Assembly: GCA_965659675.1 (NCBI GenBank) | Contig: CBFHWY010000004.1 | Coordinates: forward strand, 8,110-72,109 | Length of the DNA: 64,000 nt | Source: Salibacteraceae bacterium | GTDB taxonomy: Bacteria; Bacteroidota; Bacteroidia; Flavobacteriales_G; Salibacteraceae | Direction of reading: 5' to 3' | Shown: positions 1 through 64,000 of the stretch, piece by piece | How positions within the stretch are numbered: position 1 is the first letter of the stretch | How the letters are laid out: every line of letters begins with the position of its first letter | The notes under the pieces: generated by a model | What the model saw: the letters and a program-made list of their open reading frames with translations, nothing else | What the model was told of the DNA's origin: nothing | The model's database searches: none | Translations under genes and position numbers: made by a program

Positions 1-114
1 AAGAAAGATAATATCGAGGTTTCAGGAGATCGCGAGATCGTTGCCTTGATCGCTTATCTCCAAAGACTTGGAACAGATATCAACGCAAAGGAACAAACCG
101 CTTCAAACGAATAA
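1..114 (+). CDS. ccoO: 3' end of cbb3-type cytochrome c oxidase subunit (CcoO or fused CcoNO), truncated by window start
   Basis: Frame 1 open from base 1 to TAA 112-114 (...REIVALIAYLQRLGTDINAKEQTASNE). YLQxLG-type tail, followed by the ccoQ-ccoP-ccoG-fixH gene order. Confidence 0.6.
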   Translation, partial: KKDNIEVSGDREIVALIAYLQRLGTDINAKEQTASNE

Positions 115-117
115 GTT

Positions 118-303
118 ATGTTAAAGTATATCAAAGGACACATGGATTCGATCGCGGGAATTGAAATATTTCCATTGATCTCTTTCCTCATCTTCTTCAC
201 CTTCTTCATCGCCTTGCTATGGTGGGTTTTTAAGATGGATAAACAAAGTGTAAAAGAGATCTCGGCACTTCCATTAGATAATCAATCAGATCACAAAGAA
301 TAA
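118..303 (+). CDS. ccoQ: CcoQ/FixQ-like small membrane subunit of cbb3 oxidase
   Basis: 61 aa with a single TM segment (IFPLISFLIFFTFFIALLWWVF), placed between ccoO and ccoP. Confidence 0.7.
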   Translation: MLKYIKGHMDSIAGIEIFPLISFLIFFTFFIALLWWVFKMDKQSVKEISALPLDNQSDHKE

Positions 304-313
304 AGCTATCGTC

Positions 314-1486
314 ATGAAATCACTAGTTATTAAATCAAGTTTAGCTCTTGCCCTGACCTTAGGAGCTAACGAGCTGTTTGCTGCAGAAAGCGAATCGATG
401 ATGAACTTGCAGACAGACATGGGAATGCTCCTTCTTCATTCAACAATTACCCTTTTACTGCTTGTCATTTTTCTTGTGCTTGCCGGGGTGGTGAAGAATA
501 TGAGCTCAAATAAACGCTTAAGCGACCTCATCAAAGCAAATCGCGCTGCGAAAGTGATGTTGATCGGTTTCTTTTTGAGCATTGGTGGAACTGCGATGGC
601 TCAAAACGCTACAAGTGCAGAATCATTGCCTTTTGTGATGAGCGATAGCCTGCTTTGGACCTTCATTACAGTGGATGTGCTGTTGGTCTCGCTGATCCTT
701 TACGAAATATCACTGATCAAAAAGATCTTTAGAATGGCTGCCCCTCCTTCTGAAGCCGAAGCGGTGGAAGAGAATGATTGGGCCGTTGCCGGAATCAAGT
801 TAACCGATAATGTTCCTCTCGAAAAAGAAGGGGATGTTATGCTCGACCATAACTACGATGGCATTCGTGAGTTGGATAATAATCTTCCACCATGGTGGCT
901 TTACGGCTTCTATGTAAGTATCGTGTTTGCCGTGGTCTATGTCATCTACTTCCACTTTGCTGGTGGACTCTCACAGGCCGAAGAATACAATCAGGAAATG
1001 GCTCAGGCCGAAAAAGAGGTTGCCGCTTATTTAAGTTCACTTTCCAATTTGGTTGATGAGTCGAACGTGACACTGCTAACGGCTGAATCTGACCTGGCTT
1101 CAGGAAAAGAGATCTACAATACAAACTGTGCTAGTTGTCATGGTATGAACGGTGAAGGTGGGGTTGGACCAACCTTTGCAGATCGCTACTGGAAGCACGG
1201 TGGTGGAATCAAAAATGTATTTAGTACCATCAAGTACGGTGTGGTTGAGAAAGGAATGATCTCCTGGGAGTCATCGCTTTCTCCAGGTGAGATGCAGAAA
1301 GTTGCCAGTTATCTCTTGACCTTTGAGGGAACCAAGCCACCGGGAATGAAAGAACCTGAAGGTGAGCTTTGGGAAGAATCTGCTGCTGAAACACCTGCGC
1401 CGGCAGAGGCTGACTCAAGTGATGAGAACTCTGAAGAACCAAAAGAAGCTGAAGCTAGCTCTGAAGAAGAGGTAGCTCAGTTATAA
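314..1486 (+). CDS. ccoP: cbb3-type cytochrome c oxidase subunit III (CcoP), mono-haem form with long N-terminal extension
   Basis: FixP N-terminal motif DHNYDGIRELDNNLPPWW, a single CxxCH (CASCHG), and an acidic C-terminal tail. Confidence 0.85.
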   Translation: MKSLVIKSSLALALTLGANELFAAESESMMNLQTDMGMLLLHSTITLLLLVIFLVLAGVVKNMSSNKRLSDLIKANRAAKVMLIGFFLSIGGTAMAQNATSAESLPFVMSDSLLWTFITVDVLLVSLILYEISLIKKIFRMAAPPSEAEAVEENDWAVAGIKLTDNVPLEKEGDVMLDHNYDGIRELDNNLPPWWLYGFYVSIVFAVVYVIYFHFAGGLSQAEEYNQEMAQAEKEVAAYLSSLSNLVDESNVTLLTAESDLASGKEIYNTNCASCHGMNGEGGVGPTFADRYWKHGGGIKNVFSTIKYGVVEKGMISWESSLSPGEMQKVASYLLTFEGTKPPGMKEPEGELWEESAAETPAPAEADSSDENSEEPKEAEASSEEEVAQL

Positions 1487-1493
1487 GTTCAGA

Positions 1494-1534
1494 GAACACC
1501 TCCATTCACCATTTTAAATTAAATAGAGGTGTTT
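1494..1534 (+). promoter_or_regulatory. Intercistronic hairpin spanning the ccoP-ccoG spacer
   Basis: GAACACCTC (1494-1502) pairs with GAGGTGTTT (1526-1534), 8 bp plus a G.U pair, with a 23-nt loop. The 3' arm ends 5 nt before the ccoG ATG. No U-run follows. Confidence 0.35.
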
Positions 1535-1539
1535 GACAC

Positions 1540-2976
1540 ATGAGTGAAGAAAAAGTAATTTACGAACGCGATGAGTCCTTCCGGGACAGTATTGCCACCG
1601 TTGATGAATCGGGAAAACGAAATTGGATATTCCCGAAAAAACAAAGCGGAAAGTACTTTAAATGGCGCACCTACCTTAGTTGGGTATACCTGGCCGTGTT
1701 CTTTGCAGCTCCCTGGATCAAGATTGGTGGAGAGCCTCTTTTGATGCTCAATGTTATCGAGCGTAAGTTCGTGATCTTCGGTCAGATCTTTTGGCCACAG
1801 GACTTTCACCTTTTTGCCCTCTTGTTCATTACCTCTATCGTCTTCATCATCCTCTTCACCGTGGTGTATGGAAGGATCTTTTGTGGCTGGGTTTGCCCGC
1901 AAACCATTTTTATGGAAATGGTATTCCGGAAGATCGAATACTTCATTGAAGGTGACGCTCCCAAACAGAAAAAGCTAGACCAGCAAGACTGGAATTGGGA
2001 AAAGATCAAGAAACGCGGCTTGAAGTATATCGTATTTTACGCTGTTTCTGTGGCCATAGCACATACTTTTCTCGCCTATCTGATCGGTAGCGATGAGCTT
2101 CTTAGAATGCAAATAGAAGAGCCGATGGCCAACATTGGTACGCTCGGACTACTTCTGATCTTTTCTGCTGTTTTCTACTTCGTTTTTGCCTACATGCGCG
2201 AACAGGTCTGCATCGCGGTTTGTCCTTACGGCCGACTGCAGGGGGTACTCCTGGATAGAAATAGTGTGGTTGTAGCCTACGACTACGTGCGCGGAGAGAA
2301 GCGCGGACCCTTCAAAGGCAAAAGAGAAAACCGCCAGGAGGTGGGCAAGGGAGATTGCATCGATTGTCATAAGTGTGTGGATGTTTGTCCCACAGGAATC
2401 GACATCAGAAACGGGACTCAATTGGAATGCATCAACTGTACGCTATGCATCGATGCCTGCGATTCCATTATGGATAAAGTGGGCTTTGAACAAGGTCTGA
2501 TTCGATATGCCTCTGAAGAGCAGATCGCAAACAAAACTGAGTTTAAGTTCACCGGCCGCATGAAGGCTTACTCTGTATTGCTTTTCCTGTTGATGAGTTT
2601 TGTGGTCACGCTTTTCTTCCTGAGAACGGATGTGGAAGTTTCCATCTTCAGAACCAAAGGCCCTCTGTATCAGATCGTGGACGAAAGTCATATTAGCAAC
2701 CTTTACAATGTGAAGCTGGTAAACAAAACCAACAATGATCTTGACTTAACTTTAAAGCTGCTAAACGCAGAAGGTGAGATCAAATTCATTGGGCAGGAAG
2801 CAAGTACGATCTCCATTGAAAGCCAGCAAAAAATTGAAGGTGTGATGTTCCTCACCGTTCCAAATGACCAGCTTACGGGAATGGCTACAGAACTTGAAGT
2901 GGGAGTTTACAATGGAGAAGAGGAAATTGATATAGTAACGACCAACTTTCTTGGTCCAACAAACATGAAACGATGA
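1540..2976 (+). CDS. ccoG: Cytochrome c oxidase accessory protein CcoG (polyferredoxin-like, 4Fe-4S)
   Basis: Cys clusters CPYGRLQG, CIDCHKCVDVCP and CINCTLCIDAC; TM segments; cco context. Confidence 0.9.
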   Translation: MSEEKVIYERDESFRDSIATVDESGKRNWIFPKKQSGKYFKWRTYLSWVYLAVFFAAPWIKIGGEPLLMLNVIERKFVIFGQIFWPQDFHLFALLFITSIVFIILFTVVYGRIFCGWVCPQTIFMEMVFRKIEYFIEGDAPKQKKLDQQDWNWEKIKKRGLKYIVFYAVSVAIAHTFLAYLIGSDELLRMQIEEPMANIGTLGLLLIFSAVFYFVFAYMREQVCIAVCPYGRLQGVLLDRNSVVVAYDYVRGEKRGPFKGKRENRQEVGKGDCIDCHKCVDVCPTGIDIRNGTQLECINCTLCIDACDSIMDKVGFEQGLIRYASEEQIANKTEFKFTGRMKAYSVLLFLLMSFVVTLFFLRTDVEVSIFRTKGPLYQIVDESHISNLYNVKLVNKTNNDLDLTLKLLNAEGEIKFIGQEASTISIESQQKIEGVMFLTVPNDQLTGMATELEVGVYNGEEEIDIVTTNFLGPTNMKR

Positions 2977-3410
2977 AATTTACCTGGGGAACTGGAATAG
3001 CGATCTTCTTTAGCTGCTTCGTGGCATTCATGTTATTCATGGTCTATCAAACCTCACAGCAGGACTTTGATCTGGTAACGGAAGATTATTATTCTGCGGA
3101 ATTGGCCTACCAGGATGTGATCGACAGAACGGAAAACTATCTAAAGCTCGGGGAGAAGATCCGTATTGAACGCTCTGGTGAAAACCTAAGGGTCATTATG
3201 CCTGAAAATGCTTTAAATGATCAGTCTAAAACACAGCTCCACCTGTTTCGACCATCAGATGACCTGATGGATAAGGTCTATGAGTTTAAGGGCTCCAATA
3301 CGCTTATCGAAGTTCCCGCTGCCGACCTGAGCAAAGGTAAATACCTGATCAAACTGGCATGGACCACTGGTGAAGTACCTTATTATTTTGAATCGGAGTA
3401 TTACTACTAG
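2973..3410 (+). CDS. FixH family protein
   Basis: 145 aa with an N-terminal TM segment (GTGIAIFFSCFVAFMLFMVY). ATGA overlap with ccoG in the typical cco position. Confidence 0.75.
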   Translation: MKFTWGTGIAIFFSCFVAFMLFMVYQTSQQDFDLVTEDYYSAELAYQDVIDRTENYLKLGEKIRIERSGENLRVIMPENALNDQSKTQLHLFRPSDDLMDKVYEFKGSNTLIEVPAADLSKGKYLIKLAWTTGEVPYYFESEYYY

Positions 3411-3413
3411 GGT

Positions 3414-4112
3414 ATGTGGAGCGCTGCGATCATATTAGGTCTTGCCAGCAGCTTGCACTGTGTGGGGATGTGCGGACCCATTGCACTCGCACTGCCGCTT
3501 AACCGCAAGTCTGAATTTACTAAGGTCGCTGGCCTGATCGCCTACAATTTCGGCCGAATACTTAGCTACGCTAGCCTTGGATTGACCTTTGGGGCCCTGG
3601 GAAAAGGACTCTATATTTTTACCCAACAACAATGGCTCTCCATTGGTGCCGGTGTGCTCATGCTGATCATGGCATTTCTTCCGAATTCTATTCAGTTCTT
3701 CTCAGGCAAGCACCGATGGTTTGTTCGATTTCAGCAGTCGTGGAAGAACGCTACCGCTAAATTCTTCAAACGCAACAGCCTCAAAAGCCTATTCAGCATT
3801 GGGGTCTTAAATGGTTTTCTTCCCTGCGGAATGGTGTACGCTGCCCTTGCCGGTGCTCTGGCGAGTAGCAGTGTTTTAGGCGGAATCTACTTTATGCTCT
3901 TTTTTGGACTGGGAACCATTCCACTTATGTTTGGACTCGCCTATGCTGGTGATCTGATCAACTTGAAACAGCGCTTGCGTTTTCAAAAAATGATTCCCAT
4001 AATGTTGGGACTTGTGGGTATCATGCTCATTATAAGAGGCCTCGGACTCGATCTGGGACATTTTAGTCCAAGTGTCCTGGCCAACCAGGCCTTTATTGCG
4101 ATCTGCGGCTAA
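3414..4112 (+). CDS. Sulfite-exporter TauE/SafE-like (DsbD_2-like) membrane protein associated with the cco cluster
   Basis: Multi-pass membrane protein with an N-terminal HCVGMCGP motif, immediately after fixH. Confidence 0.7.
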   Translation: MWSAAIILGLASSLHCVGMCGPIALALPLNRKSEFTKVAGLIAYNFGRILSYASLGLTFGALGKGLYIFTQQQWLSIGAGVLMLIMAFLPNSIQFFSGKHRWFVRFQQSWKNATAKFFKRNSLKSLFSIGVLNGFLPCGMVYAALAGALASSSVLGGIYFMLFFGLGTIPLMFGLAYAGDLINLKQRLRFQKMIPIMLGLVGIMLIIRGLGLDLGHFSPSVLANQAFIAICG

Positions 4113-5044
4113 AGCAACAAATACTCAAAACTCGGATGTCCGGATTGGCCTTCCTGATCGTAATAGGAAGTAAAACGGAGCTTGTAAACAAAGCCTTTTG
4201 AGTCTCTGATCAAATAGCTTCGATTTGGCACTATTTCATAGAACGCGGCATCAAAATCGTATTCTTTCCAGTCATAGCCAATGATGTCTTCCTCAGAACC
4301 CAAAACATCAGCACGCGCTTCATAAAAGGCGTAATCGATCTCATCAAAACTCTGGTCATCCACCTGCCGAATCTCAGTCGAATTACCGGAAAGGGCTCCA
4401 GTCACCAAATAGTAAACTCCTTCATCAGGAAAATACTGGGGGTATCGCGTGAATACCAGATCATAGGCATCAGGGGCTATCAGGTCAAAAGTGCTTTGCT
4501 CACTGAAGCTATAGTAAGAAGCCTTTGGTGCGCTTTGTTTCTCCTGCTTTGTTCCACCAAGTTCTGCTGTCTCTAAGAGGTACGAATCTCCTTCATCCGT
4601 AATTCGCGCCAAAAGAAAACCAAGGGGTAAACCTTCGCCGCTTATTCCAAGATCAAGAACATAAATATTTGTATTTGCTTTGAGCACTTTTTCACCCTTG
4701 CCAGAAGAGGGATCATATTGAAAACTCAATCCAGAGGTATCTGAAATTTCATCAAAGGAAGTGGCATTAGTCAGCGCTGCCGCCATGTAGCGTGAAGGGT
4801 TCAATCTGATTTCCGATTCATCCAGGTATAAATCCCAGTCGGATAATTCACATTCATCAATGATCTTTTGTTCAGAAAGTGAATAGAAGACCATTTTGCT
4901 GAAGCGTTGACCCATTTCGAGCTCAACTACGTTTACGTCGCCTCTGTCATAGGGCGCCACAGGCTCCTCCTCTGGAATACAAGAGCCCAAAATGAGCAGT
5001 AAAAAAATGCTCCAGAGCTTATTTAAATACATCGATACTCGCAT
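4109..5044 (-). CDS. HmuY-like lipoprotein (putative haem/metallophore-binding)
   Basis: Lipobox LLILGSC; WDL/YDL..F motifs; IGYDWKEYDF and FVYKLRFTSYY resemble the HmuY fold; downstream of a TonB receptor. An alternative ATG lies at 5032. Confidence 0.55.
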   Translation of the reverse strand: MRVSMYLNKLWSIFLLLILGSCIPEEEPVAPYDRGDVNVVELEMGQRFSKMVFYSLSEQKIIDECELSDWDLYLDESEIRLNPSRYMAAALTNATSFDEISDTSGLSFQYDPSSGKGEKVLKANTNIYVLDLGISGEGLPLGFLLARITDEGDSYLLETAELGGTKQEKQSAPKASYYSFSEQSTFDLIAPDAYDLVFTRYPQYFPDEGVYYLVTGALSGNSTEIRQVDDQSFDEIDYAFYEARADVLGSEEDIIGYDWKEYDFDAAFYEIVPNRSYLIRDSKGFVYKLRFTSYYDQEGQSGHPSFEYLLL

Positions 5045-7193
5045 TCACAAAAAAGTTTCTTCCATTCGCCACAAAGGCAGCCCCGTTGCCTCCTCCATGC
5101 ACTCCCGCAATGTTGTTTTGGAGTACCTGGGTGACATCCAAAATATTTCTGACTCCGAATGTCAGCTTAAGTCTTTCTTTAAATAGCCTTTGACTGATCT
5201 GTGCATCCACCATGCCATAGGCCTCCTGAGGAGTTCTTTCGATCTCCCCGGTTTCTGAATTGAATATGCTGATGTATTGGCGCAAAAAAGCTGAGCCAAA
5301 AACAGACAAACTTGTATTCCACTCATCGAAGCTATACATGAACTGACTGCTGATTCGATTGGAATAATCAAGCCCTGTCCCAAAGTCAATTCCGATGATA
5401 TTGTAGTCGATTCTCCAATCAATGGCATCAGCCGTAAGATGATATCCTGTATTGATACCCTGACTTCTGAAATTGCCAATATTCTGATAGGTGGCTTCGA
5501 GTGGCGTGAGTGTAACTAACTCGATCTTATTTGTAATGTCGTTATAGAAAAAGCTCGCCTCCAGTGAGCTCTCGTATTTTCCGAACTTGAGCAGTTGAGT
5601 GAACTTTAGCTGGTAGGAGTCGCCATCCTCCGGGTTTAGCTCTGCATTGCCATAAACCTCGTGATTTGAATCTATGAAGTTCAAATAAGATTCTTTGATA
5701 CTCGCAATGCGGTAGGCTCTTCCATAAGATGCGCGCATGATCAAATTTTCTGTCAAGGGGATTCTACCCTGAATGGCAAAGATCCATGGAGTCCAGTTTT
5801 GATTCATGATGCCACGTCGCAAACCGAGTCTCCAGGTGGTGGTCTTCACTCTTTGCTCGTAACTTCCATAAAGTGCCAGCTCATTGTTCGACTGCATTCC
5901 TTCAGCGATCCTCGGTCCGCGCAAGCGCTCCTGATTCGCATCAAAGCCGAGGAGAAATTTCGTTCTTGCGCTGTATTCATAATTGGTGATGAGTTTCATC
6001 CCCTCTGCATTAAACCTTTGGGTGTCTTGTTCTGCCGGATCAGGGGTAAGCTGCTGCTCCAGGGTGGTCAGGTCTTTTGAAAAAGTATTCTTGATCTGCT
6101 CAAAATAGTTTTGATGGAGCATTAGCCGCGCATTAAACTTCTCGCCTGGCGTCCATTCTGTACTCAAAAGTTGATCTGCCCGTAACCTGTGATATTCTCT
6201 ATCGATCGCCTGTTCTCCATATGGCTGAATGGCCTGACCGCGATCCAGTAGATATGAATCCGACAGGCGACTACTCAGGTTGATCATCCAATTTTTCGTC
6301 TGTCTACTCAATTTGAGGTTACCATAATACTGTTCTTTGGGCAACCAGGTCCATCCGCGATCCAGGTCCTCGGCATTCCAACCCTGGAAGAAATTTCTTC
6401 CGGCAGACAAACTCAGGCCGTTCTTGCCAAAACCCTGATCAAAGGATGCTCCGAAATTGTATGTGCCATTACCAGTAATATGCGACTCAGCTCTAAGTCG
6501 GTGCTTTTGACTGAGGTTTGTTCTGGTTACAATATTGATGGCTCCCGCTAGAGCATTCGATCCGAATATCACCGACATTGGTCCCTCAATGATCTCAACA
6601 GCTTCGATTGAATTGGAGCTCACCTCACTTAAGTCGAGATTCCCCAGCATTCTCCCGATCATGGGAACCCCATCTACCAGTATTTTCACATTCTCTCCTC
6701 CAAGACCCATGATCTTCATGCTGTTCATGTTCATGGCATTGTCTCGGTTTGAACGCAGCATGGCTTGATGGGCCAGGGCCTGTTCGATGTTCTGGGCGCT
6801 CTGTGCTTCAATTTGCTCTGATGAGATCTTTCGAACATTCAGCACGCTTTCCGTAAGACTTGCCGTTGACTGGAAATCGGTGATCACGACCTCCTTGAGC
6901 TCCTCCTGAAGTTCACTGATGGTGATCCTGTTGCTTTTACCAGGAAATATGGTGTCGGCATGATAAGAGAAGCCTCTTTTATAGAACCACGCTACGCTGG
7001 GTTCTTTAATAGACCCAAGATCTGCGCGGCCCTTTTTATCTGTTCTGAAAACCTTGTCATTGCCATTCAGAAAGACTTCCACATTCTCAACGGCTTGCCC
7101 TCCGGCATGAACAAAAACAAGAGTTTGCTCCTGAGCAAATAGCCCAGAAGCAAACAAAATGAATACAATTGATATGAATTGTGCCTTACTCAA
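5019..7193 (-). CDS. TonB-dependent receptor with CarboxypepD_reg-like N-domain
   Basis: Signal peptide ...GLFA/QEQ; plug motif EAVEIIEGPMSVIFGSNALAGAINIVTR; long beta-barrel region. Confidence 0.9.
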   Translation of the reverse strand: MSKAQFISIVFILFASGLFAQEQTLVFVHAGGQAVENVEVFLNGNDKVFRTDKKGRADLGSIKEPSVAWFYKRGFSYHADTIFPGKSNRITISELQEELKEVVITDFQSTASLTESVLNVRKISSEQIEAQSAQNIEQALAHQAMLRSNRDNAMNMNSMKIMGLGGENVKILVDGVPMIGRMLGNLDLSEVSSNSIEAVEIIEGPMSVIFGSNALAGAINIVTRTNLSQKHRLRAESHITGNGTYNFGASFDQGFGKNGLSLSAGRNFFQGWNAEDLDRGWTWLPKEQYYGNLKLSRQTKNWMINLSSRLSDSYLLDRGQAIQPYGEQAIDREYHRLRADQLLSTEWTPGEKFNARLMLHQNYFEQIKNTFSKDLTTLEQQLTPDPAEQDTQRFNAEGMKLITNYEYSARTKFLLGFDANQERLRGPRIAEGMQSNNELALYGSYEQRVKTTTWRLGLRRGIMNQNWTPWIFAIQGRIPLTENLIMRASYGRAYRIASIKESYLNFIDSNHEVYGNAELNPEDGDSYQLKFTQLLKFGKYESSLEASFFYNDITNKIELVTLTPLEATYQNIGNFRSQGINTGYHLTADAIDWRIDYNIIGIDFGTGLDYSNRISSQFMYSFDEWNTSLSVFGSAFLRQYISIFNSETGEIERTPQEAYGMVDAQISQRLFKERLKLTFGVRNILDVTQVLQNNIAGVHGGGNGAAFVANGRNFFVNASIDVFK

Positions 7194-8394
7194 GAATCAA
7201 TCTTGTTCTAAATAATTGGCCTTCACTTTCGTAGCTTGCGATATAGCTTCCTGCCTGAAGATGACTGAGGTCGAGCCTTGCATTTACAAGAGCCTGATTA
7301 AAGACCTGTTGACCCGCTATATTCATCAAACTGAAGTTCTTTACATCCTGACTAAGGTTGAGCATGCCTTTCGCTGGATTTGGATAGAGTTTGACCTCTT
7401 TCTTACTCACGGCATCAAGTGCCGTGGGATTTCCTTCAGAGATCTTCGTGCGCTCAAATACATATTTGCTTTGGCTGCCTCCTTCGTAATCTGTGAAGAT
7501 CAACTTCCAGATCTCACCTGAGCTATTCTTTACAAAAAAGGCCAGTGAATCCTGTATGTCATATTGGAAGGTGGTTCTATTGAAGCTCTTCCAATCGTAT
7601 CCGATCTCGGTGATCGTTGTTCCCCAGTTAAGCCCTGAAGTATCATCACTTGCGGCTGGAACGCCCTCTCTTTGGGCGATCTCCAAACCTAAATTCACTT
7701 TGATTCCAGAAACTGGATAATATGCCGTTGTTGGTCCCGCCTGAATGGCCGCAACGTATTTGGTGAAGAGTATGTCCCAATCTGCAGCCAATGGTTCCTC
7801 ATCGATCACAGAACCAGAAAGCACATCGAAATAAACGTAATTCACGGCAGCATAATCTGACTTACTGATGGTTTGGGTGCTTTCTGAGCTTCCATCCAGG
7901 TTGGCATAAGTAAAATCAAAAGTTCCATTGGCTATCATGGAGTTGATCTTGATCTTCTTGAAGCTACCATCAGCAAGTTTCATCACAAAGAAGCGTGAGG
8001 CATTCACGTCCTTGGTGAAATTGTTGTAGGTTCCCCATCCATAATCAGGATGTACGCCTGAACCCACATTGTTGAATGCTCCTGTTTCCCAGTCTTCTGA
8101 TGAGTTGTAGATATTGTCCCACGACATTCCCGTCGTATCAAAACTTGCCCAATCATTCATATCCGATGATGCAAGGTAAAGCTCAACTCCGTTTCCTTCG
8201 TTGATCAGGATGCTTGCACTTCGGTTCTGAACATTGAAGGCCACATGCCAGTTGGTGCGGTCAACAAATGTCTCTGAATCGTCAGAGAGACTATAAAAAA
8301 CGTCATTCGTATCGAGTGTAATGACTGAATCTCTTTCAGCTCGCAGAACCAAACTGAAAACTAAAAATGTAAGCGTGATGTAAAGTTTGTTCAT
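7186..8394 (-). CDS. HmuY-like domain protein with T9SS C-terminal sorting domain
   Basis: NWHVAF and DWDILF motifs; IGYDWKSFN; GEIWKLIFTDY. C-terminus KLYPNPAKGMLNLS...GSYIASYESEGQLFRTRLILE is typical of a Por secretion tail. Confidence 0.6.
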   Translation of the reverse strand: MNKLYITLTFLVFSLVLRAERDSVITLDTNDVFYSLSDDSETFVDRTNWHVAFNVQNRSASILINEGNGVELYLASSDMNDWASFDTTGMSWDNIYNSSEDWETGAFNNVGSGVHPDYGWGTYNNFTKDVNASRFFVMKLADGSFKKIKINSMIANGTFDFTYANLDGSSESTQTISKSDYAAVNYVYFDVLSGSVIDEEPLAADWDILFTKYVAAIQAGPTTAYYPVSGIKVNLGLEIAQREGVPAASDDTSGLNWGTTITEIGYDWKSFNRTTFQYDIQDSLAFFVKNSSGEIWKLIFTDYEGGSQSKYVFERTKISEGNPTALDAVSKKEVKLYPNPAKGMLNLSQDVKNFSLMNIAGQQVFNQALVNARLDLSHLQAGSYIASYESEGQLFRTRLILE

Positions 8395-8486
8395 CGTTTT
8401 ATTTAATTAGACTGCAATTTTAAGTCTGAAAGCAGGGGGGCTATACCTGAAGAAGAAATAAAAATACCCCATAAAGAAAATTTACA

Positions 8487-8514
8487 TGCCCCAATTAGGT
8501 AAATTTGCCCCAAT
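8487..8514. repeat. Direct repeat TGCCCCAAT x2 (19-bp period) flanking/overlapping a -7 box
   Basis: Exact 9-mers at 8487-8495 and 8506-8514 in the divergent spacer between the receptor operon and the AraC gene. Confidence 0.4.
8500..8507 (+). promoter_or_regulatory. -7 box TAAATTTG (TAnnTTTG) upstream of the AraC gene
   Basis: Exact consensus match, 78 nt upstream of ATG 8586. Confidence 0.3.
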
Positions 8515-8585
8515 CGGTGAACCATAGGCATAATAGCGCGTTTAGACCTTAACGAGAAAAGTATGCACACACAAAATACCCTGAA

Positions 8586-9425
8586 ATGAAAACAGATATT
8601 GCCCAAATAAGTTTGAGCTTGATCAATGAGGAAAATCAGTTTCGATTTAACTACCGTTCCGGCCACCTGAGTATTATCTTTTCGGGAGAAGGAAGCTATG
8701 GCTTTGAATACATGGGCAGGCAGGTGAATGATGCCCTTCCACCCCACTCCAGTTATATGATGTGCATGCACATGGGTGATTTTGAGCTGAGCTTTTCTGG
8801 CGCTAAACTGCCTTTGGTCATTCTTGACCTGCCTCTAGAGCTGCTTCATCAGTTGGTACTCGATGAAGAACTGAGTATTAGCTTCTCACAACATGCCTAC
8901 CTTAAAGACCACATGATACATAAGTTGCTTCAAAACACCTCTGGAGTAGATGCAGTGTTGGAACAGATCAGAACTGCGAAGCTCGCACAGCTTGAAAGCC
9001 CACTTTTTATGCAGTCAAAAAAACTTGAATTACTCAGCAATTTCTTTGAAAAAAGCGACAACAAGGAACACTATGAGTGTCCTTTTCTGAACTATCAGGA
9101 AAATGTGGAAAAGGTAAGAGAGGCGAAAAAGTTATTGATCTCCGATCTAAAAACGTCGCCCACCATCAAGGAGCTCTCTCGTTTGGTCGGACTGAATGAA
9201 AGTCACTTGAAAAGTGGCTTTAAAGAGATCTACGGTAAGCCGATCTATCAGTACTACAAGGGCTTCAAAAACGACTATGCTAAAAGGCAACTCGAGGAAA
9301 CCGATACATCAGTAAATCACCTGGCGGCAGAACTAGGATATAGCAATGTGAGTCATTTCATTGAATCCTTCAAAAAACAGTTCGGGGTAACCCCTAAGCA
9401 GTATCAAAAAAACCTGAGTGCCTAG
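8586..9425 (+). CDS. AraC family transcriptional regulator
   Basis: C-terminal double HTH (IKELSRLVGLNESHLKSGFK ... LAAELGYSNVSHFIESFKKQFGVTPKQY). Confidence 0.85.
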   Translation: MKTDIAQISLSLINEENQFRFNYRSGHLSIIFSGEGSYGFEYMGRQVNDALPPHSSYMMCMHMGDFELSFSGAKLPLVILDLPLELLHQLVLDEELSISFSQHAYLKDHMIHKLLQNTSGVDAVLEQIRTAKLAQLESPLFMQSKKLELLSNFFEKSDNKEHYECPFLNYQENVEKVREAKKLLISDLKTSPTIKELSRLVGLNESHLKSGFKEIYGKPIYQYYKGFKNDYAKRQLEETDTSVNHLAAELGYSNVSHFIESFKKQFGVTPKQYQKNLSA

Positions 9426-10126
9426 CTCTGCTTTTGGCTAAGGTGAATGGAGGCGGAACGATCGGCTTTGATGACCGAGTATCCCCAATAGATCATGATC
9501 AAACCAATGAGCTCTGTGACAAATAGCGCCTCCACATATCCAAAGCGGGTCATTGATCCTCCGATCCCTGGCAATAAAGCACCGATCGCGATCAGAATAT
9601 TACCGACATATCGACTTCGGTGTTCAGGTTGTTTCTGATAGAGACTGGCAGAATAAAATGCTCCGCCCACGAGAAAAACGAAAGAATAAATATTGATCCA
9701 GGGTGAGAAGTATCGCACCCATTCCCAATCGAATACTTTTCCTGTTAGTTTACCTTGAAAATCTGGCCCGGTTGTTACTGGCGACATCAAAACAAATACA
9801 GTTGCCATGACAACTACTGTGCTCACTAAAACACCACTGATATTGGCGAATTTCCGGTTCATCAAGAGATGAACGGACCCTTGAGCCAATGGGAAACCTC
9901 CCAGTAGTGCTCCAACGACGTACCAAAATCTAAGGTTCAGTTCTGACCAGCCAAATAGTGCATTAATACTTTCTGAAAGTGTTCCAAGGCCGAATGTGAG
10001 TACTCCTAATGCCCACCAAAAGAGATAACTTTTCTTTTTTTGGAGATAGTGTTTTCCAATGACCACCAGAAAATAAGCTGAAAAAATGGTAGTTAGAATC
10101 GGAAGATGCTCAATGATCTCTTGCAT
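9422..10126 (-). CDS. Multi-pass membrane protein, unknown function
   Basis: 234 aa with about 6-7 hydrophobic segments. Last gene of the minus-strand ALDH operon, 15 nt after the upstream stop. Confidence 0.55.
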   Translation of the reverse strand: MQEIIEHLPILTTIFSAYFLVVIGKHYLQKKKSYLFWWALGVLTFGLGTLSESINALFGWSELNLRFWYVVGALLGGFPLAQGSVHLLMNRKFANISGVLVSTVVVMATVFVLMSPVTTGPDFQGKLTGKVFDWEWVRYFSPWINIYSFVFLVGGAFYSASLYQKQPEHRSRYVGNILIAIGALLPGIGGSMTRFGYVEALFVTELIGLIMIYWGYSVIKADRSASIHLSQKQS

Positions 10127-10141
10127 AGGTTGATTAGACTC

Positions 10142-11083
10142 TTAAAAGTACTTTTTGTTCAAATCTAGATTTCCGCCGGTGAGGATTACGGCAATTTTTT
10201 GATCGGCGAAAATCGATTTGTTTTTGATGATTGCTGCGAGAGGAACTGCACAGGAAGGTTCTATGGTTTGTTTTAACTCTTCCCATACCATCTTCATTGC
10301 CTTAATGATCTCATCTTCACTGACTGTATAGATATGGTCAACATGTTTCCTGATCACCTCAAAAGTATGTTCACCAAGATTGGTTCTAAGTCCATCTGCA
10401 ATGGTTTGGGGATTTCCAACATCTTCAATTTTTCCGCTTTGTAATGACCGATAGGCATCATCAGCTTGCTCTGGCTCTCCTGCATAAACCATTATGTTCT
10501 TTCCAATCAGCTTTGCGGCAAGTGCAGTTCCACTTAAAAGTCCACCTCCCCCAACTGGGCAGATGATGGCATCAAGTACATCAAGTTCTTCCAGGATCTC
10601 CTGGGCACATGTTGATTGACCTAAGATGATATTTGGGTCGTTATAAGGATGAATAATGCTGGCGTTCCGTTTTTGCAACAATTCTTCAAGCTTGCTTTCG
10701 CGTGCCATTATGTTGGGCTCACAGAAAATGATCTCTGCTCCTTCCCTGCGCATGCCCTCCACTTTCACTTTCGGTGCATTTTCAGGTACAACCACAAAAC
10801 ACTTGATCCCATTTTTTCTTGCAGCAAGAGCAAGAGCTCTACCGTGGTTGCCAGAGGAATGGGTGGCGACATATTCTGGTTTCTCGAGCTTCAGCAGCTT
10901 CCGAATGGCATGCGTTGCGCCTCTGTACTTGAAGGCACCCCCTTTTTGAAGGTTCTCACACTTGAAATAAAGCTCAGCCCCAACAAGTTCGTTGAGATAC
11001 TCTGATCGAAGGATAGCTGTTTTGTTGACCTCATCGGCAATCAGCTGTCTTGCTTCGATCAGATCCGTTTTTGTGTAGTTCAA
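10142..11083 (-). CDS. PLP-dependent serine/threonine dehydratase family enzyme (fold type II; threonine ammonia-lyase / serine racemase-like)
   Basis: FKCENLQKGGAFKYRGA PLP-lysine motif; GGGGL glycine loop; 313 aa with no ACT regulatory domain. Confidence 0.85.
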   Translation of the reverse strand: MNYTKTDLIEARQLIADEVNKTAILRSEYLNELVGAELYFKCENLQKGGAFKYRGATHAIRKLLKLEKPEYVATHSSGNHGRALALAARKNGIKCFVVVPENAPKVKVEGMRREGAEIIFCEPNIMARESKLEELLQKRNASIIHPYNDPNIILGQSTCAQEILEELDVLDAIICPVGGGGLLSGTALAAKLIGKNIMVYAGEPEQADDAYRSLQSGKIEDVGNPQTIADGLRTNLGEHTFEVIRKHVDHIYTVSEDEIIKAMKMVWEELKQTIEPSCAVPLAAIIKNKSIFADQKIAVILTGGNLDLNKKYF

Positions 11084-11089
11084 GTGCTC

Positions 11090-11965
11090 CTATTTGCAAA
11101 GCAAATTAAGTGCTTTTGGGATGATATCAAAGCGTGCAGAGCCCGCACCAAAATATTCTCCATCGGCTTCCAAAGCACATCTTTCATCTAAAGTTTCAAC
11201 GGTGACCCATCGGCTTTTATGATAAAACACCTTGGGGTGATCAAGTCTTTGGCGCTTTTTAAGCTTTAGCACATTCAGGATATATTCAAGGATAGACAGG
11301 GCTTCAATCCTCGTGATCTGAAATTGTCCACTACTTATTTCCGCATCTGGAGCGACAAAAAGTCCACTACCAAAACTGCAGCCATTTGCTACAGTCAATG
11401 CGGCAATATCACCTTCCCAGCTGCCTCCTTCCCATGCTATCTTTACTGAATATGGTTCATATCTCACAAAGGCCAGGCTAATTGCTCGCAAATACCTAAG
11501 GCCTGGATGCCAGATCTTACTGCTTTTGTTCACGCGCTCAACCACTTCAGCCCCAAGTCCGAAATCAGCAATATTTAGGAAGTAATGTACCTGCTGCTTG
11601 CGAGTAATCTTTCCCAGGTCGGCAGGGCATGCTCTCATTTTTTCATGATCGAGTGCTTGTTCAATATTTTCGGGAAGCTTAAGGTTTCTGGCGAAGTCGT
11701 TCGCTGAACCCGCTGGAATGAGGCTTAATTTAGGAAGACTTCTCTCCTCTTCAATGCGCTTGCCGAGTACCTGCATCACTTCATTAAAGGTCCCATCACC
11801 TCCAATCACTATAAGGTGGTCCGCCTTTTCTATGACTTCCTCACAGATTCCTATGGCATGTTTGTGATACTCCGTAGCATGGATGTTTTCTTTTGGGACA
11901 CGCTCAATCCCTTTGAGCGCAGAACTCTTGAGTTTTCTGCCATTAAGAATTACCTGAACTCGCAT
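11090..11965 (-). CDS. Diacylglycerol-kinase catalytic-domain lipid kinase (YegS/BmrU-like)
   Basis: LIVIGGDGTFNEV motif and GSANDFAR motif, 291 aa. Confidence 0.8.
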   Translation of the reverse strand: MRVQVILNGRKLKSSALKGIERVPKENIHATEYHKHAIGICEEVIEKADHLIVIGGDGTFNEVMQVLGKRIEEERSLPKLSLIPAGSANDFARNLKLPENIEQALDHEKMRACPADLGKITRKQQVHYFLNIADFGLGAEVVERVNKSSKIWHPGLRYLRAISLAFVRYEPYSVKIAWEGGSWEGDIAALTVANGCSFGSGLFVAPDAEISSGQFQITRIEALSILEYILNVLKLKKRQRLDHPKVFYHKSRWVTVETLDERCALEADGEYFGAGSARFDIIPKALNLLCK

Positions 11966-11987
11966 GCTTCGTGGTCACATGACAAGG

Positions 11988-13430
11988 CTAATATTGGATA
12001 CATACATTCTTGGCCTCCGTAAAAAAGCGCAAGGCTTCAAAACCTCCTTCGCGGCCAATACCCGAATTCTTAACACCTCCAAATGGAGTGCGAAGGTCCC
12101 TCACCAACCATGAGTTGATCCACACAATGCCTGCGTCTATATTTCTAGCTACGCGATGGGCCTTTCTTAGGTTTTCGGTCCATACCGAAGCAGCCAAACC
12201 GTAAACCGTGCTATTCGCCATCATCAGCGCCTCCTCTTCCGAATCAAAGGGCATGAGGGTGACCACTGGACCAAATATCTCTTCCTGATTCGTTCGGCAA
12301 TCGTAACTTAAGTTCTCAAAAACGGTCGGAGCAATGTAGAATCCGTCCTGATATTCACCAGACATATGAAGCTGCTCTCCTCCGCACAACAATTTTCCGC
12401 CTTCTTCTTTCGCAAGCTCGATGTAGGACAAAACCTTTTCCATGTGCGGTTTTGAAACCACCGCACCCACTTTAGAATTTGCTTCACTGGGCGGGCCAAC
12501 CTTCAATGCTTTCACTCGTTCAACAAAAGCATCCCTAAAACGATCATAAATACTGCGTTCTACAAAAACCCGTGATCCGCAAAGGCAGATCTGTCCCTGA
12601 TTCGAAAATGCAGCAGTGACCGTGGCTTTCACAGTATGTTCAAAGTCGCAGTCATCAAAGACAATGGTCGGGTTCTTCCCACCTAGTTCAAGACTGAGTT
12701 TTTTGAACATCGGAGCAGCTGTTCGGGCAATATATTCTCCTGTTTTTGTGCCTCCAGTGAAAGAGATCGCTTTGATCCCTGGGTGCTCCACCATGGCGGC
12801 ACCAACATCCGGGCCCATACCATGCACGATATTAAAAACCCCATTCGGAATTCCTGCTTGCTGACACAGTTCCGAAAGGAGATACGCCGTCATAGGGGTG
12901 ATCTCCGATGGCTTTGCCACCACTGTATTCCCCGAAGCCAGTGCCGGGGCCACCTTCCAGCTGAAAAGATATAAAGGTAGGTTCCAGGGAGAAATGCAAC
13001 CCACAACACCTATCGGCCCCCGAAGGGTGTAGTTCACCCCTCGATCTTCCATAGAATGTGACTCCGAAGCATAATGAAGAATTGCCGTGGCAAAAAAGTG
13101 AAAGTTGGCCACCGCTCTGGGGATATCCACCTTTTTTGCCAGCCAAAGTGGCTTTCCATTATCGAGTGATTCTGCTGCTGCCAGTCGGTCAAGATTATCT
13201 TCGATGAGCGAGGCGAGACGCATAAGGATCTTACTTCGCTCTTCTTTTGGCGTATTCGACCATGAAGGAAAGGCTGCTTTAGCGGCCTCATATGCTTCTT
13301 CAACATCAGCTTTTCCGCTCTTTGGGATCTGGCTGTAAACCTTTCCCCTGGAGGGATCGTAGTTATCAATATAACCACCCGACAGGGGGGCTTTTAATGC
13401 TCCGTTGATGTAGTTCTGGATCTTTGTCAT
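11988..13430 (-). CDS. NAD-dependent aldehyde dehydrogenase, ALDH8-like (2-amino/2-hydroxymuconic semialdehyde dehydrogenase-like)
   Basis: ELGGKNP and FSNQGQICLCGSR catalytic motifs. N-terminus MTKIQNYINGA... The 13-codon extension in the ORF track was trimmed. Confidence 0.9.
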   Translation of the reverse strand: MTKIQNYINGALKAPLSGGYIDNYDPSRGKVYSQIPKSGKADVEEAYEAAKAAFPSWSNTPKEERSKILMRLASLIEDNLDRLAAAESLDNGKPLWLAKKVDIPRAVANFHFFATAILHYASESHSMEDRGVNYTLRGPIGVVGCISPWNLPLYLFSWKVAPALASGNTVVAKPSEITPMTAYLLSELCQQAGIPNGVFNIVHGMGPDVGAAMVEHPGIKAISFTGGTKTGEYIARTAAPMFKKLSLELGGKNPTIVFDDCDFEHTVKATVTAAFSNQGQICLCGSRVFVERSIYDRFRDAFVERVKALKVGPPSEANSKVGAVVSKPHMEKVLSYIELAKEEGGKLLCGGEQLHMSGEYQDGFYIAPTVFENLSYDCRTNQEEIFGPVVTLMPFDSEEEALMMANSTVYGLAASVWTENLRKAHRVARNIDAGIVWINSWLVRDLRTPFGGVKNSGIGREGGFEALRFFTEAKNVCIQY

Positions 13431-13462
13431 GCTTTTTTCTGGAAGGACTAAAAGTAGAAAAA

Positions 13463-13501
13463 AGCCCAAATAAAAAGGGGGCCGCCCTAAAGCCCCCTTT
13501 T
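13463..13501 (-). terminator. Intrinsic terminator (minus strand)
   Basis: AAAAGGGGGC-N9-GCCCCCUUUU (arms 13501-13492 and 13482-13473) followed by UAUUUGGGCUUUUUU. The U-tract on the plus strand is weaker. Confidence 0.6.
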
Positions 13502-13522
13502 CTTATGATGTCACTGATCTCG

Positions 13523-13594
13523 CTAAAACTTCCGCGTAAAACGTGTGGTTGTCATGGTTGGAAGACGATTGCTCGTCTCAATGATCAGCGACAT
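13523..13594 (-). other. Candidate 23-codon sORF / leader peptide MSLIIETSNRLPTMTTTRFTRKF
   Basis: ATG 13594, TAG 13525-13523, 6 of 23 residues are Thr. Enclosed by the 10-bp helix 13592-13583 / 13519-13510. Coding status unproven. Confidence 0.25.
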
Positions 13595-13620
13595 GCAAAC
13601 CTCAATTATGAAACCGATAA

Positions 13621-13628
13621 CAAAACTA
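13621..13628 (-). promoter_or_regulatory. -7 box TAGTTTTG for the minus-strand leader/sRNA unit
   Basis: Exact TAnnTTTG on the minus strand, 26 nt upstream of the sORF ATG. Confidence 0.4.
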
Positions 13629-13647
13629 CCTGTGGGGCCATATTATT

Positions 13648-13687
13648 GTGTTAAGAGCTTTGTAATATGTGTTAAAGAGTGTTAAGC
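13648..13687 (+). repeat. Three direct repeats GTGTTAA(A)G at 13648, 13669 and 13679 (21- and 10-bp phasing); candidate response-regulator site
   Basis: GTGTTAAGAG, GTGTTAAAGAG and GTGTTAAGC lie between the two divergent -7 boxes (13621-28 and 13714-21). Confidence 0.4.
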
Positions 13688-13713
13688 ATTCTGCCCAAGG
13701 GACTTAGCAGGAA

Positions 13714-13721
13714 TACCTTTG
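13714..13721 (+). promoter_or_regulatory. -7 box TACCTTTG upstream of the histidine kinase gene
   Basis: Exact TAnnTTTG, 9 nt before ATG 13731. Confidence 0.4.
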
Positions 13722-13730
13722 ATCTCGCAG

Positions 13731-15356
13731 ATGAATCTGATCAAGAACATAAAGTTACTCATTTTGATCATGACACTCACATTGATCGGCTTGATCAGTA
13801 TCGAGTTTTATTGGATCAGTAATGATATATCTCTTCGAGAAGAGGAGTTCAGCTTCCATGTAAAATCGGCTCTGGATAAGGTCAGCGAGCAACTTGAAAA
13901 ACAAGAGGCTCTCAAACAGATCCGCTCTCACCAGGAAGGGCGCTTTTTATTTCTGGAAGAAGACTCCCTGCAATTCGGACAGGAGGTTTTTCCTGATTCA
14001 GGCTATCGCTACAGACTCATTCAACGTTTCAAAAAAGAAGGCGATAACGTGGAGATCGAAGTGCTTGAGGGAGATGAAGAAGTGAGTTCAAGCACAAGGG
14101 TCTTCAGTCCGGTTGACAAAGTTGAGAATCTTGAAATGCTCGACATGGATGTGGGCAAACGAAGTCATAAAAAGATCCTGGCATCTGACATGAAAGCCCT
14201 TTCAGATAGTGCGCTAAGAAGCCGCATGTTAAATAAAACGGTGCTCATCAGCGATATTGTGAAAAGCCTGATCGAGGTGAATCTATCGGAGTCGATTGAA
14301 GACAGGCTTGAACCCAAGGTCTTAGATAGTCTCATAAAAAGCTATTTGGCTGAGGAAGGAATTACAGCTCAATACCACTATCGGGTTTTGGATGAAGAAA
14401 ACCAGGTGAGGCTAACCAGCGTAAATAGGATAAAACAAGATCTTGAAGCCAGTTCGTATCGCGTGCGCTTGTTTCAAAAAGACATTATACAGGAGCCAGC
14501 ATTCCTTGAAGTGATCTTTCCGAGAAAAACAGGGTATCTGCTCAGTACCATGTGGTTTGTGCTGCTGATATCACTCCTATTCATTTCTGCCATCATCGTC
14601 ACCTACTACCTTACCATCAATACCATCATCAGGCAGAAAAAGATCTCGGAGATCAAGAATGACTTCATCAACAATATGACCCATGAGTTAAAGACTCCCA
14701 TCTCAACCATTTCTTTGGCCTGTGAAATGCTTAGCGACAAGGAGCTTCAGAAAGACCCTGGGATGCTCGAGCGCTATGTAGGAATGATCCATGAAGAGAA
14801 TGATCGTTTGTCTTTACAGGTGGAGAATGTCTTGCAATCTGCCATTTGGGGAAGTGGAAGGATCAGGCTGAAGCCAGAGAAACTGGATATTCATGAAGTG
14901 ATTCGAAATGCCAGCTCCTCGTTTGAGATCAAAATGAAAGAGGCCAATGCCGAGCTTAACATAGAGCTATCAGCCGAAGATCCGATCGTTCATGGCGATC
15001 GCATCCATCTCACGAATGTGATCAACAACCTTTTGGATAATGCCCTAAAATATTCGAGGGGTGATAAACGTATTGATATTGGGACAAACAATAACCCCAA
15101 AGGAGTTGTGATCAGCGTACAGGACAACGGCATAGGCATCAGCAAAGAGAATCAAAAGAAGATCTTTGATAAGCTATATCGTGTTTCGACTGGAAACCTA
15201 CACGATGTGAAAGGATTTGGGCTTGGGCTCAGCTATGTTAAAACCGTGGTTGAAAAACACCAGGGTTCAGTGAAAGTAGACAGTCACCTCGGAAAAGGAA
15301 GCACATTTGTGGTTTTCCTACCTTTTGAGAATCATTTAAACCTTAACCATGGATAA
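13731..15356 (+). CDS. Sensor histidine kinase
   Basis: Two TM segments; H-box NMTHELKTPIS; N/G boxes (NLLDNALKY, DNGIGI, GFGLGL). The ORF-track TTG at 13719 was trimmed to the ATG. Confidence 0.9.
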   Translation: MNLIKNIKLLILIMTLTLIGLISIEFYWISNDISLREEEFSFHVKSALDKVSEQLEKQEALKQIRSHQEGRFLFLEEDSLQFGQEVFPDSGYRYRLIQRFKKEGDNVEIEVLEGDEEVSSSTRVFSPVDKVENLEMLDMDVGKRSHKKILASDMKALSDSALRSRMLNKTVLISDIVKSLIEVNLSESIEDRLEPKVLDSLIKSYLAEEGITAQYHYRVLDEENQVRLTSVNRIKQDLEASSYRVRLFQKDIIQEPAFLEVIFPRKTGYLLSTMWFVLLISLLFISAIIVTYYLTINTIIRQKKISEIKNDFINNMTHELKTPISTISLACEMLSDKELQKDPGMLERYVGMIHEENDRLSLQVENVLQSAIWGSGRIRLKPEKLDIHEVIRNASSSFEIKMKEANAELNIELSAEDPIVHGDRIHLTNVINNLLDNALKYSRGDKRIDIGTNNNPKGVVISVQDNGIGISKENQKKIFDKLYRVSTGNLHDVKGFGLGLSYVKTVVEKHQGSVKVDSHLGKGSTFVVFLPFENHLNLNHG

Positions 15357-16038
15357 AGCGAGAATACTTTTAGTGGAAGATGACCCTAATTTGGGTACAA
15401 TTTTGAACGAATACCTTCAAGCCAAATCCTACGACAGCGTGCTGAAGAAAGACGGCAAAGAGGGTTTGGATGAATTTCTGAATGCAGATTATGACCTCTG
15501 TATTCTCGATGTGATGATGCCAATAAAAGATGGTTTCACTTTAGCCAAAGAGATTCGGCGGATCAATCATGAAGTGCCCATCATTTTCCTTACGGCAAAA
15601 TCAATGAAAGATGATAAGATCGAAGGTTTTAAAATTGGAGCCGACGATTACCTCACCAAGCCTTTTAGCATGGAGGAGCTACTGATGAGGGTGCAGGCAA
15701 TTCTGCGAAGAACTCGAATGGTGACCAAGGAAAAACAAAAGGAGCAGTTTGAGTTTGCCGGCTTCACCTTCAACTCTAAGAAACAGGTCTTGAGTTTCGG
15801 TGATGAAGAGAAGAAACTGACATCCAAGGAAAACGAATTACTTCGATTACTCTGTGTTCATATGAACGATGTGCTCGATCGCTCCTATGCATTAAAGAAA
15901 ATATGGGGAGACGACTCATACTTCAATTCTAGAAGTATGGATGTTTACATCACCAAACTCAGGAAATACTTAAAATCAGATGAGCGTGTGCAGCTCATTA
16001 ATGTACATGGTAAAGGCTTTAAGCTGGTGATCGTATGA
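15349..16038 (+). CDS. OmpR/PhoB-family response regulator
   Basis: Receiver domain (ILLVEDD...DLCILDVMMP) plus winged-helix C-domain. ATGGATAA overlap with the kinase gene. Confidence 0.92.
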   Translation: MDKARILLVEDDPNLGTILNEYLQAKSYDSVLKKDGKEGLDEFLNADYDLCILDVMMPIKDGFTLAKEIRRINHEVPIIFLTAKSMKDDKIEGFKIGADDYLTKPFSMEELLMRVQAILRRTRMVTKEKQKEQFEFAGFTFNSKKQVLSFGDEEKKLTSKENELLRLLCVHMNDVLDRSYALKKIWGDDSYFNSRSMDVYITKLRKYLKSDERVQLINVHGKGFKLVIV

Positions 16039-16044
16039 TCGGGC

Positions 16045-16491
16045 TTATTTTAGTTCGTAACCCGAACGCTTCCAGGCATCAATTCCGCCATTGAGGTTGT
16101 AAACTTCATTGAAGCCATTTTCAACAAGCATCTTAGCAGCGCTTGAGCTTCTTCCTCCAGCTTTGCAATAAACGTAAACGGGCTTGTTCTTATCAAGACT
16201 CTCCAGGTTATCTCTAAAGTCCTGATCGTAAAAGTCCATCTCCACAGCTTCAACATCAACCTTTCCACCTGCGATCTCACCAGGTGTTCTTACATCGAGA
16301 ATGGTAATGTCACCTGTTTCTGTTTCGAGTACCGATTTCAATTCACTGGCCTCAATGTTCTTAAAGGTGTTTACCTTTTGGGTCTTCTCCCCCTTATCAC
16401 CTTTTACAGTTTCTTGCTTCTGATTTTCACCTGCACAGGCTTGTAAGACGGTAAATGCAAAAATGATCGTAAAGATTCGAGTAAAGTTCAT
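16045..16491 (-). CDS. Rhodanese-domain lipoprotein
   Basis: Lipobox VLQAC and active-site loop CKAGGRS. Confidence 0.8.
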   Translation of the reverse strand: MNFTRIFTIIFAFTVLQACAGENQKQETVKGDKGEKTQKVNTFKNIEASELKSVLETETGDITILDVRTPGEIAGGKVDVEAVEMDFYDQDFRDNLESLDKNKPVYVYCKAGGRSSSAAKMLVENGFNEVYNLNGGIDAWKRSGYELK

Positions 16492-16496
16492 GTCTT

Positions 16497-16808
16497 CTAT
16501 TTTATGATTGGTCCATTCCAGGCCAGTATACCACCGGCAAGATTCACCAACCTTCCTTTAAATCCTAGTTGTTTCATCGCGTGGCATGCAGCAGCGCTTC
16601 TTTGACCACTCCTGCAATACACATAATAGTTCTTTGCCTTATCGAGCTCATTGAGCTTTGAGCTAAACTCAGGGTCCATCACATTGATAAGTGTGGCGTT
16701 CTCCAAATGGCCTTCCTCAAACTCCTGAGGGGTTCGCACATCGAGTAAAAAGGAGTTTTCGTCCTTCAACATCTCGTTCTCAAATTCGCCGGCAAAGAAT
16801 TCTTCCAT
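16497..16808 (-). CDS. Single-domain rhodanese (sulfurtransferase)
   Basis: Active-site loop CRSGQRS. ATG at 16808 preferred over the ORF-track TTG at 16814. Confidence 0.8.
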   Translation of the reverse strand: MEEFFAGEFENEMLKDENSFLLDVRTPQEFEEGHLENATLINVMDPEFSSKLNELDKAKNYYVYCRSGQRSAAACHAMKQLGFKGRLVNLAGGILAWNGPIIK

Positions 16809-16821
16809 GATCAATGAAGCC

Positions 16822-16829
16822 CAAAAATA
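16822..16829 (-). promoter_or_regulatory. -7 box TATTTTTG upstream of the rhodanese pair
   Basis: Exact TAnnTTTG on the minus strand, 13 nt from ATG 16808. Confidence 0.35.
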
Positions 16830-16899
16830 AGTCTTATTACCTTAGCGTTAGTATAATGCATTGAGACCATTGTCACATTGGCCTTAAATTTACCCTGAA

Positions 16900-18402
16900 T
16901 TGAATATTTATTCCAAGAAACAAGTTTGGAAGAGTTTGCTCTTTATTCTGGCTATGATCATCATTGGGTTCTCCCTTTGGTATACCAGCGTACTTGTTGA
17001 GAAGATCTCCAGTGAAGAACGCGAGCGCGTTGAGCTATGGGCACAAGCCATTCAGCGAAAAGCCAAACTTGTGAATTACACCGATCGCTTATTTGAGAAA
17101 CTCAGGGCGGAGGAGCGAAAGAAGGTAGAACAATGGCTCGAAGCTACTCGTCGACTGGCTTCTACTGATGTTAACTCAGATTTCAGCTTTTTGAGTCAGA
17201 TCGTACAAGACAATACAACGGTTCCAGTTATCCTCACCGATGCGAATAGAAATGTGATCGCCCATCGTAATCTCGACAAAGGAATTAGCAATGACAAAGA
17301 CAGCATGAAGGTCGAGATCTCGCGCATGGAAAGGCAGTATGACCCCATTGAGATCAACTATTTTCAAGATCAAAAGAATTTTCTTTTCTACAAAGACTCA
17401 AGACTGATCACAGAACTGGAAAAGACCTTTGAAGATCTGGAGAAATCATTCATAGCTGAAGTAGTGAAGAACTCAGTGAGTGTTCCGGTATTATACACAG
17501 ATGGAAGCGGTAAGGAAATCCTTGCCTTTGGAAACATCGACTCTAATGATCTGCTTGATGCTCAAGCTGCAGACCTTGTGCTTAGTGAGATGAGCGCAGA
17601 TAATGAGCCGATCAAGATCGAATTAAAAGAAGGAGACAATCATTTTATCTATTACAAGGATTCATGGTTGCTACAACAACTAAAGTGGTATCCGCTGGTT
17701 CAGTTCATTGTTATTGGATTCTTCATATTGATCGCCTATTTGATGTTCTCCAATGCTCGAAAGGTCGAACAAAATCAGGTTTGGGTGGGCATGGCTAAGG
17801 AAACAGCTCATCAGCTTGGAACTCCGTTATCATCTCTTATGGCATGGCATGAGATCATCAAAGAGTCGAAGCTCGATCAAAGCCTCGTAGATGAGCTCGA
17901 AAAGGATATTCAACGTTTTCAAACCATTACTGAGCGTTTTTCAAAGATCGGCTCTAAGCCAGAGCTTCTTGAAAACAGTTTACACAATGTGGTTTCCGAT
18001 AGTTTGACCTACATGCAAAGTAGAAGCCCGAAACAGGTGAAGTTTGAAATGGATGTTGAAAAGGATATTCAGGTCCGTTATAATCGACCGCTTTTTGAGT
18101 GGGTGATTGAAAACCTTGTGAGGAATAGCCTCGACGCGATGGAGGGTAAGGGATCGATCAGCATTAAAGCGACAAAAGAGTCATCGTGGATACATTTAGA
18201 TTTAAGTGATACCGGTAAAGGCATAGCTGCGAACAAAAGAAAACGCGTCTTTGAACCTGGGTTCACCACCAAAAAAAGAGGTTGGGGACTTGGCCTTTCT
18301 TTGGTCAAGCGGATCATTGAACAATACCATGGTGGGAAGATCTTCGTTTTAAACTCTAAACCTGGGGAGGGTAGCACCTTTCGAATCAGCTTCCCAAAGT
18401 AA
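16900..18402 (+). CDS. Sensor histidine kinase (no adjacent regulator)
   Basis: TTG start; two TM segments flank an extracytoplasmic domain of about 240 aa; H-box ETAHQLGTPLSS; HATPase motifs (DTGKGI, GWGLGLS). Confidence 0.85.
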   Translation: MNIYSKKQVWKSLLFILAMIIIGFSLWYTSVLVEKISSEERERVELWAQAIQRKAKLVNYTDRLFEKLRAEERKKVEQWLEATRRLASTDVNSDFSFLSQIVQDNTTVPVILTDANRNVIAHRNLDKGISNDKDSMKVEISRMERQYDPIEINYFQDQKNFLFYKDSRLITELEKTFEDLEKSFIAEVVKNSVSVPVLYTDGSGKEILAFGNIDSNDLLDAQAADLVLSEMSADNEPIKIELKEGDNHFIYYKDSWLLQQLKWYPLVQFIVIGFFILIAYLMFSNARKVEQNQVWVGMAKETAHQLGTPLSSLMAWHEIIKESKLDQSLVDELEKDIQRFQTITERFSKIGSKPELLENSLHNVVSDSLTYMQSRSPKQVKFEMDVEKDIQVRYNRPLFEWVIENLVRNSLDAMEGKGSISIKATKESSWIHLDLSDTGKGIAANKRKRVFEPGFTTKKRGWGLGLSLVKRIIEQYHGGKIFVLNSKPGEGSTFRISFPK

Positions 18403-19539
18403 TTGGCCGGTTTATATATCCATATTCCATTTTGTGAGAAAGCTTGTCCGTATTGCGACTTCTATTTTCTCGCATCAAAACAGCGCATTCCGCAGTTTAC
18501 CGAGGCATTGGGCGCGGAACTCGATATGCGAGCCAGCAGCTTAAAGGAAAAAGTGAGCACCGTTTACTTCGGAGGAGGAACTCCGAGTATACTTCAGAAT
18601 AAGGAGCTGAAAAATATCATTGATCAGATCAGGGATAGCTATGTGCTGGAAGATGCAATCGAGCTAACGCTGGAAGCGAATCCCGAGCATATATCTGAGG
18701 AAAAAACCAGACAGATCATCGATGCTGGAATCAATAGGGTGAGCCTGGGGATTCAGTCTTTTATGCCATCGGTGCTTGAGACCCTGGGAAGAAATCACAG
18801 CAGAAAAACGGCGATAGAGAGCCTTCACATGCTGAGAGAATTGGGCATAAAGAACATTAGTTTGGATCTTATCATGGGTGTTCCCGGTCAAAGTCTGGAG
18901 GACTTTGAATCGGACCTCAAAGAAGCCCTGGAATTCTACCCCGAGCATCTTTCAGTTTATGCACTGACCATAGAAGACGGTACGCCAATGGAGTATGCTA
19001 TCTCATCAGGCAAACTAGAAGCACCCTCTGAGGATCTTCAGGCAGAGATGTATAAAATATGCTACCAAACACTTTGCGATGCTGGGTATGAGGCCTACGA
19101 GATCTCCAATTACGCCCTCCCATCTTACCGAAGCAAACACAATTCAGCCTATTGGAACGGGAGATCATTCTTAGGCTTTGGGCCTTCAGCTCATTCGATG
19201 ATTGATGGCAAAAGAAGCCACAACCCTGCCGACCTCAAAGAGTATTTGAGCAAAATTACTGACCAAAAATTAGCACTCATTCATGAGCCAATGGATGAAA
19301 TAAACCGCATGAACGAGTACATTCTGACCCAATTGAGGCAGGAGATCGGCATTTCGATTCCAGCATTTTCAAGTCTCTTTGGCAAAAGAAAAGCCGAGTT
19401 ACTTATCAAAAAAGGAGAGCGCTATATAGGTCAAGACTTGTTGCTGCAAAAAGATGGCAGACTATCTTTAAGTTTGGAAGGTCGTTTGATGGCCGACCGT
19501 ATTGCCATGGAATTATTTGCTGATGAAGATGAAAGCTGA
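18403..19539 (+). CDS. hemW: Radical SAM haem chaperone HemW (HemN-like)
   Basis: LYIHIPFCEKACPYCDF CxxxCxxC motif. TTG start immediately follows the upstream TAA. Confidence 0.85.
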   Translation: MAGLYIHIPFCEKACPYCDFYFLASKQRIPQFTEALGAELDMRASSLKEKVSTVYFGGGTPSILQNKELKNIIDQIRDSYVLEDAIELTLEANPEHISEEKTRQIIDAGINRVSLGIQSFMPSVLETLGRNHSRKTAIESLHMLRELGIKNISLDLIMGVPGQSLEDFESDLKEALEFYPEHLSVYALTIEDGTPMEYAISSGKLEAPSEDLQAEMYKICYQTLCDAGYEAYEISNYALPSYRSKHNSAYWNGRSFLGFGPSAHSMIDGKRSHNPADLKEYLSKITDQKLALIHEPMDEINRMNEYILTQLRQEIGISIPAFSSLFGKRKAELLIKKGERYIGQDLLLQKDGRLSLSLEGRLMADRIAMELFADEDES

Positions 19540-20275
19540 AATAGAACTGGAAGGAGGAAAGAAGATCAAGGTGGACTTAAATGAGGCCATCGATATCAGT
19601 ATTCCGCTCAAAGCTGCTGATGACCGGGTTAAGGCCTGGTATGTAGACCCGATCCGAATCGAAGCGGTTAGAGGAGAGGGTTTCATTGGTTCAGTAAAGG
19701 AAGGAGGCTCGGTGAACTTCAGAGACATTCACTTTAATCCACACGGACATGGCACACACACTGAATGTCTTGGACATATTACCCCTGAGGTATATTCAGT
19801 GAACGAGCACATTCGCGAATATTTTATGATGGCGCAGGTCTTAAGCATCGATCCAGAGCGCAGAGAAGAGGACCTGGTCATGACGAAAGATCAAATCATC
19901 AGGCAGCTGGATCCCCAGGTCAATGCCCTCATCATTCGCAGTCTTCCAAATGACGAATCAAAACTTCATCGGGAATATTCGGGAAGCAACCCCCCTTATA
20001 TCGAACACGAAGCTCTTGAAGAACTTTGTAAACGCAATCTGGGCCACTTGCTTTTGGATATGCCCTCAGTAGATCGAGAAGATGACGGCGGTGAACTTAA
20101 GGCACATCATGCTTTTTGGAATACAGCTGGAAGTCCGCGCATGAATGCGAGCATTACAGAGATGGTCTATGTGCCCAATGAAGTTCAGGATGGCATCTAC
20201 TTCATGAATCTTCAATTTGCACCTTTTGAAAATGATGCTTCACCATCGAGACCTTTGCTTTTTCCCCTGAAATAA
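19523..20275 (+). CDS. Putative cyclase-family protein (arylformamidase-like)
   Basis: HGHGTHTECLGH resembles the HxGTHxDxPxH cyclase motif. Start ATG 19523 or 19529, overlapping the hemW 3' end. Confidence 0.6.
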   Translation: MKMKAEIELEGGKKIKVDLNEAIDISIPLKAADDRVKAWYVDPIRIEAVRGEGFIGSVKEGGSVNFRDIHFNPHGHGTHTECLGHITPEVYSVNEHIREYFMMAQVLSIDPERREEDLVMTKDQIIRQLDPQVNALIIRSLPNDESKLHREYSGSNPPYIEHEALEELCKRNLGHLLLDMPSVDREDDGGELKAHHAFWNTAGSPRMNASITEMVYVPNEVQDGIYFMNLQFAPFENDASPSRPLLFPLK

Positions 20276-20319
20276 TCCCATTTTGGGTCTTAATTTCCCA
20301 TTTTGGGAATATTCCCAAA
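20276..20319. repeat. 12-nt direct repeat TCCCATTTTGGG x2 plus an 18-bp perfect palindrome TTTGGGAATATTCCCAAA
   Basis: Repeats at 20276-20287 and 20296-20307; palindrome at 20302-20319. Starts right after the cyclase stop codon and lies upstream of the 20381 gene. Confidence 0.5.
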
Positions 20320-20380
20320 TATAACTATCTGATTATTAGTAGGTCGATTTAGTGGCACATTTATTCCACTGTGCGTGAAC

Positions 20381-20857
20381 ATGATTGATAGAAACCCTAT
20401 TGTTTTTCTTTTCGGAATAATCAGTTTAGTAGGTTCCATCTTCAGTTTTTCCATTGTCCACAACCTTGGATACTCTCATCTTTTTGAGTTGAGAATGCTC
20501 AATGTGGTGTTCCTGTTGATTGGTATTGTTTCAGCGCTCAACTTCTCATTGCGTTCGAGAAGTGCTGATCGTTCATCTTATCGCAAGGCGCTCATGACGG
20601 GCATTCAGATCAGCATTTTTACCGCAAGTTTATTTGCAGCCTACTTGTATATGGCCTCAAATGTGGATGAAAGTCTGAATCAAATGATCGCGGAGCGCAC
20701 AGGCGCTTTACTTGGCATGGGACCAATAGGTCTTTCTCTATCCACTTTTCTCGAAGCCTTATTTTCCGGGGTGATCATAACGATCGTCTATCTCCAGTTT
20801 CAAAAGGGATCCTTCATTAGAAGAAAAGTGCTTCACTTACTTCGCTCAAGAGCCTGA
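20381..20857 (+). CDS. Four-TM membrane protein, unknown function
   Basis: 158 aa from ATG 20381 (ORF-track GTG at 20375), with four hydrophobic segments. Confidence 0.55.
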   Translation: MIDRNPIVFLFGIISLVGSIFSFSIVHNLGYSHLFELRMLNVVFLLIGIVSALNFSLRSRSADRSSYRKALMTGIQISIFTASLFAAYLYMASNVDESLNQMIAERTGALLGMGPIGLSLSTFLEALFSGVIITIVYLQFQKGSFIRRKVLHLLRSRA

Positions 20858-21961
20858 TCACTTTCTCTCTAGATCAGCATTCATCACCTGAGTCTGTCGC
20901 TTGATCGACAAGTCGTGGATCAATTCCAATAAGTCTTTGATAAAACGCTCATCGAGTTGAAGGCTTTTGCCGAGTGAGCTTCTGGTTTCCAGAATCTCTT
21001 TCCAACGTTCCAGTTGAAATATCGTCACTTCGTTTTCCCTTTTATACTCTCCTATACGTTCAACGATCTCCATTCGAGAAACAAGTTTTTTGATGATCTC
21101 CGCATCAATCTCATCGATGATGTTTCTGAGCTCTTCAAGCTGGTTTTCGAACACGGGGTTAGCACTGGAAGCCTTCCGCATTGAAAGTCCCTTGAGTAAT
21201 TTTTCCAATTTCTTTGGGCTTAGCTGTTGCTCAGCATCGCTCTTTGCTTGTGCAGGGTCGGGGTGCGATTCGATCATTAATCCTTCCATATCCAGATCAA
21301 TGGCCTTTTGTGATATGAAAGAGATCATATCCCTGTCTCCAGCAATATGACTCGGGTCACAAATAATGGCCAGATTCGAGCTCAAGCTTTTTAAGGCAAT
21401 GGGGATCTCCCACATCGGAACATTTCTGAAAACAGAGTCCTCAAAACTTGAAAAGCCGCGGTGGATAGCCGCCAACTTTCTGATTCCCGCTTTGTTGATC
21501 CGTTCTAAAGCCCCCACCCAGAGTTGAAGATCTGGGTTAATGGGATTTTTTACAAATACAGGGACATCAACTCCTTGCAGAGCATCGGCAATTTCCTGTA
21601 CGCTAAATGGATTTGTTGAAGTTCTTGCTCCAACCCAGAGCATATCGATACCAGCCTCGAGGGCTGCTTCCACGTGTTGTGCTTTTGCCACTTCCGTAAT
21701 TACTGGTATTCCCAGTGCATTTCCCGCTTGCTTTAACCAGGGAAGTGCATTTTCTCCAAGACCCTCGAAGCTATCTGGCCGTGTGCGTGGTTTCCAAATA
21801 CCCCCGCGCAATGCATCGATCTCATCAGATCCTTTCAGACTTTTAACCACCTGTTGCATTTGTTCTGGTGATTCAACAGAACAAGGGCCTGAAATGAGGT
21901 ATCTCGGACCTTTTGGTTTTGCCCAGGACTGAAAATCTTCTAAGTCTAGTCTTAAATTCAT
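20858..21961 (-). CDS. Bifunctional 3-deoxy-7-phosphoheptulonate synthase / chorismate mutase type II
   Basis: N-terminal DAHP/KDO8P-synthase-like barrel plus a C-terminal helical chorismate mutase region (LEELRNIIDEIDAEIIKKLVSRMEIVERIGEYK). Confidence 0.85.
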   Translation of the reverse strand: MNLRLDLEDFQSWAKPKGPRYLISGPCSVESPEQMQQVVKSLKGSDEIDALRGGIWKPRTRPDSFEGLGENALPWLKQAGNALGIPVITEVAKAQHVEAALEAGIDMLWVGARTSTNPFSVQEIADALQGVDVPVFVKNPINPDLQLWVGALERINKAGIRKLAAIHRGFSSFEDSVFRNVPMWEIPIALKSLSSNLAIICDPSHIAGDRDMISFISQKAIDLDMEGLMIESHPDPAQAKSDAEQQLSPKKLEKLLKGLSMRKASSANPVFENQLEELRNIIDEIDAEIIKKLVSRMEIVERIGEYKRENEVTIFQLERWKEILETRSSLGKSLQLDERFIKDLLELIHDLSIKRQTQVMNADLERK

Positions 21962-21996
21962 CTACTGCTTAAACATATAGATCCCTGCAAAGTTCC

Positions 21997-23013
21997 CTAT
22001 TTCCAGCGAATGACAATTTTTCCTTTTGATTTTCTGCTTTCGAGTAAGGAATGAGCACTGCTGATCTCTTCTGCGCTGAAATCGCCTCCTATTTGTGGTT
22101 TGAAAACGGCCTTTTCAAAGAGTTCATGAACCTCCTTTAGGATAGAAGAAACTGACTCGGGTTTGTGATCTCCTATGCGCAACATATTCACTCCGATGAT
22201 CGACTGAGATTTCATCATTAGCTTGATCGGGGTGAAAAAGCCGAAACCCAACACGAGTTTTAAAGTAGCCAAAAAACCACCTTTGGAACGGCTTGCAGCA
22301 CCAAAGAGCACAGCTCGTCCGCCATAATTCAGCAGCTTCATCCCTTTACTAAAGGTTTTTCCGCCAACGGCGTCAAAGATGACATCCACCCGATTGTTGT
22401 CCCTCAAATTTCTGATCTCCTCGTCAAATTCCTGCTTGCGATAATTAATGGGGTGGTCTACGCCAAGTTCTTTTATATAATTCAGCTTTTCATCACTTCC
22501 CGCTGTGCCGTATATCTCACAGTTGAGGTGTTCGGCATACTGACAAAGTGCGGTTCCCACTCCTCCTGCAGCTGAGTGAATCAAAACCCTTTCATTAGCC
22601 ATTAAATTAGCGCTTTTTGCACAGAAAAGCGCGGTGCAATATTGGGTTCCGAGTGCAGCAGCTATTCCTGCATCCAGATCATCAGAAATCTTATGCACAG
22701 CTCTTGCATCTGTGCAAGCGTACTCGGCGTAGGCGCCAAATCGTGTGAAGCCAACTACTCGATCTCCTATGTCAAAACCGGCAACCTCATCTCCAATTTC
22801 TTCAATCCTTCCTACGGCCTCATAACCAATAATGGCGGGAAGTTCTGGGCAATCCGGATAAAGTCCTTTTCTCGCCAACACATCAGCATAATTCAATCCA
22901 AAGGCTTCCACTTTAATGAGAACATCTCCACTTTCGACCTTGGGGGTCTCAACTTCTGCCATCTTAAAGGCATCTTCAGCGCTTCCGTGCTTTACTAACT
23001 GTATTGCTTTCAT
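21997..23013 (-). CDS. Zinc-type alcohol dehydrogenase / NADPH:quinone oxidoreductase family protein
   Basis: MKAIQLVKHG start; MDR-family Rossmann motif AAGGVGTA. ORF-track GTG extension trimmed. Confidence 0.85.
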   Translation of the reverse strand: MKAIQLVKHGSAEDAFKMAEVETPKVESGDVLIKVEAFGLNYADVLARKGLYPDCPELPAIIGYEAVGRIEEIGDEVAGFDIGDRVVGFTRFGAYAEYACTDARAVHKISDDLDAGIAAALGTQYCTALFCAKSANLMANERVLIHSAAGGVGTALCQYAEHLNCEIYGTAGSDEKLNYIKELGVDHPINYRKQEFDEEIRNLRDNNRVDVIFDAVGGKTFSKGMKLLNYGGRAVLFGAASRSKGGFLATLKLVLGFGFFTPIKLMMKSQSIIGVNMLRIGDHKPESVSSILKEVHELFEKAVFKPQIGGDFSAEEISSAHSLLESRKSKGKIVIRWK

Positions 23014-23066
23014 TGAATTCACAATAATACGCTTTAAGCTATATTCGTAATGAAAATCAATATATC

Positions 23067-24566
23067 ATGAAAAGCCTTGGCCTATTCTTAACTCTCCTTT
23101 TCTCTGTTCATTTTTCTTCAGCTCAGAACTATGTTTTGGACTTTGATGGTGACGATCATGTCCTGATCGACTCTAATTTCCAATTTGCCAACTTAACGCA
23201 GCTCACCTACAGCATGTGGGTAAAATCTGATTGGCAGGGAGCGAATTATTTGGTTGACATTACCGATGACCCGGCAGGGTATGCAGACCCCAATGGAGGT
23301 TGGAGAACCTTTATCGGCCGATTCAATGGCAACTTCATTTTTTCTCAATACTTCAGAGGGGAAAACACAAGCAACGTACTTGATATTGATGAAAAGGCAG
23401 GTGAATATGCTCATGTAGCCTGTGTGATCATAAGAACTGCTGTAAACGGCAACGATTTTAGCTACGACATGATCACCTATGTGAATGGTGTAGAGCAAGA
23501 TCGTGATGAATGGGTTGTGAGAGCCAATAGTGCTGCAGATGCCTACCTCAGGCTTAACAGGGGCGGCAGAAAGGTGCTGGGCGCTCGCTTTAATTTGAGA
23601 AATAACAACTTCCTCACCGGGCAAATGGATGATTTTGCAGTGTATGATGTCGCACTATCTGCCTCTGAGATCAAAGACATCGCCTGTGCGGGTGTTACTC
23701 CATTGAACAATCGCACCATTCTTTTTTATGGCTTCAATGAAGGTTCGGGTTTTAGTTCGGTCGACAGCTCAGGAAATGCCTATAACGGGTTTAATGATCA
23801 ACCCTTTTTCCAAAGAGCTACACTTCCTGATCTGAGCGCTGCCACTGTGAGTGCCGATTTTGCCTCAAATTCTTTCAATCAAAGCTATTTTGCTCGTTTT
23901 CAGAATCTCTCACAGAATGGTGATCTCAATATTTGGGACTTTGGTGACGGCACGATCGATACTAATAACAACAATGTTTTGTTTCACCGATTCCCATCGA
24001 GTGACACCTTTCAGGTTTGCTTAGACGCATCCGCTGCTTGCGGAGGATCAGACCAGTACTGTTCCGAAGTGATTATCAACTGCCCTTTTCCTACCGCAAA
24101 CTTTAATTATATCTACCAGGATCTGAGTTTTGCTGGGGAGGCAGATACAAGCAATGTGGACTCCGTTTTTTGGGATTTTGGTGATGGCAACTTCAGCAAC
24201 TCACCTACCACCCTTCACAGCTTCCGCTTTGACGGCAAGAAAACCATCTGCCTGTACGTTTACAATAACTGCGGGGTAGATACCATTTGCCAGACCTTTG
24301 ATGCCGTATTCAGTTCATCTGATGAAAGGGAGACCAGCGATGAGTTGACGGCTAAGAGTCTTGGAAACAAAGAGCTTTTACTTAGCAATCTTTCCAATGA
24401 GGAGGACATGGAATACCGCCTGACAGATATGAATGGAAAGTTGATCAGAAGCGGACATCTACTCGGGGAAAAGAATTATCGCTTTAAGTTGAATACTAAA
24501 GGGATCTACCTCATTGAGCTGAGAACAGCAAGTCGCTTTCGAGCTGAGAAGGTGATGGTCTATTGA
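23067..24566 (+). CDS. Secreted LamG-like / PKD-repeat protein with T9SS-type C-terminal domain
   Basis: Signal peptide ...FSSA/QNY; LamG-like N-domain; two WDFGDG PKD signatures; C-terminal beta-sandwich tail (YRLTDMNGKLI...GIYLIELRT). Confidence 0.75.
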   Translation: MKSLGLFLTLLFSVHFSSAQNYVLDFDGDDHVLIDSNFQFANLTQLTYSMWVKSDWQGANYLVDITDDPAGYADPNGGWRTFIGRFNGNFIFSQYFRGENTSNVLDIDEKAGEYAHVACVIIRTAVNGNDFSYDMITYVNGVEQDRDEWVVRANSAADAYLRLNRGGRKVLGARFNLRNNNFLTGQMDDFAVYDVALSASEIKDIACAGVTPLNNRTILFYGFNEGSGFSSVDSSGNAYNGFNDQPFFQRATLPDLSAATVSADFASNSFNQSYFARFQNLSQNGDLNIWDFGDGTIDTNNNNVLFHRFPSSDTFQVCLDASAACGGSDQYCSEVIINCPFPTANFNYIYQDLSFAGEADTSNVDSVFWDFGDGNFSNSPTTLHSFRFDGKKTICLYVYNNCGVDTICQTFDAVFSSSDERETSDELTAKSLGNKELLLSNLSNEEDMEYRLTDMNGKLIRSGHLLGEKNYRFKLNTKGIYLIELRTASRFRAEKVMVY

Positions 24567-25543
24567 CGATAGATCACTTCAAGTACGGTTTGCCCCACCG
24601 CCTGTAAGGTCTTGGTAGAGATCACATCCATGTCGTCGTCATGAGTATGATGAAATGCACCGAAGTCTTGTCTGTTAGGGTCATAGTGAATGATATCCAC
24701 CGAAGGTATTCCCGCGATCACATTGACAGGGTAATGGTCATCGGTTATTCCTCCTATGGCTTGAGAGTTGAAATAGGATCCGTACCCCAGCTTGTTACCA
24801 ACTGACCAGATCATGTGCACATACTTTTCAGCATATTGCAGGGAATAATACTCCTTTGGAAAGATCGCATCCTCCGCTCCAACCATGTCCAACAAGATGC
24901 CGAACTCAGGCTCCTTATCTTCAAATCCACCCGCCTGTGCCCAATACTCCGAACCCAGGCACCAACCCTGATTTTCGCCAGTCATGCTTGCCTGTGGCTT
25001 TCCGTAGTCTTCTGCATCAAAAAACACCACGTCAATTCCAATATTTGGTTTTTGCTCTGCCTCATTGATCGTCCTCAAGATCTCCAGGATCAAACCTACT
25101 CCGCTAGCACCGTCATTTGCCCCCAATATGGCTTCATTTCTCCTTTTCTTGCCTCTATCCGCAAAAGGTCTGGTGTCCCAATGCGCAAAGAGCATGATCC
25201 TTTTTCGCTTAGCAGTATCCTGCCTACCAATAATATTGAAAGCGCGCAGTTTGTCCCCATTAAAGGCTGTTAGCTCGGCTTCCTGAACCTGGGTTTGAAG
25301 ACCAAGCTCCTGAAGTTTACTGACCAAATAATCCTTGCAGGCCACGTGTTCTTTTGTGTTGGGAACACGAGGGCCAAAATCTACTTGCTTTTGAATGTAT
25401 CGATAAGCAGAATCCGCATTGAGCATAGGTGCTTTTGCCTCCCATTTCTCACTGGGCACTTTCTGGATCTGAGGAGTTTTTTTCTCTTCACAGGACCACA
25501 GAAGCAATAAGCTCAGAAGAACACTTGCGCTATACTTTCTCAC
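24560..25543 (-). CDS. M28-fold glutaminyl-peptide cyclotransferase-like lipoprotein
   Basis: Lipobox LLLWSC; motifs FAHWDTRPFAD, NDGASGVG and FFDAEDYG. Confidence 0.75.
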   Translation of the reverse strand: MRKYSASVLLSLLLLWSCEEKKTPQIQKVPSEKWEAKAPMLNADSAYRYIQKQVDFGPRVPNTKEHVACKDYLVSKLQELGLQTQVQEAELTAFNGDKLRAFNIIGRQDTAKRKRIMLFAHWDTRPFADRGKKRRNEAILGANDGASGVGLILEILRTINEAEQKPNIGIDVVFFDAEDYGKPQASMTGENQGWCLGSEYWAQAGGFEDKEPEFGILLDMVGAEDAIFPKEYYSLQYAEKYVHMIWSVGNKLGYGSYFNSQAIGGITDDHYPVNVIAGIPSVDIIHYDPNRQDFGAFHHTHDDDMDVISTKTLQAVGQTVLEVIYRQ

Positions 25544-26468
25544 GGATATGTTTTAACATGTCTTCTACCAGGCCCGGGAGGTCATATTTCTCTTTCCAAT
25601 TCCAGTCTGCTCGCGCATGACGGTCATCGATGCTTTGCGGCCAACCCTCTGCGATCTGCTGACGATAATCTGGTTTATAATCTGTCTTGAAATCCGGAAT
25701 ATGCTTCTGGATCTCAGCGGTGATCTCCTCTGGGGTAAAAGACATCGCAGCTACATTATAACTTGTACGGATCTTGATTTGCTCCTCGGGAGCTTGCATG
25801 ATCTCCAGTGTTGCCCTGATCGCATCTTCCATGTGCATCATAGGTAAACTCGTATCGTGATCTAGAAAACACTCGTAAGTCTTTCCCTGAAGTGCCGAAT
25901 AGAAAATATCCACTGCGTAGTCTGTCGTTCCTCCCCCCGGTAAAGATTTCCAACCAATGAGTCCAGGGTAACGAATGCTCCTTACATCAACACCAAACTT
26001 CTCATGGTAGTATGAGCACCATAATTCACCAGAAAGTTTTCCGATCCCATATACGGTTCCGGGCTCGATGATGGTCGACTGAGGTGTATGTTGTTTCGGT
26101 GTGGTTTCTCCAAATACGGCGATCGAGCTCGGCCAAAATATTTTTTTGATGTGACCTTCTTTAGCTAGTTTAAGGACATTAAACAGACCTTCCATGCTAA
26201 GCTTCCAGGCAAAGTCGATATGTTTCTCAGCCGTGGCAGACAAAAGGGCTGCGAGATTATAAACCTGAGTGATTCCTTCTTGCTTTACCAGCTTGAGCAA
26301 GGCCTCTTTGTCAAGGCAATCGAGCTTCTGATAGTTTCCCTCAAAATCATCGGGATCTTTTACGTCGGTGGCGAGTACATTTTGGTCTCCATAAATATTG
26401 CAAAGCTCAAGGTAGAGCTCTCTGCCTACCTGGCCTAAGGCGCCTATGATCAATATCTTTTCATTCAT
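25530..26468 (-). CDS. tdh: Extended-SDR L-threonine 3-dehydrogenase-like NAD-dependent epimerase/dehydratase
   Basis: IIGALGQVG Rossmann motif; 312 aa; resembles SDR-type TDH of flavobacteria. The specific function is inferred. Confidence 0.65.
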   Translation of the reverse strand: MNEKILIIGALGQVGRELYLELCNIYGDQNVLATDVKDPDDFEGNYQKLDCLDKEALLKLVKQEGITQVYNLAALLSATAEKHIDFAWKLSMEGLFNVLKLAKEGHIKKIFWPSSIAVFGETTPKQHTPQSTIIEPGTVYGIGKLSGELWCSYYHEKFGVDVRSIRYPGLIGWKSLPGGGTTDYAVDIFYSALQGKTYECFLDHDTSLPMMHMEDAIRATLEIMQAPEEQIKIRTSYNVAAMSFTPEEITAEIQKHIPDFKTDYKPDYRQQIAEGWPQSIDDRHARADWNWKEKYDLPGLVEDMLKHIREKV

Positions 26469-26490
26469 CTAATACAGACTTGAAGCCCGA

Positions 26491-26498
26491 CAAATGTA
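26491..26498 (-). promoter_or_regulatory. -7 box TACATTTG upstream of tdh
   Basis: Exact TAnnTTTG on the minus strand, 22 nt from ATG 26468. Confidence 0.4.
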
Positions 26499-26565
26499 TC
26501 AAAAAAGCCTCCTGTCATTTCGCTAAAAATGACCTAAGTCATGGACTTGAAAAGCGCATAAAACC

Positions 26566-26573
26566 TACATTTG
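26566..26573 (+). promoter_or_regulatory. -7 box TACATTTG upstream of hmgA
   Basis: Exact TAnnTTTG, 15 nt before ATG 26589, with a TTG 17 nt upstream. Confidence 0.4.
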
Positions 26574-26588
26574 TCCAAAATCGCATCA

Positions 26589-27749
26589 ATGCCGTTTTAT
26601 CAGAAACTTGGAAATATCCCACATAAACGACACACTGCCTTTCGAAAAGAAGATGGTTCTCTTTTTTATGAGGAACTCTTTGGAACGATAGGCTTCGATG
26701 GAATGTCATCGCTACTCTATCACCACCACCGCCCAACGATGGTAAAAGAGATCAAAGGACAAAAGGATCTCTCTCCGGAGATCGCTGTTGATAAGAACAT
26801 GAAGTCATTTCGATTTCGAGGTTTTGAGCTCCAGCCCGAAAAAGATTATCTCGAAAGTCGCAAGCCTGTATTGGTCAACTCAGATTGCCACATAAGTCTG
26901 GCTGCACCAAAAGAATCAACAGCTTCTTATTTCTATAAAAATGCTGATGCTGACGAGATCCTCTTTATCCACAAGGGTAATGGTAAATTGCGCACCATGT
27001 TGGGGAACATTGAGTTCTCCTATGGCGATTATTTGATGATCCCAAGAGGAATGATCTATACGCTGGATTTTGAGTCTGAGGACAATCGACTTTTCATTGT
27101 AGAGAGTTTCCATCCCGTGTACACTCCAAAGCGCTATAGAAACTACTTTGGCCAGCTTCTGGAGCACTCTCCATTTTGTGAAAGGGATATTCGTCCACCT
27201 TCTGAGCTTGAAACGCACAACGAAAAAGGAGAGTTTCTGATCAAGATCAAAAAAGAGGGCATTCTATATGATTACCTATATGCCAGCCATCCATTTGATG
27301 TAGAAGGCTGGGATGGTTACAATTACCCCTATGCTTTTTCGATTCACGACTTTGAGCCTATAACAGGGAGGATTCACCTACCTCCTCCAATACATCAGAC
27401 CTTTGAGACAGCTGCTTTTGTGGTATGCTCATTTGTTCCGAGATTATATGATTACCACCCAGAGTCGATTCCAGCTCCATATAACCACTCGAACATCGAT
27501 TCAGATGAAGTTTTATATTATGTGGATGGTGATTTCATGAGCAGAAATGATATTGGACCCGGACATATTTCACTTCACCCTGCTGGAATACCCCATGGTC
27601 CGCATCCAGGGGCAGCAGAACGCAGCATTGGAGAAAAAGAAACTGAGGAGTTGGCCGTGATGGTGGATACCTTCAAGCCCCTCAAACTAACAAAACAAGC
27701 AATGGAACTAGCCGATGGTACATATTACCAAAGTTGGCTGGAAGATTAA
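26589..27749 (+). CDS. hmgA: Homogentisate 1,2-dioxygenase
   Basis: MPFYQKLGNIPHKRHT start; cupin core; 386 aa. ORF-track TTG extension trimmed. Confidence 0.9.
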   Translation: MPFYQKLGNIPHKRHTAFRKEDGSLFYEELFGTIGFDGMSSLLYHHHRPTMVKEIKGQKDLSPEIAVDKNMKSFRFRGFELQPEKDYLESRKPVLVNSDCHISLAAPKESTASYFYKNADADEILFIHKGNGKLRTMLGNIEFSYGDYLMIPRGMIYTLDFESEDNRLFIVESFHPVYTPKRYRNYFGQLLEHSPFCERDIRPPSELETHNEKGEFLIKIKKEGILYDYLYASHPFDVEGWDGYNYPYAFSIHDFEPITGRIHLPPPIHQTFETAAFVVCSFVPRLYDYHPESIPAPYNHSNIDSDEVLYYVDGDFMSRNDIGPGHISLHPAGIPHGPHPGAAERSIGEKETEELAVMVDTFKPLKLTKQAMELADGTYYQSWLED

Positions 27750-27760
27750 AACGAAGAACT

Positions 27761-28906
27761 ATGGCAACGAATCTCGAAAATGTAAATTACGGCACAGAAA
27801 AGATCTTTGAAGACGCTGAAGACTTTCTTCCATTAAATGGAACCGACTACGTTGAGCTTTATGTAGGAAACGCAAAACAGTCGGCGCTTTTCTACAAGAC
27901 CGCATTTGGCTTTCAATCGCATGCATACGCTGGTCTCGAAACAGGAATGAAAGACAGGGTCTCTTATGTTTTAAAGCAAGACAAGATCCGCCTTGTTCTA
28001 ACCACTCCTATGCAAAAAGGAGGCTACATCAACGAGCATCTGAACGATCATGGAGATGGAGTAAGGGTTGTGGCGCTTTGGGTTGATGATGCAACCAAAG
28101 CCTGGGAAGAAACCACATCAAGAGGAGCTAAATCTTACATGGAGCCAACCAAAGAAGAAGATGAAAATGGCCATGTTGTACGATCAGGAATTCATACTTA
28201 TGGAGACACCGTTCACATCTTCGTAGAGAGAAAGGCCTACAATGGAGTCTTCCTTCCGGGTTTCAGAAAGTGGGAAAGCCACTATAACCCCGAGCCTGTT
28301 GGCTTAAAGTTCATTGACCACATGGTTGGTAATGTTGGTTGGAATGAAATGGACACCTGGTCTAACTTCTACAATAAGGTGATGGGATTCACTCAGTTGG
28401 TGTCTTTTGATGACAAGGATATCAGTACGGAGTACACCGCTTTGATGTCGAAAGTAATGACCAATGGAAACGGCAGGATCAAATTCCCGATCAATGAACC
28501 AGCTGAAGGGATCAAAAAATCTCAGGTAGAGGAATATCTTGATTTTTACAATGGCCCAGGTGTTCAGCATATGGCTGTTGCCACAGATAATATAATAGAA
28601 ACGGTCCAAAAGTTACGCGACAGAGGGGTAGAGTTCCTCTATGTGCCTGAAAACTATTACGACGGCATACTGGATCGCGTAGGGGAGATCGATGAGGATC
28701 TTGCACCTCTTAAAGAACTCGGAATTCTCATCGACAGAGATGACGAAGGTTATCTTCTCCAGATCTTCACTAAACCGGTTTCTGATCGACCCACCTTATT
28801 TTTTGAGATCATTCAGAGAAAGGGTGCAAGATCATTTGGAAAAGGAAACTTCAAAGCACTGTTTGAGGCGATCGAAAGAGAGCAGGAGAACAGAGGAACA
28901 CTTTAA
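27761..28906 (+). CDS. hppD: 4-hydroxyphenylpyruvate dioxygenase
   Basis: Two VOC domains; C-terminal FFEIIQRKGARSFGKGNFKALFEAIEREQ signature; ATG 27761. Confidence 0.92.
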   Translation: MATNLENVNYGTEKIFEDAEDFLPLNGTDYVELYVGNAKQSALFYKTAFGFQSHAYAGLETGMKDRVSYVLKQDKIRLVLTTPMQKGGYINEHLNDHGDGVRVVALWVDDATKAWEETTSRGAKSYMEPTKEEDENGHVVRSGIHTYGDTVHIFVERKAYNGVFLPGFRKWESHYNPEPVGLKFIDHMVGNVGWNEMDTWSNFYNKVMGFTQLVSFDDKDISTEYTALMSKVMTNGNGRIKFPINEPAEGIKKSQVEEYLDFYNGPGVQHMAVATDNIIETVQKLRDRGVEFLYVPENYYDGILDRVGEIDEDLAPLKELGILIDRDDEGYLLQIFTKPVSDRPTLFFEIIQRKGARSFGKGNFKALFEAIEREQENRGTL

Positions 28907-28919
28907 CGCTTAAAGACAT

Positions 28920-30353
28920 ATGGAATTAAAACTCAACAAATCGGCTAAGTCCGAATTTGACAAGGCCCTTGTATGCTGGAAAGATCAACTGCCAAAAGAA
29001 TTTGCCTCGAGTTTATCTCATGAAGCTGAGATCAACAAATTGAATTTCGATAAGCTCATTGATGGTCAGCGGGTCTATTTCTCTCTGCTCGAAAAAAGCG
29101 AACAGGAAGGCAGCACCCTGGAAAAGGCTCGTCTATCGGCTTTCAGCCTCAATAAGATGCTCAATAGGGATAAGCAAAAGGGAGTATACATCGAGTCTTA
29201 TGTTGATGCCGAAACCACATTGGCATTTGCCGAAGGTCTCGCTCTTTCCAATTATCAATTCCTTAAATATTTTGAAGACGCTGATAAACGAAAGAATAGT
29301 TTGTCCGCGGTTGAAGTGGCCCACGGTGATTTAGATGCGCAGGATATCGACCGACTGAGTGCTGCCGTTCACGCGAATTATGAGGCGCGGACGCTTGTTA
29401 ATGAACCCCTTAGTTATCTGACCGCAGAGCAGCTTTCAAAAGAGGTGGAGCGTCTCGGAAAAGAAAATGGTTTTCGGGTTGAGGTCTTTAACAAGAAAAA
29501 GATCGAAAGTCTCAAAATGGGTGGATTATTGGCGGTAAATAGAGGAGCCGTTGAACCTCCCACCTTTAATATCATGGAATACAAGCCCGAGAATGCGGTA
29601 AACTCCCAACCCTTTGTGCTAGTTGGAAAAGGCGTGGTATATGACACAGGAGGTCTCAGCCTAAAACCTACCGCCAACTCCATGGACTTCATGAAATGCG
29701 ACATGGGAGGAGCCGCGGCGGTGATCGGAGCCATGGTTGCCATTGCAAAAGCAAAATTGAAGGTGCACGTAGTTTGTCTTGTTCCAGCAACAGAGAATCG
29801 CCCAGGCGGAAATGCCTATGCGCCAGGTGATGTGGTCAAAATGTACAATGGTTTGAATGTAGAGGTGCTCAACACTGATGCTGAGGGAAGGATGATATTA
29901 GCCGATGCACTCGCTTATGCCATTAAATATGACCCCGAATTGGTCTTTGATTTTGCCACCTTAACCGGTGCAGCGGCAAGGGCTATTGGCGCAGAAGGTG
30001 TGGTTGCAATGGGAACCGCAAAACAAAAAGAGTTTGATGTTCTTTATGAAAGTGGCTATAAGACCTACGAAAGAATAGCTCATTTCCCATTTTGGGAAGA
30101 ATATGGTCAACAGATAAAATCTGACATCGCAGACATCAAAAACCTGGGAGGTCCAGAGGCCGGAATGATCACTGCGGGAAAATTTCTTGAGCATTTTACC
30201 AAAAAAGATGGCAAGCATGCCTACCCCTGGATTCATGTGGATATCGCTGGACCAGCCTATAACTTCAAAGCAAAGAATTATCGAGGAGTTCAGGGTAGCG
30301 GCGTAGGCGTAAGACTCTTATTCGATTTCTTCTGTAAAAAGTCAGATGCCTAA
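28920..30353 (+). CDS. pepA: M17 leucyl aminopeptidase
   Basis: NTDAEGRMILADAL signature and VGKGVVYDTGG motif. Confidence 0.9.
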   Translation: MELKLNKSAKSEFDKALVCWKDQLPKEFASSLSHEAEINKLNFDKLIDGQRVYFSLLEKSEQEGSTLEKARLSAFSLNKMLNRDKQKGVYIESYVDAETTLAFAEGLALSNYQFLKYFEDADKRKNSLSAVEVAHGDLDAQDIDRLSAAVHANYEARTLVNEPLSYLTAEQLSKEVERLGKENGFRVEVFNKKKIESLKMGGLLAVNRGAVEPPTFNIMEYKPENAVNSQPFVLVGKGVVYDTGGLSLKPTANSMDFMKCDMGGAAAVIGAMVAIAKAKLKVHVVCLVPATENRPGGNAYAPGDVVKMYNGLNVEVLNTDAEGRMILADALAYAIKYDPELVFDFATLTGAAARAIGAEGVVAMGTAKQKEFDVLYESGYKTYERIAHFPFWEEYGQQIKSDIADIKNLGGPEAGMITAGKFLEHFTKKDGKHAYPWIHVDIAGPAYNFKAKNYRGVQGSGVGVRLLFDFFCKKSDA

Positions 30354-31344
30354 GCTGCGCATTGGAATTAGCATTGGTGACATCAACGGGGTTGGCCCCG
30401 AGGTTGTCCTTAAAAGTTTTTCAGACGCTCAGCTTTATGAGCTGGTTATTCCTATTGTATTCTGCCATTCTTCAGTTTTAGAATACTATAGTAAGTTAGC
30501 AGGCTTCCCTTCTGCTAACATCAATCCGATCGATGCTCTGGAAAAAGCCGTTGAAGGACATTTGAATTGTCTTCCACCAGAGACTGTCGTTCCAACCCTC
30601 AAGATCGGAAGCTCAGATAAGCATGCTGGAGATTACTCTTTTCAAAGTTTGAAGCTATGTGTGGATCTCGCTCTTGAAGGGAAACTGGATTTTATTACAA
30701 CGGCACCTATTAATAAGGATAACATTCAATCGGCTTTATTTCAATTCCCTGGACATACTGAGTTTTTGGCCAAAGCCTGTGGAATGGATCGTTCGCTCAT
30801 GCTCATGGTTCATCAAGATTTCAGGGTGAGTATGCTGACCGGACATATTCCGCTTTCGGAGGTCTCAGGAAGGGTGCAGCAAAAAGCCTTACTCGATCAC
30901 CTGCAATACCTTTCATCAAATTTGGAACGAGATTTTAATCTGGATAAGCCTCGCATAGCCGTGCTATCGTTGAATCCTCACGCTGGAGACGCGGGACTTT
31001 TGGGTTCTGAAGAAAATGAAGAGATCATTCCTGCCATTAACCGCGCCCAGAAAGAAGGACTAAACTGTGAAGGGCCTTTCCCTTCTGATGGTTTTTTTGG
31101 AGCTCAGCGACACATTGAATATGATGCTGTGCTTGCCATGTATCACGACCAGGCACTGATCCCATTCAAAGCCATAAGTTTCGACAGAGGGGTTAACTTC
31201 ACCGCTGGTTTGCCCATTATCAGAACTTCTCCTGATCACGGTACCGCTTATGATATTGCTGGAAAGGGAATTGCCTCTGAAAAGTCGTTCAAAGAAGCGG
31301 TCGAATTAGGCCTTGAAGTACATCAACATAGACAAGCATCCTGA
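30346..31344 (+). CDS. pdxA: 4-hydroxythreonine-4-phosphate dehydrogenase
   Basis: GDINGVGPEV; GHTEFLA; TSPDHGTAYDIAGKG. Confidence 0.9.
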   Translation: MPKLRIGISIGDINGVGPEVVLKSFSDAQLYELVIPIVFCHSSVLEYYSKLAGFPSANINPIDALEKAVEGHLNCLPPETVVPTLKIGSSDKHAGDYSFQSLKLCVDLALEGKLDFITTAPINKDNIQSALFQFPGHTEFLAKACGMDRSLMLMVHQDFRVSMLTGHIPLSEVSGRVQQKALLDHLQYLSSNLERDFNLDKPRIAVLSLNPHAGDAGLLGSEENEEIIPAINRAQKEGLNCEGPFPSDGFFGAQRHIEYDAVLAMYHDQALIPFKAISFDRGVNFTAGLPIIRTSPDHGTAYDIAGKGIASEKSFKEAVELGLEVHQHRQAS

Positions 31345-31382
31345 ACATCATACAAATAGCTGTGTTTTGCATTTCTTTTTAC

Positions 31383-31390
31383 TACCTTTG
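31383..31390 (+). promoter_or_regulatory. -7 box TACCTTTG upstream of yceD-rpmF
   Basis: Exact TAnnTTTG, 18 nt before TTG 31409. Confidence 0.4.
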
Positions 31391-31408
31391 CCGCCCATGT
31401 CTTAAAAC

Positions 31409-31897
31409 TTGAAGAAGTCGCCCTACCTTTTACGTTTCGATGGGCTGAAAGAAGGCCGACATTCATTTGAGTATGAAATGGACAAGAAGTTCTTTCAGGA
31501 ATTTGATCAGACAGACATCATAGACTGTAAGCTTCGAGCTGATCTGGATCTGCTGAAAAGATCCAATGGTCTTGAGCTCGATTTTGACATCAAGGGAAAC
31601 TTTATCATGGACTGCGACCGTTGTTTGGAGCCCGTTGATATACCGGTTGAGTATGAAGAGGTTCTGCATGTTCGCTTCGGCGAAGAGGAAGACCTCGAGT
31701 CAGAGATCGTTACTCTAAAGCGCTCAGCCTACGAGTTGGATTTGTCACAGTTCTTATATGAGTTGAGCATGTTAGCGTTGCCAATGCAGCGAGTTCATGA
31801 CTATGAATGTTTGGAAACGTCAAGCACCGAGAAAGAAGAAGAGAATACCGACCCAAGGTGGGAGGCATTAAAAAATATTAATTGGAACAAAGAATAA
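31409..31897 (+). CDS. YceD/DUF177 family protein
   Basis: 162 aa immediately upstream of rpmF. CDRCLEPV Cys motif, acidic C-terminus, TTG start. Confidence 0.75.
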   Translation: MKKSPYLLRFDGLKEGRHSFEYEMDKKFFQEFDQTDIIDCKLRADLDLLKRSNGLELDFDIKGNFIMDCDRCLEPVDIPVEYEEVLHVRFGEEEDLESEIVTLKRSAYELDLSQFLYELSMLALPMQRVHDYECLETSSTEKEEENTDPRWEALKNINWNKE

Positions 31898-31908
31898 ATT
31901 AAGAAGTT

Positions 31909-32100
31909 ATGGCACATCCAAAGCGAAAGCAATCGAAAACCAGAAGGGATAAAAGAAGAACCCACTACAAAGCTGATGCACCTACTGTAAGCATCTGTCC
32001 TACTACCGGTCAGCCTCACCTTCGTCACCGTGCTTACTGGCATGAAGGCAAGCTTTACTACAAGGGTAAGGTTGTGATGGAGAAAGACGTAGCTATTTAA
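31909..32100 (+). CDS. rpmF: 50S ribosomal protein L32
   Basis: [18 protein letters not shown]-terminus, 63 aa. Confidence 0.92.
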
Positions 32101-32126
32101 TTTAGTTGAGTAAAGGACCTAAGTCT

Positions 32127-32157
32127 ATGCCTTCCTGATTTGGAGGGCATTTTTTTT
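32127..32157 (+). terminator. Rho-independent terminator after rpmF
   Basis: ATGCCTTCC-TGATTT-GGAGGGCAT (9 bp including one G.U) followed by T7. Confidence 0.8.
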
Positions 32158-32230
32158 ATGCCTTATTTTAAGCTCAGGTTTTACTTAATAAGTCTTAATA
32201 TTGGCTTTTAAATAGATTAATATCTGATTC

Positions 32231-33220
32231 ATGAGTCGACCAACAGCAGCCATAACCGCAATAGGAGGATTTGTCCCCGAATATCGCCTTACCAATGAGG
32301 AGTTGGAGACGATGGTTGACACGAATGATGAATGGATTCGCACGCGCACAGGAATCAATGAACGGCGCATCTTAAAAAAAGAAGGAGAAGGTTCTTCATA
32401 TATGGCTGTTCAGGCCATTAACAAGCTTTTGGAAAGAAGAGGAATTGGAGCAGAAGAGATCGATCTGATCATTTGCGCCACCGTTACACCCGACCGTGTC
32501 TTTCCTTCCACTGCCTGCATCATAGCTGATAAGATCGGGGCGAAAAATGCTTTTGCATACGACCTCATGGCGGCCTGTTCTGGTTTTCTCTATTCATTGG
32601 TAACTGGTCAAAAATTCATTGAGAGCGGAACACATAAGAAAGTGCTGGTTGTTGGAGTAGACAAGATGTCTTCCATCATTGACTATCAAGACCGCGCAAC
32701 CTGTATCATCTTTGGAGATGGAGGAGGTGCCGTATTGTTAGAACCGAACGACGAAGGTCTTGGTATTCAGGATAGCATTTTAGAGAGCGACGGCCATGGT
32801 CGACACTTCCTGCATCAGAAAGCGGGGGGTTCGGTAAAACCTGCAAGCCATGAAACGGTAGATGCCAGAGAGCATTATGTTTTTCAGGATGGAAAAACTG
32901 TATTTAAGTATGCCGTAAGCAACATGGCTGATGTTTCAGCTCAGATCATGGAGCGAAATAACCTGACTGCAGACGATGTGGCTTATCTTGCTGCGCATCA
33001 GGCAAACAAAAGAATTATTGATGCTACTGCTTCCAGAATGGGAGTGGCTAGTGAAAAGGTACTGATGAACATTGAGAAATATGGTAACACCACAAATGGC
33101 ACAATACCACTCTTGTTCTGGGATTTTGAAGATCGCTTCAAAAAAGGCGACAATCTTATTTTAGCTGCTTTTGGAGGTGGCTTTACCTGGGGCAGTGTTT
33201 ATCTAAAATGGGCTTATTAA
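32231..33220 (+). CDS. fabH: 3-oxoacyl-ACP synthase III
   Basis: Active-site AACSGF; HQAN; GNTTNGTIPL motifs. Confidence 0.92.
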   Translation: MSRPTAAITAIGGFVPEYRLTNEELETMVDTNDEWIRTRTGINERRILKKEGEGSSYMAVQAINKLLERRGIGAEEIDLIICATVTPDRVFPSTACIIADKIGAKNAFAYDLMAACSGFLYSLVTGQKFIESGTHKKVLVVGVDKMSSIIDYQDRATCIIFGDGGGAVLLEPNDEGLGIQDSILESDGHGRHFLHQKAGGSVKPASHETVDAREHYVFQDGKTVFKYAVSNMADVSAQIMERNNLTADDVAYLAAHQANKRIIDATASRMGVASEKVLMNIEKYGNTTNGTIPLLFWDFEDRFKKGDNLILAAFGGGFTWGSVYLKWAY

Positions 33221-33249
33221 TTAAACGATAATCATTTTTACTCGAAGTA

Positions 33250-33777
33250 ATGGCTAAACAAGACTCGAACAAAATGGATCTTTCTCAGATTCAGTCATTG
33301 ATCCGATTTGTTTCAAAATCAGGAGCAAGCGAAGTTGAACTTGAGACAAAAGACTTTAAGATCATCATTAAAACCCCATCGGCAAATGACGGTAGGCAAG
33401 AAACTGTCATACAGCAAGTACCCATGGGCGGTGTGATGCCTCAACAGCAAATGGTTCCGCAGGCTCCGGCACCAGCCCCTGCACCAGCTCCAAGCGCTGA
33501 AAAACCGGCCGACGATGCAGGTGCTGATGATGACAAATACATTACAATCAAATCACCTATGATCGGTACTTTCTATCGCTCTCCATCTCCAGACAAACCA
33601 CCTTACTTGAATGTGGGTGATAGCGTTAAAACAGGAGACACAGTGTGTATCATTGAGGCTATGAAACTCTTTAATGAGATCGAATCGGAAGTGACCGGGA
33701 AAGTTGTAAAAGTATTGGTTGATGACTCCTCTCCTGTAGAGTATGATCAGCCACTATTTGTGATCGACCCATCATAA
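33250..33777 (+). CDS. accB: Biotin carboxyl carrier protein of acetyl-CoA carboxylase
   Basis: Pro/Ala linker and IEAMKLFNEIE biotinyl-lysine motif. Confidence 0.92.
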   Translation: MAKQDSNKMDLSQIQSLIRFVSKSGASEVELETKDFKIIIKTPSANDGRQETVIQQVPMGGVMPQQQMVPQAPAPAPAPAPSAEKPADDAGADDDKYITIKSPMIGTFYRSPSPDKPPYLNVGDSVKTGDTVCIIEAMKLFNEIESEVTGKVVKVLVDDSSPVEYDQPLFVIDPS

Positions 33778-33793
33778 ACTAAGACCTTAACCT

Positions 33794-35137
33794 ATGTTCA
33801 AGAAGATTCTGATCGCCAATCGTGGTGAGATCGCCCTGCGAATCATTCGTACCTGTAAGGAAATGGGGATCAGCACGGTTGCTGTTTATTCTACCGCTGA
33901 TGCCGACAGCCTTCCGGTTAGATTCGCTGACGAGGCTGTTTGTATTGGACCCCCTCCCAGTGCCGACTCTTATCTGAAGATCCCGAATATTTTGGCTGCT
34001 GCAGAGATCACAAATGCCGATGCCATTCATCCGGGATATGGTTTCCTTTCGGAAAATGCGAAGTTCTCCAAGATCTGTCAGGAGCATGGAATAAAATTCA
34101 TCGGTGCCCGTCCTGAACAAATTGAAGGAATGGGTGATAAGGCCACAGCCAAAGAAACCATGAAAAAAGCTGGGGTACCATGTGTACCTGGCTCTGAAGG
34201 TCTTTTGAAGGACGTAAAACACGCCGAAAAAACCGCGAAAGAAATTGGTCTACCCGTCATGATGAAAGCTACCGCTGGGGGCGGTGGAAAAGGGATGCGC
34301 GTGGTATGGAAGGAAGAAGAGATCGCAGATGCATTTTCAGCAATTCAAAGAGAAGCTGAAGCCGCCTTTGGAAACGACGGGATCTACATGGAGAAGTTCG
34401 TTGAAGAACCTCGCCATATTGAAATTCAGATCGCCAGTGACCAGTATGGAACGCATTGTCATTTGTCTGAACGCGATTGCTCTATTCAGCGACGACATCA
34501 AAAGTTGGTTGAAGAGACTCCCTCTCCATTCATGACCTCTTCATTGAGAAAGAAAATGGGAGAAGCCGCGATCAAAGCTGCTGCTGCTGTGAATTATGAA
34601 GGTGTAGGTACAGTGGAATTTCTGGTTGACAAACACAAGAACTTCTATTTCATGGAAATGAACACCAGGATTCAGGTGGAGCATACCATTACAGAGGAAG
34701 TCATCAATTTTGACCTCATCAAAGAACAGATCCTCATAGCAGCAGGAGTGCCTATCTCGGGTAAAAACTATTTGCCAAAGGCTCACGCCATTCAATGTAG
34801 GATCAATGCGGAGGACCCATTCAATAACTGGATACCTAGTCCCGGAAAGCTAATGACCTATCATGAACCTGGAGGAATTGGTATTAGACTGGACACCCAT
34901 GTTTATGGCGGCTACACCATTCCACCAAACTACGATTCGATGGTCGCTAAGTTGATCGTTGTAGCTCAAACTCGTGAGGAAGCTATCAAAAAGATGGAAC
35001 GCGCGCTCGATGAGTATATCGTAGAAGGAGTGAAAACAACCATTCCATTCCACCAAAAGCTGATGCGTAACGAACGCTTCATCAAGGGTGACTATACGAC
35101 GAAGTTCCTTGAGGAGTGGGATTTCACAAAAGATTAG
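33794..35137 (+). CDS. accC: Biotin carboxylase subunit of acetyl-CoA carboxylase
   Basis: [20 protein letters not shown]; ATP-grasp GGGGKGMR; [10 protein letters not shown]. Confidence 0.95.
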
Positions 35138-35142
35138 TTCTG

Positions 35143-35169
35143 AGTCACGCTTTGGCGTGACTTTTTTTT
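35143..35169 (+). terminator. Rho-independent terminator after accC
   Basis: AGTCACGC-TTTG-GCGTGACT followed by T8. Confidence 0.8.
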
Positions 35170-35188
35170 GCCCAAAAATTCCAAAGAC

Positions 35189-36724
35189 ATGAAAAGAATA
35201 ATCATCATACTCCTGGTCGGCCTGAGCCTACCTTTGCTGGCTCAAAAATCGGATGTCGACTATGCCGCTCTTGATGCATACATAAAGAAGTCGATGAAAG
35301 AACATCAGCTGCCAGGGCTGGCCATAGGCATCGTTAAGGGCCAGGATGTGGTCTTTCAAAATGGATACGGTCTTCGAAAAGAGGGTGAGACGGCTCCTGT
35401 CACTACCAACAGTATGTTTGCCATTGCCTCGATCTCCAAGGCATTCTCAGCATCTTGTTTGGGAATATTAGAGGCAGAGAATAAGATAGACTTCAACGAA
35501 AAGATAAGGAGCTATCTGCCAAGCTGGAGACTCCACGACACCTGCGTGAGCGATCAATTCATTGTTTCAGACTTACTTGCCCACCGTAGTGGTTTGAAGA
35601 CCTTCGATGGTGACTTGCTATGGTATGGAACCAATTACAGTAGAGATGAGATCATTTCACGCATCAAGTATCTCCCGCTAAGTTATGAACCACGCATACA
35701 ATTTGGTTATCAGAACATCATGTACATCACTGCGGGACAACTTATTCCTGCCGTCAATGATTTGACCTGGGATGACTATCTAAAGCAAAATATCCTTGAG
35801 CCTATAGGAATGCTGAGGACGAATACCTCCATTAACGACTATAGCGAAACTCAGGATATCGCATATCCTCACGTGAAGGGCCAAAACCCAAAAGCTAAAC
35901 TCAACCCCTTGTTCAATTATGACAATAGTGGCGCCACAGCTGCGATGAATTCCAATGTTGTTGACATGAGCAAGTGGATCAGGTTATGGCTGAATGATGG
36001 CGTTTATGATGGCGATACAGTCATTCCCTATAAGCACATTAGAAGGGCGCATCAGGTTCATACTCCCCTTCCTGTAAGCTCAAGAGACATTCAAATGGGA
36101 ACGAACTTCAAAGGTTATGGCCAAGGCTGGTTCCTGATGGACTACAATGGCCTTAGGGTCGCGCATCACGGCGGTGGTCTTCCCGGATATATCTCCAAGA
36201 TCTGCCTTGTACCAGAAGAAGACTTTGGTTTCATCATTCTGACCAACGGGGAATCAAATCTTCCAAGTGCTTTGATGTACAAGATCCTGGATATGTATTT
36301 GGGTCGCGATGAAGTGGATTGGTCAAAGCGAATGCGTGATGGTTATTTGAATTATTATGCTCGTTTGGATAAGGATCGCGAAGCCAAAGCAGCGACAAAG
36401 AATATGGAAAAGGCTGCTGTTTTCAGTCTGGAAGAACTGAGTGGTACTTACGAAGACACCATGTATGGTGAAGCTAAGATCGAGCTATCAGGCAGAGGTA
36501 AAAAACAGAAGGCCATTCTGAGTTTAAGCCCTGCGGCAGAGACCTTTGTTTCTGAGCTGGAACCCTGGTCGGGTGATACGTACCGGATCAAGTGGAAAGA
36601 CGACTTTCTACCATGGGGATTGGTGAACTTCAAAAAAGACGAAAATGGAACCCTGGGCTTTACTATTGATCTAAAGAATCCAGATTTTCACTTCTTCAAC
36701 CTGAATTTCAAGAAGAAGAACTAG
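35189..36724 (+). CDS. Serine hydrolase (class C beta-lactamase/PBP family) with C-terminal DUF3471-like domain
   Basis: Signal peptide ...PLLA/QKS and SISKAF (SxxK) motif. ATG 35189; the ORF-track TTG lies inside the terminator T-run. Confidence 0.85.
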   Translation: MKRIIIILLVGLSLPLLAQKSDVDYAALDAYIKKSMKEHQLPGLAIGIVKGQDVVFQNGYGLRKEGETAPVTTNSMFAIASISKAFSASCLGILEAENKIDFNEKIRSYLPSWRLHDTCVSDQFIVSDLLAHRSGLKTFDGDLLWYGTNYSRDEIISRIKYLPLSYEPRIQFGYQNIMYITAGQLIPAVNDLTWDDYLKQNILEPIGMLRTNTSINDYSETQDIAYPHVKGQNPKAKLNPLFNYDNSGATAAMNSNVVDMSKWIRLWLNDGVYDGDTVIPYKHIRRAHQVHTPLPVSSRDIQMGTNFKGYGQGWFLMDYNGLRVAHHGGGLPGYISKICLVPEEDFGFIILTNGESNLPSALMYKILDMYLGRDEVDWSKRMRDGYLNYYARLDKDREAKAATKNMEKAAVFSLEELSGTYEDTMYGEAKIELSGRGKKQKAILSLSPAAETFVSELEPWSGDTYRIKWKDDFLPWGLVNFKKDENGTLGFTIDLKNPDFHFFNLNFKKKN

Positions 36725-37938
36725 GTCGCTCTATAGAGCCACTCCGCTGGGTTCATGGGTTTTTGACCCTTCCAGACCTCAAAGTGAATTTCGGTCTTGC
36801 CTTTTACCGGATCAGTTAAGATGATCCCAATAGGATCCTTGATGTCTACTTTGTCACCTTTCTGTACAAATACATCCTTTAGGTTCGAGTACACACTGAT
36901 GTACTCACCATGCCTCACCAAAACGGCCTTTCCTGCTCCTGGGATCACTACTATTCCCGTGACCTCCCCGGCAAAAACGGCTCTTGCTCTTGCGCCATCT
37001 TCCGTGCTAATGTTTAGGCCGTTGTTATTCACTTTGATTCCCTTCAATACCGGATGCCAGTGCTCTCCAAAATACTCTGTGATCACTCCTTTTTCAAGAG
37101 GCCAGGGAAGTTTACCGCGGTTGGAGGCGAACTTGCTCGAAAGCTCTTTGGCTTCAGGGGTAAGCATATAGCCCCCAGTGCCGCCACTTGCCTCTCGCTG
37201 TTTCCTTATTTCCTCTGCGATGATGCGCTGAATGGCCTTTGTGAGCCGATCAGCTTCTTTTTTCTTTTTTGAGATCTCCGCTTTTAGGTCTTTCTCTTTT
37301 GCGCTCAACTGGTTAAATACACTTTGTTGCTGCTGCCGCTCACTAGCCAATAATTGTGCTTCATCTTTGATGTTCTTGATCAAAGATTCTTTATCACTTT
37401 TTGTTGCTTCCAATTCATTGATTCTTACCTGTATCGAATCTTGAGTGGCAAGAATGAGCTCACCCTGGCGCTTTCTAAACTCTGAATATTGTTGCAGGTA
37501 CTTCAGCCTTTTATAGGCTTGATTAAAGTCTTCTGCCGCAAAAACAAACATGAGCCGATCGTAGCTTGACTTATTTAAATACGCATAGTAGATCATTCTT
37601 GCATACTCCTTCTTAAGTCTTTCCAGGTCCTCTTTAAGCGAAACGATGTTATTCTCTGCATATTCGATCTGCTCTTCCAGGTAATCGATCTCTCTTTCTA
37701 TGGCGTTGATGAGGTCTTCCCGGTTCTTGATCTTCTTTCTTAAGACGACGAGCTGACCTAATGAACTGCTTTTACTTTTTGCCGTTTCGTTGAGCAATTT
37801 GTTCTTGTACTCAATGTCCTTCTTAAGCTTCTTTTTTTCCTTTTCAAGCTCAACACGCTTGTTTTGAGCCTCTGCCACGTAGCCAAAAGCAAGCAGCATT
37901 CCAAGTATCAGGCATAGACTAGTAAACCACCTTTTCAT
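36721..37938 (-). CDS. M23 (LytM-domain) peptidase with N-terminal coiled coil, EnvC-like
   Basis: Long coiled-coil region plus a C-terminal LytM domain (GIVVIPGAGKAVLVRHGEYISVYSNL...IHFEVW). Confidence 0.85.
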   Translation of the reverse strand: MKRWFTSLCLILGMLLAFGYVAEAQNKRVELEKEKKKLKKDIEYKNKLLNETAKSKSSSLGQLVVLRKKIKNREDLINAIEREIDYLEEQIEYAENNIVSLKEDLERLKKEYARMIYYAYLNKSSYDRLMFVFAAEDFNQAYKRLKYLQQYSEFRKRQGELILATQDSIQVRINELEATKSDKESLIKNIKDEAQLLASERQQQQSVFNQLSAKEKDLKAEISKKKKEADRLTKAIQRIIAEEIRKQREASGGTGGYMLTPEAKELSSKFASNRGKLPWPLEKGVITEYFGEHWHPVLKGIKVNNNGLNISTEDGARARAVFAGEVTGIVVIPGAGKAVLVRHGEYISVYSNLKDVFVQKGDKVDIKDPIGIILTDPVKGKTEIHFEVWKGQKPMNPAEWLYRAT

Positions 37939-38770
37939 ACTTGCTGCTTACGTTAAATGGATACTTAAGGCTCTCTTCCTGCTCCACTTTCATGTAGGTG
38001 ATATTCAACTTCATCAGCTTATCTGAAACCACATTATAGAGAATCTCATGCGGAAAAAGTTGCCCATTAAAGTCCTTGAAATTGCTGTACTTTACAAAGA
38101 TCGATTTGTTATTCTTGGTCTCTTTGGCAAATAGCTTTTGAAGACGATAGTTGGACGGGTTATAATAAAGAGAATAGGAGATGCGAAAGTCTTCTCCTTC
38201 TTCATCCACGTCGATCAACTCCTCTTCGATCTGGGTGACCTTCATTTCCTTCACATCTTTGAACTTTTTGCTCGTATTGATAATGTAATTCTGTTTATTA
38301 CTCCTTAACCTGAGCTTTCCATCCAAGAGCGAAGAACTATTGCCAAGGATCAGATCCTGTAAGGTGTAAAAGTTAAAATCCGTTTGGAAATTGAGGTTCA
38401 GAACCTGGAAATCGCCGGTATAGAATTTCTTTTCCTTTCTGTCAAGGATCTTTACGGAATCAGGCGTTAGGAGAAGCCTGGCAACTTCTACCCTATAATA
38501 CGTAGCGGATATCCATATGATGCTATCCTGCTTCATTCGGATATACATCTTAAAGGAGTCTGACAGCTTATCAGTTTTAAAGGCTACGTTCGTTTTGATA
38601 CTTAGCATCTGTCCCTTGTACTCACTCTGCCTTACCTGCTGAACCAGTTTGGATATCTTCTTTCTCTTATTCAGATTGGTGAACTGCGTGGCATCTTTCT
38701 GGCTTTTACAGGAAAAGATGAGTATTGGTACTAGCGCAATGACAAGGATATGTGAGATACGTTTAATCAA
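37919..38770 (-). CDS. LolB-like / DUF4292-like lipoprotein
   Basis: Lipobox ILIFSC. Placed between the TPR protein and the M23 peptidase, as seen in other Bacteroidota; family assignment from memory only. Confidence 0.5.
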   Translation of the reverse strand: MIKRISHILVIALVPILIFSCKSQKDATQFTNLNKRKKISKLVQQVRQSEYKGQMLSIKTNVAFKTDKLSDSFKMYIRMKQDSIIWISATYYRVEVARLLLTPDSVKILDRKEKKFYTGDFQVLNLNFQTDFNFYTLQDLILGNSSSLLDGKLRLRSNKQNYIINTSKKFKDVKEMKVTQIEEELIDVDEEGEDFRISYSLYYNPSNYRLQKLFAKETKNNKSIFVKYSNFKDFNGQLFPHEILYNVVSDKLMKLNITYMKVEQEESLKYPFNVSSKYEKVVY

Positions 38771-40475
38771 GCTTTCCTGTTTCTATTTTGCGACCGAGTT
38801 CCTCGCTAGTTTGACCTTTTGCTTTAGCCTTTTTCCAGTACTCAAGCGCTTTTTCTGAGTTTCCCAATTTATACAGAACATCTGCGTAGTGCTCAAGGAT
38901 CTCACCAGAATTATCGCCCCCATTTTGCAGGGCGAACTCAAGCTTTTCTTTGGCCTCCTGGTATTTTCCCTGCTGAAAAAGAACCCAGGCATGAGTGTCT
39001 AGATAGGTTGAAGAATTCGGCTCCATATTCACGCACTTTTTCGACATCTGATAAGCCTTGTCGAGTTTCTCTTTTCGCAGTGATAGGAAATAACTGTAGT
39101 TATTGAGGACATAGGCATTCTTTTCATCGAGTTCAAGGGCAGAATCATATGCCTTATCACTTTTCTCATACTGTTCGGTGAAATGGTAACAGTCTCCCAG
39201 ACTAGAGTGAAATTGAACTGCCATCGACTTGTTCAGTATAGCCATGGGCAAGCCAGTTTCAAGGTCTTTGATCGCCTCCTGATATTCCTTGAGTTGAATA
39301 TGTCCAATGGCTTTGAGGTAGAAAAAAAGTGGCTGATTGGGAAAAAGGTCGGTAGCCTCTTTTGCATGTTTTATCATTTCGGGATAATCTTCTAACTCAG
39401 AGTCGATAAGAATGAGCTGATTCCAAATGGCAAAACGATTTTTGTCTAAAGCAAGCGCCTTCTCATAAGATGCTCTTGCCTCTTTGAGCTGTTTGTCGCG
39501 ATATTTAAAGTCACCCATCATCGCGTGCGCTTTTGGATCATCTGGATGCACTTCAATTACAATATCGTTGAGTTCTTCTGCTTGCCGGTTTAACTCCTGG
39601 TCTGTGTTTGAAAGGGCAAAAAACCTCAAGAGATATCTGATCTTGGTGTCGATATCCAGGTCTGAGTTTCCAAAAGCTTTCTTTAGCGCTTCATATGATT
39701 TGTCTTTTTCGCCCACTTCAGAATAATATTCAGATAGTGAAAGTTGGACGTATGGATTGTTCGGATTTTTCTTCTCGAGCCGTTTAAAGGTCTCAATTGC
39801 CATCTCCTTATTTCCGTCTTTCTTATATAATTCTGCCAGTATGGCGAGGTATTTTGTCTCATCTGGAAAAACCTCGATCAGCTTTTGCATTTCAAGCACA
39901 GCCTTATCTACATCGTTGCGTTCAAGGTGAATCTTTTGTTTTTGAATGCTCACCTCTTCGGTCACTCCATAAGCCTCTTCAATGGCATCGTATTTTTTTA
40001 AGGCTTCCTTAAAATCTCCATCTGCCATATACATCATCGCAGCTTGCCTTTTCCATTCCAGGTTGTATGGAAATTGAAGGATGAGTGACTCATAAACCTC
40101 TGCTGCTTTCTTATAATCTCCAGCAGAAGAATGCATCTCTGCCAGTTCGAGTTTGTACCACTTGTTTTGAGGGTCGAGCTCTACTGCTTTGCTCAAATGA
40201 TTGATCGCCACGATGGTTTGGCCTATATAATATTCGAGTCTTGCCGCTTCGTATAAACTAGCTGCGTGGTTGGGGTTCAATAAAAGACAGCGACGAAACA
40301 GTCGCAAGGCCTCTTCATTATTCCCTATGATCTTCTCTCTGTTTGCCCTTAAAAACTCAGCTTTAAGCTCCAACTCTTGCGCCTCACTTAGCTCCATTGG
40401 CAAGCTCGCCAGCTCTTTGGATGAAGAGCAAGACAGCGCAATTAAGGCGATCGCTATGGCATAAAGGAATTTCAA
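38763..40475 (-). CDS. Tetratricopeptide-repeat lipoprotein
   Basis: Lipobox IALSC and many TPR-like helical repeats across 570 aa. Confidence 0.85.
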   Translation of the reverse strand: MKFLYAIAIALIALSCSSSKELASLPMELSEAQELELKAEFLRANREKIIGNNEEALRLFRRCLLLNPNHAASLYEAARLEYYIGQTIVAINHLSKAVELDPQNKWYKLELAEMHSSAGDYKKAAEVYESLILQFPYNLEWKRQAAMMYMADGDFKEALKKYDAIEEAYGVTEEVSIQKQKIHLERNDVDKAVLEMQKLIEVFPDETKYLAILAELYKKDGNKEMAIETFKRLEKKNPNNPYVQLSLSEYYSEVGEKDKSYEALKKAFGNSDLDIDTKIRYLLRFFALSNTDQELNRQAEELNDIVIEVHPDDPKAHAMMGDFKYRDKQLKEARASYEKALALDKNRFAIWNQLILIDSELEDYPEMIKHAKEATDLFPNQPLFFYLKAIGHIQLKEYQEAIKDLETGLPMAILNKSMAVQFHSSLGDCYHFTEQYEKSDKAYDSALELDEKNAYVLNNYSYFLSLRKEKLDKAYQMSKKCVNMEPNSSTYLDTHAWVLFQQGKYQEAKEKLEFALQNGGDNSGEILEHYADVLYKLGNSEKALEYWKKAKAKGQTSEELGRKIETGKLD

Positions 40476-41470
40476 TATTCTATCTTACTATAATCGCTAA
40501 TGCTTAGATCAAGAGCCCTGCCATGAATTGCCGCATGATGACCCACCATTGAATTGGCCAATATGCACGACTCCAGCGTGGTGTCTTTTTGAATGATGGA
40601 AGACGCTAGTCTTGAATTTTCGATCGTACTATTATCACCAATAGAAACGTGAGGACCAATGACTGAGTTTGTGATCTTAACATTCTTTCCAATAAAACAT
40701 GGCTCGATGATCACGGAATTGTTGGTGATGAGGTCTTCAGAGATTTGATTTCCAAGGTGGTGAAGTACTCTTTCATTGCTGTAAACCGTGGCGTTTTTAT
40801 TTCCGCAATCCAGCCACTCCTCTACTTTTCCTGTTTTGAATACCACACCGTCATTCATCATATTTCGCAAAGCATCTGGAAGTTGATACTCTCCTCCTTT
40901 AATGATGTCGTTGTCTATAAGGTATTGAAGCTCATTTCTCAATCTGGCGCCATCTTTAAAATAATAGATACCGATCATGGCAAGGTCTGAAACAAATTCC
41001 TGAGGCTTTTCCACAAAATCTGTGATGGCCATTTGCTCATTCAATTTCACCACGCCAAATGCAGAAGGGTCTTCAACACTTTTTACCCACAGTATTCCGT
41101 CTGCTTCAGGGTCAAACTCAAAACTCCCTTTAAACAGTGTATCTGCAAACGCCACAATGACCTTACCCTCGAGGCTTTCCTTTGCGCAGAGAATAGCATG
41201 TGCTGTTCCCAATGCTTCCTCCTGGTGGTAGATGCTTCCTTTTGCTCCAAGATCTTCTGCTACTTTGATCAGGTCCTTTTCGACCTCATCTCCGAAGTCT
41301 CCGATGATAAAGGCAATTTCTTCAACATCATCCTGAGAGATCTCAGTAATGTCTTCTACTAACCTTTGAACAATGGTCTTTCCTGCAACATGAATAAGAG
41401 GTTTAGGAATTGTAAGCGTATGGGGTCTCATGCGCTTTCCCATTCCCGCCATGGGTACTATGATCTTCAT
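40472..41470 (-). CDS. Sugar-phosphate nucleotidyltransferase with C-terminal left-handed beta-helix
   Basis: MKIIVPMAGMGKRMRPHTLTIPKPL (GxGxR) plus a hexapeptide-repeat C-terminus. Confidence 0.8.
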   Translation of the reverse strand: MKIIVPMAGMGKRMRPHTLTIPKPLIHVAGKTIVQRLVEDITEISQDDVEEIAFIIGDFGDEVEKDLIKVAEDLGAKGSIYHQEEALGTAHAILCAKESLEGKVIVAFADTLFKGSFEFDPEADGILWVKSVEDPSAFGVVKLNEQMAITDFVEKPQEFVSDLAMIGIYYFKDGARLRNELQYLIDNDIIKGGEYQLPDALRNMMNDGVVFKTGKVEEWLDCGNKNATVYSNERVLHHLGNQISEDLITNNSVIIEPCFIGKNVKITNSVIGPHVSIGDNSTIENSRLASSIIQKDTTLESCILANSMVGHHAAIHGRALDLSISDYSKIEY

Positions 41471-41488
41471 AGGATTGCTTTTGATTCA

Positions 41489-41496
41489 CAAAGTTA
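41489..41496 (-). promoter_or_regulatory. -7 box TAACTTTG upstream of the nucleotidyltransferase-TPR-DUF4292-M23 operon
   Basis: Exact TAnnTTTG on the minus strand, 18 nt from ATG 41470. Confidence 0.4.
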
Positions 41497-41575
41497 GCTT
41501 TATGGATGGGCTGGATTAAAAAGTTTCTGATTCATTTCCAATACCATTTGTGAATAATGGTGGAGTTCAAAAACT

Positions 41576-41583
41576 TACTTTTG
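41576..41583 (+). promoter_or_regulatory. -7 box TACTTTTG only 5 nt upstream of the glyQS ATG (predicted leaderless)
   Basis: TACTTTTG-CGGCC-ATG(41589). Confidence 0.35.
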
Positions 41584-41588
41584 CGGCC

Positions 41589-43127
41589 ATGAGCAAACAG
41601 GAAGATACACTGAAAAAGGTTGTTTCGCACGCCAAGGAGTATGGCTTCATCTTTCCATCGTCGGAGATATACGATGGCTTATCTGCAACATACGACTATG
41701 GGCAGCTTGGGGTTGAGTTAAAAAACAACATCAAAGACTACTGGTGGCGTGCTATGGTGCACCTTCATGAAAACATTGTGGGTCTTGATTCAGCCATATT
41801 CATGCACCCTAAGGTTTGGAAAGCATCCGGACATGTTGATGCCTTTAACGACCCGATGATCGACAATAAGGATTCCAAAAAAAGGTATCGTGCCGACGTC
41901 CTACTTGAAGATCACATTGAGAAGATCCGTCAGAAGATCTCTAAGGAGATCAAAAAGGCGGCGAAGCGCTTTGGTGGATCTTTTGAGGAATCTATGTTCC
42001 TGGAAACAAACCCACGAGTTAAAAAATATCAAGATCAGATCAAGTATATCCAGGACCGACTCAAAAAACATCTCGATGAAGAGGATCTTGAATCCCTGAA
42101 GCAACTCATTGAAGAACTCGGTATTGCCGACCCTGTATCTGGCTCAAAGAATTGGACAGAAGTGCGTCAGTTCAACCTAATGTTCTCAACAGAACTAGGT
42201 TCTTTGGCTGAAGATTCAAATCAGGTTTACTTAAGACCCGAAACTGCTCAGGGCATCTTCGTTAACTTTCTGAATGTATACAAAAGCGGGCGAATGAAGG
42301 TTCCTTTTGGGATTGCTCAAATTGGTAAAGCTTTCAGAAATGAGATCATCGCCCGACAGTTCATTTTCAGAATGAGAGAGTTTGAACAGATGGAGATGCA
42401 GTTTTTTGTAAAACCTGGAGAAGAGCTCAAATGGTACGAATACTGGAAGGAAAAAAGAATGAAATGGCATGCTTCCATGGGAATTGGTGATGAACGCTAT
42501 CGCATTCATGATCATCTAAAACTCGCCCATTATGCAAACTCGGCCTGCGACATTGAATTCGACTTTCCAATGGGTTTTAAAGAACTTGAAGGGGTGCATT
42601 CCAGAACAGACTTTGACCTGAAGCAGCACGAAGATTTCAGTGGAAAGAAGTTGCAGTATTTCGATCCCGAAGATGAAAGTTCATATGTGCCTTATGTGGT
42701 TGAAACCAGCATCGGTTTAGATAGAACTGTTCTCGCCCTTCTCAGCACACTGGAGGACGAACAATTGGAAGATGGCTCAACGCGACTTGTAATGAAGCTT
42801 CCGGCTTTTCTTGCGCCCATCAAACTCGCCGTTCTGCCTCTTCTGAAGAAAGACGGACTCCCTGAGTTAGCTAAAGAGATCGTGAATGACCTGAAGCTTG
42901 ACTTCAATACGCAGTATGACGAAAAAGATTCCATTGGTAGAAGATACCGACGTCACGATGCCATCGGCACCCCTTTCGCAGTTACTGTGGATCATCAATC
43001 ACTCGAGGATCAAACGGTAACCATTCGTGAAAGAGATAGTATGGAGCAAAAACGTGTTGCCATCAGCGAACTGCGAACAGTAGTGAATGAGAAAGTGAGC
43101 ATGCACGAGGTGCTCAGAGCGCTCTGA
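41589..43127 (+). CDS. glyQS: Glycine--tRNA ligase (homodimeric class II)
   Basis: FIFPSSEIYDGL; YLRPETAQGIF; FRNEI and GLDR motifs. Start MSKQEDTLKK; ORF-track GTG extension trimmed. Confidence 0.93.
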   Translation: MSKQEDTLKKVVSHAKEYGFIFPSSEIYDGLSATYDYGQLGVELKNNIKDYWWRAMVHLHENIVGLDSAIFMHPKVWKASGHVDAFNDPMIDNKDSKKRYRADVLLEDHIEKIRQKISKEIKKAAKRFGGSFEESMFLETNPRVKKYQDQIKYIQDRLKKHLDEEDLESLKQLIEELGIADPVSGSKNWTEVRQFNLMFSTELGSLAEDSNQVYLRPETAQGIFVNFLNVYKSGRMKVPFGIAQIGKAFRNEIIARQFIFRMREFEQMEMQFFVKPGEELKWYEYWKEKRMKWHASMGIGDERYRIHDHLKLAHYANSACDIEFDFPMGFKELEGVHSRTDFDLKQHEDFSGKKLQYFDPEDESSYVPYVVETSIGLDRTVLALLSTLEDEQLEDGSTRLVMKLPAFLAPIKLAVLPLLKKDGLPELAKEIVNDLKLDFNTQYDEKDSIGRRYRRHDAIGTPFAVTVDHQSLEDQTVTIRERDSMEQKRVAISELRTVVNEKVSMHEVLRAL

Positions 43128-43133
43128 TCTTTG

Positions 43134-43697
43134 TTATTTGTTGTTGTAGGCAGACATCACCTGTCCAACTGGAATGCTTACAAATGCTTTTGCCGTATCA
43201 GAAGCAATTTTAATGCGCTCTTTAAGCACTTGCTTTTCTTCATCGCTCCATTCTGAAAGCACATAATTTACTTGTTCGCCCGGTTTGAACTCCTTTCCGA
43301 TTCCAAATCGCAAGCGCGCATATTTTTGAGTATTCAGGGTCTCGTTGATATGCCTAAGCCCGTTGTGTCCTCCGTCACTTCCTTTGGTTCTCAATCGTTG
43401 TTTGCCATATGGTAGCGCCAGGTCATCCGTGATAATAAGCATGCGATCAAGCGGGATTTTCTCCTTTTCAAGCCAGTAGTTGACTGCTTTTCCACTCAAG
43501 TTCATGTAGGTTGAAGGCTTGAGCAATAGGAGTGTTCGTCCTTTATGTTTCATTCTGGCAATAGCGCCATATCGCTCATCATCAAAAAAAATGCTGGACT
43601 CATCCGCGAGATGGTCCAGCACCTTAAATCCAATATTATGACGGGTATTTAGGTATTCATCCCCAATGTTGCCTAAGCCAACGATGAGGTACTTCAC
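43134..43697 (-). CDS. pth: Peptidyl-tRNA hydrolase
   Basis: MKYLIVGLGNIGDEYLNTRHNIGF; GHNGL. Confidence 0.93.
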   Translation of the reverse strand: MKYLIVGLGNIGDEYLNTRHNIGFKVLDHLADESSIFFDDERYGAIARMKHKGRTLLLLKPSTYMNLSGKAVNYWLEKEKIPLDRMLIITDDLALPYGKQRLRTKGSDGGHNGLRHINETLNTQKYARLRFGIGKEFKPGEQVNYVLSEWSDEEKQVLKERIKIASDTAKAFVSIPVGQVMSAYNNK

Positions 43698-43701
43698 CTA
43701 A

Positions 43702-44376
43702 TTAAGAGTTTGCTTCCTCTGGAGCAGCTTCTTTTTGAGCTTCTCCGTCACCACCTTCGGCAGATCCTTCTGCGCCTTCTGCACCTTCAGCTCCCTCTTC
43801 TCCTTCTTCGTCTTCAAGCTCATCCTCAATGGCACCCCTTGCAGCTTTGATAGCCACTACTGGTTGATCTTGTGGGCCTAGAAGTTTACATCCTTTGATC
43901 TTGATCTCTCCTACCTTGACGGAGTCACCAATTTTCATGTCTGAGATATCCAATTCAATAGCTTCTGGGATATCAGCTACCAAACCTTCAAGCTTCATTT
44001 TTCTTCTATGCTTTCTCAGCGTTCCTCCGTTGAGCACTCCTCTTGCCTGACCATTTAGCCTAACAGGGATATGAACAACAACTGTTTTTCCTTCCTGGGC
44101 AATGAGGAAGTCAGCATGTGTCACCTTATCTGAAATGGGGTGAAACTGTAGATCCTGAATGATGCACTTGTGGGTAGTACCATCAACATCTAATTCAATC
44201 AAAAATGTCTCTGGTGTGTAGAGTACTTTTTGAAACTGTCTTTCATCCATTGTGAGGTGCAGTACCTCTTCTCCTCCATAAAGCACACATGGAACCATTC
44301 CAGCCTTACGCAATTGTTTTGCGCTGCTTGTTCCTTTTTCCTTTCTGGTACTTGCTGATAATTGAATCGTATTCAT
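43702..44376 (-). CDS. rplY: 50S ribosomal protein L25 / general stress protein Ctc
   Basis: L25/Ctc N- and beta-domains with an acidic Glu/Gly/Ala tail. Confidence 0.9.
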   Translation of the reverse strand: MNTIQLSASTRKEKGTSSAKQLRKAGMVPCVLYGGEEVLHLTMDERQFQKVLYTPETFLIELDVDGTTHKCIIQDLQFHPISDKVTHADFLIAQEGKTVVVHIPVRLNGQARGVLNGGTLRKHRRKMKLEGLVADIPEAIELDISDMKIGDSVKVGEIKIKGCKLLGPQDQPVVAIKAARGAIEDELEDEEGEEGAEGAEGAEGSAEGGDGEAQKEAAPEEANS

Positions 44377-44394
44377 CGCTTTGTCAATATTAAC

Positions 44395-45327
44395 TTAAAT
44401 GATAAAGTGGGAACTAATGGATCTTCCGGCAACAATATTGGTCATTACCTCTCCAAATAGTTCTCCAACAGACAACACTTTTATTTTTTCGCTTTTCTCT
44501 TTGAGTGGGATAGTGTCCGTCACTACCAACTCTGTTAATTGAGATTTTTCAATTCTTTCATAGGCTGGGCCCGATAAGACTGGATGTGTACAATATGCCT
44601 TAACAGACTTTGCCCCGTGTTCCATCATCATATCTGCTGCCTTAGTGAGTGTTCCAGCCGTATCAATGATATCATCTACCAGAACAACATCTTTGCCTTC
44701 AACATCACCAATTACGGTCATGTTAGCCACTTCGTTGGCTTTTTTTCTTTGCTTGTAACAAATCGCCAATCCCGTATCCAAATACTTTGCATAGGCATTT
44801 GCCCTCTTTGTTCCGCCTGTGTCTGGTGCAGCCATTACCAGGTTAGAATTGTCTTGCTTTTCGAGATGAGGAAGGAAGATCGAAGACGCATAAAGGTGAT
44901 CCACCGGTACTTCAAAGAATCCCTGGATCTGGTCAGCGTGAAGATCCATGGTCATGATCCTGGTCACTCCAGCAGCAGTAAGCAGATTGGCAACAAGTTT
45001 TGATCCGATCGCTACCCTGGGCTTATCTTTTCTATCCTGTCGCGCAAAACCGAAATAAGGGATCACCGCAACAATTTGTTTAGCTGAAGCCCTTTTTACT
45101 GCATCCACCATAAGGAGGAGTTCAAAAAGATTTTCAGTAGGGGGCATGGTGGATTGAACAAGAAAGACCGTATCACCTCGTACGGTCTCCTCTACTGACG
45201 GCTGAAACTCACCATCACTGAACCTCAACAGGCTTACCTTGCCCAGTGATTTGCCGAATTCATCAGCCATCTTTTGAGCCAGTTCCTTGGAAGCTGATCC
45301 CGAGAATATTTTTGCTTGTCCTTGCAT
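44395..45327 (-). CDS. prs: Ribose-phosphate pyrophosphokinase
   Basis: KIFSGSASKELAQKMA; VLVDDIIDTAGT PRPP loop. ATG 45327; 16-codon ORF-track extension trimmed. Confidence 0.93.
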   Translation of the reverse strand: MQGQAKIFSGSASKELAQKMADEFGKSLGKVSLLRFSDGEFQPSVEETVRGDTVFLVQSTMPPTENLFELLLMVDAVKRASAKQIVAVIPYFGFARQDRKDKPRVAIGSKLVANLLTAAGVTRIMTMDLHADQIQGFFEVPVDHLYASSIFLPHLEKQDNSNLVMAAPDTGGTKRANAYAKYLDTGLAICYKQRKKANEVANMTVIGDVEGKDVVLVDDIIDTAGTLTKAADMMMEHGAKSVKAYCTHPVLSGPAYERIEKSQLTELVVTDTIPLKEKSEKIKVLSVGELFGEVMTNIVAGRSISSHFII

Positions 45328-45345
45328 CCTCCTAAAAAAGGACTG

Positions 45346-45376
45346 CAAATGTAACATTAATAGTAAAGTAGGCAAA
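45346..45376 (-). promoter_or_regulatory. Full Bacteroidota promoter TTTG-N19-TACATTTG upstream of prs-rplY-pth
   Basis: -7 box at 45353-45346 and -33 TTTG at 45376-45373, 18 nt from ATG 45327. Confidence 0.55.
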
Positions 45377-45446
45377 AAGAAATCACTTGAAAATCAAGCA
45401 CGTTAACTGCATAATAATTCATTTGATGGAATCATATGGCTTTTCG

Positions 45447-45454
45447 TACTTTTG
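45447..45454 (+). promoter_or_regulatory. -7 box TACTTTTG upstream of the PKD lipoprotein gene
   Basis: Exact match 17 nt before ATG 45472. It lies inside the longer ORF-track version, which supports the 45472 start. Confidence 0.4.
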
Positions 45455-45471
45455 CACGACTTCAAATCATT

Positions 45472-46413
45472 ATGAGGGCAGTCTCGATCATATTAATATC
45501 CGTAAGCTTATTCTTCTTAGGTGCCTGCAAGAAAGCGCCGAAGTCGAAGTTTGAGCTCACCAAGAAGAAAGCCGGACTAGTTGACTTCAACAACATCAGT
45601 GTAGGGGTGGTAGATGAGTACATTTGGCTCTTTGGAGATGGCGATTCAAGTCAGCTCGTATCTCCAAGTCATCGCTATAATGCTCCCGGCACTTACACGG
45701 TTACGTTAATTGCGATCAACGATGCCGGCGAAGGACAATCCAGTCAAAGTGTAACCATTGATGCAGGAGAAAAAGAAGACCTGAGTGGTCATCCTACTTT
45801 TGTTGATGCAGACGCTTATCTTATTGCCAGAAATGTATATTCCTTCAGCTTAGACTCTCCATTGGTATATTTTGATGTTCGTGGTGAGGCGCTAGGTGCA
45901 TTTTACGACACCACAAACTTTTTCATTCCGGTCGGAGTAGTTTCATCCAATGGTCAGAGGTTAAACTCACTCGACAACAATACTTATCGTTTCATTTCTC
46001 CAGACAGTAGTTTTTATTTTGGACAACTCACAAACTGGCGTGCAGACGGAAACGAACAGTTCCCGCTTATCATAGAAGCCTACAATAGTCCTTTTCCAAG
46101 CTTAAGTGCCATTCAGGAAAACCCTACTATTGATCGAACTCAGGACTACATCCTCTCCTTAAGCAGCCCGGTTTCAAATGCTGACTCTGTTTTATGGCAA
46201 ATTCTGGATAGGGATGATAATTTATTGATCGAGTCAAGCACAGAACCAATACTTGGATCTTTTCAGTTTAGTTCAGCAAGTTTGGATACCTTAACAGCGG
46301 GTCCGGCAAAAGTTAGGGTGCTGGGTTATAACTTTGAATCGAGGATCATCGATGAGAAAAAGATCTATTTCATTAACGAGTCAACTGTGGAAGCAGAAGT
46401 TACGATCGAGTAG
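45472..46413 (+). CDS. PKD-domain lipoprotein
   Basis: MRAVSIILISVSLFFLGAC lipobox and PKD signature WLFGDGDSS...YNAPGTYTVTLIAINDAG. Confidence 0.7.
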   Translation: MRAVSIILISVSLFFLGACKKAPKSKFELTKKKAGLVDFNNISVGVVDEYIWLFGDGDSSQLVSPSHRYNAPGTYTVTLIAINDAGEGQSSQSVTIDAGEKEDLSGHPTFVDADAYLIARNVYSFSLDSPLVYFDVRGEALGAFYDTTNFFIPVGVVSSNGQRLNSLDNNTYRFISPDSSFYFGQLTNWRADGNEQFPLIIEAYNSPFPSLSAIQENPTIDRTQDYILSLSSPVSNADSVLWQILDRDDNLLIESSTEPILGSFQFSSASLDTLTAGPAKVRVLGYNFESRIIDEKKIYFINESTVEAEVTIE

Positions 46414-46876
46414 CCTTTTATTTCTGCTCTTACTGCTCTGTTCTGGCCTTTTTTCTCAGAACCTACTGATCATTGATCATCCCACGAAAAAACACAGACT
46501 TCGCTTTCGTGAGAATAATCAGATAAGTATCCTTACTACAGACGGAGTTTACACCTCAGGGATCATCAGCTCTGTTAGGGATTCATCCATACTTGTTGGC
46601 AAGCATAAGGTCGAGTTAGCAGATATCTCCTATGTTATTGTGGAGCGTCGTATCCTACAAATATTCTCAAGTGCCTTTAAAGCTGCTGGCGTTGCGTACC
46701 TGGGGCTCGATGTTTTTAATGCGATCACAAATGGCGACCGCCCGATCATCAGTACCTACACCGTGGCGGGTCCTGCCCTGGTATTCGCCGGAGGCCTGCT
46801 TATGGGAGCGTTTTCCAGTAAGAAGTACGGCCCACCAAAAGGTCACAGACTTCGCATACTTGACACATCACCTTGA
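46352..46876 (+). CDS. Secreted/membrane protein, unknown function
   Basis: Signal peptide ...LLCSGLFS/QNL and a C-terminal hydrophobic segment. The only ATG (46352) overlaps the upstream gene by 62 nt. Confidence 0.5.
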   Translation: MRKRSISLTSQLWKQKLRSSSLLFLLLLLCSGLFSQNLLIIDHPTKKHRLRFRENNQISILTTDGVYTSGIISSVRDSSILVGKHKVELADISYVIVERRILQIFSSAFKAAGVAYLGLDVFNAITNGDRPIISTYTVAGPALVFAGGLLMGAFSSKKYGPPKGHRLRILDTSP

Positions 46877-46932
46877 TTAACTGGTGATTATGGCCATTAT
46901 ATATCCCCTTGCAATAGAAGTGAAAAGATTGA

Positions 46933-48324
<1,392 letters not shown>

Positions 48325-48325
48325 A

Positions 48326-49135
48326 TCAAAGGCTGGCAATTGGAGCTCCAAGGCCTTCGTAGTCCTGGATCTCCATCTTTATTGACCCAACCAATACTTC
48401 TGCCTGGGCAAGGATAGGAACCTTGTTTTGATCACAGCTGATCCATACTTTAAGGTCTTCCTCGTCCTTGAATACTCTTCCCTTTTGAACTACAGGTACA
48501 AATTTGTAGCATCGGAACTTACCTGCTTCTACTTCAATGGTTTCTATGCCTAAGAATTTTACCTGGAATGGATATAATTCGTAATCCATGAAAGCGTCCA
48601 CATGATAAACATCCCCTCGTTTTGCTTTACTCATATCAATACTTCTCAAGTAGTAAAAACTAGACAATAGATCCTGAACGTTATCAGGTGTATTAAAGAC
48701 ACCTTTGTTTGTTTTAACCTCTTTTTTGTTGTGATCGAAGAAATAATCGCGGTTAATGATGAACCCACCCTCATTCACTCTTCGCACAAAAGCCTGTGGC
48801 AAGTAATCCTTTGGGTCTACAAAAGTTTCATATCGATCTCTTACTTTATAGAACCAGTCGAAAGCTCCAGTAGTCTTTCCGATACCTACCATATGTAATA
48901 AGCCGGGTTGGTCCACTGGTGCATTCTTGGCTTTTTTCACCTCCAGGGTTGCTATGCCGGCATCCAACCACCCATAATGAACACGGTATTCTAGCTTTTC
49001 ACCTACCTTGAATGCAGGTAAAACACTCATGTGCTCTGATGCTTTCTTAGGTTTATACTCCGGGCTGTAAAACTCTCGCTTACCTGCCGCAAAGCTTATC
49101 AATATAGCTGCAAAGAATATGATCGACTTTTTCAT
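48326..49135 (-). CDS. DUF3108-like secreted protein
   Basis: Signal peptide MKKSIIFFAAILISFAAG. LEYRVHYGWLDAGIATLEV resembles the DUF3108 N-terminal strand pattern; assignment from memory. Confidence 0.5.
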   Translation of the reverse strand: MKKSIIFFAAILISFAAGKREFYSPEYKPKKASEHMSVLPAFKVGEKLEYRVHYGWLDAGIATLEVKKAKNAPVDQPGLLHMVGIGKTTGAFDWFYKVRDRYETFVDPKDYLPQAFVRRVNEGGFIINRDYFFDHNKKEVKTNKGVFNTPDNVQDLLSSFYYLRSIDMSKAKRGDVYHVDAFMDYELYPFQVKFLGIETIEVEAGKFRCYKFVPVVQKGRVFKDEEDLKVWISCDQNKVPILAQAEVLVGSIKMEIQDYEGLGAPIASL

Positions 49136-49177
49136 AACAATCAGGTTTGACAATGTATAGCCAAACATTGTGCCATA

Positions 49178-51646
49178 CTATTCATCCACATAGCTTCGGC
49201 GCACCCTTCCAGAAACGGAGGTAAGTACCTCATAAGGGATGGTATCCATCTTTTTAGCAAACTCCATAACAGAAGTATTATTGCCGAAGATCTCTACCTC
49301 ATCACCCGCTTTTATCCTAAGGTTTGATACATCTACCATGCACATATCCATACACACATTGCCAACGATCGGACAAGGGTTTCCATTGATGAATAACTCC
49401 CCTTTTCCTCTACTCAAACTCCTTCTAAGGCCATCGGCATAGCCAACCGATACCGTGGCGATCGACATATCTCTGGATGCGGTCTCAGCGCGCGAATACC
49501 CAATCGGCTCATCTTTTCTAACCTTCTTTACTTGCAGCACCCTTGCCTTAAATACGGTAACCGCTTCAAGCCTTTTACTGATCTCAGGCTTTGAAGAAAC
49601 ACCATATAGTCCAATTCCAAGTCTTACCAGGTCGAACTGAAAATCTAAATAATTCTCGACTCCAGCTGTATTCAAAACATGCTTGATGCCTTTATAGCCT
49701 ATGGCCTCTTCAATGCTATTGGCTGCCTTTTTAAAGTTGTCGATCTGCTTCAAGCTAAAGGCTTTTGCCTCTGGGTCATCCGCGCTGGACAGATGAGTGA
49801 ATACTGATGCTATTTTTAGTTCTGATTGTTGTTTAAAGAAGTCCAGGACCTCATCAATCTGCTCCAGATCTATTCCAAGCCTGTGCATGCCCGTGTCAAT
49901 ATTCAGGTGAACTGGGAAAGGCAACAGCTCAGCCATGTGACTCCTACTTAAACTTGCATGAAAGTCCTGCAAGAGTTCCAGGCTGTAGATCTCAGGTTCC
50001 AACTGATGCTTTATCAAAGCTTCATAGCTACCTTTTTCAGGGTTCAGAACCAGTATCGGCAAACTCAGCCCCCTCTTTCTCAATAAAACAGCCTCATCAG
50101 TGAAGGCAACTGCCAAATAATCGACTCCTGACTCTTCGAGCTTTTTGGCCACTTCATAATCTCCCGTTCCATAACCAAAGGCCTTTACCATAGCCATAAC
50201 CCTGGTATTGGTGTTTAGCATTCCACGATAAACTTCAAGGTTGTGCTTTAGAGAGTGGAGTCGAATTTCCAATTCAGCTGAATGTGTCTTTTCCTGTAGG
50301 AGCTTGGCTACCTTCTCCAAATTGAATCTTCTCGCACCTTTGATCAATATTGCTTCATTTTTAAAGCGTCCAGTATTCAGCTCCTCTAAAAATACCTGAG
50401 TAGAAGGAAAGAACGCCTTGTTTTCGACCTTGAAAACACTTGAATTTGAGCTGATCGCATCCCCTATTCCGTATAAATGATCGATCCCCTTTTGGGCAAG
50501 CATGGAGGCGATCTCTGTGTAAAGCTTTGAATCCTCAAGTTCAGAGTCATCAAGGTCAGATAATATCACTGTCTTTTTTGAGAAGGCCGTTTGGTTCGCC
50601 AGCAGCTCGATCGCGTTACTTAGTGAATGTAGGTCAGAGCTATAACTATCATTAATGATGATCGTATTATTTGAGCCACGAAGCGTCTGCGAACGCATAC
50701 TCACTTCAGTGAGGTTCTGCCCTTTCTGGGCAAGCTTTTTCAGATCCAATTCGAGATAGGCAGCAAAACATAGGCAATGCATAAAGTTCTCTATGCTGGC
50801 CTCGTCTGAAAATGGAATATTAAACCGAAGTTCTGAACCTTCATGTACGATTTTGATATGCGCCTTTTCTGCGTACTTCTCTACTTCTTTCAGCTGAATA
50901 AAGGTCTTTTTATGCCTTGACCAGCTAAGGATGTTCTTGTTCGGATAAAGCGCGTTTAATCTTGAAAATACCAACTGATGATCTGCGCAGCAAAAGATCG
51001 CTTTGCTCTGCTCAAAGAGCTTTAATTTCTCATCGAGTTTTTGTTCTATCGATGTGAAATTAGCTGCATGTGCCTGACCGATATTGGTGATCATCCCATA
51101 TTCAGGTTGCACCAATTCCTCTAATTTCTTCATTTCTCCAGGTTGAGAAATGCCGCATTCCACGATTCCAAGATCAGCTTCTTTTCTGAATGACCAAAGA
51201 CTAAGTGGAACTCCGAGTTGCGAATTGTAGCTTCTGGGACTTCGCTGCAGCTGCAGTTGATCAGATAACAGCTGATGCAGCCACTCCTTCACTATGGTTT
51301 TTCCATTACTTCCAGTGATCGCTAGCAAAGGATAGGCAATTTGCTGCCTTTGATATGCCGCCAAAAATTGAAGAGCACTCATGCTTGATTCTACCCTGAG
51401 ATAGTGAGCATCCTCCTGGTATTCTTCAAGCTCCTTTTCTATAAGAAAGGCCCTTACGCCCTTGTTGTATAGCTGTTTAATGAATTGATGACCATCGTGA
51501 TTCTTTCCCTCAATGGCAACAAACAGACTTTGCTTTATTCGATATGCCTTTCTGCTATCTGTGAGTATGTCATTGATCTCGAGACCCGAGTTTGGGCCTC
51601 GGTACTTCGCCTGAAGAATGCTACTTATCTCCTGGATATCAAGCAT
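49178..51646 (-). CDS. Bifunctional UDP-N-acetylmuramoyl-tripeptide--D-alanyl-D-alanine ligase (MurF) / alanine racemase (Alr)
   Basis: N-terminal Mur ligase (ITGSNGKT) and a C-terminal Alr domain ([15 protein letters not shown]-lysine region, VSVGYADG). 822 aa. Confidence 0.9.
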
Positions 51647-52241
51647 CAGGCTTTTTATTAGCTTCTCTTTCCAATGCGTGATAGTAGGCTTGTCTGGAGA
51701 GGGGCTCGTAAAGCTCTTTTTCGCCTAGCTCAACCAATGCATCAGATTCAGTTTTTTTATGGGAGAAGCTCGCCAACTTTCCTGTTTTTACGCAGATCGC
51801 ATGAACTTTGGTTACATATTCAGCTATGGCGAGCATATTTGGCATTGGTCCAAAAGGCCTCCCTTGATAATCCATATCAAGACCAGCAACGATCACACGT
51901 ACCCCATTATTTGCAAGCTGGTTACAAACATTTGGCAGGTTGTCATCAAAGAATTGTGCCTCATCAATGCCCACCACCTCTACTTCATTGGCAAGGATCA
52001 AAATGTTTGATGAGCTTTCTACGGGTGTTGAACGAATAGTGTTCTCATCATGTGAAACAACCGCCTCTTCATCATAACGGGTCTCGATCAAGGGTTTGAA
52101 GATCTCTACTTTTTGTTTAGCAAATTCTGCCCTCCGAAGTCTGCGAATAAGCTCCTCTGTTTTCCCGCTGAACATGCAGCCGCAGATGACCTCGATCCAT
52201 CCTTCTCCTTTCTCCCGTATCGCCTTCTTTTCCAAAAACAT
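51639..52241 (-). CDS. tdk: Thymidine kinase
   Basis: [15 protein letters not shown]-loop. No CxxC zinc knuckle seen in the C-terminal region ([11 protein letters not shown]). 200 aa. Confidence 0.92.
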
Positions 52242-52263
52242 TCCCCTGCGGCCTTGTACTTAA

Positions 52264-52271
52264 CAAATCTA
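52264..52271 (-). promoter_or_regulatory. -7 box TAGATTTG upstream of tdk-murF/alr operon
   Basis: Exact TAnnTTTG on the minus strand, 22 nt from ATG 52241. Confidence 0.4.
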
Positions 52272-52273
52272 AA

Positions 52274-52281
52274 TAAATTTG
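52274..52281 (+). promoter_or_regulatory. -7 box TAAATTTG upstream of the acidic protein / rsmI genes
   Basis: Exact match 25 nt before TTG 52307, back-to-back with the tdk box 2 nt away. Confidence 0.4.
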
Positions 52282-52306
52282 CTCCAGGCCTAAGGATATA
52301 GAAAGC

Positions 52307-53029
52307 TTGGAAGCAGAACGATCGAACATTATTGAAAAGTGCAAAGCACGCTTGATTGAGTTGAGCGAAATCCGCTCTAGAATTAACTTTGAAGAGCTCA
52401 ATGATATTGAACTCCTAAGAAATCACCTGAAGGATCTGGATGATCAACTCGTGATCCTTAAACACCTCATTGAGCACAAACAATCCACTTTGGTCGAGAG
52501 TGAGGTCAAAGCTTATGTTGAGGAATCTGAAAGAGAACTCGAGAACCTGGCGGAAGAAAAGGAAGAAGAAGCTGATTTCTCAGATGACAATGATGAAGAC
52601 CCTGTTGACCCGATTGACTCTTCAGACGAAGAGGAAGCTGTTGAGGACATAAGCTCCCCAGATGAGATTGATGAAGAAGATCTTAAAGATCAGGAATTGG
52701 CCCTTGGTATTTCCGGAAGTAGCATCCATGAGTCTCATGAAAACGAAAATGACAAGTCGCTGGCAAAAAAGTTGGAACTGCAACCAATTGAAGACTTAAG
52801 GAAAGCCATTGGTCTCAACGAGCGCTTCTACTATGCTAATGAGCTCTTTCAGGGAGATGGAAAAGAATACACAAGAGCCATTGAAGAGTTTAATCACCTG
52901 AGCTCGCTCGAAGATGCACAGCGTTTAATTGAAGCCAAGTACTTTGAAAAGTACCACTGGGATCAGCATCCTGAAGCGGAGGAAAGTCTCAAGCTGCTTC
53001 TGCAACGTCGATATTTGAAGCAAGGATAA
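52307..53029 (+). CDS. Highly acidic hypothetical protein
   Basis: TTG start. N-terminal coiled coil, a central Asp/Glu-rich low-complexity region and an ordered C-terminal domain. ATGA-type junction with rsmI. Confidence 0.55.
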   Translation: MEAERSNIIEKCKARLIELSEIRSRINFEELNDIELLRNHLKDLDDQLVILKHLIEHKQSTLVESEVKAYVEESERELENLAEEKEEEADFSDDNDEDPVDPIDSSDEEEAVEDISSPDEIDEEDLKDQELALGISGSSIHESHENENDKSLAKKLELQPIEDLRKAIGLNERFYYANELFQGDGKEYTRAIEEFNHLSSLEDAQRLIEAKYFEKYHWDQHPEAEESLKLLLQRRYLKQG

Positions 53030-53703
53030 TGGGACACCTGATCCTTGTTCCAAGTCCAATTGGCAATCTTTCAGATATTAGTCAACGCGCGCTCGACACC
53101 TTAAGGGAAAGCGAGCTCATATTGTGCGAGGATACGAGGCACACTAAAAAATTACTCCAACATTTCGATATTGATGTTGCGCTGAGGTCATTTCATATGC
53201 ACAATGAGCATAGCGTTTTAGACAAAACCCTGAGCTCCATCAGAGAATTAACCCAAGTATCCCTGGTTTCGGATGCAGGCACACCAGGCATTTCTGACCC
53301 TGGATTTCTTCTTGTAAGAGCCTGTATTGAGCGAGGTATAGAGGTATTAAGTCTACCGGGACCCAGTGCTTTCTTACCTGCCCTTGTGGTGTCTGGTTTG
53401 CCTTGCGATAGATTTTGTTTTGAGGGCTTTCTCCCGCATAAAAAAGGTAGGCAGAGCAGGCTTAAAGAGCTTTCTACGGAAACGCGCACCATGGTGTTTT
53501 ACGAGTCTCCACACAGGTTGCTAAAAAGTCTCACTCAGTTCGCCGAGCACTTAGGGGAAGATCGAAAGGCAAGTGTGAGCAGAGAGATCACGAAGATCCA
53601 CGAAGAGCATATTCGAGGAAGTCTGGCAGAATTGATTCAACACTTCGAAAAGGAAAAGCCGAGAGGTGAGTTTGTCATTGTGCTTTCGGGGAAACTCAAT
53701 TAA
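53029..53703 (+). CDS. rsmI: 16S rRNA (cytidine1402-2'-O)-methyltransferase
   Basis: LILVPSPIGNLSDIS; CEDTRHT; DAGTPGISDPG; FYESPHR. Confidence 0.9.
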   Translation: MGHLILVPSPIGNLSDISQRALDTLRESELILCEDTRHTKKLLQHFDIDVALRSFHMHNEHSVLDKTLSSIRELTQVSLVSDAGTPGISDPGFLLVRACIERGIEVLSLPGPSAFLPALVVSGLPCDRFCFEGFLPHKKGRQSRLKELSTETRTMVFYESPHRLLKSLTQFAEHLGEDRKASVSREITKIHEEHIRGSLAELIQHFEKEKPRGEFVIVLSGKLN

Positions 53704-54046
53704 GCCCCTTGATCAACACCCCGTCCAATTGTTTCTTCACCAATACCTCCCTTGGGCTTTCATCCCATTCCTCAAAAATGACCTTGCACTCTGTCGGGCT
53801 AGCCCATTCAAAACTCACTGTTTCATCGGACACATCACTGCTGAACACCTCAAATTGTGATTCGATCTGTTTAGAAGCATACTCCACTGTCATTGTCAAA
53901 TGAGCAGGTTCGGCCGTCATCCCTGAACCAGTGATCTCAATTTTCATTTCTTCTTCTGGTCCCTGGCTGACGATCGGTCCAAATTCCGTGGTACATGAGC
54001 TAAGATTAAGCGCAATGGCTGTGAGCAAAATGACAACAATTCTCAT
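53696..54046 (-). CDS. Small lipoprotein, unknown function
   Basis: Lipobox LNLSSC, 116 aa, directly downstream of asd. Confidence 0.5.
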   Translation of the reverse strand: MRIVVILLTAIALNLSSCTTEFGPIVSQGPEEEMKIEITGSGMTAEPAHLTMTVEYASKQIESQFEVFSSDVSDETVSFEWASPTECKVIFEEWDESPREVLVKKQLDGVLIKGLN

Positions 54047-55048
54047 CTATCTATTTTTCACAAAATAGCCTTTTTCGATCAGAAGCTCTACAATTTGAAC
54101 AGCGTTGGTAGCAGCACCCTTTCTCAAGTTGTCACTTACCACCCACATATTGAGTGCATTGTCGGCAGAATCATCTCTTCTGACCCTTCCAACAAAAACA
54201 TCGTCTTTGCCTTCGGCATAGATCGGCATAGGATACTGGTTCATTTCAGGGTTGTCTACCAAACTTAGCCCTCCAAATTCAGCAAGTGCTCTTTTCACTG
54301 CGGAAACATCAAATTCCTTTTCTGTCTGAACATTGACCGATTCCGAGTGGCCACCCACAACAGGCACCCTTACGGCTGTGGCTGTGATTCGGAGGTCTGG
54401 TAGCTTGAGTATCTTCTGGCTTTCATTGACCAGCTTCATCTCCTCTTTGGTATAGTCGTTGTCAAGGAAAACATCACAATGAGGCAGGCAATTCTTATCG
54501 ATCTGATATGGATAGGCCATTTCTCCTTTTTTAGCATTTCTTTCATTTTCGAGCTGACGTACGGCTTTAACTCCAGTACCTGTAATACTTTGATATGTGG
54601 AAATCACAACCCGTTTTAGTCCATATTTCTCCTGAATGGGTTTTAAAGCCATCAGTAGCTGAATGGTTGAGCAATTCGGATTTGCAATGATCATGTCTTT
54701 TTCAGTCAATTGATCTCCATTGATCTCAGGTACCACCAGGCTAATATCATTGTGCATCCTCCAGGCTGAAGAATTGTCGATCACCCTGCAGGAAATGTCA
54801 ACAAATTTGGGCGCCCATTCTAGCGAAACATCTGAACCCGAAGAGAATAAGGCAAGGTCAGGCTTCATTGCCAACGCCTCTTCTACACCGAGTAGTTTGA
54901 GTTTCTTCCCCTTGAAAGCAATCATCTTACCAGCGGATCTTGATGAGGCCACTGGTAAAAGCTCCGTGAGGGGAATAGCTCGCTCCTCAAGTAACTTCAT
55001 CATCACCTGGCCAACCATTCCTGTGGCTCCTACTACTGCAATTTTCAT
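54047..55048 (-). CDS. asd: Aspartate-semialdehyde dehydrogenase
   Basis: MKIAVVGATGMVGQ; NPNCSTIQL active-site Cys. ATG 55048; ORF-track extension trimmed. Confidence 0.93.
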   Translation of the reverse strand: MKIAVVGATGMVGQVMMKLLEERAIPLTELLPVASSRSAGKMIAFKGKKLKLLGVEEALAMKPDLALFSSGSDVSLEWAPKFVDISCRVIDNSSAWRMHNDISLVVPEINGDQLTEKDMIIANPNCSTIQLLMALKPIQEKYGLKRVVISTYQSITGTGVKAVRQLENERNAKKGEMAYPYQIDKNCLPHCDVFLDNDYTKEEMKLVNESQKILKLPDLRITATAVRVPVVGGHSESVNVQTEKEFDVSAVKRALAEFGGLSLVDNPEMNQYPMPIYAEGKDDVFVGRVRRDDSADNALNMWVVSDNLRKGAATNAVQIVELLIEKGYFVKNR

Positions 55049-55064
55049 GTCTTGATTTATGGTG

Positions 55065-55072
55065 CAAAGGTA
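55065..55072 (-). promoter_or_regulatory. -7 box TACCTTTG upstream of asd
   Basis: Exact TAnnTTTG on the minus strand, 16 nt from ATG 55048, with a TTG 18 nt upstream. Confidence 0.45.
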
Positions 55073-55116
55073 GCAAAGCCCAATGCAAATCAAGCAGATG
55101 ATGCATCTTTGAAGCC

Positions 55117-56427
55117 ATGCAGAAGCAATTTGAGCATTACCTTCAATCGGAGTGCCTACTGAAAGGCTCAGAAAAATTGCTGCTTGGGCTCAGTGGAGGC
55201 CCAGATTCAATGCTAAGCCTCGATCTTTTGCAAAAAGCGAACTATTATGTTGAAGTTGCCCATTGTAACTTCCAACTGCGCGGAGAAGAGTCTGAAAATG
55301 ATGCAGCCTTTGTTGAAGCCCATTGCCGTGAAAATAATATCGTTTTTCACGGAAAGCGGTTTGATGTCTCCAGAGAAAAAGGCTCCACTCAAATGCAGGC
55401 TCGCTCATTAAGGCATGAATGGTTTGAGCAATTGAGGCAAAAAAGAAATCTTGACCTCATCGTCTTAGGATCTCATCTGGATGATCGATTTGAAACCGCT
55501 TTGATCAACTTATTACGAGGAACTGGTCCGGCCGGCATTCGAAATATGCAAGGATTATCTGGGAAAGTCATTCGGCCATTATTAAAGTTTGACAAAGCTG
55601 AAATACTCCATGAAATTCAGGAAAGGAAAATTCCGTTTCGTGAAGACTCCAGCAACCGGAAAACAGAATACCTGAGAAATTATCTCCGAATCGAGATCAT
55701 TCCCAGGCTCAAAGAACTGAACCCTTCTCTGCTAAAAACCTATGAACGCAGTGCAAACATTATGGCTCAACATGAGTCGCTTAGCCATGATATTTGTAAA
55801 CGCTTCCTTGAGGAGCAGCTAGTCAAAGACGAGTCTTATGTTGCCTTGCCTAAGAATAGTTTAAAATCCTTTTCCGCCCCTCTGCTAGTAATGCTCCACT
55901 GGCTAAAGCCCTTTGGTTTTAATCAGGAGCAGCTCAGTGATCTATTACAGGGTATTGATGAAAGTGAATCCAGGGAATTCCAAACTGAAGGCTATCGCTT
56001 GAGTGTTGATCGTAAAATGATATCACTTTTTGAGTCTGATTCGATCGATCAAAAAAAGGACTTGGCTGAGAAACTTCCTTTCCGGTCAAAGGCCTTTGGG
56101 ATAAGCCTTGAAAAAGGCACTCTTCCGGTAGACCTGAAAGCAGAGGAAGTTGATTTCATTGACCTGGACAAACTTCGTTTTCCTTTGACACTCAGAAACT
56201 GGGAATACGGAGATCGTATTCAACCATTGGGAATGCAGGGAACAAAAAAACTCAGCGATATAATCACCGATAAAAAGCTCTCTGCGATACAGAAAAACAA
56301 TCTCTGTGTGTTGGAAAGTGGAGACGAGATCGTATGTGTAGCTCGCCTTGTGATCTCAGAGCAATACAAGGTGAATGAAAACACCCGCTCAGTGTTGGCC
56401 ATCAAACGCGACCCAACTGCTTCTTGA
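55117..56427 (+). CDS. tilS: tRNA(Ile)-lysidine synthetase
   Basis: LLGLSGGPDS PP-loop and a TilS C-terminal domain. Confidence 0.88.
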   Translation: MQKQFEHYLQSECLLKGSEKLLLGLSGGPDSMLSLDLLQKANYYVEVAHCNFQLRGEESENDAAFVEAHCRENNIVFHGKRFDVSREKGSTQMQARSLRHEWFEQLRQKRNLDLIVLGSHLDDRFETALINLLRGTGPAGIRNMQGLSGKVIRPLLKFDKAEILHEIQERKIPFREDSSNRKTEYLRNYLRIEIIPRLKELNPSLLKTYERSANIMAQHESLSHDICKRFLEEQLVKDESYVALPKNSLKSFSAPLLVMLHWLKPFGFNQEQLSDLLQGIDESESREFQTEGYRLSVDRKMISLFESDSIDQKKDLAEKLPFRSKAFGISLEKGTLPVDLKAEEVDFIDLDKLRFPLTLRNWEYGDRIQPLGMQGTKKLSDIITDKKLSAIQKNNLCVLESGDEIVCVARLVISEQYKVNENTRSVLAIKRDPTAS

Positions 56428-56917
56428 ACATTCTGAGTTGTTCGTCGAGCAATCCGGCCTTATCTAACTTCTTAGCTTGATTCATGTAGTTGATCGCCTC
56501 TCTTTTGCGACGCTTCGACATGGCAATTCCAGCTAAATTAAGATTAGCCAGCGCCTGATCTTGTTTCATCCTCAAACCTTTGGATAGCGCTTTTTTAAAT
56601 AAGGTTTCCGACTTTCCAATGGCTCCTGCCTGCGACTCTGTCAAGCCCATTAGAAAGTAATAATAGGCCTCCTGTCCTTTTGGTAATTGATTGGGGTGCT
56701 TGATCTTTTGTAAGATAGCCTTCGCTTTGTCAACCCTGTTCTTACGGATCTGCCAAAAGGCCCAAAGGATGAGTTCATGACGGAAAAGGAGAAAAATAGG
56801 AACGGCAGTAAGGATATTGATGAATATCCCATTCCCAACGTTTCCTTCAGTATATTGCCATACGGCCCATGCGATCATGATAATGATGATGGCAAACTTG
56901 ATAATCCTATTCAGCAT
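56402..56917 (-). CDS. Membrane-anchored protein with TPR-like C-terminal region
   Basis: Start moved to the ATG at 56917 (MLNRIIKF...) because a -7 box sits 18 nt upstream inside the longer ORF. Two TM segments. Confidence 0.5.
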   Translation of the reverse strand: MLNRIIKFAIIIIMIAWAVWQYTEGNVGNGIFINILTAVPIFLLFRHELILWAFWQIRKNRVDKAKAILQKIKHPNQLPKGQEAYYYFLMGLTESQAGAIGKSETLFKKALSKGLRMKQDQALANLNLAGIAMSKRRKREAINYMNQAKKLDKAGLLDEQLRMFKKQLGRV

Positions 56918-56935
56918 ATTGTGGAAATTGGGCGA

Positions 56936-56943
56936 CAAAAGTA
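56936..56943 (-). promoter_or_regulatory. -7 box TACTTTTG upstream of the 56917 gene
   Basis: Exact TAnnTTTG on the minus strand, 18 nt from ATG 56917. Confidence 0.4.
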
Positions 56944-56994
56944 AGTGAATTTTCGCCTTTAGAAAGTTCATATTTTAGGCTTCTACTCAGTAGC

Positions 56995-57002
56995 TATCTT
57001 TG
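56995..57002 (+). promoter_or_regulatory. -7 box TATCTTTG 4 nt upstream of GTG 57007
   Basis: TATCTTTG-CGTT-GTG. Confidence 0.3.
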
Positions 57003-57006
57003 CGTT

Positions 57007-57654
57007 GTGAGGTATTTCACTCTATTGGTCATTCTCTTTTGTTTCCAGGCGGTCAAATCCCAGGATAAGATCCACATGCGAAGTGGTGAGATCATTAAGG
57101 CAGTTGTTTTGGATGTAGGAACTGAAAAGATCCGCTACAAGAAATACAGCAATCTGGAAGGGCCAAATTATTTCCTGGAGAAGTATGAGGTCAATAAGAT
57201 CGTTTACGAGAATGGCGCTGAAGACTATTTTGACGAGATAAAAGCGCCAAATGAACGGCGAATAGGAATCGGGGTGAATTGGCTCAATTCGATCTTTGAG
57301 AACAATCTTGCCGATCCATACTCAGGTGGCGCGCTTGAAATTAGCTATTTCATCCTTCCGAAACTGGCCATAGAAGCAGGGGCAGGTAGTGGAAGCGAGG
57401 GTTTCTTTTTATGGGCAGGAGGAAATATCATGTTTCGCGATACTCGAACCGAGAAACTTATTCCCTACGCTGGTTTTGCTGTAGTAAGCACTCAACTATA
57501 CACAGCTTTATACCCCGGCTTCAATATTCCCCTTGGACTAGAGTTCATTCACCACAAATCTGGAATAAACGCTGGTGCTGAATTAAGCTATTTGAATATT
57601 CTAAATGATGTCGGATATTTGCGTGCGACGATCAAACTAGGCTATCGTTTCTAA
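57007..57654 (+). CDS. Putative outer-membrane protein, paralog A (shared N-terminal domain of about 55 aa)
   Basis: Signal peptide ...AVKS/QDK; Gly/aromatic-rich C-terminal half ending in RF; GTG start. Confidence 0.55.
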   Translation: MRYFTLLVILFCFQAVKSQDKIHMRSGEIIKAVVLDVGTEKIRYKKYSNLEGPNYFLEKYEVNKIVYENGAEDYFDEIKAPNERRIGIGVNWLNSIFENNLADPYSGGALEISYFILPKLAIEAGAGSGSEGFFLWAGGNIMFRDTRTEKLIPYAGFAVVSTQLYTALYPGFNIPLGLEFIHHKSGINAGAELSYLNILNDVGYLRATIKLGYRF

Positions 57655-57655
57655 A

Positions 57656-58405
57656 ATGAAAAACCTCATCTACATTATCCTGTGTTGTCTGCCGTTCTTG
57701 TCTTTTGGTCAGGACAAGGTCTATTTCACCGACGGAACTGTTCTCAAGGCCAAAGTAAGCTTGATCGATCTTCAGGAAATTCGATTTAAGAAGTACAATA
57801 ATCTTCAGGGGCCCGATTATGTGTTAAAGAAGTACCGCATCAAGCGTATTGAATACGAAAATGGAACGATCGACTACTTTGAAGAAACACCGCCTGATAC
57901 AGCAAAAACCGAAGATGGGTATCAGGATGAATACTACACCGATAATCATTATGAAGTAGCGAACAAAGAACCAGAAGAGCCTAATGTGAGGATTCGTGAA
58001 CCCAATGGAATGTCGGTCGTATTGCTCGGCCCAACCCTTATTGGGGCTGGACAGTATGACGTATTCGTAACCCCTAACCTGAATATAGAAGTTGGTCTTG
58101 GCTTAGTTGGCATTTATGGCGGCATAAGCTATCACTTTGACGGGAAGAATCCAGCCAGGCGCTCTACCCCGTTCATTGGCTTACGTGGAACACTGGGTTT
58201 GATCGCTGCAAATTCCATCGATTTTGGGCCTAATTTTGGAAGAGGCGTAATGCTTCCTTTCGGTTTCGACATCAACACCAAAAGTGGTTTTTATCTACGC
58301 CCTGAGATATCAGTATGGTATACCTACTCCACGGACAACTGGATGTGGGTGCCACGCCATGCCGTGAGACCCTGGTTTGGGGTGCCAATCGGCTGGAGGT
58401 TTTGA
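57656..58405 (+). CDS. Putative outer-membrane protein, paralog B
   Basis: Signal peptide ...LSFG/QDK; N-domain alignable to paralog A; ends in WRF. Confidence 0.55.
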   Translation: MKNLIYIILCCLPFLSFGQDKVYFTDGTVLKAKVSLIDLQEIRFKKYNNLQGPDYVLKKYRIKRIEYENGTIDYFEETPPDTAKTEDGYQDEYYTDNHYEVANKEPEEPNVRIREPNGMSVVLLGPTLIGAGQYDVFVTPNLNIEVGLGLVGIYGGISYHFDGKNPARRSTPFIGLRGTLGLIAANSIDFGPNFGRGVMLPFGFDINTKSGFYLRPEISVWYTYSTDNWMWVPRHAVRPWFGVPIGWRF

Positions 58406-59902
58406 TCAGTTCTGTTGAGCGAGAATACCATCAGCAAACTTTCTGTTATCGGCCAACCTTGGGATCTTGTTCTGCCCCCCTAACTTCCCGATCGATCTCA
58501 TGTAGTCAACAAAACTTCCCTGTCGGCATTTTTGAACCTGTGCCCTCGCGAGAATATTCCCATCGATCAAGTCAAAATAATAGGGGTTCTGTTCCTGCAG
58601 TTTTTTATCGAGGGCATCAGCGAAGCGCTCCATGTCATCTGGCTCCTTTGTGAACTCAATGAACCATTCATGATAAGGGAGTCCAGAAGTGGGCTTCACC
58701 TGCGGGGCCAAATGAAACTCGGATACTAAAGCTCCGGTCTGCTCCATGGCATGCTTGATACAATGCTCCACTTCCTCTGCTATGACATGCTCTCCAAATG
58801 CGTTGATGAAGTGTTTGGTGCGTCCAGATACTTTAATACGATAGGGCTTAGTGCTTACAAAGCGAACTGTGTCGCCAATGAGGTAAGACCAAAGGCCTGC
58901 ATTCGTGTTTAGAACGATGGCATAATTCACCCCAGTTTCCACCTCCCAGAGGGGAATACGCTTTGGCTTGTCGGAATGAAAGTCTTCCATCGGAATGAAT
59001 TCATAGAATATATCTGCATCGAGGTTTAGTAAGAGTCCCTCTCCCTCCTCTGCATCCTGAAAAGCGATAAACCCCTCCGATGCGGGGTAGGTTTCGACCG
59101 CATCAACGCGCTTTCCCATGAGCCTTTCGAAAACTGGTCGATAAGGTTCATAGTTTAAACCCCCGTAAACAAATAATGAGAAGTTTGGGAACAGTTCGCT
59201 AATGTCCGATACCCCTGTCTTTTCAAGCATTCGCTCGAAATACATTTGCACCCAGCTTGGGATGCCTGAGATCAACCTCATATCTGCTCCGCTAGTTTCT
59301 TTTACGATCGCGTCCAACTTCTCTTCCCAGTCTTCGATACAGTTCGTTTCCCAGGAGGGCATCCTGTTCTTTTGAAGATAGGAAGGCACATGATGCGCAA
59401 CGATACCGGAGAGGCGACCAGTAGGAATCCCATTGTAATTATCCAGCTCTGGGCTGCCCTGCAGAAAGATCATTTTTCCATCAACAAAAGCGCTGTTTCC
59501 TGTTCTGCCTATGTAAAATAACAAGGCATTTCTGGCGGCACGAATATGATGATCTATGCTCGCTGATGAAATTGGAATGAATTTAGATCCGGAAGTTGTT
59601 CCAGATGTCTTACTCCAATAAACAGGCCTTCCCGGCCAAAGCACATGTTCCTCTCCTTTGAGCATACGTTCAATATAGGGCTTGAGTGCCTCATAATCTC
59701 GCAGCGGAACCGCTTCCCTGAAATCTGAATAGTTTGAGATGGAAGCAAATTGATGATCTTTTCCAAATTTGGTATGCTTTGCCATCCTTATCAATGACGC
59801 AAAGGTTCTTTGCTGCGCCTCTTTTGGATTCTGGATCCACTTTTGACTTTGGCGCACTACGATGCCCGAAAGAATTTTTGCCCCGATCGATTTTATTCCC
59901 AC
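58406..59902 (-). CDS. GH3 (auxin-responsive promoter) family adenylating enzyme
   Basis: 498 aa with a GTG start; SGTTSGSKFIP AMP-binding-like motif. Overall architecture as annotated in many Bacteroidota. Confidence 0.75.
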   Translation of the reverse strand: MGIKSIGAKILSGIVVRQSQKWIQNPKEAQQRTFASLIRMAKHTKFGKDHQFASISNYSDFREAVPLRDYEALKPYIERMLKGEEHVLWPGRPVYWSKTSGTTSGSKFIPISSASIDHHIRAARNALLFYIGRTGNSAFVDGKMIFLQGSPELDNYNGIPTGRLSGIVAHHVPSYLQKNRMPSWETNCIEDWEEKLDAIVKETSGADMRLISGIPSWVQMYFERMLEKTGVSDISELFPNFSLFVYGGLNYEPYRPVFERLMGKRVDAVETYPASEGFIAFQDAEEGEGLLLNLDADIFYEFIPMEDFHSDKPKRIPLWEVETGVNYAIVLNTNAGLWSYLIGDTVRFVSTKPYRIKVSGRTKHFINAFGEHVIAEEVEHCIKHAMEQTGALVSEFHLAPQVKPTSGLPYHEWFIEFTKEPDDMERFADALDKKLQEQNPYYFDLIDGNILARAQVQKCRQGSFVDYMRSIGKLGGQNKIPRLADNRKFADGILAQQN

Positions 59903-59937
59903 GACTCAAAGAAAAGCAATCGAGTCCACTTGATAAA

Positions 59938-59945
59938 CAAAGCTA
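59938..59945 (-). promoter_or_regulatory. -7 box TAGCTTTG upstream of the GH3 gene
   Basis: Exact TAnnTTTG on the minus strand, 35 nt from GTG 59902. Shares its TA with the dxr box. Confidence 0.35.
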
Positions 59946-59951
59946 AATTTG
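59944..59951 (+). promoter_or_regulatory. -7 box TAAATTTG 5 nt upstream of the dxr ATG (predicted leaderless)
   Basis: TAAATTTG-TCGCG-ATG(59957). Confidence 0.35.
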
Positions 59952-59956
59952 TCGCG

Positions 59957-61117
59957 ATGAAAGAAGAAGACAAACGGCATATTGCCATTTTGGGATCTAC
60001 TGGATCCATTGGTACTCAGGCTTTGGAGGTGATCGAAGAACAAAGTGATCGCTTTGTGGTGGAGCTACTTACAGCAAACCGAAATGATGAACTATTGATC
60101 AAACAGGCGCTTAAGTTCAAGCCAAATGCCGTTGTCATCGCCGATGAATCCAGATTTGAAAAAGTTCGCGATGCGCTATGGGATGATGGAATAAAAGTAT
60201 TTGCAGGTGCTGAAGCCATTGAGCAGGCCGTTCAAATGGAAGAGATCGACATGGTGTTGACTGCTATGGTCGGTTTTGCTGGACTAAAACCCACGATTTC
60301 AGCAATAAAAAGCCATAAACATATCGCGCTTGCCAATAAGGAGACGCTTGTTGTTGCTGGACAGCTCATCACTGATCTCGCCAAAGAGCACGCGGTGAAT
60401 ATCTACCCTGTCGATTCCGAACATTCTGCCATCTTTCAGTGTCTTGCAGGTGAATTCCACAACCCCATCGAAAAGATCTATCTCACTGCCTCAGGCGGGC
60501 CATTCAGAGGCAAAAAGGTCCATGAGCTTCAGCAGATGAAAAAAGAGCAGGCTTTAAAGCACCCCAACTGGGAAATGGGAGCCAAGATCACCATTGATTC
60601 GGCCACCCTAATGAACAAAGGTCTTGAGGTGATCGAAGCAAAATGGTTGTTCAACTTAAAAAGTGAACAGGTGGATGTCATTGTTCACCCTGAGTCCATC
60701 ATTCATTCTATTGTTCAGTTTGAAGATGGTAGCATGAAAGCCCAAATGGGGCTTCCAGATATGAAACTGCCTATACAATATGCATTAGGATACCCGAACA
60801 GACTCAAGTCAAGCTTCCCAAGGTTTAATTTCATGGATTATCCAAGGCTCAATTTTGAACAACCCGATAGCGATACCTTCAGAAATCTTGCGCTGGCTTT
60901 TGAAGCACTGAAGCTCGGCGGAAATGCCGCCTGTGCGCTTAATGCCGCAAATGAGGTCAGCGTGGCGAAATTTCTGGAAGATAAGATCGGATTCCTGGAT
61001 ATTGCACGTGTGAATGAGGAAACCATGAGCAAAGTGAGTTTTGAAAAAAATCCAGATTTGAAGCAACTCTTAGATAGCGATAAAGCGGCTAGAGAAATCG
61101 CCTCAGAACTCTGTTAG
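59957..61117 (+). CDS. dxr: 1-deoxy-D-xylulose 5-phosphate reductoisomerase
   Basis: IAILGSTGSIGTQAL; LANKE; DSEHSAIFQC; NKGLEVIEA. ATG 59957; 49-codon ORF-track extension trimmed. Confidence 0.95.
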   Translation: MKEEDKRHIAILGSTGSIGTQALEVIEEQSDRFVVELLTANRNDELLIKQALKFKPNAVVIADESRFEKVRDALWDDGIKVFAGAEAIEQAVQMEEIDMVLTAMVGFAGLKPTISAIKSHKHIALANKETLVVAGQLITDLAKEHAVNIYPVDSEHSAIFQCLAGEFHNPIEKIYLTASGGPFRGKKVHELQQMKKEQALKHPNWEMGAKITIDSATLMNKGLEVIEAKWLFNLKSEQVDVIVHPESIIHSIVQFEDGSMKAQMGLPDMKLPIQYALGYPNRLKSSFPRFNFMDYPRLNFEQPDSDTFRNLALAFEALKLGGNAACALNAANEVSVAKFLEDKIGFLDIARVNEETMSKVSFEKNPDLKQLLDSDKAAREIASELC

Positions 61118-62445
61118 AATAAGAGGTTAAGACCAGCTCTTGTTCCTGAATACCTTACGTCTTGGGGTAAAAAAGTCCCGATGATATTGTCGCTTGCAGC
61201 ATAAATTTGAACTGGTCCAAAGCGAAGACTTCCATGAACACCAAGGTTAGCCAGACCATTGGTACCAGCAGCATAACTTAGCCCTAATTGGGCATTCTCA
61301 CCTATGAATCGACTGTAGGCTAACTGCACTCCTGTTTGCCAATAGAACGGCATCTTTATCGCCCTAATATTGGTGTGCAACAGCGATTTATCGTTGATCT
61401 TGTAGCTAAAGAATGTATTTATAGAAAATGTGAGGCTGGTTCTGTATTCCGTATCCTCCGAGTTGACCTCCAGCAGGTTCAATACTGAATCTGTAGATAA
61501 TCCTTCAAGATCAGTACTCGCCGAGTTCCCAGGGTTTGCAAAGAGATCAAGAAGGTCTTCTCCTGAATAGGCAAGGGTATCAAAACTGCTTTCATGAATT
61601 TGGCTCCTGTTGTTCCAATTGATGAAGCCAAGGTCTAGAAGGCTCAAACCTAAATTGATCTTGTCATTCACATCGAAATCCAGACCCAGATCGATGCCAA
61701 ATCCATAATTGTTTGACCAAAAAGGTGTCTTAGAAACGATGGTCAGCGCAGAATCATTCCTCAGCATTCCCGTATTGCTGGTTTGATAGGAAAATTCCCC
61801 ATTCAACCTAAGGTCAAAAAAGTTCTCACCAGTGCTAAAACTAAGATCACTATCAAGGCTTCGCAAATTCGAAATACCCTGCAAAAGCTTCAAGGCTGCT
61901 CCGTAACGAAGATGCTCGTTCAAACTTGAAGAGTAGGATAAATAGTACTCCCTATACCAGTCGAAAGACATTCCAAAACCGTCAATATTTAAGCTGCTTC
62001 CAAGGAGGCCAAGTGCATTTCCTTCGGAAGCCAGGCGAAGGAGGTTGTAAGGTAAACTAGCAGAGGCCGAATACCTCTCTCGAATGGCAAATCTCAAATA
62101 GGCCTTTTCTCCGAGGGCTTTTCCAATACTGAACCAATCGTATGAAGCTTGAAGCCCAAGGTTTGCAGTGGTATTTACTTTAGAATACACGTTCTCGGGA
62201 TCCAGCACTAAGTAGGATGAGTCTGGATGTGGCGCTATAAACTCTCTTATTGGAAATCGGGAGGAGTTGACCGATAACATAGTGGAAGAAATTAGGGGGA
62301 GACCCACCTGAGTTTCTTCACCTGATTTGATTGCCGGGTTGAGGTATCCGACTTGAGCAACTCCCTGCAATGCCGAAGTTGCAAGGTCCGATTGAGCCCA
62401 AACAGAAAAGGGAAAACAACATAGTATAGCAATCAGAACCCTCAT
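61114..62445 (-). CDS. Outer-membrane beta-barrel protein, family uncertain
   Basis: Signal peptide ...SVWA/QSD; alternating beta-strand pattern; C-terminal ...AGLNLLF. ATGA coupling to the upstream gene. Confidence 0.6.
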   Translation of the reverse strand: MRVLIAILCCFPFSVWAQSDLATSALQGVAQVGYLNPAIKSGEETQVGLPLISSTMLSVNSSRFPIREFIAPHPDSSYLVLDPENVYSKVNTTANLGLQASYDWFSIGKALGEKAYLRFAIRERYSASASLPYNLLRLASEGNALGLLGSSLNIDGFGMSFDWYREYYLSYSSSLNEHLRYGAALKLLQGISNLRSLDSDLSFSTGENFFDLRLNGEFSYQTSNTGMLRNDSALTIVSKTPFWSNNYGFGIDLGLDFDVNDKINLGLSLLDLGFINWNNRSQIHESSFDTLAYSGEDLLDLFANPGNSASTDLEGLSTDSVLNLLEVNSEDTEYRTSLTFSINTFFSYKINDKSLLHTNIRAIKMPFYWQTGVQLAYSRFIGENAQLGLSYAAGTNGLANLGVHGSLRFGPVQIYAASDNIIGTFLPQDVRYSGTRAGLNLLF

Positions 62446-64000
62446 TCAAATTCCAATTTAACCCCGGCACGTAAATGCAATTCGTCATCATCAAATACAC
62501 TCACTTCTCTCGCATTATCTGAGCTAAGTCGGAAGTCGATGATCACTTTTTTAAAGGCTAGCACTTGTGCCGTTTGTGCCTCATTGAGCTCAACTTCAAT
62601 CGGGTTATTGATGTTTGAACTGGGAGCGCTGACCTTTCCATCACCATCTAATTGACCCGCCTCAAATATCAGCTCATCCATCACAAGCAAAGAGTCGGTA
62701 AAGCTCTCGTCGCTAAAGACCATTTTGAGTGCACCGTTCACCGGAAAGCCATTTTCGGCTCCGACCTTCAGCAAGATCTTTTTCGGACTGTTATCAAAGT
62801 CAAAATCAACATCGATGGTATCTCTCAAGATGATCCCTCTAACCTCACCTTTGAGCGGCAACCTCATGGTTGTATTCACTGTAAATGCACTGGTATCGGT
62901 CATGAAGTCGCGGGCTGTATTGCTGTCGGCATTGGCAATTCCCCTGATCTGATGGAATAACCATTTCGGTTTTGTGCCAACCAACTGATCGATGTTCGAG
63001 TTTCCTTTATCCATGAACAAGTCAGTTGTCACGCTTTCACCAACCTGATTCATATTGGGGTTTTGAATAATAAATGGATTTGGAAAAGAGCCATTGGGTC
63101 CATTTGGATCCCAAACGATTGGATTATTTGTCCCTAATTCCAGCACCTCCAGTGTGGTGAACTCCACATCTACAGGAAAGCCAAAACTGCTGATGATATT
63201 GATGTCAAGACTGGCATCCGTGAAACTCACATCACCACTGATCAGCTTTGAAAAGAGGTCCATGTAAATACTGTCCTGATCAAGACTCACAAGCTGAGGT
63301 CCAAAGTCACCATCAATATAAATGAACTCGAGATTTCGATAGCCAAACTCCAGCTCAATCGAGTCTGCAAAAGCCGGTAGATTATTGTCCATTTCCATGG
63401 TTATATCAAAATCAAACTGATTATACGCTGGAGTTCCTAGTGTAAAGTCGAAGGAATAGCCATTGAGGTCTACGATCCTTTCATGAACAGAAGGATTGGA
63501 TGCTGTGCCTCTGTCAAAGCTCACCTCCTCGTCAAAAGCAATGCCGTCTTTGGTGAGTGCAGGGATTTGTACCCTCACTTTTCCTGTTTCAGAAAAACGA
63601 GAACGGATCCTTAGGAAGGACTCACCCGATCTGAGATCCATATGTTCGATCTTCATTCCTTGAGGAATATTCCCCCCAAATGTCCTTGTTAATGTAATTG
63701 GGGACTGAATGATCACAAATCCTGGAACGTCAAATAAAACAGAGGTATCCGGAAAATTGGCGATCTCATTGGCTTCGATCGAGGCAAGCTCTCCCGAATA
63801 CTTTAATACAATGCGCCCCTCAGAGTCACTCTCCATTAGGTCTTCCACGTCGACGGTCTTCGCCAATTCCTGAGCACTTAAGCGCGTATCAATTAGGGGT
63901 ATACCAAGGTGATCCGGCCAGTTCTCTATTTTTATTCCGTCCGAGTCCAGGTATCCTTTCACACAGGAAAAGAGAAGCGTGAGAGCGAAAAATAATATGA
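62442..64000 (-). CDS. Large lipoprotein of unknown function, 5' end outside the window
   Basis: The ORF-track GTG at 63962 is preceded in frame by ...ILFFALTLLFSC (lipobox) up to the window edge, if the one-base discrepancy in the last printed line is resolved as the ORF track implies. Confidence 0.55.
   Translation of the reverse strand, partial: ILFFALTLLFSCVKGYLDSDGIKIENWPDHLGIPLIDTRLSAQELAKTVDVEDLMESDSEGRIVLKYSGELASIEANEIANFPDTSVLFDVPGFVIIQSPITLTRTFGGNIPQGMKIEHMDLRSGESFLRIRSRFSETGKVRVQIPALTKDGIAFDEEVSFDRGTASNPSVHERIVDLNGYSFDFTLGTPAYNQFDFDITMEMDNNLPAFADSIELEFGYRNLEFIYIDGDFGPQLVSLDQDSIYMDLFSKLISGDVSFTDASLDINIISSFGFPVDVEFTTLEVLELGTNNPIVWDPNGPNGSFPNPFIIQNPNMNQVGESVTTDLFMDKGNSNIDQLVGTKPKWLFHQIRGIANADSNTARDFMTDTSAFTVNTTMRLPLKGEVRGIILRDTIDVDFDFDNSPKKILLKVGAENGFPVNGALKMVFSDESFTDSLLVMDELIFEAGQLDGDGKVSAPSSNINNPIEVELNEAQTAQVLAFKKVIIDFRLSSDNAREVSVFDDDELHLRAGVKLEFE

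Follow-up and report, generated by a model that had tools for sequence, protein, structure and literature searches.

A conserved structured element divergent from an RprX/RprY-like two-component system in marine Flavobacteriales is most likely a new regulator-linked small RNA

The spacer between an ALDH gene and a histidine kinase gene in a 64-kb stretch of DNA from a Salibacteraceae bacterium (the whole stretch analyzed, hereafter the window) carries an element that most probably represents a new bacterial small RNA (sRNA) linked to a regulator, and not a threonine attenuator. With moderate confidence, we read the spacer as an independent gene for a minus-strand, trans-acting sRNA of ~150 nt that is controlled by the adjacent two-component system. 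Conservation, covariation, strand, the lack of a conserved ORF, the promoter and terminator motifs, and the linkage to the two-component genes were each computed here.

The ALDH gene (minus strand, ATG at 13430) and the histidine kinase gene (ATG at 13731) are divergent and enclose an intergenic stretch that spans 300 nt (13431-13730). An initial annotation, made by eye, had placed the element in the largest noncoding gap of the window, given as 288 bp; the gap is present, and its size and type are corrected here. When the sequence was re-read, all of the features listed in that annotation were found at their coordinates. The span matched by covariance model R1, 13464-13620 on the minus strand, was taken as the candidate sRNA (169.1 bits, E = 2e-38), and the element was present as a single copy in the 64-kb window.

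The consensus for sigma-A promoters of Bacteroidota is TAnnTTTG, with the box occupying positions -12 to -5 (PMC9723704). A -7 box of this type, TAGTTTTG, was read from the minus strand at 13628-13621, as annotated, and is the putative promoter of the sRNA. It was invariant among the variants described below, bar TAATTTTG in L092 and Salibacter, and the spacer 5' of the box varied. Transcription is predicted to start ~5 nt past the box, near 13616 (13618-13614), and would stop at an intrinsic terminator near 13468, making the likely transcript roughly 150 nt long. A second, -7-like box, TACTTTTA, could serve the ALDH gene. It lies outside of the RNA on the minus strand (13456-13449), its 18-nt spacing to the ALDH ATG was again as annotated, and both the window clade and L102 retain it. 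On the plus strand, the -7 box TACCTTTG (13714-13721) matches the TAnnTTTG consensus and would serve the operon of the histidine kinase and RprY-like regulator; a TAnnTTTG box was kept at this position in 8 of 8 aligned lineages, Salibacter included.

Eight further sequence variants, bringing the total to about six lineages, were recovered from marine Flavobacteriales metagenome contigs (homologs L049/58, L050/85-90, L083/84, L091-95, L096/98/100, L101, and L102). Carriers were seen only where the kinase was at least about 51% identical. The RNA was 70-89% identical between lineages, compared to 66-73% for the ALDH DNA, and the 4-fold synonymous sites of ALDH were saturated (22-31%) in the same lineages. 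Such comparison weighs more heavily against chance than folding does: judged from the alignment, the element is under purifying selection and two of its helices covary. An origin as a repeat or mobile element was rejected, with no other copies in the window and none in viral contigs. The Rfam 15 scan of the whole window returned no match at the gathering score, and in the initial annotation the element had not been recognized by eye as any known riboswitch class; a permissive scan gave best scores of 14-17 bits against thresholds of 37-91, confined to the terminator and resembling noise.

The minus strand was predicted to fold with an energy of -49.9 kcal/mol (z = -3.8 versus dinucleotide shuffles). 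Folding alone left the strand undecided, because the plus strand folded nearly as well (z = -3.6). RNAalifold recovered a 5' hairpin, the closing helix P1, and the terminator. In the covariance-model alignment, 98.1% of the cells pair, 9 pairs were changed on both sides versus 0-2 in slid controls, and the observed covariation score was reached by 0 of 500 shuffles; these values are based on ~6 independent lineages and on an alignment method that leans toward the modeled structure. Among the helices proposed initially, the 10-bp helix (within P1) and the terminator covary, and for the GNRA hairpin (P2) statistical support was weak. The claim that G·U pairs point to minus-strand function held across the alignment, in which 22 of 216 cells are G·U on the minus strand, each of them an A·C mismatch if read from the plus strand. 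Together with the GNRA loops of the window clade, the conserved -7 box, and the U-tract, these pairs support function on the minus strand.

The same observations bear on whether any functional RNA is involved. The spacer could in principle act at the DNA level only, as a bidirectional promoter joined to a bidirectional terminator; the repeats described below are plainly signals in the DNA, as are the promoter boxes, and the terminator hairpin, almost symmetric, gives a score on the plus strand too. Such a reading is very improbable, however, as the ~110 nt between promoter and terminator are conserved more than coding DNA and hold a helix in which compensatory changes and G·U pairs occur, whereas purely DNA-level spacers between the boxes vary freely.

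The predicted RNA would be organized as the 5' hairpin, P1 (11-12 bp) enclosing an internal hairpin region that varies by clade, and the terminator hairpin with its conserved loop, all on the minus strand. The 5' hairpin CGGUU-UCAU-AAUUG (13603-13616), identified by RNAalifold, lies inside a nearly invariant 24-nt 5' segment. All five of its pairs were paired in every cell, and two that are mostly G·U were A-U in L050 and L087. P1 is formed by the arms AUGUCGCUGAUC (13583-13594) and GAUCAGUGACAU (13508-13519), which were supported by the fold, RNAalifold, and the covariance-model alignment alike. The helix of 10 bp first described here (13592-13583 with 13519-13510) was found as such, with one G·U pair, and extends to 12 bp (13594-13583/13519-13508). 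Four of the 8 modeled pairs of P1 were changed on both sides, and in L096 the helix is rewritten as GAUUCGUCAAC/GUUGACGAAUC.

Within P1, the hairpin P2, GAGACGA-GCAA-UCGUCUU (13562-13579), was read from the sequence with the GNRA tetraloop previously assigned to it, but its full 7-bp stem is not kept, since the second pair is broken in 4 of 5 variants and only a 5-bp core is retained in relatives. In the window clade, this core carries the loops GCAA, GAAA, GUAA, GUGA, and GGAA. The P2 position is occupied by GCUC-GCAA-GAGC in L101 and, in L096 and L102, by a longer hairpin for which the loop AAUCCC is predicted; neither of the internal hairpins P2 and P3 is the same from clade to clade. Kissing of the P2 and terminator loops was considered and dropped on inspection, with 3 G-C pairs possible in one clade and 0 in the window clade.

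Two further segments are conserved. The first, UCCAACCAUGA(C/G)AAC (13548-13562), is mostly unpaired in the predicted folds and is a candidate seed; CCAACCAUGA and the following AAC were invariant in 9 of 9 variants. The second, GAAGUUUUAGCGA (13520-13532), lies immediately 5' of the P1 3' arm and is nearly invariant, with AAG, UUUAGCG, and flanking bases conserved. The intrinsic terminator (13468-13501), evident from both sequence and fold, has a G+C-rich stem of 10-12 bp formed by AAAAGGGGGC and GCCCCCUUUU, a conserved 9-nt loop, UUUAGGGCG, and a U-tract, UUUUUAUUU, following the stem-loop (13501-13473). A simple terminator scan missed this hairpin because the loop is 9 nt and the scan maximum was 8. 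Its annotation as a strong terminator was borne out at these positions and in relatives, among which 5 of 11 modeled pairs were changed on both sides, e.g. GGGGGC/GCCCCC to GGGAGU/ACUCCC, and the loop core UAGGGC was invariant.

The annotated sORF is indeed present in the window, where the ATG at 13594 opens 23 codons, MSLIIETSNRLPTMTTTRFTRKF, ending at a stop at 13525-13523 and including 6 Thr residues. Neither its frame, length, and start codon nor its Thr run is conserved. In L049, only 5 codons precede a stop; in L050, the sORF is 14 codons long and in a different frame; and in L096, L101, and L102, an ATG is missing from its position. Peptides read from an internal ATG range from 4 to 22 residues and their frame varies, with the Thr run becoming T-T-S or R-T. 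Across the nine variants, no conserved ORF was found on either strand. We also inspected the variants for an antiterminator, and in 9 of 9 there was no upstream segment complementary to either terminator arm, in line with the initial annotation, in which no obvious one had been found.

These results bear directly on the first of two hypotheses put forward initially, that of a Thr-codon attenuator or riboswitch-like leader. A leader-peptide attenuator for the ALDH/lipid-kinase/dehydratase operon would fit the Thr-rich sORF of the window, the terminator after it, and the PLP-dependent dehydratase of the serine/threonine dehydratase superfamily encoded in the downstream operon, for which the best model was BhcB-like, below its cut-off. 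With the sORF not conserved, the antiterminator absent, and an element that is neither tied to ALDH nor followed by a constant class of gene, we regard a Thr attenuator as extremely unlikely. For annotation, this removes a false lead, and the ALDH operon is left here without a Thr attenuator.

The second hypothesis, an independent sRNA or micro-protein gene, stands in its sRNA form, with the promoter box, structure, terminator, and separate ALDH box conserved, and falls in its micro-protein form for want of a conserved ORF. The possibility that a small protein gene underlies the conservation, whether the sense ORF (MTTT...) or an antisense one, was weighed further. The antisense ORF, MKPITKL..YCV..F...VK.C (plus strand, 13609-13686, stop included), is intact at exactly 25 codons in 7 of 9 variants. 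We rejected it: its ATG is AAG in L102, L101 stops at codon 19, and it coincides with the sRNA -7 box and the three repeats; the fixed spacing of these signals is enough to account for the missing indels. Its substitutions show no enrichment at third codon positions, relatives do not keep the sense ORFs, and neither ORF explains the covariation of P1 and the terminator, so that a small protein gene is highly improbable.

All carriers have the element divergent from a histidine kinase-response regulator (RR) pair, and the next gene is co-oriented with the element. This next gene is DUF4139 in L096/L098/L100, and other carriers have ALDH. A search of GTDB genomes by ALDH orthology yielded 47 loci, with ALDH at most 73% identical and unrelated upstream contexts, and 0 had the element; the element therefore does not travel with ALDH. 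The description of the element as lying upstream of the ALDH operon accordingly gives way to one in which the conserved partner is the divergent RprX/RprY-like two-component system.

The constant orientation of the next gene does recall a cis-acting leader, riboswitch-like or protein-dependent, in which a ligand or factor sensed by the P1 domain would determine the read-through into ALDH or DUF4139. Such a leader would look much like the arrangement here, internal hairpins enclosed by a closing helix and followed immediately by a terminator, and GNRA loops, common in folded RNAs, are frequent in those with tertiary structure. In L096, moreover, no clear -7 box could be seen from the terminator to the start of DUF4139. 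We nevertheless consider a cis-acting leader unlikely. No upstream sequence pairs with the terminator arms, the class of downstream gene is not constant, and ALDH retains its own -7-like box. In L102, the stretch from the element to ALDH is ~110 nt longer and holds another terminator-like hairpin. An aptamer core would not usually differ between clades, as the internal hairpins do here. A combination, in which the P1 domain responds to a ligand or protein and gates its own terminator while the RprX/RprY-like system drives the promoter, giving one layer of sensing at transcription initiation and a second at RNA-controlled termination, is quite improbable; if true, it would represent a new riboswitch-like class in marine Flavobacteriales.

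The linkage on the other side of the spacer argues for the preferred reading, an independent sRNA gene under two-component control. The histidine kinase gene (13731-15356) is followed directly by the RR gene (15349-16038). The RR scored 349.9 bits (E = 5.6e-105) against the NCBIfam RprY model NF051850, just below the cut-off of 370, and the next best model was PhoB with 186.8 bits; the kinase matched only generic kinase-core models. The pair thus appears to be RprX/RprY-like, a histidine kinase and an OmpR-family RR that falls just below the RprY equivalog cut-off. The adjacency of rprX and rprY has been described for Bacteroidetes (PMC6032018), and RprY of P. gingivalis binds its own promoter (PMC5706477).

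Between the two promoters are three direct repeats, TTAACAC, on the minus strand, which are candidate RR sites: box 1 at 13679-13685, box 2 at 13669-13675, 10 bp from box 1, and box 3 at 13648-13654, 21 bp from box 2. With its start 26 bp ahead of the sRNA -7 box, box 3 lies over the -33 region. The TTAAC cores were invariant in 8 lineages, whereas the spacers between the repeats and the -7 boxes varied. The RprY literature examined did not yield a published RprY binding consensus. Salibacter halophilus has the same layout of repeats and -7 boxes with no such RNA, and the promoter drives a 120-aa gene instead. Elsewhere in the 64-kb window, no TTAAC-N5-TTAAC pair was found, with ~3 expected at one mismatch or fewer, and therefore no further members of a regulon are visible in the window.

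From the above considerations, we infer three steps, namely transcription of the RNA, binding of the RR to the repeats, and action by base pairing. The sRNA gene would stand back-to-back with the RprX/RprY-like promoter, with the repeats shared between them. The phosphorylated RR would bind the TTAAC repeats and co-regulate its own operon and the sRNA. The largely single-stranded invariant stretches, UCCAACCAUGA, GAAGUUUUAGCGA, and the terminator loop, would then allow the sRNA to pair in trans with mRNAs encoded elsewhere, thereby extending the two-component regulon post-transcriptionally.

A duplex scan of all start regions in the 64-kb window found no target above background; the best duplex, -21.3 kcal/mol at an L25/Ctc-like gene, was within the background tail. 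An exact 10-nt seed complement lies inside the ALDH coding region (12104-12113), with ~0.1 matches expected in the window. We rejected the ALDH mRNA as a target, as the codons of the seed complement differ at synonymous sites in every relative, indicative of a chance match.

The invariant UCCAACCAUGA segment, which may serve as a seed, includes the complement of a start codon. This is typical of seeds directed at translation-initiation regions, as for GibS, and weighs against the alternative that the independent sRNA uses its conserved loops to bind or sequester a protein, for instance an RNA-binding protein of the RRM type or a member of the two-component pathway, instead of pairing with mRNA. 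Nothing indicates a protein partner, and the lack of a convincing mRNA target, which would favor protein binding, says little when the search covered 64 kb only. Still, two similar conserved motifs, UUUUAGCGA and the terminator loop UUUAGGGCG, occur in unpaired contexts, that loop is invariant while its stem covaries, and in Bacteroides RbpB, an RRM-1 protein, binds sRNAs at their single-stranded regions (PMC11697453). On balance, we hold a protein-binding role to be unlikely.

Regulation by sRNAs is poorly charted in Bacteroidota, the few studied cases being from gut Bacteroides and one fish pathogen. The element adds a covariation-supported sRNA family from abundant uncultured marine Flavobacteriales that is physically coupled to an RprX/RprY-like system, the output of which is little understood, even for the oral and gut species that first revealed it. 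If the coupling is true, the two-component system would gain a post-transcriptional arm and a candidate operator motif, the three TTAAC repeats spaced 10 and 21 bp, and the protein-coding gene driven by the same promoter architecture in Salibacter would offer a clean comparison.

Among enterobacterial sRNAs, OmrA/OmrB and MicF (EnvZ-OmpR) and MgrR (PhoQ-PhoP) are controlled by two-component systems, and the genes for OxyS, GcvB, and SgrS are divergent from those for their own regulators, oxyR, gcvA, and sgrR. The element resembles these regulator-linked sRNAs in being a short unit with its own promoter, an intrinsic terminator, no conserved ORF, and conserved unpaired segments, and in adjoining, and most likely being controlled by, an OmpR/PhoB-type regulator. 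It differs from them in having no sequence or structural homology and in that the link between regulator and sRNA is inferred here from synteny and repeats. The host also differs, as Bacteroidota use TAnnTTTG promoters and, to our knowledge, lack both Hfq and translation initiation led by a Shine-Dalgarno sequence. The amino-acid leaders (thr, trp, and his, with a Bacteroidetes trp leader in Rfam) share with the window a short ORF that has a run of codons for one amino acid before a terminator; unlike these, the element has neither a conserved ORF nor a conserved downstream gene, no antiterminator, and no Rfam match.

Comparable sRNAs are found within the phylum. The Rfp sRNAs of Flavobacterium psychrophilum, e.g. 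Rfp18, are likewise structured sRNAs of Flavobacteriia, independently transcribed, with conservation that reaches past the species and a predicted base-pairing mode of action (PMC9723704); the element is set apart from them by genomic context and clade. Like GibS and the FopS family of B. thetaiotaomicron, the element is a Bacteroidota intergenic unit with a sigma-A-type promoter and a terminator hairpin, and in GibS and FopS conserved single-stranded seeds pair with translation-initiation regions (PMC7366714, PMC11697453). It differs from them in sequence and fold, matched no Rfam family, and is single-copy in the window, whereas FopS is multicopy. Finally, GibS and FopS belong to polysaccharide utilization in gut Bacteroides, whereas the element described here is linked to a two-component system in marine Flavobacteriales.

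The 300-nt divergent spacer is bordered on one side by the minus-strand aldehyde dehydrogenase (ALDH) gene and on the other by a histidine-kinase gene (ATG at 13731). Every feature listed in the initial annotation (13628-13463, minus strand) was found in place. The -7 box TAGTTTTG (13628-13621) precedes a 23-codon sORF (ATG at 13594, stop at 13525-13523); helix P1, the outer closing helix, pairs 13592-13583 with 13519-13510, includes one G·U, and reaches 12 bp in the predicted fold. Within it lies the P2 hairpin GAGACGA-GCAA-UCGUCUU (13579-13562), and the unit ends in a terminator made of a G+C-rich hairpin (13501-13473) and a U-tract. As the flavobacterial -7 box spans -12 to -5 (PMC9723704), the predicted start is near 13616 and the predicted transcript is approximately 150 nt long. 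The element is single-copy within the window. The only other ORF-poor gap of comparable size (31908-32160, plus strand) contains an rpmF-like gene for ribosomal protein L32, and therefore the spacer is probably the largest truly non-coding gap of the window, as originally proposed. Behind the rpmF-like gene is a hairpin terminator, GCCTTCC-TGATTT-GGAGGGC, with a T-run.

The minus-strand fold had an energy of -49.9 kcal/mol (z = -3.8), and the plus-strand fold was nearly as stable (z = -3.6), so that folding energy alone decides nothing. The entire window gave no match to Rfam 15 at gathering score, indicating no known family, and a permissive scan returned only terminator-like noise. Relatives were first sought with the ALDH protein in one genome per GTDB species, yielding 47 loci; the element was missing from all of these, in which ALDH is at most 73% identical and the upstream contexts are unrelated. 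For the element, a metagenome scan and protein look-ups of closer ALDH relatives (81-85% identical) placed it ahead of ALDH in L049/L058, L050/L085-L090, L083/L084, and L091-L095, loci on marine Flavobacteriales metagenome contigs. In L096/L098/L100 (ALDH 76% identical), the element does not adjoin ALDH: the gene downstream of it is of the DUF4139/CarboxypepD_reg type, and its divergent neighbors remain the same kinase and regulator. A kinase-based search added L101 (kinase 53% identical) and L102 (51%), where it is again divergent from the kinase; Salibacter halophilus (44%) lacks the RNA. Because the element stays divergent from the kinase while the ALDH neighbor changes, its conserved partner is the two-component system and not ALDH, and the link to the ALDH operon made initially misses this association.

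Between carrier lineages, 4-fold synonymous sites of ALDH are saturated (22-31% identity), and ALDH DNA is 66-73% identical versus 70-89% for the element. RNAalifold recovered the 5' hairpin, P1, and the terminator from a nine-sequence alignment. In the covariance-model alignment, which leans towards the model and represents only about six independent lineages, 98.1% of cells pair, and nine pairs are changed on both sides versus 0-2 in controls with the 3' partners shifted by 1-3 columns; none of 500 shuffles attained the observed covariation score. P1 is wholly rewritten in L096 as GAUUCGUCAAC/GUUGACGAAUC, and in the terminator stem GGGGGC/GCCCCC is replaced by GGGAGU/ACUCCC around an invariant loop core, UAGGGC. 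Covariation, suggested initially as a check, supports P1 and the terminator, but the GNRA hairpin had weak statistical support. Window-clade P2 loops (GCAA, GAAA, GUAA, GUGA, and GGAA) are all GNRA, and L096, L102, and L101 carry other hairpins in its place. These three more distant loci share a motif, GUCAAUCCC (columns 41-49 and 55-63 of alignment A3), in differing structural contexts, and it is not present in the window clade. In the folds predicted for L096 and L102, AAUCCC from this motif makes up the P2 loop; in the one predicted for L101, the motif is largely unpaired and located on the 5' side of a GNRA-capped hairpin. The suggestion of minus-strand function from G·U pairs extends to the aligned variants, where 22 of 216 cells hold a G·U that the plus strand would turn into A·C; the minus strand also carries the conserved -7 box and U-tract. 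These comparisons argue for a selected, structured RNA encoded on the minus strand, against the rival reading that the spacer holds DNA signals alone.

The rival reading of a peptide gene, including the micro-protein suggested initially, fares poorly, as the sORF varies in frame, length, and ATG. It ends after five codons in L049, is 14 codons and out of frame in L050, and has no ATG at its start position in L096, L101, or L102; an internal ATG opens reading frames that differ between variants and encode 4 to 22 residues. An antisense 25-codon ORF, MKPITKLPVGPYYCVKSFVICVKEC (13609-13686, plus strand, stop included), is intact in seven of nine variants and overlaps the sRNA 5' end, -7 box, and repeats. 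It was rejected as a gene since it is truncated in L101, loses its ATG in L102, and coincides with promoter signals; it is probably a by-product of fixed promoter spacing. Judged by its sequence variants, the element is non-coding.

A cis-acting leader is disfavored, and the threonine leader-peptide attenuator proposed initially is rejected. No segment was able to pair with either terminator arm, leaving no attenuator switch; the sORF is not conserved; the downstream gene is variable; and ALDH appears to have a separate promoter. A second -7-like box, TACTTTTA (13456-13449, minus strand), stands 18 nt before the ALDH ATG (13430), and both the window clade and L102 have such a box immediately before ALDH. 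In L102, approximately 110 additional nt separate the sRNA terminator from the ALDH promoter (L102:2500-2650, minus strand). They end in a second terminator-like, G+C-rich hairpin, GGGGGACUCUUCCAGAGCCCCC, and a T-run, right next to the conserved ALDH promoter segment TTTTTTCTACTTTTAG, and may represent a further small transcript or what is left of an insertion. The best models for the operon (10142-13430, minus strand) are 2-hydroxymuconic semialdehyde dehydrogenase, YegS-family lipid kinase, and beta-hydroxyaspartate dehydratase BhcB, all below equivalog cut-offs, with the lipid kinase above its subfamily cut-off. In every relative examined, ALDH is accompanied by the lipid kinase; L096-L098, L100, and L102 lack the dehydratase.

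Three direct TTAACAC repeats (13685-13679, 13675-13669, and 13654-13648, minus strand), spaced by 10 and 21 bp, lie between the -7 box of the kinase gene, TACCTTTG (13714-13721, plus strand), and that of the sRNA. The last begins 26 bp before the sRNA box and so overlaps the -33 region. The TTAAC cores and the two -7 boxes do not change across eight lineages, one of them Salibacter, and the intervening spacers are free to vary. Dimers of the OmpR/PhoB family typically bind direct repeats that recur about every 10 bp. The response regulator beside the kinase reached 349.9 bits with the NCBIfam RprY equivalog model (cut-off 370), versus 187 bits for the next best model. RprY belongs to the OmpR/PhoB family, adjoins rprX in Bacteroidetes, and binds its own promoter in Porphyromonas gingivalis (PMC6032018, PMC5706477). 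We infer that the response regulator may bind the TTAAC repeats. In S. halophilus (L104:2884-3003, minus strand; WACR01000006.1), a kinase -7 box, three TTAAC repeats (10 and 21 bp), and the -7 box TAATTTTG form the same bidirectional layout, which there drives a 120-aa gene whose product has a lipoprotein-signal-like N-terminus and no Pfam hit. The regulatory module appears older than the RNA it drives. Beyond the two-component system, a conserved block (window 15349-18402; L100:846-5491) encodes one or two rhodanese-domain proteins, a HemN-like radical SAM protein, and a second histidine-kinase-type protein of approximately 500 aa without an adjacent regulator; L100 has a cbb3 oxidase/FixGHI cluster on the opposite side.

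The independent sRNA proposed initially is supported by covariation, the conserved -7 box, its own terminator, and the separate ALDH box. The evidence best fits an sRNA that would be transcribed independently, be controlled by the two-component system, and work in trans via segments that are invariant and mostly unpaired: UCCAACCAUGA (13562-13552, minus strand), GAAGUUUUAGCGA (13532-13520, minus strand), the loop of the terminator, and the 24 nt at the 5' end. A protein-binding RNA is a less probable rival reading. Duplex scans of the window for sRNA targets gave background levels. An exact 10-nt complement of an invariant segment, TCATGGTTGG, lies in the ALDH coding region (12104-12113, minus strand; codons S-W-L); by chance, the window should hold about 0.1 exact 10-nt matches to the seed. 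The site was rejected as a target because its synonymous sites are not kept in relatives.

The element most likely represents an sRNA family that is new but of a well-known, regulator-adjacent kind, found in uncultured marine Flavobacteriales, absent from Rfam, and probably controlled by the two-component system. If so, the sRNA would be the post-transcriptional arm of an RprX/RprY-like system. P. gingivalis RprY reportedly has an oxidative-stress and Na+-NQR regulon, with which the respiratory and redox flavor of the two-component system's neighborhood would fit.
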